Source: Squalus acanthias
Lineage: Eukaryota
Direction: 5' to 3'
NCBI GenBank assembly: GCA_030390025.1
Contig: CM059432.1
Location: 20,214,001 to 20,278,000, forward strand
Length of the DNA: 64,000 nucleotides
Below, one piece after another: positions 1-64,000 of the stretch. The notes beneath the pieces were generated by a model. It was not told the DNA's origin. It was given only the letters and a program-made list of their open reading frames with translations, and did not search any database. Each line of letters begins with the position of its first letter. Positions within the stretch are counted from its first letter, which is position 1. The position numbers and the translations under genes are program-made.

Positions 1-106
1 GGGGAGTGGGACTAGCTGAAGTGCTCTTGCAGAGAGCTGGCACGGGCTCGACGGGCTGAATGGCCGCCCTTCTGTGCAGTAACCATTCTATGATTCTATT
101 CTATGA
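1..106 (+). mobile_element. CR1 LINE 3' end
   Basis: 3' UTR hairpin region and attctatg tail, as in other CR1 copies here. Confidence 0.8.
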
Positions 107-899
107 ATTAGTCTGCAACAGACCCAGAAAGAGGCAACAAAAACCTCAATGGTGCAAAGATTTGGCAAACATTGGTCCAAAGTCACCTGTTCCTCCCAAG
201 CATGCTACACTTACCACATATCATATTTCAAAATACTCATATACTGTATCCCAAAATGTTATTTTCTGAAATATGTACGAAAAATATTATTCAAACTTGG
301 AATATTCAGTTGATATGCTTTAAAGGGTATCAAACCAATCTTTGTCTTTTTTCCTAACAAACATACATAGCAACTGTACTGGATTTCTAGCGCACCAATC
401 TAAAGTTTATAATATATCCAATTTCGCTCACTTCTGTACCAGCTTACAACGAGCTAATCACCGCCGAACAACAACACAAACCTAAAAGCAATGAGTAACC
501 TTTTTTTTGTCAGAATCCTCACAGAGGAAGTCAGACACAGAGATGCATTAACTAATACTATGTTTACTGTGAACTAATACTGCGTTATTCACAGCATCGA
601 AATTAACTCATTTAATAGTACTGCAAAGCTAATCATTGAGAATTACAATAGGCACTACGTGCTTGACGCCTAATGCCCTCTGAAGTGGCCGAGGAAGCCA
701 CACAGTTGTACTTCAGGGCAATAAATGCAGACGTGCCAGTGGCACTTACACCCCGAGAGCAAAGGTAACAGTTTAAATCATTTAAGGCACAAATCTAATT
801 TAAATGTATCACAGTAGCCAAGTTCTCTCAGCTACAGTACAGCAGAGTTATGTTCATATATTTGAGATTATAGTACAGCGTAGCAAGATTAAATTTACA

Positions 900-1005
900 T
901 TAACTCTGTTTCTCCCTCCACAGATGCTGCCTGGCCTGCTGAGTGTTTCCAGCATTTTCTGTTTCTATTTCAGATTTCCAGCATCCGAGGTGTTTTGCTT
1001 TTGTT
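900..1005 (+). mobile_element. Penelope-like pLTR tail fragment (second family)
   Basis: Matches the 48173-48240 tail; 15-bp TSD aagattaaatttaca (885-899, 1006-1020). Confidence 0.8.
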
Positions 1006-1814
1006 AAGATTAAATTTACAGTTCATATTCAATGCGTCACGAACACGTTAACAGATTCAAATAAACAGACTGCCACTTTCTCGGTTGAGAACAAGCCTAT
1101 GACCCTCATCTTTCTGGTAGATTGGTTTCGTGGCACTGGCTGTTGGACATCCTCTGGGATGGTCATTTTACTTCTTCGGTCGCCTGCGGTGAATGGACAT
1201 CTGTGGTAATCATCACCTTTCTTCAGTCATCGCCTTCTCATCCTGGCTTAATGAACCTTGCGTGTGCATGCTTCTCTGACTTTTTTTTTACTGACAATTT
1301 ACTCTCGCACCATGCTCAAAGACTCGAGCCAGTAAATACATTTGCGATTCACTTCAGAAGTTTATTTCTGTCAGATTAAACTAAACGTTTCTTCATTTTA
1401 AAACTTTCATTCTTAACAGTTTCTTTCTGGCTTCTGCAGTGCTGTTTCAAAGTTACTTTACAACTTCTGCTTAACTTCCTGTCCTTTGAGACCTTAACAC
1501 TTTCTTTGAATGTCCTTCAATACTCTCTCTCTTCCTGTTCGACCTTTCTGTCCTTGCCCTTCTTTCTGTCTTTGAGGTGCGGAGAAGCTCGAGTTTATAC
1601 CTGAAATTCGACCGAGACAAGCCCACTTACAGGAGCAACATCTTTGTGACAAAATCAAAAGGATTAACTGTCACGTGGAATGTTTCCAAGGTGTCAATCA
1701 ACTTGCAGGCATGTGCCAAAAGTTATGATAGTTAAATTTCAAGTACCTTGATGAAGACCAGGGCCGTATAGTACCAGAAAAGACCATTGCTGTCCATTTG
1801 ACCAGCCCGAGTGT

Positions 1815-2429
1815 CTTTTTTTTTAATTCGTTTATGGGATCTGGGCGTCACTGGCAAGGCCAGCATTTATTACCCATCCCTAATTGCCCTCGAGAAGGTG
1901 GTGGTGAGCCGCCTTCTTGAACCGCTGCAGTCCATGTGGTGAAGGTACTCCCAACAGTGCTGTTAGGTAGGGAGTTCCAGGATTTTGACCCAGTGACGAT
2001 GAAGGATCGGCGATATGCTTCTAAGTCAGGATGGTGTGTAACTTGGAGGGGAACTTGGAGGTGGTGGTGTTCCCATGCGCCTGCTGCCCTTGTCCTTCTA
2101 GGTGGAAGAGGTCGCGGGTTTGGGAGGTGCTGCCGAAGAAGCCTTGGCGAGTTGCTGCAGTGCATCTTGTAGATGGTACACACTGCAGCCACGGTACGCC
2201 AGTGGTGGAGGGAGTGAATGTTTAAGGTGGTGGATGGGGTGCCAATCAAGCGGGTTGCTTTGTCCTGGATGGTGTCGAGCTTCTTGAGTGTTGTTCGAGC
2301 TGCACTCATCCAGCAAAGTGGAGAGTATTCCATCACACTCCTGACTTGTACCTTGTAGATGGTGGAAAGGCTTTGGGGAGTAATGAGGTGAGACACTCGC
2401 CGCAGAATACCCAGCCTCAGACCTGCTCT
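1815..2429 (-). mobile_element. Non-LTR retrotransposon 3' fragment (second LINE family, RT C-terminus, A tail)
   Basis: QSLSTIYKVQVRSVMEYSPLCW..LDTIQDKA; tail aataaatgctggccttgccag...A-run; sister copies at 11878, 52218 and 57445. Confidence 0.85.
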
Positions 2430-4522
2430 ACATAGATACATAGAAGATAGGAGCAGGAGTAGGCCATCCGGCCCTTCGAGCCTGCTCCGCCATTTAATGA
2501 GATCATGGCTGATCCTCCAATTCAGTATCCCATCCCCGCCTTCTCTCCGTAACCCTTAACCCCTTTCGCCTGTAGAAATATATCTAATTCCCTCTTAAAT
2601 ATATTTAATGAGCTGGCGTACACTGCCCTCTGTGGCAATGAGTTCCACAGGTTCACCACCCTCTGAGTGAAGAAATTCCCCCTCATTTTTGTCCTAAATG
2701 GTTTAGCCCTTATCCTTAAATTATGTCCTCTAGTTCTGTTCTCACCCGCCAAGGGAAACATTCCTTCTGCATCTAGTCTGTCTAGACCTGTCAGAATTTT
2801 ATACACTTCTATGAGGTCCCCTCTCAATCTTCTAAACTCCAGTGTGTACATCCCTAAACTACATAGTCTCTCCTCATAGGTCAATCCCGCCATTCCTGGT
2901 ATCAGCCTGGTGAATCGCCGCTGCACCCCCTCCATGGCAAGAACATCTTTCCTCAGATGAGGCGACCAAAACTGTACACAGTACTCGAGGTGTGGTCTCA
3001 CCAGTGCCCTGTACAGCTGCAGCAAGGTATCCCTGTTCCTGTATTCCAACCCTTTTGCATGAAGGCCAGCATACCGTTTGCCTTCTTGACCGCCTGATGC
3101 ACCTGCATGCTCGCCTTCAGTGACTGGTGTACAAGAACACCCAGGTCTCTCTGTACTTCCCCCTCTCCCAATTTATTGCCATTTAAATAATAATTTGCCC
3201 TCCCGTTCCTGCACCCAAGGTGGATAACTTCGCACTTGTCCACATTATAGTGCATCTGCCATTTATCCGCCCAATCACCCAGTCTGTCCAAATCGCTCTG
3301 GAGCTTCCTGGTCTCCTCCTCTGAGCCCACCCCCCCTCCTAGTTTAGTGTCGTCTGCAAATTTGGAAATGCTGCATCCAACTCCCTGATCCAGGTCATTA
3401 ATGTAAATTGTGAACAGCTGGGGACCCAGGACAGATCCCTGTGGTACCCCACTTGTTACTGCCTGCCATTCAGAAAATGAGCCGTTTATTCCAACTCTCT
3501 GTTTTCTATCTGACAGCCAGTTCTCTATCCACGTCAATACTTTCCCCTTTATCCCATGAGCTTCAATTTTCCATGCTAATCTTTTATGTGGGACCTTATC
3601 GAAGGCCTTTTGGAAGTCCAGGTACACCACATCTACTGGCTCTCCCCCATCTATTTTACCAGTTACTCCCTCAAAAAATTCCAATAGATTAGTCAAGCAC
3701 GATTTACCCTTTGTAAATCCATGTTGACTCTGTCCTATCCTGTCCCCATTTGCTAAGTGCTCCGCTATTTCATCCTTAATGATGGACTCCAGCATTTTGC
3801 CCACAACTGATGTAAGGCTTACAGGTCTGTAATTACCTGCTTTTTCCCTACCCCCCTTTTTGAATAGTGGGGTAACGTTAGCTACCCTCCAATCCATGGG
3901 CACTGTTCCCGAGTCTAATGAATTCTGAAAAATCATACTTAGTGCATCCGCTATCTCTAGGGCCACCTCCTTCAGTACCCTAGGATGCATGTTATCAGGC
4001 CCTGGGGATTTGTCCGCCTTCAATCCCTTTAGCTTCCTTAACACCATATCCTTAGAGATATTGATTTGCGTCAGTTCCTCCTTTGCCAATGTCCCTATTT
4101 TTCCCGATATCCCAGGGAGGTTTTTTGTGTCTTCCTTCGTAAAGACTGACCCAAAGTATGCATTTAGTTGGTCTGCCATTACCTTATTTCCCGTTATATA
4201 TTCCCCCGTATCTGACTGCAATGGACCAACTTTGGTTTTCACCAGTCTTTTCCTCTTGATATACTTATAAAAGCTTTTGGAGTTAGTTTTTATATTTTCC
4301 GCCAGCTTGCTTTCGTAAGCTATTTTGCCCCTCTTGATTAAGCCCTTTGTCCTCCTTTGCTCTATCTTAAACTGTTCCCAATCTTCCGTTCTGGCGCTTT
4401 TTTTGGCTATTTTATACGCCCTATCTTTGGATTTTATGCTGTCTCTAATTTCCCCTGTTATCCACGGTTGAGTCACCTTTTTAGATTTCCTTTTATGCCA
4501 GATTGGTATAAACAATTTTTGC
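2430..4522 (-). mobile_element. Young 5'-truncated CR1 LINE with the RT region nearly intact
   Basis: ORFs 2998-4548 and 2522-3049 join through one frameshift; [27 protein letters not shown] and KFADD motifs. Confidence 0.95.
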
Positions 4523-5465
4523 AATTTTGTCATTCTAACAACCATCATATGCCAAGATACCCGTCATATACCTCTATTAATTTTTTGGTCACGTTACATG
4601 CTCCAGCAAGCCATTTCTGACACTGAAAGCCTCCCTGTTAATTTCACAGTTGTTTATACAAACAAAATTATCTATCTCTTAGGTTTGCCATACTGTGTCT
4701 CCAGGCTTCATTAAGACATTTAGTGCCTGTCTATATAAATTCAAATTGTTGTCTGTGTCAGTCCTTTGTCTGAGCATCTCAGTGAGATTTTTGCTTTGCC
4801 AGTGTTCCAATATTAACCCTTTGAGATTTCAGTAGTGTGGTTCAGAGGGCCTCTTCCCTACACCATTCTCATCCAATATTGATATGCTAGTGTAGTAATG
4901 AGGAGTGGGAATACGAGTTGACTTTTTTCCCTCCTAATTTCAGTGGCGCTGAAAATCAAAATCAGCACAAAACCAAGATATTTCCTGTTCTCTACAGCTC
5001 CATGGATATCATCCACTCCCTTGACGGCCAATTCTGTTTTTATTTGAAGTCTTAGGAAGTGATCCAGCTTTGAAATGCAATATAAACTATGCTACAGAAA
5101 AAAAAAACATATGCAAAGTGAAGCGGAATGAAAATGGTATGCTGTTTAGTCAGGAAGCAAATGGTCTGTAGGCTTCACCAGGGCAGGTTTTCAATAAAGC
5201 AAATCAGATCTACATTTACCTCTCCTGCTAGCATGCTGCACTGTGGCTTGAAACAACACAAACCTAATCTGCAGTTACATCACATCACCACTACTGCAGC
5301 AGTTAAAAGTAGCCACAGGTTTTCCATTATTTAATCCATAATTCAATCTATAATTTGGCAATGCTAGTTCAGCGAGCAAGTTTAAGTCTGCACTTAAACT
5401 TCTGTATACAACGGACCGAGACCCAGGTGACTTTATTGTTACCTTTTTACACTTCCTCCTCTCCT

Positions 5466-5640
5466 GAACATAGGAACATGAGGAGCAGGCGTAGGCCATT
5501 CAGCCCCTGGAGCCTGCTCCACCATTCAATGAGATAATGGCTGATCTACACCTTAACTCCATTTTCATGCCTTTGCTCCATATCCCCTGATATCCTTGAC
5601 TAACAAAAATCTATCCATCTTGGTCTTGAAATCTCCACCG
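5466..5640 (-). mobile_element. CR1 3' end fragment
   Basis: gaacataggaacat tail and CR1 3' UTR. Confidence 0.7.
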
Positions 5641-5762
5641 TTTTTTTGGGGGTGGGGGGGCGGGGCAAGAGCTCCAGATTTATACTACTGAAGGTGCTGA
5701 TACTTGCTGAGCTACAATTCCACAGCTCCTGGTTGCCATCCAGTACCCGCCTTGAGTGGCCC

Positions 5763-6352
5763 TTCTTGCTACAACTGTACAGGGTATTGGTGAGACCACA
5801 CCTTGAGTACTGCGTACAGTTTTGGTCTCCTTATTTAAGGAAGGATATACTTGCATTGGAGGCAGTTCAGAGACGATTCACTCGGTTGACTCCTGAGATG
5901 AGGGGGTTGACTTATGAAGAAAGGTTGAGCAGGTTGGGCCTATACTCATTGGAATTTAGAAGAATGACAGGTGATCTTATTGAAACATATAAGATACTGA
6001 GGGGGCTCGACAAGATAGATGCAGAGAGGATGTTTCCCCTCATGGGGAAATCTAGAACTCGGGCATAGTTTCAGAATAAAGGGTCACCCTTTTAGAACTG
6101 AGATGAGGAGGAACTTCTTCTCTCAGAGGGTCGTAAATCTGTGGAATTCTCTGCCCCAGAGAGCTGTGGAGGCTGGGCCATTAAATACATTTAAGGTGGA
6201 GATGACAGATTTTTGCAAGATAAGGGAGTGAAGGGTTATGGGGAGCGGGCAGGGAAGTGGCTTTGAGCCCAAGATCAGCCGTGATCTTATTGAATGGCGG
6301 AGCAGGCTCGAGGGGCCAAGTGGCCTATTCCTGCTCCTATTTCTTATGTTCT
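5763..6352 (+). mobile_element. CR1 3' fragment
   Basis: [15 protein letters not shown]...FFSQRVVNLWNSLP; cttatgtt tail. Confidence 0.9.
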
Positions 6353-7984
6353 TCATGCATATGAATACCAGAGTTAAGATAAGGAACCATGAGGGAAAAC
6401 AAATCTTCTGAGGAACACCCCCGACTTCACAAAAGATAATGAACAGATAGAGAAATACTCCTGCATTATGTAACAGTGCAGCAGCTGAAGGAACACTGAT
6501 AATAAAATGAGGAAGTAGACATTCATTGGCTTCTAATATGATCAAAAGACATAAAGCTGAGTGCCTCGACCAAATGAAATTCAGAAATCTAACAATTTTT
6601 TTCTCCTTATTTCAACCCTGCTTTTTAAATCTCATCTGCTAAGCTGAAAATCTTGCTCTTGTTAACTCAGCCTTGAACCCGGTGACCAAACTAATTTCAA
6701 AGTCTGTATTGAAAGCCAACGAAAGTAGCTGAAGAGGCAACAATGCAGTCAGGATGCACACTGAGCAGCCTGCGAGTTCTACAGTCTCGCTGCATGCTGC
6801 AAAATGTCATTGTCTGTTCACAGGAGCACAATTTCAACTAGAGAACAGTCCCAAAAATATGGGGAGGGAAAGACAGAAAAGTTACTGGTTCACAAAGTAA
6901 GGGAAGAAATGATGCCAGTCAGTAATAGCTGGGGCAAGTGTCGGCTGATGCTCGGAACCAGAAAGTGCACTGCGATAAAGAAACTGAGTCTGACACAGCT
7001 GGAAGGCAATAATAGATGCCAGGAGCAAAGCGCACATTAATCTGATACCAATGTAAAAGAATATAGTACGTTTAGGATGTATCCTTCCGAGGTGAACCAA
7101 GCTAAGCTCAGCCCAACAGATCCAAAAACCATTGAGCTTAAGCCAATAATCCAACTGAAAAACCTGGCTCAGCAGCAATAAACTAAATGTACAGCACATC
7201 TAGAGCAAGCACTGCTGTTTCCTGAACTGGTCAGAATTGAGGCCAATGAGAGATTTACTTTGCAAGACCTGTTTTAGGGTCCCCTAAAGCATGTTTGCTG
7301 CCCTTGCTTTTTCAAATATGGTCACACCAGAACTGTAGCAATCAACTGAAAAGTTAAAAGATTCTAGAAAAACTCCACAATAATTTTTTTTTAAACTATA
7401 ATTTTATTACTTTTTCCCAGATGAATGTAATTGTATTTGGCAGGGGGGGGGGGGTGAAATTAGCAGAACAATTAAACCTTTAATCAGCACATTCACTTTC
7501 ATCTACAAGAAAACAAGATAACCATAGAGAGGCTCTGGTTATCAGACTTAGCCTCAGAAGGCTGCATTAAACAATTAATTTCAAACATAAACCTGAAAGC
7601 ATTGGTCATAATCAGGTGTTAATTAACAACTACCTTTAAAATAGATAATAATGGATGTTTGGCATGGAGTTGCAAGGCACTATTCAATCTCGGCGTTCTG
7701 ACGGTGTCACAACTCCACGAATGGGTTACAGACAACTCGAGGCTTTCTGCTTCAGTTTCGAAGCTTCTGGGCTCATTTGAATTAGCATTTGTTATTTGTT
7801 TCTTGCAGCAATACGTGGAAAAAATTAGCCACGATGCCCAATCGACTCAATCAGTAAATTTACTGCCCCGTGTGAAACTAAGTTATACAGAATGGGGGAG
7901 CGCCAGTGTGCAACTGAGTTCCGCAGACCAGGAAGTGTGGTAATGTGACATTGAGTTATACAGACCGGGAATGCGTCAGTGTCA

Positions 7985-8310
7985 AACTGATTCATATGGA
8001 ACAGGCAGGTAACCAGACTGTCCCTGGTCTGCGCTGAGTTAGCTGATCTCAGCCAGATGGAGATAGGGACCCTACAATTGGTCTCTGCATACTTGGCTGG
8101 GAGGGTGGGGGGGATGAGCACCGTTCCTTCTTTTGATTAATATCTAGTGACCGTCCTGGTAAATGAGTGTGTGAGGACATTTTGTAAGAAGAGTCAAGCT
8201 CAAAATTCACCACACGTGGAAGAATCCTCATTTGTCTGAGGGAATGGAGGATGTTCAGTTCCCACAGAACTGTACTCGAGCATGGGGCAGTGTCATCAGG
8301 AGAGGGGCAG
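7985..8310 (+). repeat. Old SINE-like interspersed repeat (motif ggtctgNNctgagttagNtNatctcagc); relatives near 33340, 48460 and 56930, and on the minus strand near 36960 and 54890
   Basis: Recurrent degenerate motifs seen by eye; family not named. Confidence 0.45.
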
Positions 8311-8527
8311 GGAAGAACACTGGACTGAAAACATCGCAAAATAATCTTTACAACAAACTTTTGAGCACAGCAAAACCAGGTGCGAGATGGTTGAGGGTTT
8401 TTTTTTTAAATATATGTTAGTGTGGAGATTGTGTTTTTCAAGCCTAAAGGCCAAAGAATGAGACATCTACAATAAGATCTGGAACTTTTCTTCATATTTA
8501 TTTTTGCCCAATGAAGATATAGAATCC

Positions 8528-9297
8528 AGGGGCGTGATCTTGCCAGCCCTGGGGAGGCAGGACTGCCGGGAAAATGGCAGAATCTGGGGGCGGGTACCCA
8601 TCCCGCCCCCAACCCGCCTCCGTGCCATCTTCCCGGGAGGCGGGTAGCAGGTAGTTCACAGTCAGTTAAGAGGATTATCCCCATTTTTCCAGCTGAGGCG
8701 CGGGCTTCCTGACATCGGGAAACCCCTCCAGGGTCAGCGAGGCGAGCAGTGGGTCTGCGGTGGTCGGAGGGGTGCAAAAGTGCGCTGTGAAGGTAAGTGA
8801 TGGGTGCAAGTGTGGAGAGGTAAGTATGTGAGGTGAGTGTAAAGTGATAGAAAATGTTTACTTACCTTTGTTTCTTCCTGCAGGCTTCAACCGTTGGCGA
8901 TGCGGAGAGTCTCGCATCTGACCGGCAGAGATGACAGATGGCTGCTGCATTCTCCGATGCAACAGCCATCTAATTTCTGCTCACAAAAGAGGTTTGATGA
9001 GTCTTGAATACAAGAACTCATCAAACAACAGAGAATGTCATTGTTTGGCAGCTTCACAGAGCTGTCAAACGATGACAATTCATCTGTCAAAAATTTTTGA
9101 CAGATGAAACATCATATGCTGACGTTCTCTGTAACCGGCTTCCCCTTAACTGGCCTGCTAAACCTGCTGGGCGGGCTTAACAAGGTCAATCAAGGGAAAA
9201 TAGCGTGGGTTGGCCGGATGTCGATGGAGGCGGGACTAAAACCCGACAAGCAGCAGTCCCGCCTCCAACGCGCCCCCATTGGCAAAATCGCGCCCCT
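8528..9297. mobile_element. PIF/Harbinger-like MITE with an internal hairpin array
   Basis: TIRs aggggcgtgatcttgcca / tggcaaaatcgcgcccct (2 mismatches); GC-rich subtermini. Confidence 0.7.
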
Positions 9298-10622
9298 CCC
9301 CCCCGGTCATTATAAATGTGGTCTTCTGTACATTTAATAAAAGGACAGATTCAAAGTATAACATAATTTGCACTGCGTGAGGCAGCAAGGATATTGCATA
9401 CACTTGAAACATATTGGCAATTCATAAAAGGAAAAACTGGAGTTGCTGTAAGTCAGAATAATGTCCTTTAAAGTCCAAAACCTTGATTTCAAATCCAATT
9501 CAATGATGGGATGAAAAGTGCTTCTCTGCCATTTGTAGGAATCCCAGAATGTAAGCAATCTCATCCCAATTCGGAGTAGAATCCAGCATAAAACATCCCA
9601 TAATTTTTACTAACCGGCATTAAATTGACAATCTTGTGAAGAGAAGCCACACGGATATCTAGCAACAGAACGATCACAATGGTGGAGCAGGGTGTTCTCA
9701 TCTTAGGTTACATTTCAAAGCACATTGTAGGGACACAGTCAGGTAGAAGTTGGTTTGCGGCCCATTTTTGGGGCCCAAAAATCGGCGAAATGCTGCAAGC
9801 GCGTGCCAGAAGCCGGAGGCCCGAAACTGGACATCAGGCCTTGTTTTCATAGCAGAGGCGAGCTGCCGCTGCCCGTCACGCCTCCAGAAGCAGCTCGCCT
9901 GAAGATCAGACGAAATTTGAACGTTGCCTCGCTTGCAGCGGCCCTTAGGTACGCCCTGGGGCCATGGCCTGAGGTCATCCACGACTATAGGTCAGTGCTA
10001 TTTCTTTTGCTCTTGGTATTTCCCATGTATGTTGAGGGGTAGAGGATAACATGAAGGAGCTGGGTTGCCACTGTATCTGGCCCATACCAATCTTATTCAC
10101 TGAGTACTATTCACCGTCAATAATTGGAAGAAGTGGAAGAGAAAAATAATTCAATTTCCACTCTCTCAGTTTTGATAAGAACATTTGCAGCAAACCAAAA
10201 TAAATGAATACTAATAAAAAGTTACTTCCCTTGGCCTAACCTATAGAACAATTCATTCATCTTTATTATGAGGTAATTGCATTTTGTCAGTCTGCCCCAA
10301 GCATAATCAGTTTGAACATATTAAAATAAGCAGCATTTCTATATTCAAGAATAGATTGTCCTCTATTTCAACCCTCAGCTCCATAGCTAAACGTCCTTGA
10401 CAAAAAAGACAAAATTAGTTTGAGGTTTCACATTATGATAGGATTAGGAAGTCTCAGTTACATCTGATGATCTTTCTCAGTCCAGTTTTACAGTGGTGAA
10501 TCGATGACCATTTTGTATGTGTCCATTATTCACAGATATAAAATTACACAACGCAGCTCGAGCATAACAGCAGACAAAGCCATTAGTCTTTTCATAAAAA
10601 TCTATATCAAAAAGTGACTCAC

Positions 10623-10692
10623 AGTCCATCTCTAAGCTCTTGCGTGTCATTAGGTGTCCCCAGAGCTTGCAAACTCTTCTCTAAGGAAGTCA
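10623..10692 (-). CDS. TSNARE1: t-SNARE domain-containing protein 1, next coding exon (70 nt, phase 1-2)
   Basis: Acceptor ccttttcctttgcag, donor gtgagt. Encodes VTSLEKSLQALGTPNDTQELRDGL (human approx. [24 protein letters not shown]), the syntaxin Habc region. Junction codon G|TG = Val. Confidence 0.92.
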
Positions 10693-11169
10693 CTGCAAAG
10701 GAAAAGGTGAGGATTAATGAGAATGAGAGGTCGAAGCATTGGCCTATTGAAAGGTCAGATTCTTCCAAGAAAACACAGCTTTTTTATTTTTGCATGATCC
10801 AGGAAAGATTTATTGATGCAATAAATTTGAAAGCAAGAGATTTTACATTTCCAATCTGATAACCAACAGTAATATTGCTAACCGTAGAAGATGGAGGGCA
10901 GAAGGCAAAGGTTGAAAAGTGGAGATGGATGAATATTCTAGTTTTGCTCGATTAAAATTGGTGATCAGGTAGTATTTATATGGAATTGAACTGCCTTGCT
11001 TTAACATTCCTATTACCAGCCCAGAAGGGATTTTTTTTTAAATAACACCCATCTCCCAATCCACAACGCATCCTAGCTAACATCATTATCCAAATCCTCA
11101 AAATTTCACTGTGTGTGTCATTATTCCAGTGGAAAGGAACTCTGTGTATTTCAAATATAGTCATATTAC

Positions 11170-11570
11170 TGGTTGTTTAGGGATGATTTAATTGAGGTGT
11201 TTAAGGTGATTAAAGGATTTGATAGGGTAGATCAAGACAAACTGGTTCCTCTGGTGAGGGACTCCGGAACAAAGGGGGCATAACCTTAAAATTAGAGGGA
11301 GGCAGTTCAGGGGTGATGTCAGGAAGCATTTCTTCACACAAAGGGTAGTGGAAATCTGGAACTCTCCCCCCAAAAGGTTGTTGAGGCTCGGTCAATTGAA
11401 AAACTCAAAACTAAAATTGATAACGTTTGTTAGGCAAGGGTTTTTAAGGGTTACGGACCCAAGGTGGGTAAATGGAGTTAAGATATAGATCAGCCATGAT
11501 CTAATTGAATGGTGGAACAGGCTTGAGGGGTTGAATGGTGGAACAGGCTTGAGGGGCTGAATGGCCTACT
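11170..11570 (+). mobile_element. CR1 3' fragment
   Basis: ttcttcacacaaagggtagtggaaatctggaactc; 26-bp tandem duplication in the 3' UTR. Confidence 0.8.
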
Positions 11571-11573
11571 TTT

Positions 11574-12962
11574 AACACAAATGCAAAATACTGCGGATTC
11601 TGGAAATATGAAATATAAACAGAAAATGCTGGAAAAACTCAGCAGGTCAGGCAGCATCTGTGGAGAGAGAAACAGAATTAACGTTTCAAGTCGATGATCT
11701 TTTGTCAGAACTGGAAAATGTTAAGAAATGTAACAGGTTTTAAGCAAGTACAGAGGCAGGGAAAGGGGGAGGGGAGGAAAGAACAAAAGGGAAGGTCTGT
11801 GATAGGGTGGAAGGCAGGAGCGATTAAATGACAAAAAGGATGATGGGGCAAGGCAAAACAAAGTAAATAAAGAGGGTTTTTTTTATTTGTTCATGGGATG
11901 TGAGCGTCGCTGACAAGGCCAGCATTTATTGCCCATCCCTAATTGCCTTTGAGAAGGTGGTGGTGAGCCGCCTTCTTGAACCGCTGCAGTCCGTGCAGTG
12001 AAGGTACTCCCACAGTGCTGTGAGGGAGGGAGTTCCAGGATTTTGACCCAGCGACGAAGAAGGATCGGCGATATACTTCCAAGTCAGGATGGTGTGTGAC
12101 TTGGAGGGGAACTTGGAGGTGGTGATGTTCCCATGCGCCTGCTGCCCTTGTCCTTCTAGGTGGTAGAGGCCGCGGGTTTGGGAGGTGCTGCCGAAGGAGC
12201 CTTGGCGAGTTGCTGCAGTGCATCTTGCAGATGGGTCTAGAGGAGCTGTAAATGGCAACGGCAGAATCATTACCAGCACCTGCTGTCCGAAAAAATGGGA
12301 GCAGTGGTTATGACCTGATATTGTTGAACTTTATGTTGAGGCTGGAAGGCTGTAGGAAAGTGCCTAACCTAAAGATGAGGTGCTGTTCCTCGAGCTTCAT
12401 TGAAACAGTGTAGGAGGCCAAGGACAGAGCGATCAGAGTGAGAGTGGGACAGAGAATTAAAATACTAAGCGACCGGAAGGTCAGGGTCACACTTGCGGAC
12501 TAAACGGAGGTGTTCAGCAAAGCGGTCACCCAATCTGCGTTTGGTTTCCCCAATGTAGAGAACACCGTGAGCAGTGAATACAGTATACTAAACTGAAAGA
12601 AGTACAAGTAAATCGCTGTTTCACCTGGAAGGAGTGTTTGGGGCCCTGGACAATGGGAAGGGAGGAGGTGAAAGGGCAGGAGTTGCATCCCCTGCACTTG
12701 CACAGGAAGGTGCCGGGCGAAGGGAGCGGGTGCTGATTGACGAGTGGACCAGGTAGTCGTGGAGGGAACAGTCCCTTTGGAATTCTGAAAGGGGAGGGGA
12801 GGGGAGGGGAAGATGTGTTTGGTGGTGGCATTGCGCTGGAGGTGGCAGAAGATGTTCCGTTGAATGTGGAGGCTGGTGGGATGGAAGCTGAGGACACGGA
12901 GAACCCTATCGTGGTTCTGGGAGGGAAGGGAAGGGGTGAGGGCAGAAATGCGGGAAATGAGG
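11574..12962 (-). mobile_element. Penelope-like element 3' fragment (second family), interrupted by a LINE
   Basis: Minus-strand peptides GPKHSFQVKQRFTCTS..LVYCIHCSRC and KLEEQHLIFRLGT match 45949-48240. Degenerate hammerhead at 11676-11712. Confidence 0.85.
11878..12233 (-). mobile_element. Second-family LINE 3' end nested in the Penelope element
   Basis: Near-identical to 1815-2175. Confidence 0.85.
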
Positions 12963-13849
12963 CCTACTTTTAACATGTTTCTACATGATCTTATATTCGT
13001 TTGAGTGAATCTCTTCCCCTTTTCCCTCTGTATTTCACTTTTTGATTTATATAATTTTCATTCAGATTCACATTTGTTTAGACTGAGCTTGTTGATTCTC
13101 AGGTATGTATTTAACCTGTATGCTCAGCATCATTCCTTTAAAGGCGTTCCCATTTTCCTCTACATTGTTGAACAACCTCCCACAATCAACATATTTGAGT
13201 TCTTTACTTATTTATTGAAGCTAGTCATTTTAAAGTTATATATCTAGCTCCTCGTCTTGGGAATTTCTGAATCCCATATCACAATTGGATTTAGTTGTAC
13301 TGTGGTCGCTGTCTTCAGGGATGTCCCAGCCATGCCACAAAGTGGAAATGAATGCAAGTGGGCAGGCAAGAAAGCACGTAATATTACAAATGCTAAATTG
13401 ATTTGCTGCTGCTTTTGTTCCTTCTTTTTAATTGTCAAAAATTACAATGATACGCGCATTTTCTCCTTCTTGTATCCTCACTGTGTTGAAAACAATACTC
13501 TTTTCACTGTTCTCTGCTCATTTTTTCCCCCAAGCCTTCAAAACGAAGAACTCCTTATTATCTTCGCTCTTTGTTTTTTCCAAACCATGGGGGAGATTTT
13601 CAAGTCGGGCCCAAAACAGGGGCAAAATTGGTGGTGTGCCTGGTCAAGGCCACAGTCGGAAGAACCGAACCAATTTCAGGTTTGGGCCTCGTTTAAACTT
13701 TACCAGCGAGCTGTGGCTGCAAACGACAGTTCCGTGGCAGCTTGTCAGTTTGGCACATGCAGCGCAGGATCAGCCGGCTTTCTGGATAGGTAGGGTCTGT
13801 CAGGGGGACAGAATGGCCCTCCATTCACCACAACATTTCTGCATCTACC

Positions 13850-14345
13850 GAACTGCTCAATCACACCCTCACCTCCACCTTTGATGCCCTAGGCCCCGTT
13901 AAAACCATTGCTCTCTCTCTCTCACCCTGGTTGTTGCCCCGGTACGGCCCTCATCTCCACTGCCTTCAGTCCAAGGAACGTAGACTTGAACGTTTATGGC
14001 CGACAACTGGTTTAGCCATCCATCGCCAGATCTGGCTGGACAACATAAAGCACTATCGGGTCCTGCGTTCCTCTGCCAAAACTGTTCTAATCCAGTATCA
14101 TCTTGGATTGCAAAGTTAACCCCTGGCTTCTTTTCTCCACTACATACCATCTTCTTAAACCCCTCTCCCCTGCCTCCTCCACCCTCACCTCCAACAACTA
14201 GTGTGAGGAACTCATGGACTTCGACACTAAGATTGGCACCATCCATTCAGCTGCCTCTGCTGCTTCGCTTCCTTCCCCTAGCCCACCGGCCCAAACCTCT
14301 TCTCAGGTTCCCCCTGCCCTAGCCCTGAACTCGCATCTTTCTCTT
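13850..14345 (+). mobile_element. Degenerate L2-like LINE fragment
   Basis: KERRLERLW..TGLAIHRQIWLDNIKHY resembles the L2 ORF2 linker region. Confidence 0.5.
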
Positions 14346-14373
14346 CTATCTCCCCTCATGCCCTGGAATGGAA

Positions 14374-15010
14374 TGGAATGCTGGGCTTTATTATCTCGTG
14401 GACTGGAATACAAGGGGGTGGAAGTTATGCTGCAGCTGTACAAAACCCTGGTTAGACCACACCTGGAGGACTGAGAGCAGTTCTGGGCAGCACTAGGAAG
14501 GATATATTGACCTTGGAGGGAGTGCAGCGTAGGTTTACCAGAATGATACCTGGACTTCAAGGTTTAAGTTACAAGGAGAGATTACACAAATTAGGGTTGT
14601 ATTCCCTAGAATTTAGAAGGTTAAGGGATGATCTGATCGACGTTTTCAAGATATTAAGGGGAACAGATAGGGGAGACAGAGATAAACTATTTCCGCTGGT
14701 TGGGGATTCTAGGACTAGGGGGCATAGTCTAAAAATTAGAGCCAGACCTTTCAGGAGTGAAATTAGGAAACAGTTCTACACACAAAGGATGGTAGAAGTT
14801 TGGAACTCTCTTCTGCAAACGGCAATTGATGCTAGATCAATTGTTAATTTTAAATCAGAGATTGATTGCTTTTGGTTAACCAAAGGTATTAAGGGATATG
14901 GGCCAAAGGCGGGTATATGGAGTTGGGTCACAGATCAGCCATGATCTCATTGAATGGCGGAACAGGCTCGAGGGGCTCAATGGCCTCCTCCTGTTCCTAC
15001 TTTCCTATGC
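14374..15010 (+). mobile_element. CR1 3' fragment
   Basis: ORF 14507-14944 is the CR1 ORF2 C-terminus. Confidence 0.9.
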
Positions 15011-17033
15011 CTTTTGTGAGATCAAACCTGACATAAAACAGGAGGAATAACATTGTACTTCACAGACAGAATGACGTGCTACTTCACTTTATCTGTCACT
15101 AGAGGCTGCCAGTGCAGTTATACAATGGCAGAGATCAGATGCTACTTAAGTAATGCGTTATGAAGATTAACATAGTTTTGCAGATAAAAAGAAAAATGCA
15201 AAAGCATAAAATACTTTAAATGCAAAGCAAGTCTATCAGTGAGATGGAAAGGGCAAAAGCTACAAATGCTGGAAGTCTGAAACATAAATGGAAAGAAATT
15301 TCAGTCAGCATCTGTAAATAAAGACAAGTTCATGTTATAGTTGTATTGCTTGTTCAGAATTGACAGAGAAATCCAATATTTCAGCTGGATTACACCTCTC
15401 ATTCTCTTTCAGGATCTGACTGACCTGATGTTATGGCACTTTTAATAGTTAGGTGCTGGTCCATTATATGCTCAGAACACTTTCAATCTTACTCATTTTT
15501 AATCTTCAACAAACAGCGAGCTTAAAGGCTTCATTTTATGCTGACCACCATTGCTTCTTCTTGCAATTGCATTTGCCTTAGAGTCTAAATAGCAGTAAAA
15601 ACAGTTCTGATTTAATCCACCGCCCACTGCACAGCCCAGAGAGCCATGGAAGCAAAGAAACACCTGAGGTACATGGCAATTTATAGTGGCATCCAACCAA
15701 TTTAAACATTTCCAGTCTACAGTGATGCATCACCTCCCCCACATCACTTCATAGACTACAGTGCCAGAAGTAATTACCTCCCCTCCATCACGGATACTGT
15801 GCTTTTGTCAGAAATTCAAAAGAAATTGTGTGGGAACTGCTACAGCAGTGGCAGAAGCCCCAAAAGCAATATTATTAATTCAGCTCTGTTTTGCTCCCAA
15901 ATATGTGTGTCCCTGAAAAAAAAATATGTCTGTTCAGCCATTTTGTGACAGTTTTTCAGAAGAGACAGCACCTCATTTACTGACAGTTCCACACAGACTG
16001 AATTCTAACCGTGATTAAAAAAAACTGAACCCAAGTCTTTAATTCTATATCCAGAATCTTAAAACTCCCAGTAAATATTAAAAAATGACAATTACACCAC
16101 ACTAGCATCTTTTAATCCCACATGCCTGGAATAAATTGCTGTAAAAGTTCAAAACACAAACTTAAAATAGTATTTTTGGTACAGACTGGAATATTGATAT
16201 TTGTAATATATCCCTTTAGGGATAGATGAGTCCGCCAATTAATTTTCCTGTACGTTCCGGAACATTCTTCATGTCACATTCACCATTGCAATCCCACCAA
16301 AAATAATTTACAATCAAGCGAGGGGACAGAGTGGTTGGTTTAACTTGCAGTTGTCGTACTTGACACTAACATAGTCATTTGCTACAACATTCACGTCTAC
16401 TTACTGGTTCAGCTCTTCTACACACAATGTTAACTAGAAACGGAAATTAGTGCAGTTGATACAATTGATGAAGAGAGGCTGTTAATGTTCATTTTAAATT
16501 GAGAAAGCTAGATGAAGGGCCTAAGCCCATAGTGCAAGGACACCAACAAGACTGAAAATAGAAGGAACTATGAGAAAATGTGAAAACTAATGGGTAAAAC
16601 GGTCAGTTTGGTGCTGAACAGGCGCGATATCGGTGATGTGCCCGCGGTGCCCACACAATGCCGCAGTCGGGAGGCCTGAACCACTTTCACATTCAGGCGT
16701 CATTAACATTTGGTCGGCGGGCTTAAAAAATACTTAGCGTTTTGGAGACGCTTTCTGCGATCCCTTTAAGGCCTCTCCACAGCTGAAGAAATGGGACTGG
16801 TTTGGGTCATGCATGCTCTGCCTATTTCGCTTTGAAAGGAACCTAATTTGCATAAACAGCCTTCTGCCTGGATTTGAGGGTGGGGTGGAGGGGGTGATTC
16901 CTGGGCACCCATTTTAATAGCCTGCCTGTAGTTGATTCAGGAGTGTAAATGGCATCACAAGGTCCTCACTAGACCTTCAGCAGCCCGCTTTCCCATCAGA
17001 CTAGAACGACACAACCATCACATAATCAAGTAA

Positions 17034-17144
17034 TGATGTGGAGATTCGCTCATTGCTAACTTACCTGACGAAGGAGCGACAGCTCCGAAAGCTTGTAAAA
17101 TTAAATAAATCTGTTGGACTATAACCTGGTGTTGTGCGACTTCT
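17034..17144 (+). mobile_element. Short Penelope-like pLTR insertion (same family)
   Basis: 13-bp TSD cataatcaagtaa (17021-17033, 17145-17157). Starts with tgatgtggagat, the reverse complement of the family tail atctccacatca. Confidence 0.88.
17061..17098 (+). ncRNA. Minimal type I hammerhead ribozyme (Penelope-associated)
   Basis: UUAC-CUGACGA-A-GGAGC-gaca-GCUCC-GAA-AGCU-U-GUAA: intact CUGANGA and GAAA core, stem II, palindromic stem III, stem I UUAC/GUAA. Confidence 0.82.
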
Positions 17145-17185
17145 CATAATCAAGTAACACAAAGGAGCACAAAAGGGAAACTCAC

Positions 17186-17263
17186 CATTTGTGTTAATGC
17201 GGAAGATGTTTGCTGTAAGCTCCTGAAACACCTCTTGAATTTCATTGGGATCAATCTGTGATG
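17186..17263 (-). CDS. TSNARE1: t-SNARE domain-containing protein 1, internal coding exon (78 nt, phase 1-1)
   Basis: Minus strand: acceptor ttttgtttttgttctacctccccaacag, donor gtgagt. Encodes (A)SQIDPNEIQEVFQELTANIFRINTN, matching the remembered TSNARE1 segment (human approx. [26 protein letters not shown]). Splices in frame to exon 10692-10623. Confidence 0.9.
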
Positions 17264-18633
17264 CTGTTGGGGAGGTAGAACAAAAACAAAATTTACCACA
17301 TGATTAACACGCTGTACAGTGGACTACTGTCTCTGATATAATCTCATTTAGTCTATTCAAATCAAATTCCTCAGATTCTTTTATATTTAAATGGCCCATT
17401 TGTTTTAAATGGGTTGCCTCCAATAAAACAGCAAAGAGTAACTTGATACAAGTGCATTAAGTATTCGTGCAGTAACATCACCAACAAAGACACTTGTAGT
17501 CGACAGATTGTTAATAAAGCTTAGTCATAATTAAAACCATTTATAAAACTTTAATTACTTGTGCCCATATCATTTTTTATTTAAATCATGCATTTGTTCT
17601 TTTAAATGATATCTATGATAATTACCAACCTTATTATAACATGCAGAATTGAGATTTTGGCACCAGGACTCTCAACAGCTAATGTGGTAACACATTGATT
17701 TTTTTTTGTATCTGAAAAAGTTGTGACTAATAAAGCTGCTGGAATTACTAATGTGAGGTATTCCGGTGATGCTTAGGATCTGAAGCTCTAATGGTGCTGT
17801 TGTGCCGTTGGAACTGAGGCGGAGAATGAATTTTCCAAGCGGTAATGGCGTTGAACCCGCCATAAATTGTGCAGTCAGTTAACTAAATATGCTGATACAT
17901 TGGGGAGGGCAGAAACTTCTGCAGTGGTCGAAATTAGTCCCTAAATGGAGGCACTGGGCATCTTCTCAGACGACCCGAGATAGATAGCAGGGGTCACAGC
18001 AAAGTCCAATGCCATCCCCCGTGCCAATATCCAATAAGAATTTTAAACAATGCAGCACTACCTGGAGCAAGTGGAAGCACCAAGAAGACCATCTAGGGAA
18101 TTCATTACCCCAATAGAGACTTGCAGACCAGTCGGTGCATCTAAACTGAAAGCTTTAAACATTGGCCTTCAGGCACTGGGGACCATTTGAAGCAAATGAT
18201 GGAACCCAGATTCTGAGATCTTTGGGGCACCATCTCTCAGGGTCTGCAGATTCTACCTGACACCATCAAGTCTGCCCTCCCACTGATCACTAGGCAATTC
18301 AGATGCAGGACCCAGCTCAAACGGTGTGGATAGAATCCACCTTCATGATGCTGTTCTCGGTGACAGATCATGCAACCTTTTCAGCGAGCCCCCTCAGATG
18401 CCTGTACATGTTGGTGGCAGGGTACAGAATCAGAACATTAAAACCACTGAGAGCGTATAGTGTAGATTCACCAAGATGATGCCAGTGATAAGAAATCGTT
18501 AGGAGAGATTTGAGATACTGAGACTATTCCCACTGGAGCAGAGAAGCATAAGAGGAAATTTAATAGAGATTTTGAAAATGATGATGGGATTTGCTAGAGT
18601 GCCTGGAGAGAGACTCTTTCCTCTGGTTGGGGA

Positions 18634-20168
18634 ACATAAGAACATAAGAAATAGGAGCAGGAGTAGGCCATTCGGCCCCTCCAGCCTGCTCCGCCATTTA
18701 ATGAGATCATGGCTGATCCAATTTTGGCCTCAACTCCACTTGGCCTTGACTCCCCTGTTGCTCAAAAATCTGTCTATCTCAGCCTTGAATATATTCAATG
18801 ACTCAGTTTCCACAGCTCTCCGGGGTAAAGAATTCCAAAGATTCACAACCCTCTGAGAGAAGAAATTCCTCCTCATCTCCGTCTTAAATGGGCGACCCCT
18901 TATTCTGAGGCTATGTCCCCTCGTTCTAGATACCTCCATGAGGTGAAACATCCTCTCAGCATCTACCCTGTCCAACCCCTTCAGAATCTTATATGTTTCA
19001 ATAAGATCACCTCTCATTCTTCTAAACTCCAATGAGTATAGGCCCAACCTGTTCAACCTTTCCTCATAAGACAACCCTTCCATCCCAGGAATCAACCTAG
19101 AGAACTTTCTCTGAACTGCCTCCAATGCAAGTACAGGAAACTCTTGTTTAATCGGCACCTAAATATCCGGAATTCTCTCTTAACCGGCAAAAATCATACT
19201 CCGAAAACTCCTCTCAAATAACCGGCAATGTTGCCGAGTCCGAGTCTCCCGCGAACGCCGAGTACTCCGAAAACTCCTCTCAAATAACCGGCAATGTTGC
19301 CGAGTCCAAGTCCGAATCTCCCGCGAACGCAGAGTTAGTCAGTGGGGGTAGTTCTCCAAAGTGCCACTACTCAGCCTCCTGGCGCTGTCGGAAGTCCGAA
19401 CACTGCAGTTTGTTAAAAATAGCCTCGGTAGATATAACTCTCCGTTATCCGGAACTTTTGATCAACCGGCACCACGCCGGGTGCCGGATACCAAAGAGTT
19501 TCCTGTATATCCCTCCTTAAATAAGGGGACCAAATCTGTACACAGTACTCTAGGTGTGGTCTCACCAACGCCCTGTACAGTTGTAGCAAGACTTCCCTAC
19601 TTTTAAAATCTATCCCCTTGAAATAAAGGCCAACATTCCATTTGCCTTGCTAATTACTTGCTGTACCTGCATGTTAACTTTTTGTGTTTCATGTACGAGG
19701 ACACCCAAATCCCTCTGTACCGCCATATTCTGTAGTCTTTTTCCATTTAAATAATATTTTTCTTTTCTATTCTTCCTACCAAAGTGGATAACTTCACATT
19801 TTCCCACATTTTACTCCATTTGCCAAATTCTTGCCCACTCACTTAACCTATCTATATCCCTTTGCAGACTCTTTATGTCCTCCTCACAACTTGCTTTCCC
19901 ACCTATCTTTGTATCATCTGCAAATTTGGCTACAATACACGCGCTTCCTTCATCCAAGTCATTAATATAGATTGAAAATAGTTGAGGCCCCACTAGTTAC
20001 AGATTGCCATCCTGAAAATGACCCATTTATCCCGACTCTCTGTCTTCTGTTAGTTAGCCAATCCTCTATCCAATCTAATATATTACCCCCAACACCATGA
20101 GCTCTTATCTTATGCAGTAACCTTTTACGTGGCACCTTGTCGAATGCCTTTTGGAAATCCAAGTACAC
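18634..20168 (-). mobile_element. CR1 RT and 3' fragment split by the Tigger-type MITE, itself nested in an older plus-strand CR1 (about 18440-18633 and 20169-20280)
   Basis: YLDFQKAFDKV, KFADDTK and FFSQRVVNLWNSLP in minus-strand ORFs. Confidence 0.9.
19134..19505. mobile_element. Tigger/pogo-type MITE inserted in a CR1
   Basis: TIRs caggaaactctt...aagagtttcctg with TA on both sides. Removing it restores the CR1 sequence gcaagTAtatccctcc. Internal ~65-bp tandem duplication (19197-19330). Confidence 0.9.
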
Positions 20169-21494
20169 TCAGTCATTGATGAGGGGGTTATCAATTTAAA
20201 ATGACCACAAACTGCAAGGAGAGAGGTTAGGAGAATTTCTCTACACAAAATTGTTGGAGTATAAAACGCTTTGCTAAATGTTAAAATATTCTTTCCTCTC
20301 CCTCCTCTTATCTTTTCTAATTTTCTCTTTCACTTTACTCGCAGCTTTGGGCCCCCCCGGGGGGGGGAAAGCAAGAAAAATGTTGGGATTTACTGGCGTG
20401 AGACTTTTGATCCTGAGATGAAAGAATGAGAGGTTCCCAATTCATACAAGGAAATTTGCTTTGCCTGGCTACTCTATCTGTACTATATTTCATAAAATGC
20501 CACAACAGCTTCATTGTTTCCATACCTATCCTGGTATGTTTGGTGTCTCTTCACTCTCAGGAAAAGAAAATGATCAAGGTAAAATAAAGTGCTCAGTGTA
20601 TGTATACATATATGATGGCCTTTTGCACACTGCAGTAGTAATTAGGATGGGTAATGTCCAGGCTGAGCTGGAAGAACTAAAACAAAGGGAGATGAAGCAA
20701 ACAGGTGACAATGATGTGGGCTATAAAATGTCTGTTTCAATGTATAAGCTTTTTCTTGTATTGCTGTTCAATCATACTAAAGAATTCCCTATCCACCATG
20801 CAAACACTTGTGAAGGAGCATCAGGTCCCAACAAAACTCTTAAGAAAGCATTCTGAGTGATTAACAATTGATAAGAATGCAATGCAGCTATACCTTTCAA
20901 TCAAGTTTTTACAGATCTCTGGTGTAAACATTAATAGATCCAATAAAACAAACTACAGTTATCACAAAACTCTCTCATATTTCTAGAAGGGTTTTTAAAT
21001 CTTTAATAATATCTAATTAAAGCATTTTTCTCTCAAAGGAAACAAATTGACTTGGGTGGCAGATTGTCCTTTCACATCTAGGCACAATGCCACCCAGAAT
21101 GCTGGAATGAAAGTGTTCGCTCTCTGTGGCTTTAAGAGCTTTAGCGCTATGAGTTTCAGTATTTTAGCCCAGTTCTTACTGGTGGCCGCCAGCCCATAGC
21201 ACAAAATTGCCCACAACTCAGCATTAAATTCAATGGCCTGGCATTTCCGCCACATTTGCGTCCAGAGACACGCGTAATCTGGGTGCAAACCAATTATTTG
21301 GCTTAAAAGATTGCAAAATTTTGGGCGTAAGTGAGTTAAGCGTGCGCAACTACAATATGCCCAAGTCTCCACGATCGTTTACGGCCGTCCATCAAACCCT
21401 CCGCCAGAATGAATCTCCACCCACAACACTGGCCTAGTCTACAACTCTCAAACATGATCACCCTGCAATTGTGCTTGTTCAAGAAGGAAAAAGT

Positions 21495-21840
21495 CTTTTT
21501 TTTTATTCATTCACGGGATGTGGGCGTCTCTGGCAAGGCCAGCATTTATTGCCCTCGAGAAAGTGGTTGTGAGCCACCTTATACAACTGAGTGGCTTGCT
21601 AGGCCACTTCAGAGGGCAGTTTAAGAGTCAACCACATTGCTGTGGGTCTGGAGTCACATATAGGCCAGACCGGGTAAGGGCGGCAGATTTCCTTCCCTAA
21701 AGGACATTAGTGAACCAGATGGGTTTTTACAACACTCCGGTAGTTTCATGGTTACTAGCTTTTTATTCCAGATTTATTTAATTAACTGAATTTAAATTCC
21801 CCAGCTGCCGTGGTGGGATTTGAACTCACGTCTCTGGATC
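21495..21840 (-). mobile_element. SINE sharing its 3' tail with the second LINE family
   Basis: Minus strand has a B-box-like gagttcaaatccc, a distinct body, and the tail gcaataaatgctggccttgccag...A-run. Confidence 0.7.
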
Positions 21841-22321
21841 CTTCTGTACCCCTTCTGGCATCTTATTACAATTTTTCGAGCGTTTTTTAAAATTTATTTT
21901 TACTGAGACTTGCTCTGGATTTTCTGTTTCTTTGAATGTATTTTAATGGCGTAAGTTTAAGTCACATTAAAAACTGAATAGCTTCTCCGATTGCAGGTTC
22001 TTGAACATGCTGTGCCTAATGTGCAGGAACGATGGTTAAATGATTTGAAATTGAATTTTCATACTTAGAGAAGAAATTAATGGTGTGGGTTCAGCGCTTT
22101 CCTTGGGCCTCAAATGTTTAAGCTGATTTACGACAGTTTTGAGTTCGGCCGTATTCTAATGAGATTGGGAGGATACATTGCTGTAACTTGACATGGGCAA
22201 AATGGGTGCGGCTTTGGGAGTGTTTTCGGGTCAAACGCCTGGGTCGCGCCCACGGAGGAAACACCAGGCCATCAAATTTGCACAGAGGTATGAACAATGC
22301 GTATTTCACTGAATGATCCCT

Positions 22322-25300
22322 TCTAGGGATAGATACTGTTCTCTGCAGCCGCGACAGGGAGTACCGAAGGTTGTGTTGCCTGCCCGGGTGCCAGGGGTAA
22401 AGACATCACCTCGCGGCTGGAGAAGAACTTGAAGTGGGAAGGGAAAATCCAGTTGTCGTGATCCACGTAGGAACCAACGACATAGGTAGAACTAGGAATG
22501 AGGTTCTGCTGAGAGAATTTGAGGAGTTGGGGTCCAAATTAAAAAGCAGAACCTCAAAGGTAATAATCTCTGGATTGTCACCTGAGCCACTAGCCAATTG
22601 GCATAGGGATAAGCAGAAGGTTAAATGCGTGGCTGAAAGAGTGGTGTGGGAGGCAGGGGTTTCGTTTCATTGGCCACTGGGACTAGTACTGGGGAAAGAG
22701 GGAGCTGTTCCATTGGGACAAGCTCCACTTAAACCGGCCTGGAACCAGTGTCCTGGTGAATCGAATAACTAGGGTAGTAGACAGGGCTTTAAACTAATAA
22801 GGCGGGGGGGGGGAGGAGCGGAGGATTCAGGAAAGAGTAAATTTAAAAGTAGCAAAGGAAAGGTCAAGGCTCTGGAGTAAGCAGAGTGGGTCAGGAAGGG
22901 ACAGAATATCAAAGGTAATAGAGCATCAGTTACCAAGGTGACATCAAGGAAAAATAGAAAGCTAAAGGTACTATGCCGGAATGCACGAAGCATTCACAAC
23001 AAAATAGATGAATTAATAGCACAGGCAGAAATGAATAGGTTTGATCTAATAGCCATTACAGAGACGTGGTTGCAAAGTGACCAAGGTTGGGAACTAAATA
23101 TTCCAGGAGACTTAAATTTTAGAAGGGATAGGCAAAATGGAAAAGGAGGAGGAGTAGCCCTGATAATAAAGGATAGGATAAAAGACAGTAGAGAGAAAGG
23201 ATCTTGACTCAGAAAATCAAGAAGTAGAATCAGTTTGGGTGGAATCAAGAAACAGCAAGGGACAGAAAACATTGGTGGGAGTTGTTTTAGGCCCCCAAAC
23301 AATAGTTGTCATGTAGGGCAGAGTATAAATCAGGAAATTAGAGGTGCATGTAACAAGGGTAATACAGTAATCATGGGGGCCTTTAATCTACATATAGACT
23401 GGGCAAACCAAATTTGCAGTAATAGTGTGGAGGACGAATTCATGGAATCTATACAAGGTAGTTTTCTAGATCAGTACGTTGAGGAACCAACTTGGGAACA
23501 GGCTATTTTAGATCTAGTATTGTGCAATGAGAAAGGGTTAATTACTAACCTTGTAGTAAAGGGGCCTTTAGGGAAGAGTGACCATAATATGATAGAATTT
23601 TACATTGAGTTTGAAAGTGATTTAGTTAAATCCGAAACTAGGGTCTTAAATCTAAACAAAGCAAACTATGTAGGTATGAGAGGCGAGTTGGCCAAGGTAG
23701 ATTGGGAAACTACATTAAAAGTTATGATGGTAGACAAGCAATGGCTAGCATTTAAAGAATTAATACATAATTTACAACAAATATACATTCCTTTAAGGCA
23801 CAAAAACCTCACAGGAAAAGTGGTCCAACCGTGGCTAACAAGGGAAGTTATAGAGAGTATTAGATCAAAGGAAGAGGCTTATAATGCTGCCAAAAAGAGT
23901 AGTAAGCCTGAAGATTGGGAGGATTTTAGAATTCAGCAAAGGAGGACCAAGAAATTGATAAGGAAAGAGAAAAAAAGAATATGAAAGTAAATTAGCAAGA
24001 GACATAAAAACAGATTGTAAATGTTTCTATAGGTCTGTACATAGGAAGAGATTAGTGAAAGTAAACGTGGGCCCATTAGAGGCAGACACAGGAGAAATTA
24101 TAATGGGCAATAAGGAAATGGCAGAACATTAAACAAATACTTTGTATCTGTCTTCACGGTGGAAGACACAAAAAACATTCCAGCAATAATGGGGAACCAA
24201 GGGTCTAGAGAAAATGAGGAACTTAAAGAAATCAGTATAAGTAAAGACAAAGTACTGGAGCAATTAATGGGACTAAGTGGCGACAAATCCCCTGGACCTG
24301 ACGACCTGCATCCTAGGGTTTTAAAAGAGGTAGCTGCAGAGATAGTGGATGCACTGGTATTAATCTTCCAGAATTCCATAGATTCTAGACCAGTCCCCAA
24401 GGATTGGAAGGTAGCAAACATAACCCCGCTATTTAAGAAAGGAGGAGAGAAAAAACTATAGGCCAGTTAGCCTGACATCAGTAGTAGGCAAAATGTTAGA
24501 ATCTATTATTAGGGACGTGATAACAGGGCACTTAGAAAATCATTATATGATTAGGCAGAGTCAACATGCTTTTCTGAAAGGGAAATCGTGTTTGACAAAT
24601 CTGTTAGAGTTTTTTGAAGATGTAACTAATAGGATGGATAAGGGGGAACCAGTGGAAGTAGTGTACTTGGATTTTCAAAAAGCATTCGATAAGGTGCCAG
24701 ACAAGATTAGGACTCATGGGATTGGGGTAATATATTAGCATGGATTGAGGATTGGTTAATGGACAGAAAACAGAGAGTAGGAATACACAGGACTTTTTCG
24801 GGTTGGCAGGCTGTAACTAGTGGGGTACCGCAAGGATCAGTGCTTGGGCCTCAGCTATTTACAATCTATATTAATGACTTAGATGAAGGGACTGAGTGTA
24901 ATGTATCCAAGTTTGCTGATGATCAAAGTCAGGTGGGAAAGTAAGCTGGGAAAGTAAGCTGTGAGGAGGACGCAAAGAGGCTGCAGAGAGATATAGACAG
25001 GTTGACTGAGTGGGCAAGAACATGGAAAATGGAATACAATGTGGGGAAGTGTGAAGTTATCCACTTTGGTAGGAAAAACAAAAAAGCAGAATATTTTTTG
25101 AATGGTGAGAGACTGGGAAATGTTTGCATTCAGAGGCACCTGGGTGTCCTTGTACATGAATCACAGAAAGTTAACATGCAGGCACAGCAAGCAATTATGA
25201 AAGCAAATGGTATGTTAGCTTTTTTTACAAAGGGATCAGCGTAGAAGAGTAAAGAAGTCTTACTACAATTGTACAGGGATTGCTGAAGCCACACCTGGAG

Positions 25301-25858
25301 TACTGTGTACAGTTCTGGTCTCCTTACCTAAGGAAAGACATACTTGCCTTAGAGGGAGTGCAATGAAGGTTCACTAGACTGGTTCCTGGGATGAGGGGAT
25401 TGCCCTATGAGGAGAGATTCAGTAGACTAGGCATATATTCCCTAGAGTTTAGAAGAATGAGAGGTGATCTAATTGAAACATATAAAATTCTTAAGGGGCT
25501 TGACAGGGTTAGTGCTGAGAAAATGTTGCCCCTGGCTGGGGAATCTAGAACACGGGGTCACAGTCTCAGAATTAGGGGTCGACCATTTAGGACTGAGATT
25601 AGGAGAAATTTATTCACTCAAAGGGTTGTGAATTTTTTGAATTCTCTACCCCAGAGAGCTGTGGATACTCAGTCGTTGAGTATATTCAAGACAGAGGTCG
25701 ATAAATTTTTGGGAACTAAGGAAATTAAGGGATATGGGGATAGTGCGGGAAGGTGGAGTTGAGGTAGAAGATCAGCCATGATCTTGTTGAATGGCGGAGC
25801 AGGTTCAAAGGACCAAATGGCCTACTCCAGGCTCCTATTTCTTATGTTTTTATGTTCT
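22322..25858 (+). mobile_element. Long decayed CR1: ORF1 esterase C-terminus, ORF2 APE endonuclease and RT, 3' UTR
   Basis: PVVVIHVGTNDIG (SGNH), NARSI, IAITETW, GKSDHNMI and RT motifs; many frameshifts. Confidence 0.93.
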
Positions 25859-26769
25859 AGTCATAGTAAGCATGTTAGTGCTATCACTGCTTGGAAGTGG
25901 AAATGTATAATGTGATGTGTGAGCAGTCATTATTTTAGGAAAGTGAGAAAATCTGTAAGAGCTGAATCTCACTATTATAATGAAGATGCTCCAAACTGGA
26001 AGATTACATAGACTACCCAAAGTTTTCTACATAACTTTTCAGGGGGTAGATATGGCTTTGGATACACGAGTGCTCAGAATGCGTTGCAACCTCAATAGAG
26101 CCAAACATGACGAAAACAGACTTGACTGTTGTCTATGGGGAGGCTTTTAAGTCAAACATCACACGCCTGACATCCTTGCTCCAAGAATAGGTAGCAGTGT
26201 ATTTGCAGCTGCCCTCATGATTGCGCTGTCATATGTGTAGAGACATGTTATATATCACAATGAAGATGAAGTGTCACAGCACTTAAGGAAAACTCAGTAG
26301 TGCTCCTGGCGAAAGGCAATGTCTCGCCTGCTGCAAAAACTGCCATCAGCAGTGAAGAATATTAGTGTGCACGCTGGTGCGGCTCGGTGAGCCAATGAGC
26401 ACAGAAATAAACTGAGCACTCATCGGGTGGCCTGTACACTCATTTACTGTTTCCTTATTTTCTATATACTAAACTTCTCTGCCCCTATCTTAATATCGCC
26501 TTTCAATATCAAAACTCATTAGCAACTCCTATGAAGAGAAAACAGGGGTAGAAATGACACCAGCCAGTTATGGGACCTATGAGCTAGAGGAGATTACGGA
26601 CATAAACACAAACAATGAATGCGCTCAATATTTGGCCACAGCCAATACTTTGGAAGTGAATTTTTGTGTGGAACAATGAGTTTCCCTTCTTTCAAACTTG
26701 GTTCTTCCTTGTTTTGAACATGTTACAAGCATTGAAAGGTAACAGTAAAATTGGAAGAGTTTTGGATTA

Positions 26770-28608
26770 ACTTTGAATTAAGGAGCGATCTGGCCCGGGT
26801 AAATTGGAGTCAATGACTGGCAGGCAGAAATGTAATAGAGCAATGGGCGGCCATTAAAAAGGAGCTGGTTCGGGTACAGTCTAGGTACATCCCACAAGGG
26901 GGAATGGGAGGGCAACTGAGGTACTAAATGAGTACTTTGCATCAGTGTTTACTGAGGAACAGGACTTTGCCAAAGCTACGGTTATCGAGACACTGGATGA
27001 GATAAAGATAAAGAGGAGGTACTAGAAAGTATGCAGTACTTAAAGTGGATAAGTCACCCAGTCCGGATGGAATGCATCCTATGTTGCTGAGGGAAATAAG
27101 GGTAGAAATTGCGGAGGTGTTGACTATAATCTTCCAATCTTCCTTAGATACAGGGGTGATGCCAGAGGACTGGAGGATAGCAAATGTTACACCCTTGTTC
27201 AAAAAAGGGGAGACGCACAAACCTGGCAATTTCAGGCCAGTCAGTTTTACGTTGGTGGGTGGGGAAGCTTTTAGAAACAATAATCCGGGAGGAAATTAAC
27301 AGCCACTTGGTCAAGTATGGACTAATAAAGGAGAGCCAGCACGGATTTGTTAAGGGAAAATTGTGTTTGACTAACTTGATTGAGTTTTTTGACGAGGTAA
27401 CAGAGTAGGTGGATGAGGGCACTGTGGCTGGTGTTGCATATATGGACTTTCAAAAGGCGTTTACTGATAAAGTGCTATATAATAGGCTTGCTAGCAAAAT
27501 GGAAGCCCATGGGATAAAAGGGGCAGTAGCAGCGTCGATACAAAATTAGCTAACGGATGGAAAAGGGAGAGCTGTGGTGAATGGCTGTTTTTCGGAGTGG
27601 AAGGAGGTATACAGTGGTGTTGCCCAGGGTTCAATACTGGGACCTCTGCTGTTTTTGATATACATTAATGACTTGGACTTGGGGGTACAGGGTACAATTT
27701 CAAAATGTGCAGATGACAAGAAACTTGGAAGTGTAGTAAACAGTGAGGAAGATAGTAAGAAGACTTCAAAAGGACATAGACAGGCTGGTGGAATGGTTGG
27801 ACATATGGCAGATGAAATTCAGCGCAGAAAATTGTGAGGTGATACGTTTTGGTAGGAAGAATGAGGAGAGACCATACAAGCTATATTATACAATCTTAAA
27901 GGGGGTGCATGAACAGAGAGACCTGGAGGTGCTTGTGCGCAAATCTTTGAAGGTGGCAGGACAGGTTAACAAAGCAGTTAATAAAGCATACGGGATCCTG
28001 GGCTTTATAAATAGAGGCAGAGAGTACAAAAGCCAGGAAGTTATGCTAAGCCTATATAAAACACGAGTTCAGCCCCAGATGGAGCATTGTGTCCAATTCT
28101 GGGCACCACACTTTAGAAAGGACGTGAAGGCTTTGGAGAGGGTACAGAAGAGATTTACTAGAATGAGTCCAAGGACGGGGGATTATAGTTACGTGGATAG
28201 ACTGGAGAAGCTGGGGTTGTTCTCCTTAGAGCAGAGAAGGCTAAGAGGAGATTCGATAAAGGTGTTTAAAATCATGAAGGATTTAGATAGAGTGAATAAA
28301 GAGAAACTGTTTCCAATGGCTGAAGGGTTGATAATCAGAGAGCACAGATTTAAAAGAACCAGAGGCGACATGAGGAAAAACTTTTTTACGCAGCGTGTGG
28401 TCAGGATTTGGAATGCGCTGCCGGATAGGGTGGTGGATACAGATTCAATAGTAGCCTTCAAAAGGGAACTGGATTAATACTTGAAGGAGAAAAAATTAAA
28501 GGGATATGGGGAAAGAGCGGGACTAATTGGAATGCTCTTCAAAAGAGCCGGCGCAGACTTGATGGGCCGAATGACCTCCTTCTGTGCTGTACTATTCTAT
28601 GATTCTAG
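26770..28608 (+). mobile_element. Decayed CR1 with internal deletions
   Basis: KSPSPDGMHP, QHGFVKGK, GVAQGSILGP; ctatgatt tail. Confidence 0.9.
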
Positions 28609-28684
28609 TTTCAGGAATGGATTGTTAGACCGACAATTTGCCTTTTCCCTTTAAGTTCTCAACCATATTCCATCTTTTTATAAT

Positions 28685-29789
28685 GGGCCAGGATTTGCGG
28701 TAGGTATGGCGGCGTACTCTCTGCACGCGCTAAATCCTCAACTTGTGATCTGTCAAGTTACGACTTGACAGACGATCCGCACCGACGGGGGAAATCCTCA
28801 TTGCTGATGCAGAGTTGAGCTAATTGCCCACCAACTGTCCAGCAATTACGTACAAAAATTTTACGGCTGATGCAAATAGGCGCAGGGCCTGTTTGCATCA
28901 GCGTAAGGGGATATCTCGAAAGATCCAAAGCATCGTTCGGCATGTTTTAGCTCGCATGAATGTGACATTGGTACATTACAACAGATGGAAGTACTTGAGC
29001 TCCGTTTGAATAATTTAGCCGTGAGCTTCGTAAAATTGCGAAGAAACATAGAAACATAGAAAAATAGGAGCAGGAGTAGGCCATTCGGCCCTTCGAGCCT
29101 GCTCCACCATTCAATATGATCATGGCTAATCCTCTATCTCAATACCATATTCCTGTTCTCTCCCCATACCCCTTGATGCCTTTTGTGTCTAGAAATCTAT
29201 CTATCTCCTTCTTAAATATAGAGCTTTTTTTGTTTGTTTATTTTAGTGTCTACGCATTTAATCTCTATATTATTGAAATCCTGATGTTGAAGCTTGGTGC
29301 TGTCACTTCATCAGTTTTTTTGTGTGGGGCAATCTAAGTGCCACTGTTCAGTTCTCTGTACCTCATGTGGTTGTGATGGACTGAATTCAACTGATGCTAA
29401 ATCCCAAATAAAGAACGAACAAAATGTTAAACCTATGTATTTACATCTTATATCATGCAACATTCAGCGTGTCAGGGGCCAGTCTGTACCCTGCCTTCTC
29501 CTATAAGCCTGATGCAATGGTTCCCACATATCTGTCAATACTGTGGGCCTATCTGTCAACACGAAGAGGAAACTCGGCGCTTCCATTGATTGGAGCACCA
29601 GACCCACGGGATCCCAGGTACGCTTCCGCACACGCTGCACCCCCGGGATCCGCGGGCCATTACGCTGTCCTCGAGTACGCAGCGTCAAACAGCAAGTTCG
29701 CGAAGGAGGGTCCCCATCAGGTCAGCTCGCGTTCTATTCGGATGCCAGCGGCGTACTCCGTAGGTACGCCGCCGACCGCAAAATCAGCC
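28685..29789. mobile_element. Harbinger-like MITE containing a CR1 3'-end insertion (about 29044-29219, minus)
   Basis: Ends gggccaggatttgcgg / ccgcaaaatcagccc. The left 230 bp aligns by eye with the reverse complement of 56180-56431. Confidence 0.6.
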
Positions 29790-30429
29790 CCAACATTCTT
29801 AACCTCTTCCCTTTCTACAAATGTATCATTGGAACTCGAGTGGTAGATTATCTTCTTATGAAAATGAGCGAGTTTGGTCGAGTTCACTATATCGTAAATT
29901 GTACATGGTATGTGGATTCAAAGAGTTTGACGGGCCAAATGATCATTTCTCATGTCACATTTTTGCTAGTTTTAAACAGAGTAAATTTTCTCCATTAAAG
30001 TCCAGAATAGATTTTTTATTCCTTTTTCGGCTCCTTTCTCACTATTTACTTTGTTATTTTTTTCCTTTTATTTCTTTAACTACAGTAATGGCAGATTAGT
30101 GAAAACCCACTGCCCTAGGAAAATTTCACAAGTAAAAGCAGATCAAGTGATGCCAAAATCAATATGTCTTGCTGCATGGGAACGATAAGAGCTTTTGGCT
30201 GCCTTCAAAGAAAAATGTATACTATCCTTCCATCTCCACAGTCAAAGCTAATACTTAAGTCTGTCCTTTGAAAAAGTGTTCTTAAACTCAAAAAGCAAAT
30301 ATTCCAACATGGGCTGCACAGTGGAGTACCAAAAAGAAATGCTGCTTCAGAATATTGGGTAGAAGGTTCAATCTCCCATTCTGCTAAATTCATAACCTTC
30401 GCTGTGTGCTGTGGGGATTAACCAGGCCA

Positions 30430-31078
30430 AGACGATACCCCCGATTTTACCCCCCCACCTTCCCCCACCCAGAAGGTACGGTGCACGGGAGGGGCCTCCC
30501 ATCTCCAACCAGCTGCCTTCCTGGCCGTTTAAATTTCCCTTCCCCAAATTAGGCCATCGACAAAGCTCCCCAAAATGCAGGCGGCGGCCTAGTTAACATC
30601 CAAAATTCGCAGCCCGACGACATCACCGGCGCCGCGTCGTAGAATTAACTGAACGTCAGGGGGAAGTCCTGCAGTCAGCCACTCCGCAACAGATCCAAGG
30701 CGGGAGGCGCCCACTCGCCAAGGTAAGTATTAAAGTGCTGCTCCTTTTAAAAGTCCTTGTGGTCCAGAAGGTACAGGAGTGCTCCCCCCAGGCCCGTCAA
30801 GGGGTCCTTGGGCCTCCGCAGTCCCGGCCTCCCCGCGATCTCGCTGGAACCCCCCCCGCCGATCCGCGATCTTCTGCAAAGCCCTCCTTCCACTGACTGC
30901 CAAGGACCGTCCTCATGTGTCCCCAGCTGCGGCCTTCTGCCACTAAATTCCTACTCCCACCCGCCGGCCAGACAGTCAATCTGGCTGGGTGTCGGGCGAG
31001 AGTCATTATTTAAATGATCTGAACATCCCAGCCCGGGCTCCCCGGCACCCTTCCCGCTCTCCCGTTAGTATCAAGGCC
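30430..31078. mobile_element. GC-rich Harbinger-like MITE remnant
   Basis: GC/CpG-rich island in AT-rich intron, ending tatcaaggccc; left end unclear. Confidence 0.4.
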
Positions 31079-32615
31079 CATGAGTCTATCCAGAGTGAAG
31101 GACAGAGAATTAGAGGGAGAATGCTCCACTGTGCCACCCTTGTGTGCCTCCTAATGGTAGGCTCTGAGTGATTCTGGTGGCAATTTGAAAGCTGGGAACA
31201 AGCCACCTGTCCTCTTGGTTCCAGGTGGTATATGGCCTGGGGCACCAACAAAGAAATATTCAGAAAGAAATTAGAGACTGAACACCCTCCAAATAAATTC
31301 CACACTGAAAGTTTCTGCTCATTCCCTTACGTGCGACATGCACGCTTCCTCTGAGCAGCAACTCATCTGTGTCGTGATGCTCTCAGCTCCCTGAGGCATG
31401 ACATTAGTAAGCCAGCTGCGGTACATTGGGGTGCATCTTAGTGTAATTTTATAATTAAACGCATTTTGATACTATTTAGCAAACAGTTATGTCAATTAGA
31501 TAAACATTACAGCATCTGACATTCCAAATCAGACCATTAAGCAGCTTTAATTGATCCTGCAGCTGTTCATTTCTGGGACTAGCTGCCAAAATACAGGTGA
31601 GGTGCATCAGGGACTCCAATAAGTGGACACTGATCAAGTTGGTGAAATTCTTCACTCTCTCTCCAATGCAGCTGCTGGAAAGTACACGATGACAATATGA
31701 AATTCCACATGGAACCTTTGCAACACAAGCATTTGTAGAAGCAGGAAAATAACTGGGCCCAACAAGCCCATCCCATTCATCAAGGGACAACGCCAACTAC
31801 CCTCTTTCTCAGCCTGCCCCTCAATTTCAGCATACTCCGAACCATCCCCCTTTCTCTCCTCCATACCCCTCTCGGGAGCCAGAATATATATTTCAGCTGA
31901 TTTTGGTCACCGGAGCCGCGCACGTACCCGAGACGGAGTGTGGGCCTGAGTGTGACTGACACAGCTTCAGCCAGACGACTGATTAGGCTGCAAGTGTCAA
32001 TAACGTTAATCTTGATATGGACGACAGTATCATTCACTGGGGAAAAGAAATCAGGCTACTTAAGAGAATGAGCTCTGTGATGCTGATTAAACTGAAATTT
32101 TAAATGTTTATTTGCTTTTAATGCAAACCATTAGTTATGGAACATATGCAGCAAGTTATATACGACCAACTAGATAATTAAAGGTTTTTTTTTTAATTCT
32201 CTGTTTCTTCTATTAACCCTGCCTCCTGCAGTTCATGCTTCAGTTTCATGAGACATTAAATATTAATGCTTCTAAAGCTAGACTTCTATGATCTACATTT
32301 CCCTGTTAAAATCATCAATCAACACAGTCCACTCTTACCTGAATCATATCACAGCTGACTAGAAAGCTGTCAAATCTCTTGATTGTACGCAGCTTTGGTT
32401 TTTTTTTGTAACTAGCTTCTTTGATTAAGGGCCTAATAAGTGTTAAAAATGGAAAGCTTCAATAGACTAATAAAGTATGGCCAACAGCTGGAGGTGTTCC
32501 ACTGTACATTCCAAATGACTTGCTTCCTTCCTTTAAACTTAGTGTGACATGGAAACTTGCATGTGTCACAGACAGACAGAGACATGCGTTAGACAAACTT
32601 AAAACAAAAAATCGT

Positions 32616-32934
32616 GGGGTAGAATTTCTGTGGGGTTGTCTCGATTTCCAGCCATAACGGAGGTGGATGATCGGTGGAAACTCTGGAAAAAATGGCATAA
32701 ACGGAATGAACTGCACACTCTGACCACTATCAGCTGGCGGCCTGGCCGAACAGGATCCTTCTGGTTAAGTTCCGTCTTATTTTTGTGGGGCCGGGAGGAG
32801 CAGGAGTGCCCCTCCCGTTTCCAGGTAACAGCCTAGGCCGCTGCCACTCAGGCTCACTACCCCTCCAGACGTCAGTCCAGCCTCCCCCACCAAGGTCAGG
32901 CAGCAGCATTCCACTGGCTCGGAAATCCAATCCC
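32616..32934. mobile_element. Harbinger-like MITE remnant
   Basis: Imperfect ends ggggtagaatttc / gaaatccaatccc. Confidence 0.4.
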
Positions 32935-34399
32935 AGGAGTCAGACAACAGCTATAAGACACTCTGCAGTTTACGTTCCCTAAGCCATACATTGCTTTTAT
33001 TGGCTGTGCTCAATTCCGGGTCTCCATTATTTTCCTTTTCTAATGTATTGTTTTTAAAAATGAACTTTTGTTTTACGAATAATCTAACCAATCTGCATCA
33101 GCCAGTGCTCTCGCCCTTACACTCCTATCCAAGCTGCCCTGGCAGAACTTATTGAAGGTGAACATGATGATTTCAAGAAGGATTTCTTGATAAAAGGTCT
33201 TCGACATGGCTACAAGAGTAAATTCACCATGTTTGATCTCTGAACTATGGCGAGTTCGCTGACAGCAGCCAGGCCAGCAGTGGCGGTTGTACCAGTTCAT
33301 GAAAAAGCCCTAGATTAAGGAGGGGCAATGTAAAAATCAGCCAGCCTCCCACTCCTGATCATTATTCAACGACTCCTATTGGAAAGTGCTGACGTGTAAA
33401 GACAGGTTTGGGCTTGGCTGTGACGGCAACACAGACAGATATAGTTGGCACCACTCACAGCCTAGACTCACACTTAATAAACAGTCACTGGGGTGAACTA
33501 CAATAGGCCAGGCAGCACTGGTAGAAATGCACTGCAGCTGGGGACAGTGCCTTCAGGAGAGTTGGGGGCGGGGGAGGGAAAGTAGGAATAAAATATAACT
33601 TGTTTGATAACAAAACAACTGGTGCATAGAATCTGCATTTGAAATAATTCCCAAGCTTATTATTTTGTCTGATCTTTTTAATCCTATTCTATATGATAGA
33701 AGCCTTGCGTCTCAATGATTAAATTATTGAAATAAGGTCCCATTCTGATTTTCTCAAAATCAGTCGTTAACCTCCTGCAGTGAGAGAAAATGAGGATGTG
33801 TCACCAAGGCCAAGTCGCTCTCATCAAAGGTTGTTGATCTATTAGAGCTAAAAGCTAGGAGAGGGAGGAATTTTCTGCTTTCCCTATTTTCCGGCATGTT
33901 GCCATCAATCCTTGGATGTCGCTGTCATTTTTCAGAGTGTCAAAGAATGACAGCAGTATGCTTCATCATAACCTAGTTAAAATTAATTGCAAATTATCCC
34001 ATCGGCTGCAGAGTCCATGCTAGGATTATTACAGCACCCTGCCAAGAAGCATATGCAGGCCCTCCTTGAAGGTTTTTGTATATGTAAATTAATGTGATGT
34101 GATGTTCACTGCTCAGCAGAAGTCTAAGTACTTAAGAGGCAACCTCTAATCACCGGCAACGTCTACATTTTTTTTTCGAGGAGAGAGGAATAACCATATG
34201 TATTTTCTTCCCATTTGCTGCTGCAATTATTACCATCCCTTATGTTTTCCTTATGAAATAGGCATTATAAATGGTTTGGAGTCAATCTGATAGGTTCTAA
34301 AGGGATTGAGGTATTGATCCATCAAAAAGGAACAGGCTTATTGGGCATAATGGCCTGTTCTTATTCCTAAAAGTTCTTATTTCATCACACATTACATAC

Positions 34400-35117
34400 C
34401 AAAATGGTGAAAGATTGGGGAATGCAGATGCTCAAAGGAACCTGGGTGTCTTTGTACATGAGTCACTGAAAGTGAATGTGCAGGTGCAGCAAGCCATTAG
34501 GAAGGCAAATGGTTTGCTGGCCTTCATTACAAGAGGATTTGAGTACAGGAGTAAAGAAGTCTTACTCCAATTATATAGGGCCTTGGTGAGACCACACCTG
34601 GAGTACTGTGTACAATTTTGGTCTCCTTACCTAAGGAAGGATATACTTGCCATAGAGGGAGTGCAACAAAGGTTCACGAGATTGATTCCTGGGATGACGG
34701 GACTGTCGTATGAAAAGAGATTGAGTAAACTAGGCCTGTATTCTCTTGAATTCAGAAGAATGAGAGGGGATCTCATTGAATCATACAAAATGATTACAGG
34801 ACTTGATAGGGTGGATGCTGGGAGAATGTTTCCCTTGGCTGGGGAGTCTAGAACCAGGGCCCACAGCCTCAGGCTAAAGGGAGGCCATTCAGGACTGAGA
34901 TGAGAAGAAATTTCTTCACACAGAGGGTGGTGAATCTTTGGAATTCTCTACCTCAGAGGGCTGTGGAGGCTCAGTCATTGGGTATATTCAAAACAGAAGT
35001 CGATAGGTTTCTGACTAGTAAGGGCATCAAGGGATATGGCGAGAAGGCCGGTGAATGGAATTGAGGCAGAAGATCAGCCATGGCCTACTCCTGCTCCTAT
35101 TTCTTATGTTCTTATGT
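34400..35117 (+). mobile_element. CR1 3' fragment
   Basis: ORF 34415-34903. Confidence 0.9.
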
Positions 35118-35556
35118 ACCTCAACTCTGACTGCTCGCTGGTGAATGGTTCCCAGGCCTCTGTTAATACCAGCTCCTATAAGGTACATGACAGTGGCATA
35201 TGTCAACTGATTTTTCTCGCCCTCCTCATTATTTTCTGATCTTCGCTTACCCTCTGCTCACCGCCTCCTATAAATGGGATGGGTATGGTTGCCAACTCAC
35301 GTGTGTAGAACGGCACGCACAAAAGTGAATACTTCCCATTCACAGCATGTCAGAGCACAACAATACCATCCGAAACAACAAAGTTCATGTTCAATTATCC
35401 TGAAATGATTTTACACTATTGGGGATTCCAAATATACAGTCACCTACTGCTCTAGTCTTTAATAGTCCCTGGTGACATCCCTGAAAAAACACAGGCCATC
35501 TGCCAGAGATTTAATTTTTGCTTCAAATTTCTATCCTCTCCTAATATGACCCAATT

Positions 35557-36938
35557 GATGACATCAGTCGCAGGGAAAATGCTACAATCTATTATTAAGG
35601 ACGTGGTAACAGGGCACTTAGAAAATAATAATAGGATTGGGCAGAGTCAACACGAACTTATGAAAGGGAAATCGTGTTTGACAAATCTGTTAGAGTTTTT
35701 TGAGGTTGTAACGAGCAGAATAGATAAGCGGGAACCAGTGGATGTGGTGTATTTGGACTTTCAGAAGGCATTCAATAAGGTGCCACACAAGAGGTTATTA
35801 AATTAGGGCTCATGCGATTGGGGGACATATACAAGCATGGATTGAGGATTGGTTAATGGACAGAAAACAGAGAGTAGGAATAAACGGCTCATTTTCGGGT
35901 TGACAGGCTGTAACTAGTGGGGTACTGCAAGGATCAGTGCTTGGACCTCAGCTATTCACAATCTATATCAATGATTTGGATGAGGGGACCAAATGTAATA
36001 TATCCAAGTATGCTGATGATACAAAGCTGGGTGGGAATGTAAGTTGTGAGGAGGATGCGAGGAGGCTTCATGGGGATATAGACAAGCTAAGTGAGTGGGC
36101 AAGAACAAGGCAAATGGAATATAATGTGGAGAAATGTGAAGTTATCCACTTTGGGAGGAAAAATAGAAAAGCAGAGTATTTTTTAAATGGTGAGAGATTG
36201 GGAAATGTTGGTGTTCAGAGGGACCTGGGTGTCCTTGTACACAAAGCACTGAAAGTTAACATCCAGGCACAGCAAGCAATTAGGAAAGCAAATGGTATGT
36301 TGGCCTTTATTACAAGAGGATTTGAGTATAAGATTAAAGACGTCTTACTGCAATTATATAGGGCCCTGGTAAGACCACACCTGGAGTATTGTGTACAGTT
36401 TTGATCTCCTTACCCAAGGAAGGATATACTTGCCATAGAGGGAGTGCAACAAAGGTTCACCAGACTGATTCCTGGAATGGGGGTATTGTCCTATGAGGAG
36501 AGATTCAGTAGACTAGACCTATATTCTCTAGAGTTTCAAAGAATGAGAGGTGATCTCATTGAAACATACAAAATTCTTACAGGGCTTGACAGGGTAGATG
36601 CAGGGAGGATGTTTCCCCTGGCTGGGGAGTCTTGAACCAGGGGTCACAGTCTCAGAATAAGGGGTCGGCCATTTAGGACTGAGATGAGAAGAAATTTCTT
36701 CACTCAGAGGGTGGTGAATCTTTGGAATTCTCTACCCCAGAGGGCTGTGGAGGCTCAGTCGTTGAGTATATTCAAGACAGAGATCGATAGATTTTTGGAT
36801 ATTAAGGGAATCAAGGGATATGGGGATAGTGCAGGAAAGTGGAGATGAAGTAGAAGATCAGCCATGATCTTATTGAATGGCGGAGCAGACTCGAGGGGCC
36901 GAATGGCCTACTCCTGCTCCTATTTCTTATGTTCTTAT
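35557..36938 (+). mobile_element. CR1 RT and 3' fragment
   Basis: ORFs 35546-36635 with RT motifs; cttatgtt tail. Confidence 0.92.
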
Positions 36939-37309
36939 GATTGCACGGGATCTGGCCGCACCCTGATATCTAAAGCCATTCTTCATGTGTCCTTCGAGAC
37001 AGTCAATGCCAACCAAGCTATTCAACTGTAGGAGTATCATAGCTGAGCCTGAGATTTCCTTACACAACGTCAACACATGCCTTTTCCAGGAAGCATCACT
37101 GGATGACCATCAACAGCAGGAAGGTTGACCAGTTCAAACAACCTTCCCCAGCTGACAGGCAATGAAGCCATTTGTAGAACCAGTACTACAAATGCTCTTG
37201 TTGATGTCCGTTAGCTGACTGAATCTTTGACCTTCCTGTCAGTGCTACATCAAACCATGCATTCACCAAATAAGTTATTGGAGAATTTTGCTTAGCAACA
37301 CAAATGTGG

Positions 37310-38149
37310 GCAAAAACATGTCTACGGGATACAAAACAGAGTTGTGGTGAATGGCTGTTTTTCAGACTGGAGGCAGGTATATTGTGGTGTTCCCCAGAAT
37401 TCAGTACTAGGGCCACTGCTGTTTTTGATATACGTTAATGACTTGGACTTGGGGGTGCAGGGCACAATTTCAAAATTTGCAGATGATACAAAACTTTGAA
37501 GTGTAGTAAAGAGTGAGGAAGGTAGGAATAGACTTCAAGAGGACATAGACAGGCTGGTGGAATGGGCGGACACATAGCAGATAAAATTCAACACAGAAAA
37601 GTATGAGGTGATACATTTAGGCAGGAAGAATGAGGAGAGACAATTCGTGCTAAATGGTATGATTTCAAAGGGGGTGCAAGAAGAGAGAGGCCTGGGGGTG
37701 TTTATCCACAAATCTTTGAAGGTGGCAGGACAGGTCAACAAAGCATTTAATAAAGCATATGGGATCCTGGGCTTTATAAATAGAGGCAGAGTGTACAAAA
37801 GCCAGGAAGTTATGCTAAACTGATATAAAACATTAGTTCAGCTGCAGCTGAAGTATTGTGTCCAATTCTGGGCACCACACTTTAGGAAGGAGGGTACAGA
37901 AGCGATTTACTAGAATGGTTCCAGGGATAAGGGATTACAGTTATGTGGCTAGACTGGAGAAGCTGGGGTTGTTCTCCTTAGAGCAGAGAAGGCTAAGAGG
38001 AGATTTGATAGAGGTGTTTAACATCATGAAGGGTTTAGATAGAGTAAAGAGCGGGGGAGTGGGACTAACTGGATTGCTTTTCGAAAGAGCCAGCGTAGAC
38101 GCGATGGGCCGAATGGCCTCCTTCTGTGCTCTACTATTCTATGATTCTT
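37310..38149 (+). mobile_element. CR1 fragment
   Basis: Similar to 27570-28608. Confidence 0.85.
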
Positions 38150-39065
38150 AGATTGATTACCTATCTCTGTAGGGTCACCTTCATTCTTCAAACCGTGCGC
38201 ATCCTCCACATACCATAGGAATATGGCCTAGTTTGACAGGATCTGTGCAAACTATGTACTGAGCGCACACAGAAGTGTCATCATGGCATTGCAGTCAAGA
38301 AACGGGACACAAGGTTTGCTATGCCCATGCTGTATATAGCTCCAGTATCTGTGCCATTGTGCGAGTTCATTTTGATCGGAGGCTAAACTAAAACTGAATA
38401 CACAACACTAACCCCCGGCCCCCAAAAGTAAAATCCATCAGGGTCTGTGAAAACAAATGGTTGGGATTGTGGTCCGTGGAGGAAGAAGAATGAAGAAAAC
38501 CCCGTAAAGTCGGTAATGTCTCTTTACTCTCTTGTCAGAATTTACATCAGAACCAGGATAGCTTCATCAGCAAAGTTCTGAGTACTGCTGGGACCTCTGA
38601 ACTTCAGGGTCCCTGTTTAAAGCGAATGTCTTTTGCGAGACCAATAGATACCTCTTTGAAAGGTTTGGGAGTAACCCTGGTAATTATAGGCCGGTTAGTC
38701 TTACTTCGGTGGTTGGTAAGATAATGGAAAAGGTCCTGAGGGATAGGATTTATGACCATTTGGAAAGGGGCAACTTAATCAGGGATAGTCAACACGGATT
38801 CGTGAAGGGTAAGTCTTGCCTAACAAATTTGATTGAATTCTTTGAGGAGGTAACTAAGTGTGTAGATGAAGGTAGAGCAGTTGATGTCGTATACATGGAT
38901 GTTAGTAAGGCGTTTGATAAGGTTCATCATGGTCGTCTCATGAAGAAAGTAAGGAGTTGTGGGATAGAGGGAAATTTGGCCGATTGGATAAGTAACTGGC
39001 TATCTCATAGAAAAAAATGAGAAGTCGCACAACACCAGGTTATAGTCCAGCAGATTTATTTAATT

Positions 39066-39103
39066 TTACAAGCTTTCGGAGCTATCGCTCCTTCGTCAGG
39101 TAA
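39066..39103 (-). ncRNA. Minimal hammerhead ribozyme (left arm of palindrome)
   Basis: Reverse complement reads ttacctgacgaaggagcgatagctccgaaagcttgtaa. Confidence 0.82.
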
Positions 39104-39112
39104 GTTGCTAAC

Positions 39113-39150
39113 TTACCTGACGAAGGAGCGATAGCTCCGAAAGCTTGTAA
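39113..39150 (+). ncRNA. Minimal hammerhead ribozyme (right arm of palindrome)
   Basis: ttacctgacgaaggagcgatagctccgaaagcttgtaa; core intact, stem II loop GAUA. Confidence 0.82.
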
Positions 39151-40711
39151 AATTAAATAAATCTGCTGGACTATAACCTGGTGTTGTGCGACTTCTCATT
39201 TTTGTCCACCCCAGTCCAACGCCGGCATCTCCACATCAGTATCTCATAGAAGGCAGAGGGTGGTGGTGGATGGAACATTTTCGGACTGGAGACCAGTTAC
39301 CAGCGGTGTGCCACAGGGGTCGGTGCTGGGTCCTCTGCTGTTTGTGATTTTTATCAATGACTTGGAGGAGGGGACTGAAGGGTGGATCAGTAAATTTGCT
39401 GATGACACCAAGATTGGTGGAGTAGTGGATGAGGTGGAGGGCAGTTGTAGGCTGCAAAGAGACATTGATAGGATGCAGAGCTGGGCCGAAAAATGGCAGA
39501 TGGAATTTAACCCTGATAAGCGCGAGGTGATTCATTTTGGTAGGGCAAATTTGAATAAGGATTACAGGGTCAACGGCAGGGTTCTGAGGAACGTGGAGGA
39601 GCAGAGGGATCTGGGGGTTCATATCCACAGATCTCTGAAAGTTGCCACTCAAGTGGATAGAGCAGTAAAGAAGGCCTATGGTGTGTTGGCGTTTATTAAC
39701 AGAGGGTTTGAGTTTAAGAACCGTGAGGTTATGCTGCAACTGTACAGGACCTTGGTGAGACCACATTTGGAATATTGTGTGCAGTTCTGGTCACCTCACT
39801 ATAGGAAGGACGTGGAAGCATTGGAAAGAGTGCAAAGGAGATTTACCAGGATGCTGCCTGGTTTGGGGGGGGAGGTCTTATGAGGAAAGATTGAGGGAGT
39901 TGGGGCTTTTCTCTTTAGAGCGGAGGAGGATGAGAGGCGACTTAACAGAGGTTTATAAGATGATGAGGGGGATAGATAGAGTGGATGTTCAGAGACTATT
40001 TCCTCGGGTAGAGGCAGCTGTTACAAGGGGGCATAACTATAAGGTGCATGGGGGGAGATATAGAAGGGATGTCCGAGGTAGATTCTTTACTCAGAGAGTG
40101 GTTGGGGTGTGGAATGGACTGCCTGCTGTGATAGTGGAGTCGGACACTTTAGGAACTTTCAAGCGGTTATTGGATAAGCACATGGAGCACACCAGAGTGA
40201 TAGGGAGTGTGATAGCTTGATCTTGGTCTCGGACAATGCTCGGCACAACATCGAGGGCCGAAGGGCCTGTACTGTGCTGTACTCTTCTATGTTCTATGTT
40301 CTAACCCACTCTTGATTGGGCGTTATCATACAATCTAAAGCATGCGGCTTCTCTTTGCTTTTGTATGCTTGGCCTAAGAAGGCCACCTAGTATGATCTTT
40401 TGTGGAGGTTTATAAGCAACTGGTGTTAACATCTGCCGGAAAACCAAAAAACTGCAAAAATTCAAATAAGCTGAATAAATTAAATTATTAGAATGTTTGA
40501 TACTCTAGTGTGTGACTAATTTAAGCTACTCCTGTAGAGAAGTTGAGTGACTTTGTCACAAGCATTTAACGAGACACCCAATGTGAAGAGCAAAGTGCCT
40601 CTAGGTCGGAAAAATCAAATTGCCGCAATCGTGTACGTCCTGACCTTTCACACAATGTGACTGCAGAAGGCAGCACATGCAGCACTGCCTCGACAGTTAC
40701 AGAATGTTTAT

Positions 40712-41055
40712 GTCCTTGCAAACTACCACGCATTGTCCAACCTCCCTTTCCTCTCCAAAGTTCTTGAACTCGATGCCTCCCAAATCCATGCCCAGCTTTC
40801 CCGCAACTCCATGTTTGAATCTTCCCAATCAGGTTTCGGCCCCTGCATAGCACTGAAACGGGTCGAGTCAAAGTCGCAAATTACATCCTCTGTGACCATG
40901 GTGCACTATCCCTCCTCATCCTTCTCGACCTCTCTGTAGTCTTTGACCACACCATCCTCCTGGTCCAACGTTTTTCGCCTGTTGTCCGGCTCAGCGGGAC
41001 TTCACTTGCTTGATTCCGCTCTTACCCATCCAATGTAGCCAGAGCATCTTCAACA
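40712..41055 (+). mobile_element. L2 LINE RT fragment
   Basis: SNLPFLSKVLE..QSGFGP and the LLILLDLS region. Confidence 0.75.
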
Positions 41056-41875
41056 CTGTACTATTACTCCCAAGTCAGATAAATCAATAACAAACGAGTA
41101 ATCCTCCACGATATGACACAACCTTGCCCTCTACTGCATAAGTGGGACATTTCCCAGGTTCTACACTTGTTATACTTGTAGTGTCTCTGTGTGGAATCAC
41201 ATCAGACTGAGACTTATATATAGGACCCCTGAAGACTAGCAGAGCATAAGCTTAACCCTTTAGTAGTGGCTAGGTGATTGAGGTTGAAATTTATAAGCCT
41301 ATAGAGTGTGTAAAGAAGGGGAGACTAAGCAAGGAAAGGAGTAGCACATTTCTGAGATCCTGGGAAAGACTGTATTACAGTAAGAGACTATAATGGGCCA
41401 TCATTTCAACAGTGAGGATACGGAGAGGAGGAGGAGGTTGAGGGATGGCATAATCACCAGAACGTTTAAAGCAGAGTTCTAGAATTGTGTCATATAGGCA
41501 ACAAGTAAAATAGCCTTACCAAAACCATACGGATGACCAAAGATTATCTTACATGCATACTATGATCAGAGCTCCACTGAACTTACTTGTTAAACTCTTA
41601 AAACACCATTTCAGCAAACCGCTAATTAACTGTAGAAGTCAGCTGGCTTGTACGGTACAGCTTACTGTAAATTCCATGCTGAGAATCAATAATCATCACT
41701 ATTCGTAATACTTCCATTGCAGCCTGCATTACCAGCTACATTTCTCATGCATCCCCCCTTTTCTTCACCAAGGCACTGACAAGTTTCAGCTCAGAGTTGT
41801 GTCTCCTCTATCATCTATGGACAAAAATGAGAAGTCGCACAACACCAGGTTATAGTCCAACAGATTTATTTAATT

Positions 41876-41913
41876 TTACAAGCTTTCGGAGCTGTCGCTC
41901 CTTCGTCAGGTAA
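41876..41913 (-). ncRNA. Minimal hammerhead ribozyme in the inverted pLTR
   Basis: Reverse complement of the motif at 42623-42660. Confidence 0.82.
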
Positions 41914-42622
41914 GTTAGCAATGAGAGAATCTCCCAGAATTCACAATTTAAACCCAGACAAAATCTATTCACATTATTCGCTACAACAAAGAGCACAGCC
42001 AAGACAATGAGATGTGTCCCAGGGGGTCCAACGTGTCACCAGGTACATGGTACATACTCATGTGACTCGGCCAACGTTGTCTACCTGATACGTTGCAGTA
42101 AAGGATGCTCCAGAGCATGGTACATCGGCGAGACCATGCAGACACTGAGACAACGTATGAACGGACACCGCGCAACAATCGCCAGGCAGGATTGTTGCCT
42201 CCCAGTCGGGGAACACTTCAGCAGCCAGGGGCATTCAGCCTCGGATCTGCGGGTAAGCGTTCTCCAAGGCGGCCTTCGAGATACACGACAGCGCAAAATC
42301 ATAGAGCAGAAACTGATAGCCAAGTTCCGCACTCATGAGGATGGCCTCAATCGCGATATCGGGTTCATGTCACGATACAGAACGTGACTTGACATCATGG
42401 CCGGTCTTCCCAGGTGTTTTTTTTTTTTTTTGGTTTTTTTTTTAAAAAGGCTAACACAAGAACACAAATTGACAGGATATGCAGCCAGCAGGTGGTTTGA
42501 CACGTTGGACCCCCTGGGACACATCTCATTGTCTTGGCTGTGCTCTTTGTTGTAGCGAATAATGTGAATAGATTTTGTCTGGGTTTAAATTGTGAATTCT
42601 GGGAGATTCTCTCATTGCTAAC

Positions 42623-42660
42623 TTACCTGACGAAGGAGCGACAGCTCCGAAAGCTTGTAA
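42623..42660 (+). ncRNA. Minimal hammerhead ribozyme in the 3' pLTR
   Basis: ttacctgacgaaggagcgacagctccgaaagcttgtaa, same sense as the GIY-YIG ORF. Confidence 0.82.
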
Positions 42661-43324
42661 AATTAAATAAATCTGTTGGACTATAACCTGGTGTTGTGCG
42701 ACTTCTCATTTTTGTCCACCCCAGTCCAACGCCGGCATCTCCAGATCATCTATGGAGTAATGGACGCCGCCAAAATCTCCTCCAAGTTCTTCACTTTTAA
42801 TCATTCAGTTCCCCATATCTATGGTTTCAGTTGATACATTTTTGACAGACACCGTTCAATCTGGGCTCGAAAGAATCTCATTTCAAGTGTGTGTTTTTTT
42901 ACGAAGCATCTTTTCCCCAGTCCCCTCCTGAAGGCACTCACTCATGTTAACTGGGATATGTCACACATAGCATAAACAGTAGGGGACCCGGGACAGATCC
43001 CTGTGAAACATAATTGTTTACTGCCCCTTGGCAGAATATGCAAGCAAGCTGCCCGTCTGGAGCTGTAAACAGTGCCATTAATTGGAGACAGCTAGTCAGA
43101 TTCTGAAACTGCACTTTTGTAAAATAAACTTTTCATTAATGATGGCGCAAAGACAGCAAGCAAATCAAGATAAATGAAGCATCACATGGGGGTTTCCTCT
43201 GTTGAAAAAGCAAGGTGAAAGGCCAAGATCCATAATGCAGGACACCACAAAGGCTGAAAAGAGCTGAAGATGAAATAAGTCAAGTAGTAGTGATTAGGTC
43301 ATTTCAAGCTTGGTTTTAAAAACC

Positions 43325-44590
43325 ACAAATGACATCCTATGTGACTGTGACCGTGGTACACTATCCCTCCTCATCCTTCTCGACCCGTCTGCAACCTTCG
43401 ACACGGTTGACCACACCATCCTCCTCCAACGCCTCTCCATCGTCGTCTAGCTCGGTGGGACTGCACTCATCCGGTTCCATTCTTATCTATCCAGTTGTAG
43501 CCAGAGAATCACCTGCAATGGCTTCTCTTCCTGCTCCCGTACCAGTAGCTCTGGAGTCCCCCAAGGATCTATCCTTTGCCCCCTCCTATTTCTCATCTAC
43601 ATGCTGCCCCTCAGCGACATCATCTGAAAACACAACGTCAGGTTCCACATGTACGCTGACGACACCCAGCCCTACCTCACCACCACCATCTCGCTCGACC
43701 CCTCCACACTCTCCGATTGGTCGCATTCCTTGTCTGACTGGATGTCAGTACTGGATGAGCAGAAATGTCCTCCAACTAAATATTGGGAAGACCGAAGTCA
43801 TTGACTTCGGTCCACGACACAAACTCCATTCCCAAGCCACCGACTCCATCCATCTCACTGGCAACTGTCTAAGGCTGAACCAGACTGTTCGCAACCTTGG
43901 TGTTGTATTTAACCCCGAGATGAGCTTCCGATCACATATTCGCCCCATCACCAAGGCCGCCTAATTCCACCTCCATAACATCGCCCGACTCTGCCCCATC
44001 TCAGCTCATCTGCTGCCGAAACCATCATCCACGCCTTTGTTACTTCTAGACTTGACTATTCCAACGCACTCCTGGCTGGCCTCTCATGTTCTACCCTATG
44101 TAAACTTGAGCGCATCAAAAACTCTGCTGCCCATATCGGAACTCACACCAAATCCCGTTCACCCATCACCCCTGTGCTTGCTGACCTATATTAGCTCCCG
44201 GTTGAGCAACGCCTCATTGTTAAAATTCTTATCTTTGTTTTCAAATCCCTCCATGGCCTCGCCCCTCCCTATCTCTGTAACCACCTCCAGCCCTAAAATC
44301 CTTCAAGATATCTGCGCTCCTCCAATTCTGCCCTCTTGCACATCCCCGATTTTAATCACTCCATCATTGGCGGCTATGTCTTCAGCTGCCGAGGCCCTAA
44401 GCTCTGGACTTCCCTGCCTAAATCTCTCCACCTCTCTTTCATCCTTTAAGATGCTCCTTAAAACCTACCTCTTGGACCAAGCTTTTGGTCATCTGTCCAG
44501 ATATCTCATGTGGCTTGGTGTCGAATTTTGATAACGCTCCTGTGAAGCGCCTTAGGACGCTTTACTACATTAAATCAAGATGTTGTTGTT
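43325..44590 (+). mobile_element. L2 LINE 3' fragment
   Basis: gga gtc ccc caa gga (GVPQG), atg tac gct gac gac (MYADD), LQLNIGKTE; tail gtgaagcgccttaggacg. Confidence 0.88.
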
Positions 44591-45010
44591 CCATGTTGTG
44601 ATAGGAAGGGATTTCCCCAGTTTTGAGAGTGGTGGAAATTTTTTCAGTTAAGTGGTTATTCCTGCTGTTGGAATGTTCCCCGAGGAACTCTCTCTAAAAG
44701 GAACAGCCCCCCTCCAACGTGTCTTGGTAGATTCAAAGCTCAACAGGTCCAACCAATGCAGAGCAGAAATCAACAAAAAGAATGTCGAAACTACATAACC
44801 AAAGCAAAGCAGTCAAGTACAAGTCAGAAGAAGTTCTGATCAAACTTTTCAAGGCATTGATCAGACCACATCTTGAGTACTGCATACAGTTCTGGTCGCC
44901 GAGAAATAAGGGAGATAGATATTAAAGCATTAGAACTAATGCAGAGAAGAGCCACAAGTCTGATATCTAGTGCTAAGGGTCTAAGTTATAAGGAAGGACT
45001 GTACAAACAA

Positions 45011-45575
45011 GGGGGGGTTAAATTGGATGACCCCTGAAAACCGGCACAGGGATCGCGACGTGCGATTAACCCATGCCCGTTCACTGAGATACAGACAGCA
45101 ATTCAAATTCATGCTGCCTGCTGTTTTAAATGATTGCTGCATGCAGCCAGTGCTCTCCACGCTGTTCATTAGTTGCACGCACCACAGCAGGAGGACCGAT
45201 ATCACGAGTGCCGAGCACTGCTTAAAGGCTGCCTGCATCTTTTAAAGGGGAGGTGCATTGTGGCTGGAATAGGTGCTGGGAGTCATTTCAGAAGTGAATG
45301 TGTCCTGTGAAAGAGTGAAGAATGGCTGGCCATGGTAGAGGGCGAGCACCATGGTTTTCTGACAATGCGCTGGAGGCCTTGGTGGAATGGAGGAGAGACG
45401 TCCTGTATCCGTAGGGAGGCAGGAGGCCCTCCAGGCACACGTTCAGGAATATGGGAAAAAATAGCAGCGGAGGTCAATGTCAGGAGTGTTGATCCTCGAA
45501 CATGGATGGAGTGCAGGTAGAAGTTTAATGATCTCACACGAGTTGTCAAGGTGAGTGAGTTCATCTTCAAATGGC
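45011..45575 (+). mobile_element. PIF/Harbinger transposon left end with a pseudogenised Myb/SANT-like exon
   Basis: G-rich terminus, then across a frameshift RAPWFSDNALEALVE..RRDVLYP* / WEKIAAEVNVRSVDPRTWMECR*KFNDLTRVVK followed by gtgagt. Truncated by a CR1. Confidence 0.78.
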
Positions 45576-45579
45576 ATTG

Positions 45580-48455
45580 AATGATAGAATGGTTGCAGCA
45601 CAGGAGGCCGCCATTTGGCCCGTCGAGCCCATGCCGGCTCTCTGGAAGAGCACTTCAGCTAGTCCCACTCCCCTGCCCTTTCCCCGTAGCCCTGCAAATT
45701 TTTTTCCTACAGGTACTTATCCGATTCTCTTTTGAAAGCCACGATTGAATCGGCCTCCACCACCCTTTCAGGCAGTGCATTCCAGATCCTAACCACTCGC
45801 TGCATAATAAGGTTTTTCCACATGTCGCTCTTCGTTCTGCCAATCACCTTTAATCTGTGTCTCTGGTTCTCGACCCTTCTGCCAATGGGAACAGTTTCGC
45901 TCTATCTACTCTATCGAGACCCTCATGATTTTGAACACCTCTATCAATTTCTCTGCTCCCCACACTCACTCCAACCTACCTCCCTCTGAACTTGCAGCAC
46001 TCCATTCTCTCAGATCCAACCCCAACATTGTCTTGAAACCTGCTGACAAGGATGGTGCTGTTGTTGTTTGGTGAACCGACCTCTACCTAGCGGAAGCTGA
46101 ACGCCAACTCTCCGACACCTCCTCCTACCTCCACCTGGACCATGACCCCACTACCGAACATCAAGCCACCGTTTACAAGACTGTCACTGACCTCATCTCC
46201 TCTGGAGATCTTCCCCCCACGGCCGCCAACCTCATAGTTCCCCAACCCCGCACAGCCCGCTTCTACCTCCTTCCCAAGATCCACAAACAGGACTGCCCTG
46301 GTAGACCCATCGTTTCAGCCTGTTCTTGCCCCACCGAACTTATCTCTTCCTATCTCGACTCTATTTTTTCTGCCCTTGTCCAGTCTCTTCCCACCTACAT
46401 CCGGGACTCTTCCGACGCCCTCCGCCACTTTAACAGTTTCCAGTTTCCTGGCCCCAACCGCCTCCTTTTCACTATGGACGTACAATCCCTCTACACTTCC
46501 ATTCCCCACCAGGATGGCCTGAGGGCGCTCCGCTTCTTCCTTGAACAGAGGCCCAACCAGTCCCCATCCACCACCACCCTCCTCCGCCTGGCTGAACTTG
46601 TTCTCACATTGAACAACTTCTCCTTTGACTGCACTCACTTCTTCCAAATTAAAGGTGTTGCTATGGGAACCCGCATGGGTCCTAGCTATGCCTGCCTTTC
46701 CGTGGGATATGTGGAACATTCTTTGTTCCAGTCCTACTCAGGTCCCCTCCCTCACCTCTTTTTCCGGTACATTGATGACTGTATCGGTACCGTTTCCTGC
46801 TCTCGCCCTGAACTGGAAAATTTCATTCACTTTGCTTCCAATTTCCACCCTTCCCTCACCTTCACATGGTCCATCTCCGACTCTTCCCTTCCCTTTCTCG
46901 ACTTCTCCGTCTCCATCTCTGGGGATAGGTTATTGACAAACATTCACTGCAAGCCCACTGACTCCCACAGCTACCTGGACTACACTTCCTCCCACCCCGC
47001 TTCCTGTAAGGACTCTATTCCATTCTCCCAGTTTCTCCGTCTCCGCCGCATCTGCTCTGACGATGCCACCTTCCATACCAGTGCTTCCGACATGTCTTCC
47101 TTTTTCCTCAACCGAGGATACCCCTCTACTGTGGTTGACACGGCCCTTGACCGTGTCCATTCTATCTCCCGCACTTCTGCTCTCACCCCTGCCCCTCCCT
47201 CCCGGAACCACGATAGAGTTCTCCTTGTCCTCACCTTTTACCCCAAAAGCCTCCACATTCAACGGATCACCCTCCACCATTTCCGCCACCTCCAGCGTGA
47301 TCCTACCACCAAACACATCTTCCCCTCACCTCCCCTTTCAGCATTCCGAAGGGACCGCTCCCTCCGCGACACCCTGGTCCACTCCTCTATCACCCCCAAC
47401 ATCTCTTCCCCTTCACCCGGCACCTTCCCGTGCAAGCGCAGGAGATGCAACACATGCCCTTCTACCTCTCCCCTTCCCACTGTCCAGGGCCCCAAACACT
47501 TCTTCCAGGTGAAACAGCGATTTACTTGTACTTCTTGCAATTTAGTATACTGTGTATTCGCTGCTCACGATGCGGTCTCCTCTACATTGGGGAGACCAAA
47601 CGCAGATTGGGTGACCGCTTTGCGAAACACCTCCATTCAGTCCGTAAGGGTGACCCCGAGCTTCCGGTCACCTGTTACTTTAATTCTTCGCACCACTCCC
47701 ACTCAGACCTCACCGTCCTCGGCCTCTTACATTGTTCCACTGAAGCTCAATGTAAGCTCGAGGAACAGCACCTCATCTTTCGATTAGGCACTTTACCGCC
47801 TTCTGGACTCAACATAGAGTTCAACAATTTCAGATCATAACCTCGGCCCCTATCATATATATATTTTTTTCCACACTTTTGTTTGTGTTTTCTTTTCTTC
47901 TCCCCCACATGGCAGCTGTCTTTCATTCTGCCAGCGCAATTTACACTTCATCTAGAGCTTTTTTTTGTTTCTTAACCTGTCCCATTATTATCTCCTTTTG
48001 CCTTGAATATCTCTTAATGTCTCTTACCTCTCCTGCCTTCTATCCTATCATAGACCTTCCCTTTTGTTCTTTCACCCCCTCCCCACTTTCCCAGCTCCTA
48101 CACTTGCTTAAAAATCTGTTCCATTTCCTGCTTTTTTGCAGTTCTGACAAAAGTTCATCGACCTGAAACGTTAACTCCGTTTCTCTCTTCACAGATGCTG
48201 CCTGACCTGCTGAGTATTTCCAGCATTTTCTGTTTTTATTCCTGTCAACCTTCTCTGCTCTATGGAGAACAACCCCAGCTTCTCCAGTCTATCCACGTAA
48301 CTGAAGTCCCTCATCCCTGGAACCATTCTGGTAAATCCTTTCTGCACCCTCTCGAAGGCCTTCACATCCTTCCTAAAGTGTGGTGCCCAGAATTGGACAC
48401 AATACTCCAGTTGAGGCCGAATCAGGGTTTTATAAAGGCTCATCATAACTTCCTT
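45580..48455 (-). mobile_element. CR1 3' fragment in two pieces (45580-45948, 48243-48455) split by the Penelope element
   Basis: LIRPQLEYCVQFWAP..LEKLGLFS resumes on the other side of the insertion. Confidence 0.85.
45949..48240 (+). mobile_element. Penelope-like element, second family (RT + GIY-YIG + pLTR), decayed, inserted in a CR1
   Basis: ORF 46474-47787 has MDVQSLYTSIP, GVAMGTRMGPSYA and FRYIDD RT motifs. Frameshifted CIRCSRCGLLYIGETKRRLGDRF..H endonuclease. Degenerate hammerhead at 48140-48176. Confidence 0.92.
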
Positions 48456-49908
48456 GGGAAAGTTCCAGGTTTGAATCCTGGTCTGTACTGAGTTAGTTAA
48501 TCTCAGCAGGGGCTCTGCAACTGGCTTCAGTACTCCTAGGCTCTGATCTTTCAGGGTTCCTTTCCAGAATGACTATTCAATGACCCCAATGAGACAGTGC
48601 ATTCATTATCTAGGCTCACACATGATGAATGGCCACCTATGTAAGCTGTGGTAGGGCCTGGCATCCATGGCATTAGAAGCTGAAGGATAAAAAAAAAAGG
48701 AGGGAAGAATACTTTTAGCTCATTGCCAATTACGGTGTCTATTTGTACCTTGTTTTAATGCTGATTTCAGAGAAGTTTTACAAGGGCCTAGCAAGTGGGA
48801 GACTGGTCCCTCAGTGCACACTACTTTCACAGTATAAAGATAAAATTTGTCCCTCGGTATTGTAACTAATAACGTGTGAAGAACAGGGTGAAATAGGTGG
48901 AGGCACATTCTCCGGTAGAACATGGCTAATGAGCCACAAAATAGCTTTTCATACCAGTAAGTATTTAATTAATTGAACACAATGGGACTCAAAGTGTTAT
49001 CCAATCTCTTATATGTAACTGAAATTAAAAACAACTGCCAGGATAGTTTATCAAGAAGACTGTAAACAGACTTATTCCCAGAATCCTCATTCTTACTCCA
49101 CTTAAGGCACTTGCATACTTTCTCCAGGTTTTCGAGAACAATGCTAAGCGTACCGTGTGTCCCCTCCACCATGTTTCTATACTATTCTGTGCCTCCATTC
49201 TCCTGCGGACTCATTGGAGACCAATTAGGAAAATTACCACATGCTCTCCTGTATATGACAAAGCCCCTTCCAACAGGCCAAACAGAGAGCAGAGGAATGA
49301 GACACTAAATTGCTTTTCCATCTAAAAAAGAGTGCCGAAGGGAACACTTGCTGAGCCGGTCACGATGCAGTTTTAAATCAGGAAGCCAATGCCCTGATGC
49401 TCTGAGTCAATTTGTGCATTTTGAAAATCTAAGGATAGAGGTCAGATTTCTGATAGCTGGTCCAAAATGGGTTTCCATTGCCATGGACCAAATGGACACT
49501 AATAAGTTCATGTTCTGCAGTGCCGTTAACTTCACAAGATCCATGCATCGGCAGTCTATGGCAAATCAGCAATGTAAAAGCACGTTTGTATTACAGTCCT
49601 GCCTGTGGAAACATTACAGCACTATAAATGAGGCAATGTACATGGTTCTGGGGGCAAGCAACAGCACCTCACGCGCGTTGACAATACACGCAGCAAGATT
49701 ACATGATCGCTGATGCTCGTCATCAACAACATCATTTTGTCCTGGTCACATATGGGCTGAGATCTCAAGCCACTTTTCTCATTGCTGGCCTGTACGTGGG
49801 GGAGAGGGTGTGGGTGGGGGGGGGGGTGAAAGATGCTTGTGGGGGGGGGGGGGGGGGGGGCGGGTCTTCCCCTGACTTCAGGGATCTTCCACAGTTCAAT
49901 TTGTAAGA

Positions 49909-50369
49909 CAGGAAACTCTTTATTAACCGGCACCCAAATATCCGGAAATCTCTCTTAACCGGCAAAATTCTTGAGTAGGTAACCGGGGTTTTCCTTCATC
50001 TCTCTACACTAGATCGTAGCATTATATGGGCCAAGTCTTTGCTGAATGCTCGCTGTAAGATCTGTCACAAGAAGGGAGATGCAGAAAACATGCTGTTGTG
50101 TGATGGCTGTGATCGAGGGCACCACACACACTGTTTGAGACCAAAGGTTAAGGTTTGTACATAGTACTTTTTAAATCAAAAAAAGCTGGCTACTCAAAAG
50201 AAAATTCTTTAATGTGACCGGGGTTCCTGCACCTGTGGCCGTGCACCAGGGACTCCTGGATCTGTGGCCATGTACGGGGCTCTCGTACCTTGGTAGATAT
50301 AACTCTCCGTTATCTGGAATTTTTGATAAACCGGCACCACGCCGGTCCCGGTTAATAAAGAGTTTCCTG
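49909..50369. mobile_element. Tigger/pogo-type (Tc1/mariner) non-autonomous element with BAZ1A cargo
   Basis: Perfect 22-bp TIRs caggaaactctttattaaccgg / ccggttaataaagagtttcctg; TA on the right flank, GA on the left; ends shared with 19134-19505. Confidence 0.88.
49988..50152 (+). pseudogene. BAZ1A: Captured partial exon of BAZ1A/ACF1 (N-terminal part of the PHD finger), followed by a GT donor and probable intron sequence
   Basis: 55 open codons VFLHLSTLDRSIIWAKSLLNARCKICHKKGDAENMLLCDGCDRGHHTHCLRPKVK then gtttgt. Closely matches remembered BAZ1A (VFLHLSTLDRSVIWSKSILNARCKICRKKGDAENMVLCDGCDRGHHTYCVRPKLK). In-frame TAG upstream (49976-49978); no other BAZ1A exons seen; lies between TIRs. Confidence 0.9.
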
Positions 50370-51429
50370 TATTGTGAGTCAACTTTGGAACAATAGCTCA
50401 AAATCCATGACATCTGAATCGTATGCACACACTTTTTTCCAATACTTCTGATCTCTCTATCCACTTTCTGGTATAAATGGGGAAAATTCAGAATAGTTAG
50501 CTGCATAATATTGAGGAACCACTTTTGCTTCAGTTCCACATTATAAATGGGATATTAGAACACTGCTCTTACCATTGCTGTTGGTCTGTATTATAAAGTG
50601 AATGTCCCCTGTCCATCTCCTTATTATGTCTGGAAACAGCAGGCATGCGATGACTAGGGATATCAACTTCATTTTCATGCTGTAAAGCAATCAATGTATG
50701 TATATTGTATTGAACCAAGCTAACAGCCAGGGAAAAGTCCCTCCCGAACAGAACCAGATTGTAGGATTGTGAGTGTGAGCAGCCCCTACCTTTTCAATTC
50801 CTCCCTCCATCATTGTCCGCAATGTTATTCCGCACTGGTTCCTCTGACAAGGTTCAAAGGACAACATCAACTGCAAGAGTGAAGTTCATGCGCTTTACCA
50901 ATATTATCTGAAGCCTGAGCTGCATTCCTGAAAAACCTATCTGCAGAAAAGTTCAGAGAGGTGCCGTCACACTTCAGTGTCAAAAATATATTAAAAAGAG
51001 AAAGACTGGCAGTCATTTCACGATTAGTTCACAAGATAACTATGGATGGGGAAGGTCATTTGACCCATCTTAGTTTATCCATTCAGAAAAAAACAAATTG
51101 CAACATCTGATTGTTTCTTAATAATTCCAGGGTTCTTGTCTCCACTACTCTATCTGGTAGTCAAGTACTGATCACTTTTTGTGTGAAGAACTTATTATTG
51201 ATAACAATCCTGAAGTTGCTTCAGACCAGTTTGAATCCGTGACCTCTTGTCCAAGACTTGCAATTTTGGCTCAGTAATTTTCTGGATTTATCTTTAAACT
51301 GGATGGTTGCTGTGGACGTGAAAGAGGTTCCACAGCAATTACAGCAAAACCTTAAGGCGTACCAGTGAAAATATAAATCAAAGTATAAGAAGTCCAAATC
51401 CAATGGTGGCCAGAAAAGAAATTAAAAAT

Positions 51430-52977
51430 GTTAATACATTAAATGGGAAAGGCAAAAAGCAGTGGAGCTGTGCTTTCATCAATGCAAGGAGTCTGACAAA
51501 TAAAATGTGTGACCAGGTAGGTCTTGCAGGGAGCAAAAGGACGAGACATCGTTAGTGTTAGCGACCAGGTGGAATCATTGCAGCTGAAGCACGGCTGCAG
51601 AAACGTTAAATATGTTTTTTTGCCTCACTTTTTACTAAGGAGGAGACAAGTAACTTACGTGTTCTGGAAAGGAACTAGAGAGTGTTGCAGAGACAAGCTG
51701 TGGCACTATTATACATTACTATCAACGTAGTTTCCAAACAGCTGTGGAAACTTAATCTCAGGGGTCGGATAAATTGAATCAGTGGATCCTTAAGGGATTA
51801 AGGGGGAATACAGAAGGAACTCTGCCACAGATCTTCCAGAAATCACTGAGTACTGGAGAGATGCCTGGAGACTCAAAACAGGCAGATGTTACTCCTATTT
51901 TTTTTTACAAAGGGTAACTAAACTGACCCAGAAAACTACAAACCAGTGAGTTTCTCATCCATTGTGAGTAAGGTTATGGAAACTCTTATTAAAGATTATC
52001 AATAGAACGAAGAGACCATACATAGAATGTTATCACGCTGGGGCATGTTACCACTGGTGTTCCGCAGTGGTCGGTTAAGGGACTTGTTTTGTTTAACAAC
52101 TTCATAAATGATCTGGAGCCAGGAGTCACAACGCAATAGGTACAAAACTAATGAAGGTGGTAGATTGCAAAGCTGAACAGGATAGGTTACAGGGGGATTT
52201 GAGCATACTGAGCCATCTGAGCCAACAACACTCAAGAAGCTCGACACCAACCAGGACAAAGCAGCCCGCTTGATTGGCATCCCATCCACCACCTTAAACA
52301 TTCACTCCCACCACCACCGGCACACCGTGGCTGCAGTGTGTACCATCTACAAAATGCACTGCAGCAACTCGTCAAGGATTCTTCGACAGCACCTCCCAAA
52401 TCCACGACCTCTACCACCTAGAAGGACAAGGGTAGCAGGCGCACATGGGAACACCACCACCTCCAAGTTCCCCTCCAAGTCACACACCACCCTGACTTGG
52501 AAATATATCACCGTTCCTTCATCGTCACTGGGTCAAAATCCTGGAACTCCCTCCCTAACAGCACTATGGGAGTACCTTCACCACACAGATGGCAGTGGTT
52601 CAAGAAGGTGGCTCACCACCACCTTCTCAAGGGCAATTCGGGATGGGCAATAAATGCTGGTCTTGCCAGCGATGCCCACAATCCAGGAACGAATAAGAAA
52701 AAATACTTGATAATTGGGCAGACAAATGGCAGATGAAATTCAATGTAGAGAAATGCAAAGTGCTTCAAAAAATCCAGGAAGGGATGATTATTTAAGTGGA
52801 AGAAAATAATATGTATGGAAAGGAAGAAGATCTGGGAGTGCTGATTGACAACAGATTGAAGCTATCACAACAATGCGCGGTAGCAGTAAGACAAACCAAA
52901 TATTGGGATGTATTAAAAGGTCAATATTGAGCCGTAATAGTGAGTTAATTCTGCCACTTTATAAAACACTGGTCCTA
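51430..52977 (+). mobile_element. Old, heavily deleted CR1 with a second-family LINE inserted at about 52218-52704
   Basis: aatgcaaggagt (NARS), aactacaaaccagtgagt, ggtgttccgcag and tggcagatgaaattcaatg remnants. Confidence 0.7.
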
Positions 52978-53109
52978 TAGTTTTCCGTCATTGGGGCTGT
53001 TGTAGACTAATTGATGAAGATTGATTGCCATGATTAGTCATCAACTCCATCATCATTGCATTATGCGACTACCAGGATGGTATAAGGCGAACAAGATAGA
53101 CCATGGTCG

Positions 53110-53900
53110 TTTTTCAACCAGCTATTCCTAGGTTCCTTTTCCATACTATTTACTATCTTACACATTCCTTTAAGACCACCCCTGAGATGCATCCTTTTAA
53201 CAACAACTTGTATTTATATAGCGCCTTTAACATAGAAAAACATCCCAACGCGCTTCACCGAGATATAATCAGAAAAAATTTCAAGGCGGGAAAGCCCAGG
53301 TTTCTCCAATCTTTTCTCATAAATCAAACCTCTGAGTCTATGGATCAGTCTGCTAGCTCTTCGCCACACTGCCTCCAGCAATTGAATGTCTCCCTCATGT
53401 CTCAGTGGCCAGAACCAGACACAGTACTCAAGTTGTGGTCTTACCAGAGCACGATACAGTTTGAGCACGGCTTCTACTGACGTTACTGTCTTGGCTATCT
53501 CATTCAGTGTTTCAATGATTGCTGCGCTGCATTAGTTGGTCATGTTTAGCAGTGAGTCTACTCGGACTCCTCACTCTCTTTCAACTTCATCGATTTCAAG
53601 TCCATTCATGCAGTGTGTGTGTCACACATTTTCCTTCCTAATTTGCATTTGCCTGCATTAAATTTAATTGTTCATCCATTCAAATATTTGTTTCACTCAT
53701 TTTGTAATTTATGGGCCACCTCCTTTAATTGCACTGCCCGGCCTGGTTTGCTGTTGTCTGTAAATTTGACCAATTTGCTTGAGTTTCTGAATCGAAGTCA
53801 TGAGAAACTGCAGTGGTCCCAGAAACACTTTCTGGGGCACCCCACTCAGCACCGCTTCTCAAATCGGTACCCTTCGGGCAATTTCTTATCCATTCCTAAG
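53110..53900 (-). mobile_element. Old CR1 fragment with a small L2 tail insert
   Basis: [18 protein letters not shown] in ORF 53214-53468. Confidence 0.65.
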
Positions 53901-55813
53901 ATTTAACATTCATTTTGCATAGCTTATTATATTGCGGGAGCACAGGTCAGCTCCTGCAGTTATCCTCCTATATTAAGGAAGATTCAGTAGGCTGGAGGTC
54001 CAAGCCCTCAGGCGAACCTTGAGCTCAAAACTTTCTGGACCAAAGGTAAGAATTGATACAACTACTGAGAACTGTAGCTAAAAGGTTTCCTTCAGGCTGG
54101 CGGAGAGTTTAGTTTGAGTTCTCATGAGGATTAAATAACGGTTAATTTCAGCTTTATACAATGTGGTTTTCCAGTTCTTAGCCAGGTTGCAAGGTCAGAA
54201 AAGATCTCCTTTTTGAGGAAAAATTAACACTGCATCCACTACACTCCATATGCACAGCAACCGACAGCTGAATGACAGAGCAGCACAGTGTAATCCTCTA
54301 AAATGGAAACTAAATCCATGACCTGAGTGCAGCAAACATTTATTGAGTGATACTGTGTCCTTGATACGTCCACAAGTCAGACGAGGCAATCTGATATTCC
54401 CAGTCATCAAAACACTTGGGCAAGAGAATGGTCTTATTTTCCACTATGTTGAAATCCATGTTTGAATTTGAACAGGATTCTTGGCTCCTCTGGAGCGCTC
54501 GCAGTAACCACAGATTCAATCATTTATAACTGTGTAATGCAAGATCTTGCCCCAATCTCAGTAACCTGGGCTTCACTAGCAGAAGCCAAGGAAACCTAGT
54601 GCTGGAGATTCAGTAAAACACACTTCACTCAGCATATACTGTGAACAAGATCATGGAATTCTCAGGGGCTAGCCCAAGGCTTCAAATGTCTGTAAAGTAA
54701 GCGTCGATAGTATACGAGGCGTCGAGCTAGAGAGATCAATTAGGACATGGCATTAAGCTGACCAGAAAGTTGCTAGGAAAGCAACTGTTTTTCAAGATTG
54801 AGTGTTTCAATCGTTCTTCAGAGTTACAAAGAACTGTGCTTCTTGTCCCTTCAGTTTACTTTTGTTTCATTGTCCTCACTGCCTCTCCTGAAAGAGCAGG
54901 CTCCAGGGTACTCTTCCATACCTTGCCCAAGCAGCTATTTTTCTGAGTATAGACGGCGAGAGTTGACAGATTATTCAACTGTGGAGGCATCACGGTTGAG
55001 TTCACCCGTCCTTACTCGGTGCCCATATATTTGCACTTTCTCGCATGGCTCGTGGTTAGTAGCAGAAACCATGGCTGATTTTGCCCTTCCGAACCCGGCG
55101 ATACAGAAACCAACTTATGTTTCTCCGCTGCAATCTCGGACGCGATCAGTTAACTCAGTCAATGGTCCCTTTCATTTTTTTTTGGGAGGGGGGTTGCATG
55201 GGCTCTTTAAAGAGCTGCTCGGCCCATGGTTTTTCCTATTTAAAAGCCGGTGAGCCGGCTGCGCAGGAACTGCAGCTTAAAGGGAACATTGAACTCAGCA
55301 CATGCCAGGAATCAAACTTGGGACCTTCCTGACCTGTACAGTTCCGTATAGCTCCACTTATTCACATACTGTATGGGGAGCCCGACAAAGAACTGTAATT
55401 GAAGGGAATCAACACTTTGGCAGGTAAAGTAGTTTCAATATAAAACACCCCACTCCTATAATTTACATGGCAATGCAAAGGAAATGAATTAGCACCAGCA
55501 GATGCAATGACTAATCCTGGGCACTTCCACAATAGGTTTTTATTTTAGTTCAGCTCTCAGTTACTCGTGTGCTCAACGTCTCCTCAAAGTCAATCTTCCT
55601 TGATGAGGTTGTCTGCATTCACGATTTAAATATGAAAATAGAAATCAGGAACAGGAGGACCACAAATCATAATTCTTTCAATGATTTGAATTTAACAGGG
55701 GATTTGTAGCAAATGGGGGAAAATCCATTCAGAAGCTATAGTATATGTGGCCTGGGAGGCACGAATAGGCGTATTTGGTCGAATGGCCTTATTTTCCTTT
55801 TCCTAAAACTGGT

Positions 55814-56431
55814 GGGCTGAAATTTCGGAGTACGCCTCCGACCCAAAAAAAATACAAAAGTACCCGGTGGCTCTGGAGACTTTGGGTCCTGGGCCTCCAG
55901 GCGTAGGCCTGCGTAAAGGCCCCCGGATTCCGGGGACGCAGGCGGTTCGGAAGCGTCCCTGGGATCACGTGGGCCAGGCCAACCAATTGGAACAGAATCC
56001 CCATAAGCTTATGAGAAATCCCCAAATAAATAAATAATCAACACAATTCTAATAAAAATAGATATTCCCATGTTCAAAATTAATTAAAAGTCCCTTTGAT
56101 TAAGCATTTAAAATAAAAAGTTAATTTTTTTGAAAAATATTATGTTTTAATCATTTTTAAAATTGGAATTTAACATTTATTTTAACCCTTACCCTGGTAA
56201 AAGCAGGCCCAACGCCTGCTTTTGCCAGGCGTAAGGGCTTCGTGGGCATTCGCTGGGCAGTTGTTGGGCAAATAGCCGAACTCTGCGCCAGCTAAAGTGT
56301 TTTTTGGCGCGCACGCGGACAATTGTCGAGGAGAAACTTGACAGATCGCAAGTTCCAGGATCCACCCATGCGGGGCCATTCTGAGGGCTTACGATGGCGT
56401 ACACCATCATCAGCCCCGCAAAATCCGAGCC
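55814..56431. mobile_element. Harbinger-like MITE with an AT-rich core
   Basis: Ends gggctgaaatttcgg / cgcaaaatccgagcc; homologous to 28685-29789 and to a remnant near 21090-21420. Confidence 0.6.
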
Positions 56432-57444
56432 AGTCTATTCTTATCTAAGCGAGTTATATATTCGGCCTTTTCATGACAGCTGAATAAACATTCCAGTATT
56501 AGTAAATGTCCCATTGGACAAGCAGACAAAAATCACAATTAAAAAAGTATCAGTTTCCTCAATATTTTAATACAAGCTGGGATAAATCAATAATAAGGCT
56601 GTCAATTCAATTTAATAAGATGAAGTAATTGAATTGCTGCAGTAGGGAAACTGGAAATAGTCAACTATATCTCACTGTAGTCAATAAAACAATTCATAGA
56701 TGAATATATGGCAGCAGGCAAAAGATTAATTAGAGGTCAGTAAATTAATCTATTACCCATTATGCGCCATTCTGCAGCTGATGTCACTTTTTGCACCAAA
56801 ATAAGCCAGTACGTTGAAAGGTATCTTAAAGGGGCCATGTCAACAGCGCCCTTGATTACCCAGTGTGGAACTAAGCCATATTCTAATGCTCCCATCATGT
56901 TTCAGTTGGCAAGTGCCCAATGTGGAACTGAACCAGATAGATCACAAAGGTCCCGTGTTTGTTCTGTGGTCTGTGCGGAATTTTCTAATCTTAACTGGTG
57001 CAGGAAAAGGATATGATACTTTGTCACTGACTGCCCTCCAAGTCAAGAACAAGAGCCTCGTCTCCCTGTCAGGTCATTGTGACCTTCCAGGATTAGGCAC
57101 CTCGAGCACAATGGAACAAGGACAGGTCACCTTATTGACAGCCCTGTGTCAAGCAGCAACTCAGCCATCAACATGACGAGCTGCAAATTACTCAACAAGT
57201 GCAAATAAAGTCCAAACTGATTGTGTGTGGAGTCACAGGGAGTAATGACTGCTGCTTTAATAAATGATTCCAATCAGCAGACACCTTCAAGTTTGTAAAT
57301 TCAGCATTCAAACCCTGCAGCCCACCAACAGGGGAGTTATTAGCTTCTCAAATGGCTGATGCAAATGACCGGCTGAAATCTAGAAAGGTTACATGGGTAG
57401 GGTCTGGTCACAGGATCAGTTGCTAAATGATTGAGCTTTAAGGT

Positions 57445-57815
57445 TTTTTTTATTAGTTCCTGGGATGTGGGCGTCGCTGGCAAGGCCAGCATTTATTGCC
57501 CATCCCTAATTACCCTTGAGAAGGTGGTGGTGAGCCGCCTTCTTGAACCGCTGCAGTCCGTGTAGTGAAGGTACTCCCACAGTGCTGTTAGGGAGGGAGT
57601 TCCAGGATTTTGACCCAGCGATGATGAAGGATCGGCGATACACTTCCAAGTCAAGATGGTGTGTGACTTGGAGGGGAACTTGGAGGTGCTGGTGTTCCCA
57701 TGCGCCTGCTGCCCTTGTCCTTCTAGATGGAAGAGGTCGCGGGTGGTGCTGCTGAAGAAGCCTTGGCGAGTTGCTGCAGTGCATCTTGTAGATGGTACAC
57801 ACTGCAGCCACGGTA
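57445..57815 (-). mobile_element. Second-family LINE 3' end
   Basis: Near-identical to 1815-2195. Confidence 0.85.
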
Positions 57816-57819
57816 CGGC

Positions 57820-58445
57820 GGTTAGCTGTGGCTCAGTGGACAGCACTCTCACCTCGGAGTCAGAAGGTCGTGGGTTAGAAGCATAGAAGATAGGAGCAGG
57901 AGTAGGCCATTCGGCCCCTCGAGTCTGCTCCGCCATTTAATGAGATCATGGCTGATCATCCAAATTCAGTACCCTGTCCCTGCTTTCTCCCCATATCCCT
58001 TGATCCCTTTAGCCTTAAGAAATATATCTATCTCCTTCTTGAATATAGAATATAGCCCCACTCCAGAGAATTGAGCACAAAACCTAGGCTGACACTCCAG
58101 CGCAGTACTGAGGGAGTGCTGCACTGTCGGAGGTGACATCTTTCGGATGGGATGTTAAAACAAGGTCCCGTCTGCCCTCTCAAGATCCCATGGCACTATT
58201 TTGAAGAAGAATAGGGAAATTCTCCCAGGTGTCCTGGCCAATATTTACCCCTTAACCAACACCTAAAAACAGATTATCTAGTGATTATCACGTTGCTTTT
58301 TTGTGGGATCTTGCTGTGCGCAAATTGGCTGTCACGTTTCTTACATTACAACAGTGACTGCACTTCAAAAAATGACTTAATTGGCTGTAAAGCGCTTTGG
58401 GACGTCCTCTGGTTATGAAAGGCGCTACATAAATGCAAGTTCTTT
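57820..58445 (+). mobile_element. tRNA-headed SINE with an L2-type tail (DeuSINE/SacSINE1-like), interrupted by a CR1 3' end (about 57877-58050, minus)
   Basis: A-box tggctcagtgg; B-box split by the insertion; core gtcctggccaatatttacccc; tail aaagcgctttgggacgtcc...aaggcgctacataaatgcaag. Confidence 0.72.
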
Positions 58446-59221
58446 CGTTCTTTCTTTTAAAAGGTTTACTGAAGATGAAGCTAAAAGCAGCATTTCAAAT
58501 AAGGAGAAAGAAAAACTGATGCACAATGATACACCACCCAGGGGGTCACACAATTTCTTACAGGGCATTTATATTCAAATTTGGCAACAAACTAAGCAAA
58601 GTGGTGCTGGTGACATCAAAGGCGAGATTTGCCAAAATCAACCAAAAGTTGACCTGTTGACAACCTGAATACAAAGCAGCTTACCGTCAGACATGGTCAT
58701 CCATTTTGCCTGCTGGGAGCTGAGCGTCTAAAGCATGTGTGTCCATGCCAACCCATACAGGCCAGCCAAGCTGTTTTGCTGCTGCTGATCTCTACAGACC
58801 TTCCCAGTTACTGGGGAAGGTACAGGCCCCAGCAAAACAGTCTCTGTTTGGAACAGTTACAATTCAGTTATTCTCCCTCTCTCTCCATGTTCACCCCAGT
58901 ACCTGTAGGCAGACCCATGTGTCCTGTGATCCGAAACTATGACATTTTTGAATGCTACGAGTGGGAGTAATGATATTTCACACCAGAGGAGGCATGGGCT
59001 GCTCGACAAGCACGACCGTCATGTCCAAGGGTGGAAAATAACATGCTGTCAGAATGCATCTTTCAATCTAAAATTCGGAAGTGGATTTTATGTGCAAGAT
59101 ATTTATAATTAGACAGAAGCAAAAGTAATACAGCAGAATAATCATCAATTCAAATACTTAATTACACATATTTTAAACTGTCTCAAAAATAAGGCAATCT
59201 TGAGTTCTTTTAACAAGCGTT

Positions 59222-59615
59222 AAGCTTGGCTCGCTGGTAGCACTCTCCCCTCTTGGTCACAAGATCGTGGGTTCAAGCCCCACTCTTGAAACCTGAGCAC
59301 ATAATCTAGGCTGATTGATATAGCAGTGCAGTGCTGAGGGAGTACTGTAGTGTGGTGCCATCTTTCTGGACGCAGAACGATCCCACGGCATTATTCAAGA
59401 AGAGGAGGGGAGTTCTCCAAGTGTCCTGCCCAACATTTATCCCTCAACCAACAGCACCAAATAAGACAGATTAAATGGTCATTCATTTCCTTGCTGCTTG
59501 TGGGTCCTTGCTGCGTGCAAATTGGCTGCCACACTTGTCTACAAGACAAGAGTGTGAAGCATTTTGCGACATCCTGAGGATGTGAAAGATGCTCCATAAA
59601 TGCAAGTTCTTTCTT
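59222..59615 (+). mobile_element. Second, older copy of the same SINE
   Basis: tggctcgctggtagcactc..gggttcaagccccac; same core and tail. Confidence 0.68.
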
Positions 59616-59664
59616 CAACTGAGGCTTGTTTCCGTCCCATCTCAACGCCATGATGTAGAAATAA

Positions 59665-59915
59665 ACAACAACAACAACTTGCATTTATATAGCGCCTTTA
59701 ACATAGTAAAACATCCTAAGGCGCTTCACAGGGGCGCGATCAAACAAAATTTGACACCGAGCCACATAAGGAGATATTAGGGCAGATGACCAAAAGCTTG
59801 GTCAAACAGGTAGGTTTTAAGGAGCGTCTTAAAGGAGGAAAGAGAGGTAGAGAGGCAGAAAGGTTTAGGGAGGGAATTCCAGAGCTTAGGACCTTGGCAG
59901 CACTGCCAATGGTGA
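59665..59915 (-). mobile_element. L2 3' end
   Basis: LWNSLPK..SFKTLLKTYLFDQAF; (aac)n tail. Confidence 0.8.
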
Positions 59916-60902
59916 AACAAGGGAAAACGAAAAGTACGGAAAATGAGCAGGCTATTGATACTCCAGATCAAAAGCAGTCCTTTAACATTCGCATGTTCCC
60001 TTGATTCTCCCTCAATTAGCCAGTAATTATATTAAAATTATACTAATTATTTCCATCACTCAGGATGGAGTGTAGACAGTAGCCGCTTCACTGACTAGAG
60101 GATTGTTTAATAAGCCAGATCTTAAACACAACCTATTGAAATTTCAGTCTGACGTGACATGCCTTTAATGGTTGCGGTAATCACAGACAACAATTTCCAT
60201 CTACCACCATTGGCAAATTTGCACACTTATTTTAGCAGCCTGAGGGACCAGCCAAGAAACTTGATCTGATTTGATTTTGGTTACTTGAAGCCCTATTAAC
60301 AGTGACAGGCTGCCTCCTCTTGAAACAAGCAGCTATCTCCAGACAGTATTTCTATATTTGTCTCAGATTTCCCCACACAAAGACAAAATTATTCTTTTCA
60401 GAGCTCAGCAAAGAGCATCTCATTTTCAATTTACAACACATTGGCAAAAACAATAATGATACAACACAGGTAGTTTACTATTGGAAGCAAGACTGAGCTC
60501 TGCTCAAGTCATGGTCACTTTAAAACACCTGATTGCAGGGTTGTTTTCAAGTGGACCTGTCTGCTACAGGAACCAGCCTGCTATCAAATGCAACAGCTTC
60601 GAAAGCAGCAGGAGAGCAACCAGCATTGCTGAATTTCTTCAGGAAGTACTTCCTACAACAATAATGTCCCTAAAGCAAGGAATAATCAAGCGTGGCAGTA
60701 AGGACAGCACCCGACTTGAAAGAAGGAAGTCCGGTGGGAGCAGAAGATATATGAGCGGGCGGGGAGAGCAGGGACATGGAGATCACTCATCAGTGTAGGG
60801 AAAGAAAGAAAGCAGAGCTGTAAGTACTATCAGCAGAGGAGGGTTCTGGGCTTCAGAGCACATAGAAATTTGAAGGCAGTGATCAGGCTGATCGGGAAAC
60901 AT

Positions 60903-62240
60903 ACAACAACTTGCATTTATATAGCACCTATAACATAGAAAAGCACCCCAGCATGCCTTACAGAGGTGTAATCAGAAAGAAAAGCTGAGGAAAAGGAGAT
61001 ACTAGTAGGGGTGGCCAAAAGCTTGGTCAAAGAGGCGGGTTTTAAAGGTGGTCTTAATGGAGGAGAGGTGAAGATGTGGTGCGGCTCAAGCAACGAGTGT
61101 AGCGCCTCGATGGCTGCAGTGACTGCCTATTATGGTGGGGCAAATGAATGGGGGTCACACAAATGGCCAGAGTCAAGGAACAAGAAGTTCAGGGGTGGGA
61201 AGGGAGGGTTGTAAGGCAGGAGAATGTTAAGAGATAAGGATTAGTGAGACCATGAAGGAATATAAACATGAGGATGATAATTTTAAATTGGATGCATTGG
61301 GGGAATCGGGAACCAATGTAGGTCAATAAGGCAGGGGTGATGGGTGAGCAGAATAGGATACGGGCAGCAGAGTTGTGGATGAGCTAAAGTTTCCAGAGTC
61401 AACTATTCCATTGCTCTCGAGGCTGGCCACGAGAGCAATGGAATAGTTGAGTATGGAGGTGACAAAAGGAATGGATGAGGGCTTCAGCAAAAGATGGGCT
61501 GGGGCAGGACAGAGGTGGGCGATATTACAGAGGTGGAAGTAGACAGTCCTTGTGATGGAGAGGATACGAGGTTGGAAGTTCAGCTCAGGTTGAAATAGGT
61601 TTCCGAGGTTGCAAAGAGTCTGGTTCAGCCTGGGACAACGTTCAGGAATGGGAATGGAATCAGTGGCGAGTGCGGATTTCGTGTCAGGAGCTGAAGATGA
61701 TGCCTTCGGTCTTCCCAATGTTTAAATGTTGGAAATTGTGGCTTATCCAAGACTAGATGCAGATAGATGTTTGGGGGACTCTAGAGGTAGGGATGCAGGG
61801 GCTGTGGCTGGATAGATAAGTGTGGAACCAAGCAAGGGCAAGTTGGAGATGGAGCGGTAGATAACAAAGACAAGGGGGGTCGAGGGTGGGTATTTTTAAG
61901 GAGGGGGTGATTGATAGTGGTTTTGTAAGGGAGGGTGACAGTACATGAAGAGAAGGAACCATATATATTATGAGCTAGCATAGGAGCCAGGAAGCAAAGG
62001 TGGATGGTAAACAGTTTAGTAGGAATGAGCATACAATAGCAGAAGGTGGACTTTGTGGATAAGGTGAGCTTGGAGAGGGCGTGACAGGAGATGGGAGAGA
62101 AAATAGAGGAAGAAGCAGGATCAAGGATAGGGTGGGTGGACCCAGGTTTGGTTTGGCTTGGTAGGCAAGGGGAAGGGGGGAAGCAAAGAGAGTGCTCAGC
62201 AGATGGTCTTAATCTTAATAACAAAGAAGTCCATGAGTTG
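60903..62240 (-). mobile_element. Degenerate L2 LINE
   Basis: Reverse complement resembles 43325-44590. Confidence 0.75.
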
Positions 62241-63099
62241 CTCATGTGGAAGTGCAGTTTACTTTTAAGACACAAACAAAATGGCTTCTCTGAGAAAAGA
62301 ATTTAAAAAGGGAATTCAAAATGGCCGACAGTAGGAGTCACCATAATAAGTAAATCATTCTAATTAGCTACAAGGAGGTGACAACTCAGAATTCCTTATC
62401 TAAGAAAAGCTTAGCAAAATAAGGCATCAATTAGTTCTAACCAGCTCAGGATGAGATAAGGTAAGCCATCAACCCACAGATTAGAGAATGAACATTGAAC
62501 AAACGGATCCCACAAGGAAGGTCTGGTTATCTGATCTTTAAGGAATTTCTGCTCATTATTATAACGAAAACCTATGCAATAACTCACAAGTTTGTGCCTC
62601 ATTAATAGGATGTTTAATGCTATGTCATATGGCCTGTTCTGTGTTCTTTTTGTATAAAGTATGTTCAAATCTTGTAAGATTTGAAGCATTCTGACATAGC
62701 AACTTGACTGTGTCAGAACCTTCCCTTGTAACAAGTAAACTTTATTAAAAAGCCTTCTTTGACACGATTCTATGTTTAAGAAAGAGCTCTACTCGGCATG
62801 TAAAACTTCCACACTCACTTTAGTTGTTGGAGGTGAGGGTGGAAGGGGTAGGGGAAAGGAATTTAAGAAGCTAGCTAGTAGTGCAGTTTAAAAAAAGGTC
62901 AAAACATTTGGTTATTAACAATACAATTAAATGCCATGATGAAAGAGTTAACATACTAAAGGGATGAATTTTGATGGGCTTTTTCTTATCCCTGACTTTA
63001 AAGAAATATTTGCATTTATATTACATCTTATCACTATCAAAATGCTTCATATGACGAATAACTTTTGGAGTGCAGTGACTGGTATTAAATGGGGAAACA

Positions 63100-63452
63100 A
63101 TGGCCCTGATCTTTACTGGGGCGGGATTTCCAAGTCTGAGGGGGGCGGGCGGGGGAATTTTGGTCGGAGTATTTTTTTCCCAACAGGATCCCTGCCCGGA
63201 AGCCAGCCTGATTTGACAGGCTTGGCTCCGTGACGGGCAGGGAAGACTGCAGAAGAGGCCACAACCCAGGAGCAGGTAGCTTTGCTGCTGCTCAGGGTAG
63301 AGATCGCCCGGGGGTGGGTACAGCACGGCTTGGAGGGTCGGGGGGTGATCGCAGGAAGCCGGAAAGAGATCGGGGCAGAGGTTGGGGGTGATCGCGGGGG
63401 TTTGGAGAGAGATCGGGGAGCAGAGATGGGAGTGATCGCAGGGGGTTCGTCC
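63100..63452. mobile_element. Harbinger-like MITE left part with a ~41-bp internal tandem repeat
   Basis: Starts ggccctgatcttt; the unit ggggtgatcgc...agagatcgggg(a)gcagag occurs about 2.5 times at 63340-63448. Confidence 0.45.
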
Positions 63453-64000
63453 AAATAAATCCATATATAGAAGAAAATATTTAGTAGTTTGATGAACCAC
63501 TTAACACCTACTCATAAAAAAGAACAGACATATGGTTAGCTTGACAAATGCTGAGAGCTCTGCGTTTAGGATTAAAAGCAAGAGATTCTAATTGTTTTTC
63601 TGAAACGCGTTAGTTTAACAGAGATCAAGCACCATCAGAAGGCTTCTGGGATGTGCATTCTGTATACTATGTATGATAAAAACATACAGTGAAATGAAAA
63701 TGAGCACCTTTTGTATATATTCCAGCAGACCACAAGTTATTACATTATGCCATGATTCACACTGGCAGACTCTCTCTTATTAGTAATTCTGCAGATGTGT
63801 AGTGCAAGTTTCTGCAGTTCTAAAGAACATAATCTGCAAATCACAGCAGGCAGCTGTACCTAATGTAACTGGCTATATGGACCATCATCTGCTGTATAAT
63901 TGAGAACATCGCCCATAGACACATAGACAATTACGCTGCATGGCTCCAGAATTACTGGGGAAAATCACAGACAAATCCCTTGTACAAGGATGAAACTGAA

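Follow-up and report, generated by a model that had tools for sequence, protein, structure and literature searches.

A multicopy pogo/Tigger-like MITE carrying a fragment of the BAZ1A PHD-finger exon in a shark genome

Introduction

The Pack-MULEs of rice and maize carry gene fragments between their terminal inverted repeats (TIRs) and are mobilised in trans, the fragments being often non-functional. They belong to the Mutator superfamily, with target-site duplications of 9–10 bp and long TIRs. The shark element described here shares their mode of capture and differs from them by its TA duplication and its TIRs of 22 bp. It is also similar to the Pack-MITEs of grapevine (Benjak et al. 2009, PMC2817404) and the Pack-Mariner elements of rice (Gisby and Catoni 2022, PMC8903248), which the accessible text of these reports presents as short, non-autonomous elements whose exon fragments have been transduplicated and amplified. 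Subfamilies with further rounds of capture are described in both systems; copy numbers are 2–12 per gene-capturing subfamily in grapevine (Table 2 of PMC2817404) and mostly low in rice (PMC8903248). As far as the same text goes, these are plant elements, mostly of the PIF, hAT or CACTA type, whereas the shark element is a vertebrate pogo-type transposon with more than 100 copies.

In plants, cut-and-paste transposons are well known to capture genes, whereas the animal cases are almost only single-copy and transposition-free. In the available part of a survey of 100 animal genomes (Tan et al. 2021, Nat Commun, PMC8277862), 370 Pack-TIRs are reported, 115 of them TcMariner elements, and a single-copy Pack-Tigger1 is described in gibbon. 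Only 4 of the 370 are multicopy, and the one described has three copies. According to that text, most Pack-TIRs arose without transposition, near their parent; the multicopy cases sit at a distance from it, and template switching with subsequent transposition is given as their explanation. The shark element resembles these metazoan Pack-TIRs in being a TIR transposon with a duplicated host fragment of known parent and with microhomology at the breakpoints. In contrast to those in the accessible text, it has 138 copies of the exon core and a parent on another contig, and its genome also contains an empty progenitor and an abundant partner whose reading frames are open. The initial annotation of this locus regarded host-fragment capture as little described for vertebrate Tc1/mariner elements; given the 115 TcMariner cases among animals, this is only partly right, and it is the amplification that is unusual (PMC8277862).

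Two further MITEs offer partial parallels. MER6 (Luchetti et al. 2019, PMC6887750), a Tc1/mariner MITE of mammals with a SINE V domain inside, is like the shark element in being a vertebrate Tc1/mariner-type MITE that took foreign sequence to many copies in a burst. As presented in the available text, however, the cargo of MER6 is part of a repeat and its family is ancient and inactive, whereas the shark cargo is a host coding exon with intron. DTC84 of the clam Donax (PMC3879986) is a MITE containing tandem repeats, comparable to the shark progenitor, whose core consists of 58-bp repeats in variable number; the accessible portion of that report mentions no host-gene capture, in contrast to the shark element. 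In a literature search that lay mostly outside the subscription journals, neither a BAZ1A-carrying transposon nor a shark Pack element was found. The kind of element is thus already known (Pack-TIR, Pack-MITE), and it is the amplification that is exceptional for animal gene capture by a DNA transposon.

Here we describe the shark element, its parent gene and its relatives in the genome. With a probability of about 0.9, we consider it a Pack-type MITE, i.e. a non-autonomous pogo/Tigger-like transposon that gained host DNA and then multiplied.

Results

Structure of the element in the window

The window, that is, the whole 64-kb stretch of DNA that was analysed, contains at positions 49909–50369 a MITE of 461 bp with perfect 22-nt TIRs at its ends. 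In the assembly it lies at C8:20263909–20264369. The TIR, CAGGAAACTCTTTATTAACCGG, is found at 49909–49930 on the plus strand and at 50348–50369 on the minus strand with 0 mismatches, as the initial annotation had described. Such repeats are not expected by chance, as 100 shuffles gave 0 matches, and the inverted repeat reaches 30 nt at 93% identity. The same annotation had placed the insertion at a TA site. Inspection of the flanks agreed with this on the right, where the target-site duplication TA is present (50370–50371), and not on the left, where the window copy has GA (49907–49908), a mutated form of the duplication that is TA in other copies.

The left end of the MITE (49909–49967, plus strand) is shared with an autonomous pogo/Tigger-like element over 59 nt at 91.5% identity (blastn against the autonomous copy in L068). 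It is followed by a remnant of backbone up to the capture junction (49968–49986, plus strand), where alignment shows that about 92 nt present in the 539–564-bp subfamily are deleted. The stretch derived from BAZ1A occupies 49987–50219 and consists of an exon-derived piece (49987–50152, plus strand) and an intron-derived piece (50153–50219, plus strand). The latter opens with the native GT donor and has a 19-nt deletion relative to the native intron after about position 50185. At 50217–50287 (plus strand) the sequence is again backbone, a derivative of the 58-bp tandem repeat found in the progenitor MITE; it opens with the 7-bp sequence ACCGGGG, a copy of which flanks the captured piece on either side. 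The right end common to the autonomous element (50288–50369, plus strand) closes the MITE; it is alignable over 82–91 nt at 85–94% identity, and its TIR is identical to that of the autonomous element. This amends the interior layout proposed initially: BAZ1A sequence accounts for 49987–50219, and the remainder of the interior is backbone. No transposase is encoded within the 461 bp, the sole long frame being the 61-aa BAZ1A piece.

Several other features of the window are worth recording. Runs of G (about 9 and 23 nt) lie at 49815–49860, some 50–90 nt upstream of the insertion. The long open reading frames (ORFs) of the window, at 3001–4563 (minus strand) and at 23208–23981, 35456–36401, 38601–39880 and 46075–47784 (plus strand), are remnants of LINE reverse transcriptase/endonuclease. 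The initial annotation had proposed TSNARE1, on the other strand, as the local gene; Pfam searches with the 60 longest of the 192 window ORFs of at least 75 aa returned LINE domains only and no SNARE-type domain.

The captured sequence and its native locus

Positions 49988–50152 form 165 nt, i.e. 55 codons (VFLHLSTLDRS...CLRPKVK), free of stops and frameshifts. The encoded peptide is identical at 54 of 56 positions (96%) to residues 1226–1281 of a shark BAZ1A protein of 1663 aa (P0003). When it was used in a protein homology search, 350 of the 352 candidates scored at E≤0.001, and the best of the 120 matches listed were chondrichthyan BAZ1A proteins at 91–96% identity, with mammalian BAZ1A at about 85%. 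Pfam recognised a PHD finger in the captured piece (E=1.6e-8) over profile positions 1–32 of 47, with six of the eight zinc ligands (Cys4-His-Cys3). GT at 50153–50154 is followed by 64–67 nt of AT-rich sequence matching the native BAZ1A intron. A tblastn search of the 64-kb window with the complete 1663-aa BAZ1A gave this single match and no other BAZ1A exon. On all these points (the open BAZ1A segment, its six ligands, the donor with intron-like DNA and the lack of a further BAZ1A exon in 64 kb) the initial reading of the sequence proved correct. The window copy has a private A at 50011 and a private C at 50129, the latter changing Tyr to His; at both positions the native letter is present in every other aligned copy and in contigs from three public runs.

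We searched for the parent in the element's own assembly (3.7 Gb, 3882 contigs), the query being the stretch of BAZ1A that immediately precedes the captured residues. The native BAZ1A gene was found on contig C1 at about 64.81 Mb, on the minus strand. Its exon is 248 nt long and the intron that follows is 98 nt long; the next exon encodes IIPDDDWFCPEC with the last two zinc ligands (CPEC), which lie outside the capture. Element positions 79–311 (window 49987–50219) are identical to native exon plus intron at 229 of 233 positions outside the one 19-nt gap (E=4e-104). A 543-bp copy can be aligned with the native gene over 252 nt without gaps at 99.2% identity, and at most one fixed base distinguishes the captured part from its parent over these 252 nt. 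The captured part begins within the exon, of which it has the last 165 nt, and continues through the donor into 83–86 of the 98 intron nt, its right limit falling 12–15 nt short of the native 3′ splice site. The element was annotated as carrying a captured BAZ1A exon; it does carry BAZ1A PHD-finger sequence, which is part of the exon and not the whole of it.

About 15 kb of native BAZ1A sequence, made up of the 6 kb surrounding the exon and further pieces (L031–L033), were searched for the family TIR, and none was detected. For this reason capture in cis, by local gap filling at the parent locus, was not adopted as an explanation.

Copies in the genome

The whole genome was searched for short diagnostic patterns with up to 2 mismatches, and reversed-pattern controls all gave 0 matches. 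A 29-mer from the PHD-coding core was found at 139 places, the native gene and 138 copies. The pattern joining a backbone repeat unit to the BAZ1A 5′ end was matched at 51 places, and a junction made by a 117-nt internal deletion at 138. By far the most abundant was the junction of the window lineage, in which backbone with the 92-nt deletion is joined to the first 14 BAZ1A nt (3938 places). A search with the full element gave at least 40 scored full-length matches at 95–100% identity among 2291 first-look candidates.

For the study of complete copies we sampled 71 loci, from which 7 incomplete copies and 11 with shared flanks were dropped, leaving 53 unique complete PHD-bearing copies. TA/TA duplications are present in 50 of these 53, and the flanks are unrelated. 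Copies diverge from the majority sequence of their own subfamily by 0.5–1.2%, which is a lower bound, for the sampled copies were picked by best score or perfect core, and both divergence and frame intactness are biased toward young, well-preserved copies.

Some copies have been swept into tandem or segmental duplications after their insertion. At C2:171729755–171748812 (6 copies) and C1153:410961–422319 (4 copies), the Pack-MITE recurs with a period of about 3.7 kb; seven copies lie within 85 kb at C13:32287489–32372878; and three copies on C1626 (L022, L026, L027) have identical flanks. Because of such arrays and duplicated blocks, the 138 copies are not all independent insertions. In addition, public runs labelled with five coded organisms contain at least half of the sampled words of the element; the family extends beyond one labelled organism. 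Among the runs listed as containing the element, none is recorded as RNA.

An isolated exon-like sequence remote from its gene might in theory also represent a pseudogene or retrocopy of BAZ1A, a segmental duplication, or a chimera introduced by the assembly. The native intron sequence that follows the exon piece excludes a retrocopy or processed pseudogene. Against the group as a whole stand the single BAZ1A match in 64 kb and the identical TIR-bounded units that are found, with TA duplications and between unrelated flanks, at 138 places. Finally, the exon-intron piece and its 19-nt deletion recur in contigs from three independent public runs (pieces spanning 50123–50223). We give this whole group of explanations practically no weight. 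Both expectations raised by the initial annotation, a native BAZ1A locus matching exon and downstream intron and TIR-flanked copies at unrelated TA sites, were borne out by the genome search, and its proposal of DNA-level capture followed by transpositional amplification is supported by the parent locus, the 138 copies and the TA duplications.

An autonomous pogo/Tigger-like partner

A search of the genome with the Pfam DDE_1 profile gave 150 scored matches among 1582 candidates, of which 147 had no internal stop. Thirty of these loci were fetched, and in 23 of them TIR-like matches (up to 4 mismatches) were found on both sides, 2.5–2.8 kb apart. The five autonomous elements that were inspected all measure 2.58–2.76 kb and are flanked by TA/TA duplications. 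The 588-aa ORF of one genomic copy contains the Pfam domains CENP-B_N (1e-16), HTH_Tnp_Tc5 (3.8e-15) and DDE_1 (6.2e-57). As a lead only, the nearest named Atlas clusters of this transposase are 'Jerky protein homolog-like' and 'Tigger transposable element-derived protein'. TA duplications and the ends of an element encoding CENP-B-type HTH and DDE_1 domains place the MITE in the pogo superfamily (IS630-Tc1-mariner group), so that the pogo/Tigger assignment made from the sequence alone holds at the superfamily level.

Open frames in this family (L047–L076, 150 DDE_1 places) reach 686 aa, and many are of 605–608 aa. This very abundant autonomous family, whose DDE_1 domains are full, may still be active. 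The window itself harbours a second MITE of the same pogo family at 19134–19505 (plus strand), flanked by TA, with an internal direct repeat of about 60 nt and no BAZ1A piece. Its ends are closer to those of the autonomous element than are the ends of the Pack-MITE, and it is a plain deletion derivative of the autonomous family.

PHD and other domains are sometimes found fused to transposases, and the BAZ1A exon could conversely have been derived from a transposon by domestication. The autonomous element, however, has no BAZ1A-like sequence, since blastn shows that it shares only its two ends with the MITE. Moreover, the 55 residues are conserved in the BAZ1A of mammals and of cartilaginous fishes to the extent given above, always within the full BAZ1A domain set, and the 6 kb around the native exon are free of the family TIR. 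We see hardly any chance that the transfer went in this direction.

Empty progenitor, subfamilies and junctions

Complete copies span 460–564 bp. The window copy is a member of a young 461-bp subfamily, whereas the 539–564-bp group retains the 19 intron nt missing from the window copy and about 92 nt more of the left backbone. On both sides of the BAZ1A piece, the backbone is made of the 58-bp repeat. Uninterrupted junctions between repeat units were found at 535 places genome-wide, often exactly 58 bp apart; no similarity between the repeat and the autonomous element was detected. At C5:159502813–159503369, at least 10 repeat-junction matches are spaced by 58 or 116 bp, with one larger gap.

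A 302-bp MITE flanked by TA/TA (L117) corresponds to the element without its cargo. Along its whole length it can be aligned collinearly with the 543/563-bp copies, from which only the BAZ1A piece and the 7-bp ACCGGGG duplication set it apart, although in principle such an empty MITE could also come from a deletion between the two ACCGGGG repeats. The empty junction predicted from the window subfamily had 0 matches in the genome, because this subfamily has lost 92 nt of its backbone.

Short microhomologies between backbone and gene are found at both junctions: GG on the left (GGTT in the other repeat variant) and ATGT on the right. Such microhomologies are a signature expected of template switching and point to a mechanism of this type, with re-entry 7 nt upstream of the point of departure.

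Several derived types were recognised. The 481-bp type has an 11-nt duplication inside the coding piece, and the 364-bp type the 117-nt deletion. A 9-nt indel near the right TIR is found in derivatives and is polymorphic among autonomous copies too. In elements of 811–903 bp, an unrelated insert of about 650 bp takes the place of 46 nt of the BAZ1A piece. The six elements of this type that were read (L034, L037, L038, L043, L044, L045) all contain three BAZ1A pieces of 18, 35 and 19 nt in native order. The insert gave no match to the autonomous element or to BAZ1A and has no long ORF; it may represent a second capture. Deletion derivatives of these insert-bearing elements may in turn make up most of the 3938-place class. 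One further place of that class that was read, the 300-nt L118, has only the first 16–18 BAZ1A nt together with parts of the insert. From the very few members read, the class would consist of degraded descendants of the capture.

The short-stub elements, in which TTTTCCTTCATCTCTC comes after AACCGGGG and which stop at the first 16–18 BAZ1A nt, might instead be an older family, a chance homology to the exon having then guided the switch. This would agree with the numbers (3938 places for their junction versus 139 for the PHD core and 138 for the 117-nt-deletion junction) and with the lack of any other BAZ1A piece in L118; by our estimate, a MITE could conceivably match a 3.7-Gb genome over 18 nt by chance. 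Nevertheless, the AACCGGGG/TTTTCC junction of the 543/563-bp copies runs on unbroken into 250 nt of BAZ1A, and the collinear empty MITE is devoid of TTTTCCTTCATCTCTC. The 811–903-bp elements, with their three pieces in native order in six of six cases, link the two groups, and L118 itself shares parts of the insert with these intermediates. An older short-stub family is accordingly quite unlikely in our judgement, and we favour a descent of the short-stub elements from the capture.

Coding capacity of the captured piece

The 55-codon frame is open in 20 of the 53 unique complete copies; the coding piece of the other 33 contains an indel, in most cases the 11-nt duplication. Relative to the native codons, the 53 copies together show 2 stops as well as about 8 synonymous and 36 non-synonymous changes. 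All 30 aligned copies have kept the native 5′ splice site, AAG/GTTTGT.

Some function of the captured piece could be imagined: exonisation via the captured donor, small RNAs against BAZ1A produced by two-way read-through, or expression of a half-PHD peptide. The retained 5′ splice site, with which exonisation or read-through effects are possible, and the frames that have stayed open are in line with such a role. On the other hand, the frequency of frameshifts and the ratio of non-synonymous to synonymous changes, together with the stops, are those of a sequence under no purifying selection. The piece itself lacks a start codon and two of the eight zinc ligands, the native 3′ splice site of the exon lies outside the capture, and no high-identity chimera of the peptide with a non-BAZ1A protein appears among the 120 database proteins listed. 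A functional cargo therefore seems to us very doubtful. Given the frameshifts, the non-synonymous excess and the missing start codon, exon acceptor and two ligands, the captured PHD half is treated as a passenger; with no coding constraint detectable in the copies, it looks like a neutral one.

Discussion

All the features by which Pack-TIRs and Pack-MITEs are recognised are found in the shark element, i.e. TIRs with a target-site duplication, a host parent, presence at many loci, an empty relative and the lack of a transposase of its own. The following course of events would explain its structure. The starting point would have been a progenitor MITE of about 300 bp with a core of 58-bp tandem repeats. 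During repair or replication, synthesis would have jumped from a repeat unit to BAZ1A at the microhomology GG(TT), and about 250 nt would have been copied, from the last 165 nt of the PHD-finger exon through the splice donor to 83–86 nt of the 98-nt intron. A return switch at the microhomology ATGT, landing 7 nt upstream of the point of departure, would then have created the ACCGGGG duplication on both sides. The resulting chimera retained both MITE ends, so that the transposase of the autonomous family could mobilise it, and this transposase would have moved it in trans to new TA sites. Later on, descendants would have gained the 92-, 19- and 117-nt deletions, the 11-nt duplication and further insertions. 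This order of the subfamilies is a proposal to which age gives no support: the 539–564-bp group, at 1.0% from its own majority, is not clearly older than the other subfamilies.

A bolder reading goes beyond the Pack-type MITE that we favour. The family might represent a still-active exon-shuffling system of vertebrates, in which a pogo transposase with numerous open copies in the genome continues to move a genuine 5′ splice site and half of a chromatin-reader domain into genes. Some copies would be exonised, or would yield sense/antisense RNA leading to small-RNA silencing of BAZ1A, and the backbone, its core of 58-bp repeats being prone to template switches, may have captured more host DNA, as the insert of about 650 bp could illustrate. 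We regard this scenario as unlikely, if worth keeping in mind.

With a divergence of about 1% or less, a single genome holds the parent gene, the empty progenitor, founder-like copies, more than 100 daughters and a partner with open frames, and possibly thousands of degraded descendants as well. Because all these players occur together, the transposition-dependent route of gene capture is directly testable in a vertebrate. The family is also a natural experiment on the response of a host to many dispersed copies of one of its own exons with its splice donor. In practical terms, false BAZ1A-like or PHD exons will arise from these copies when genes are predicted in this and related genomes.
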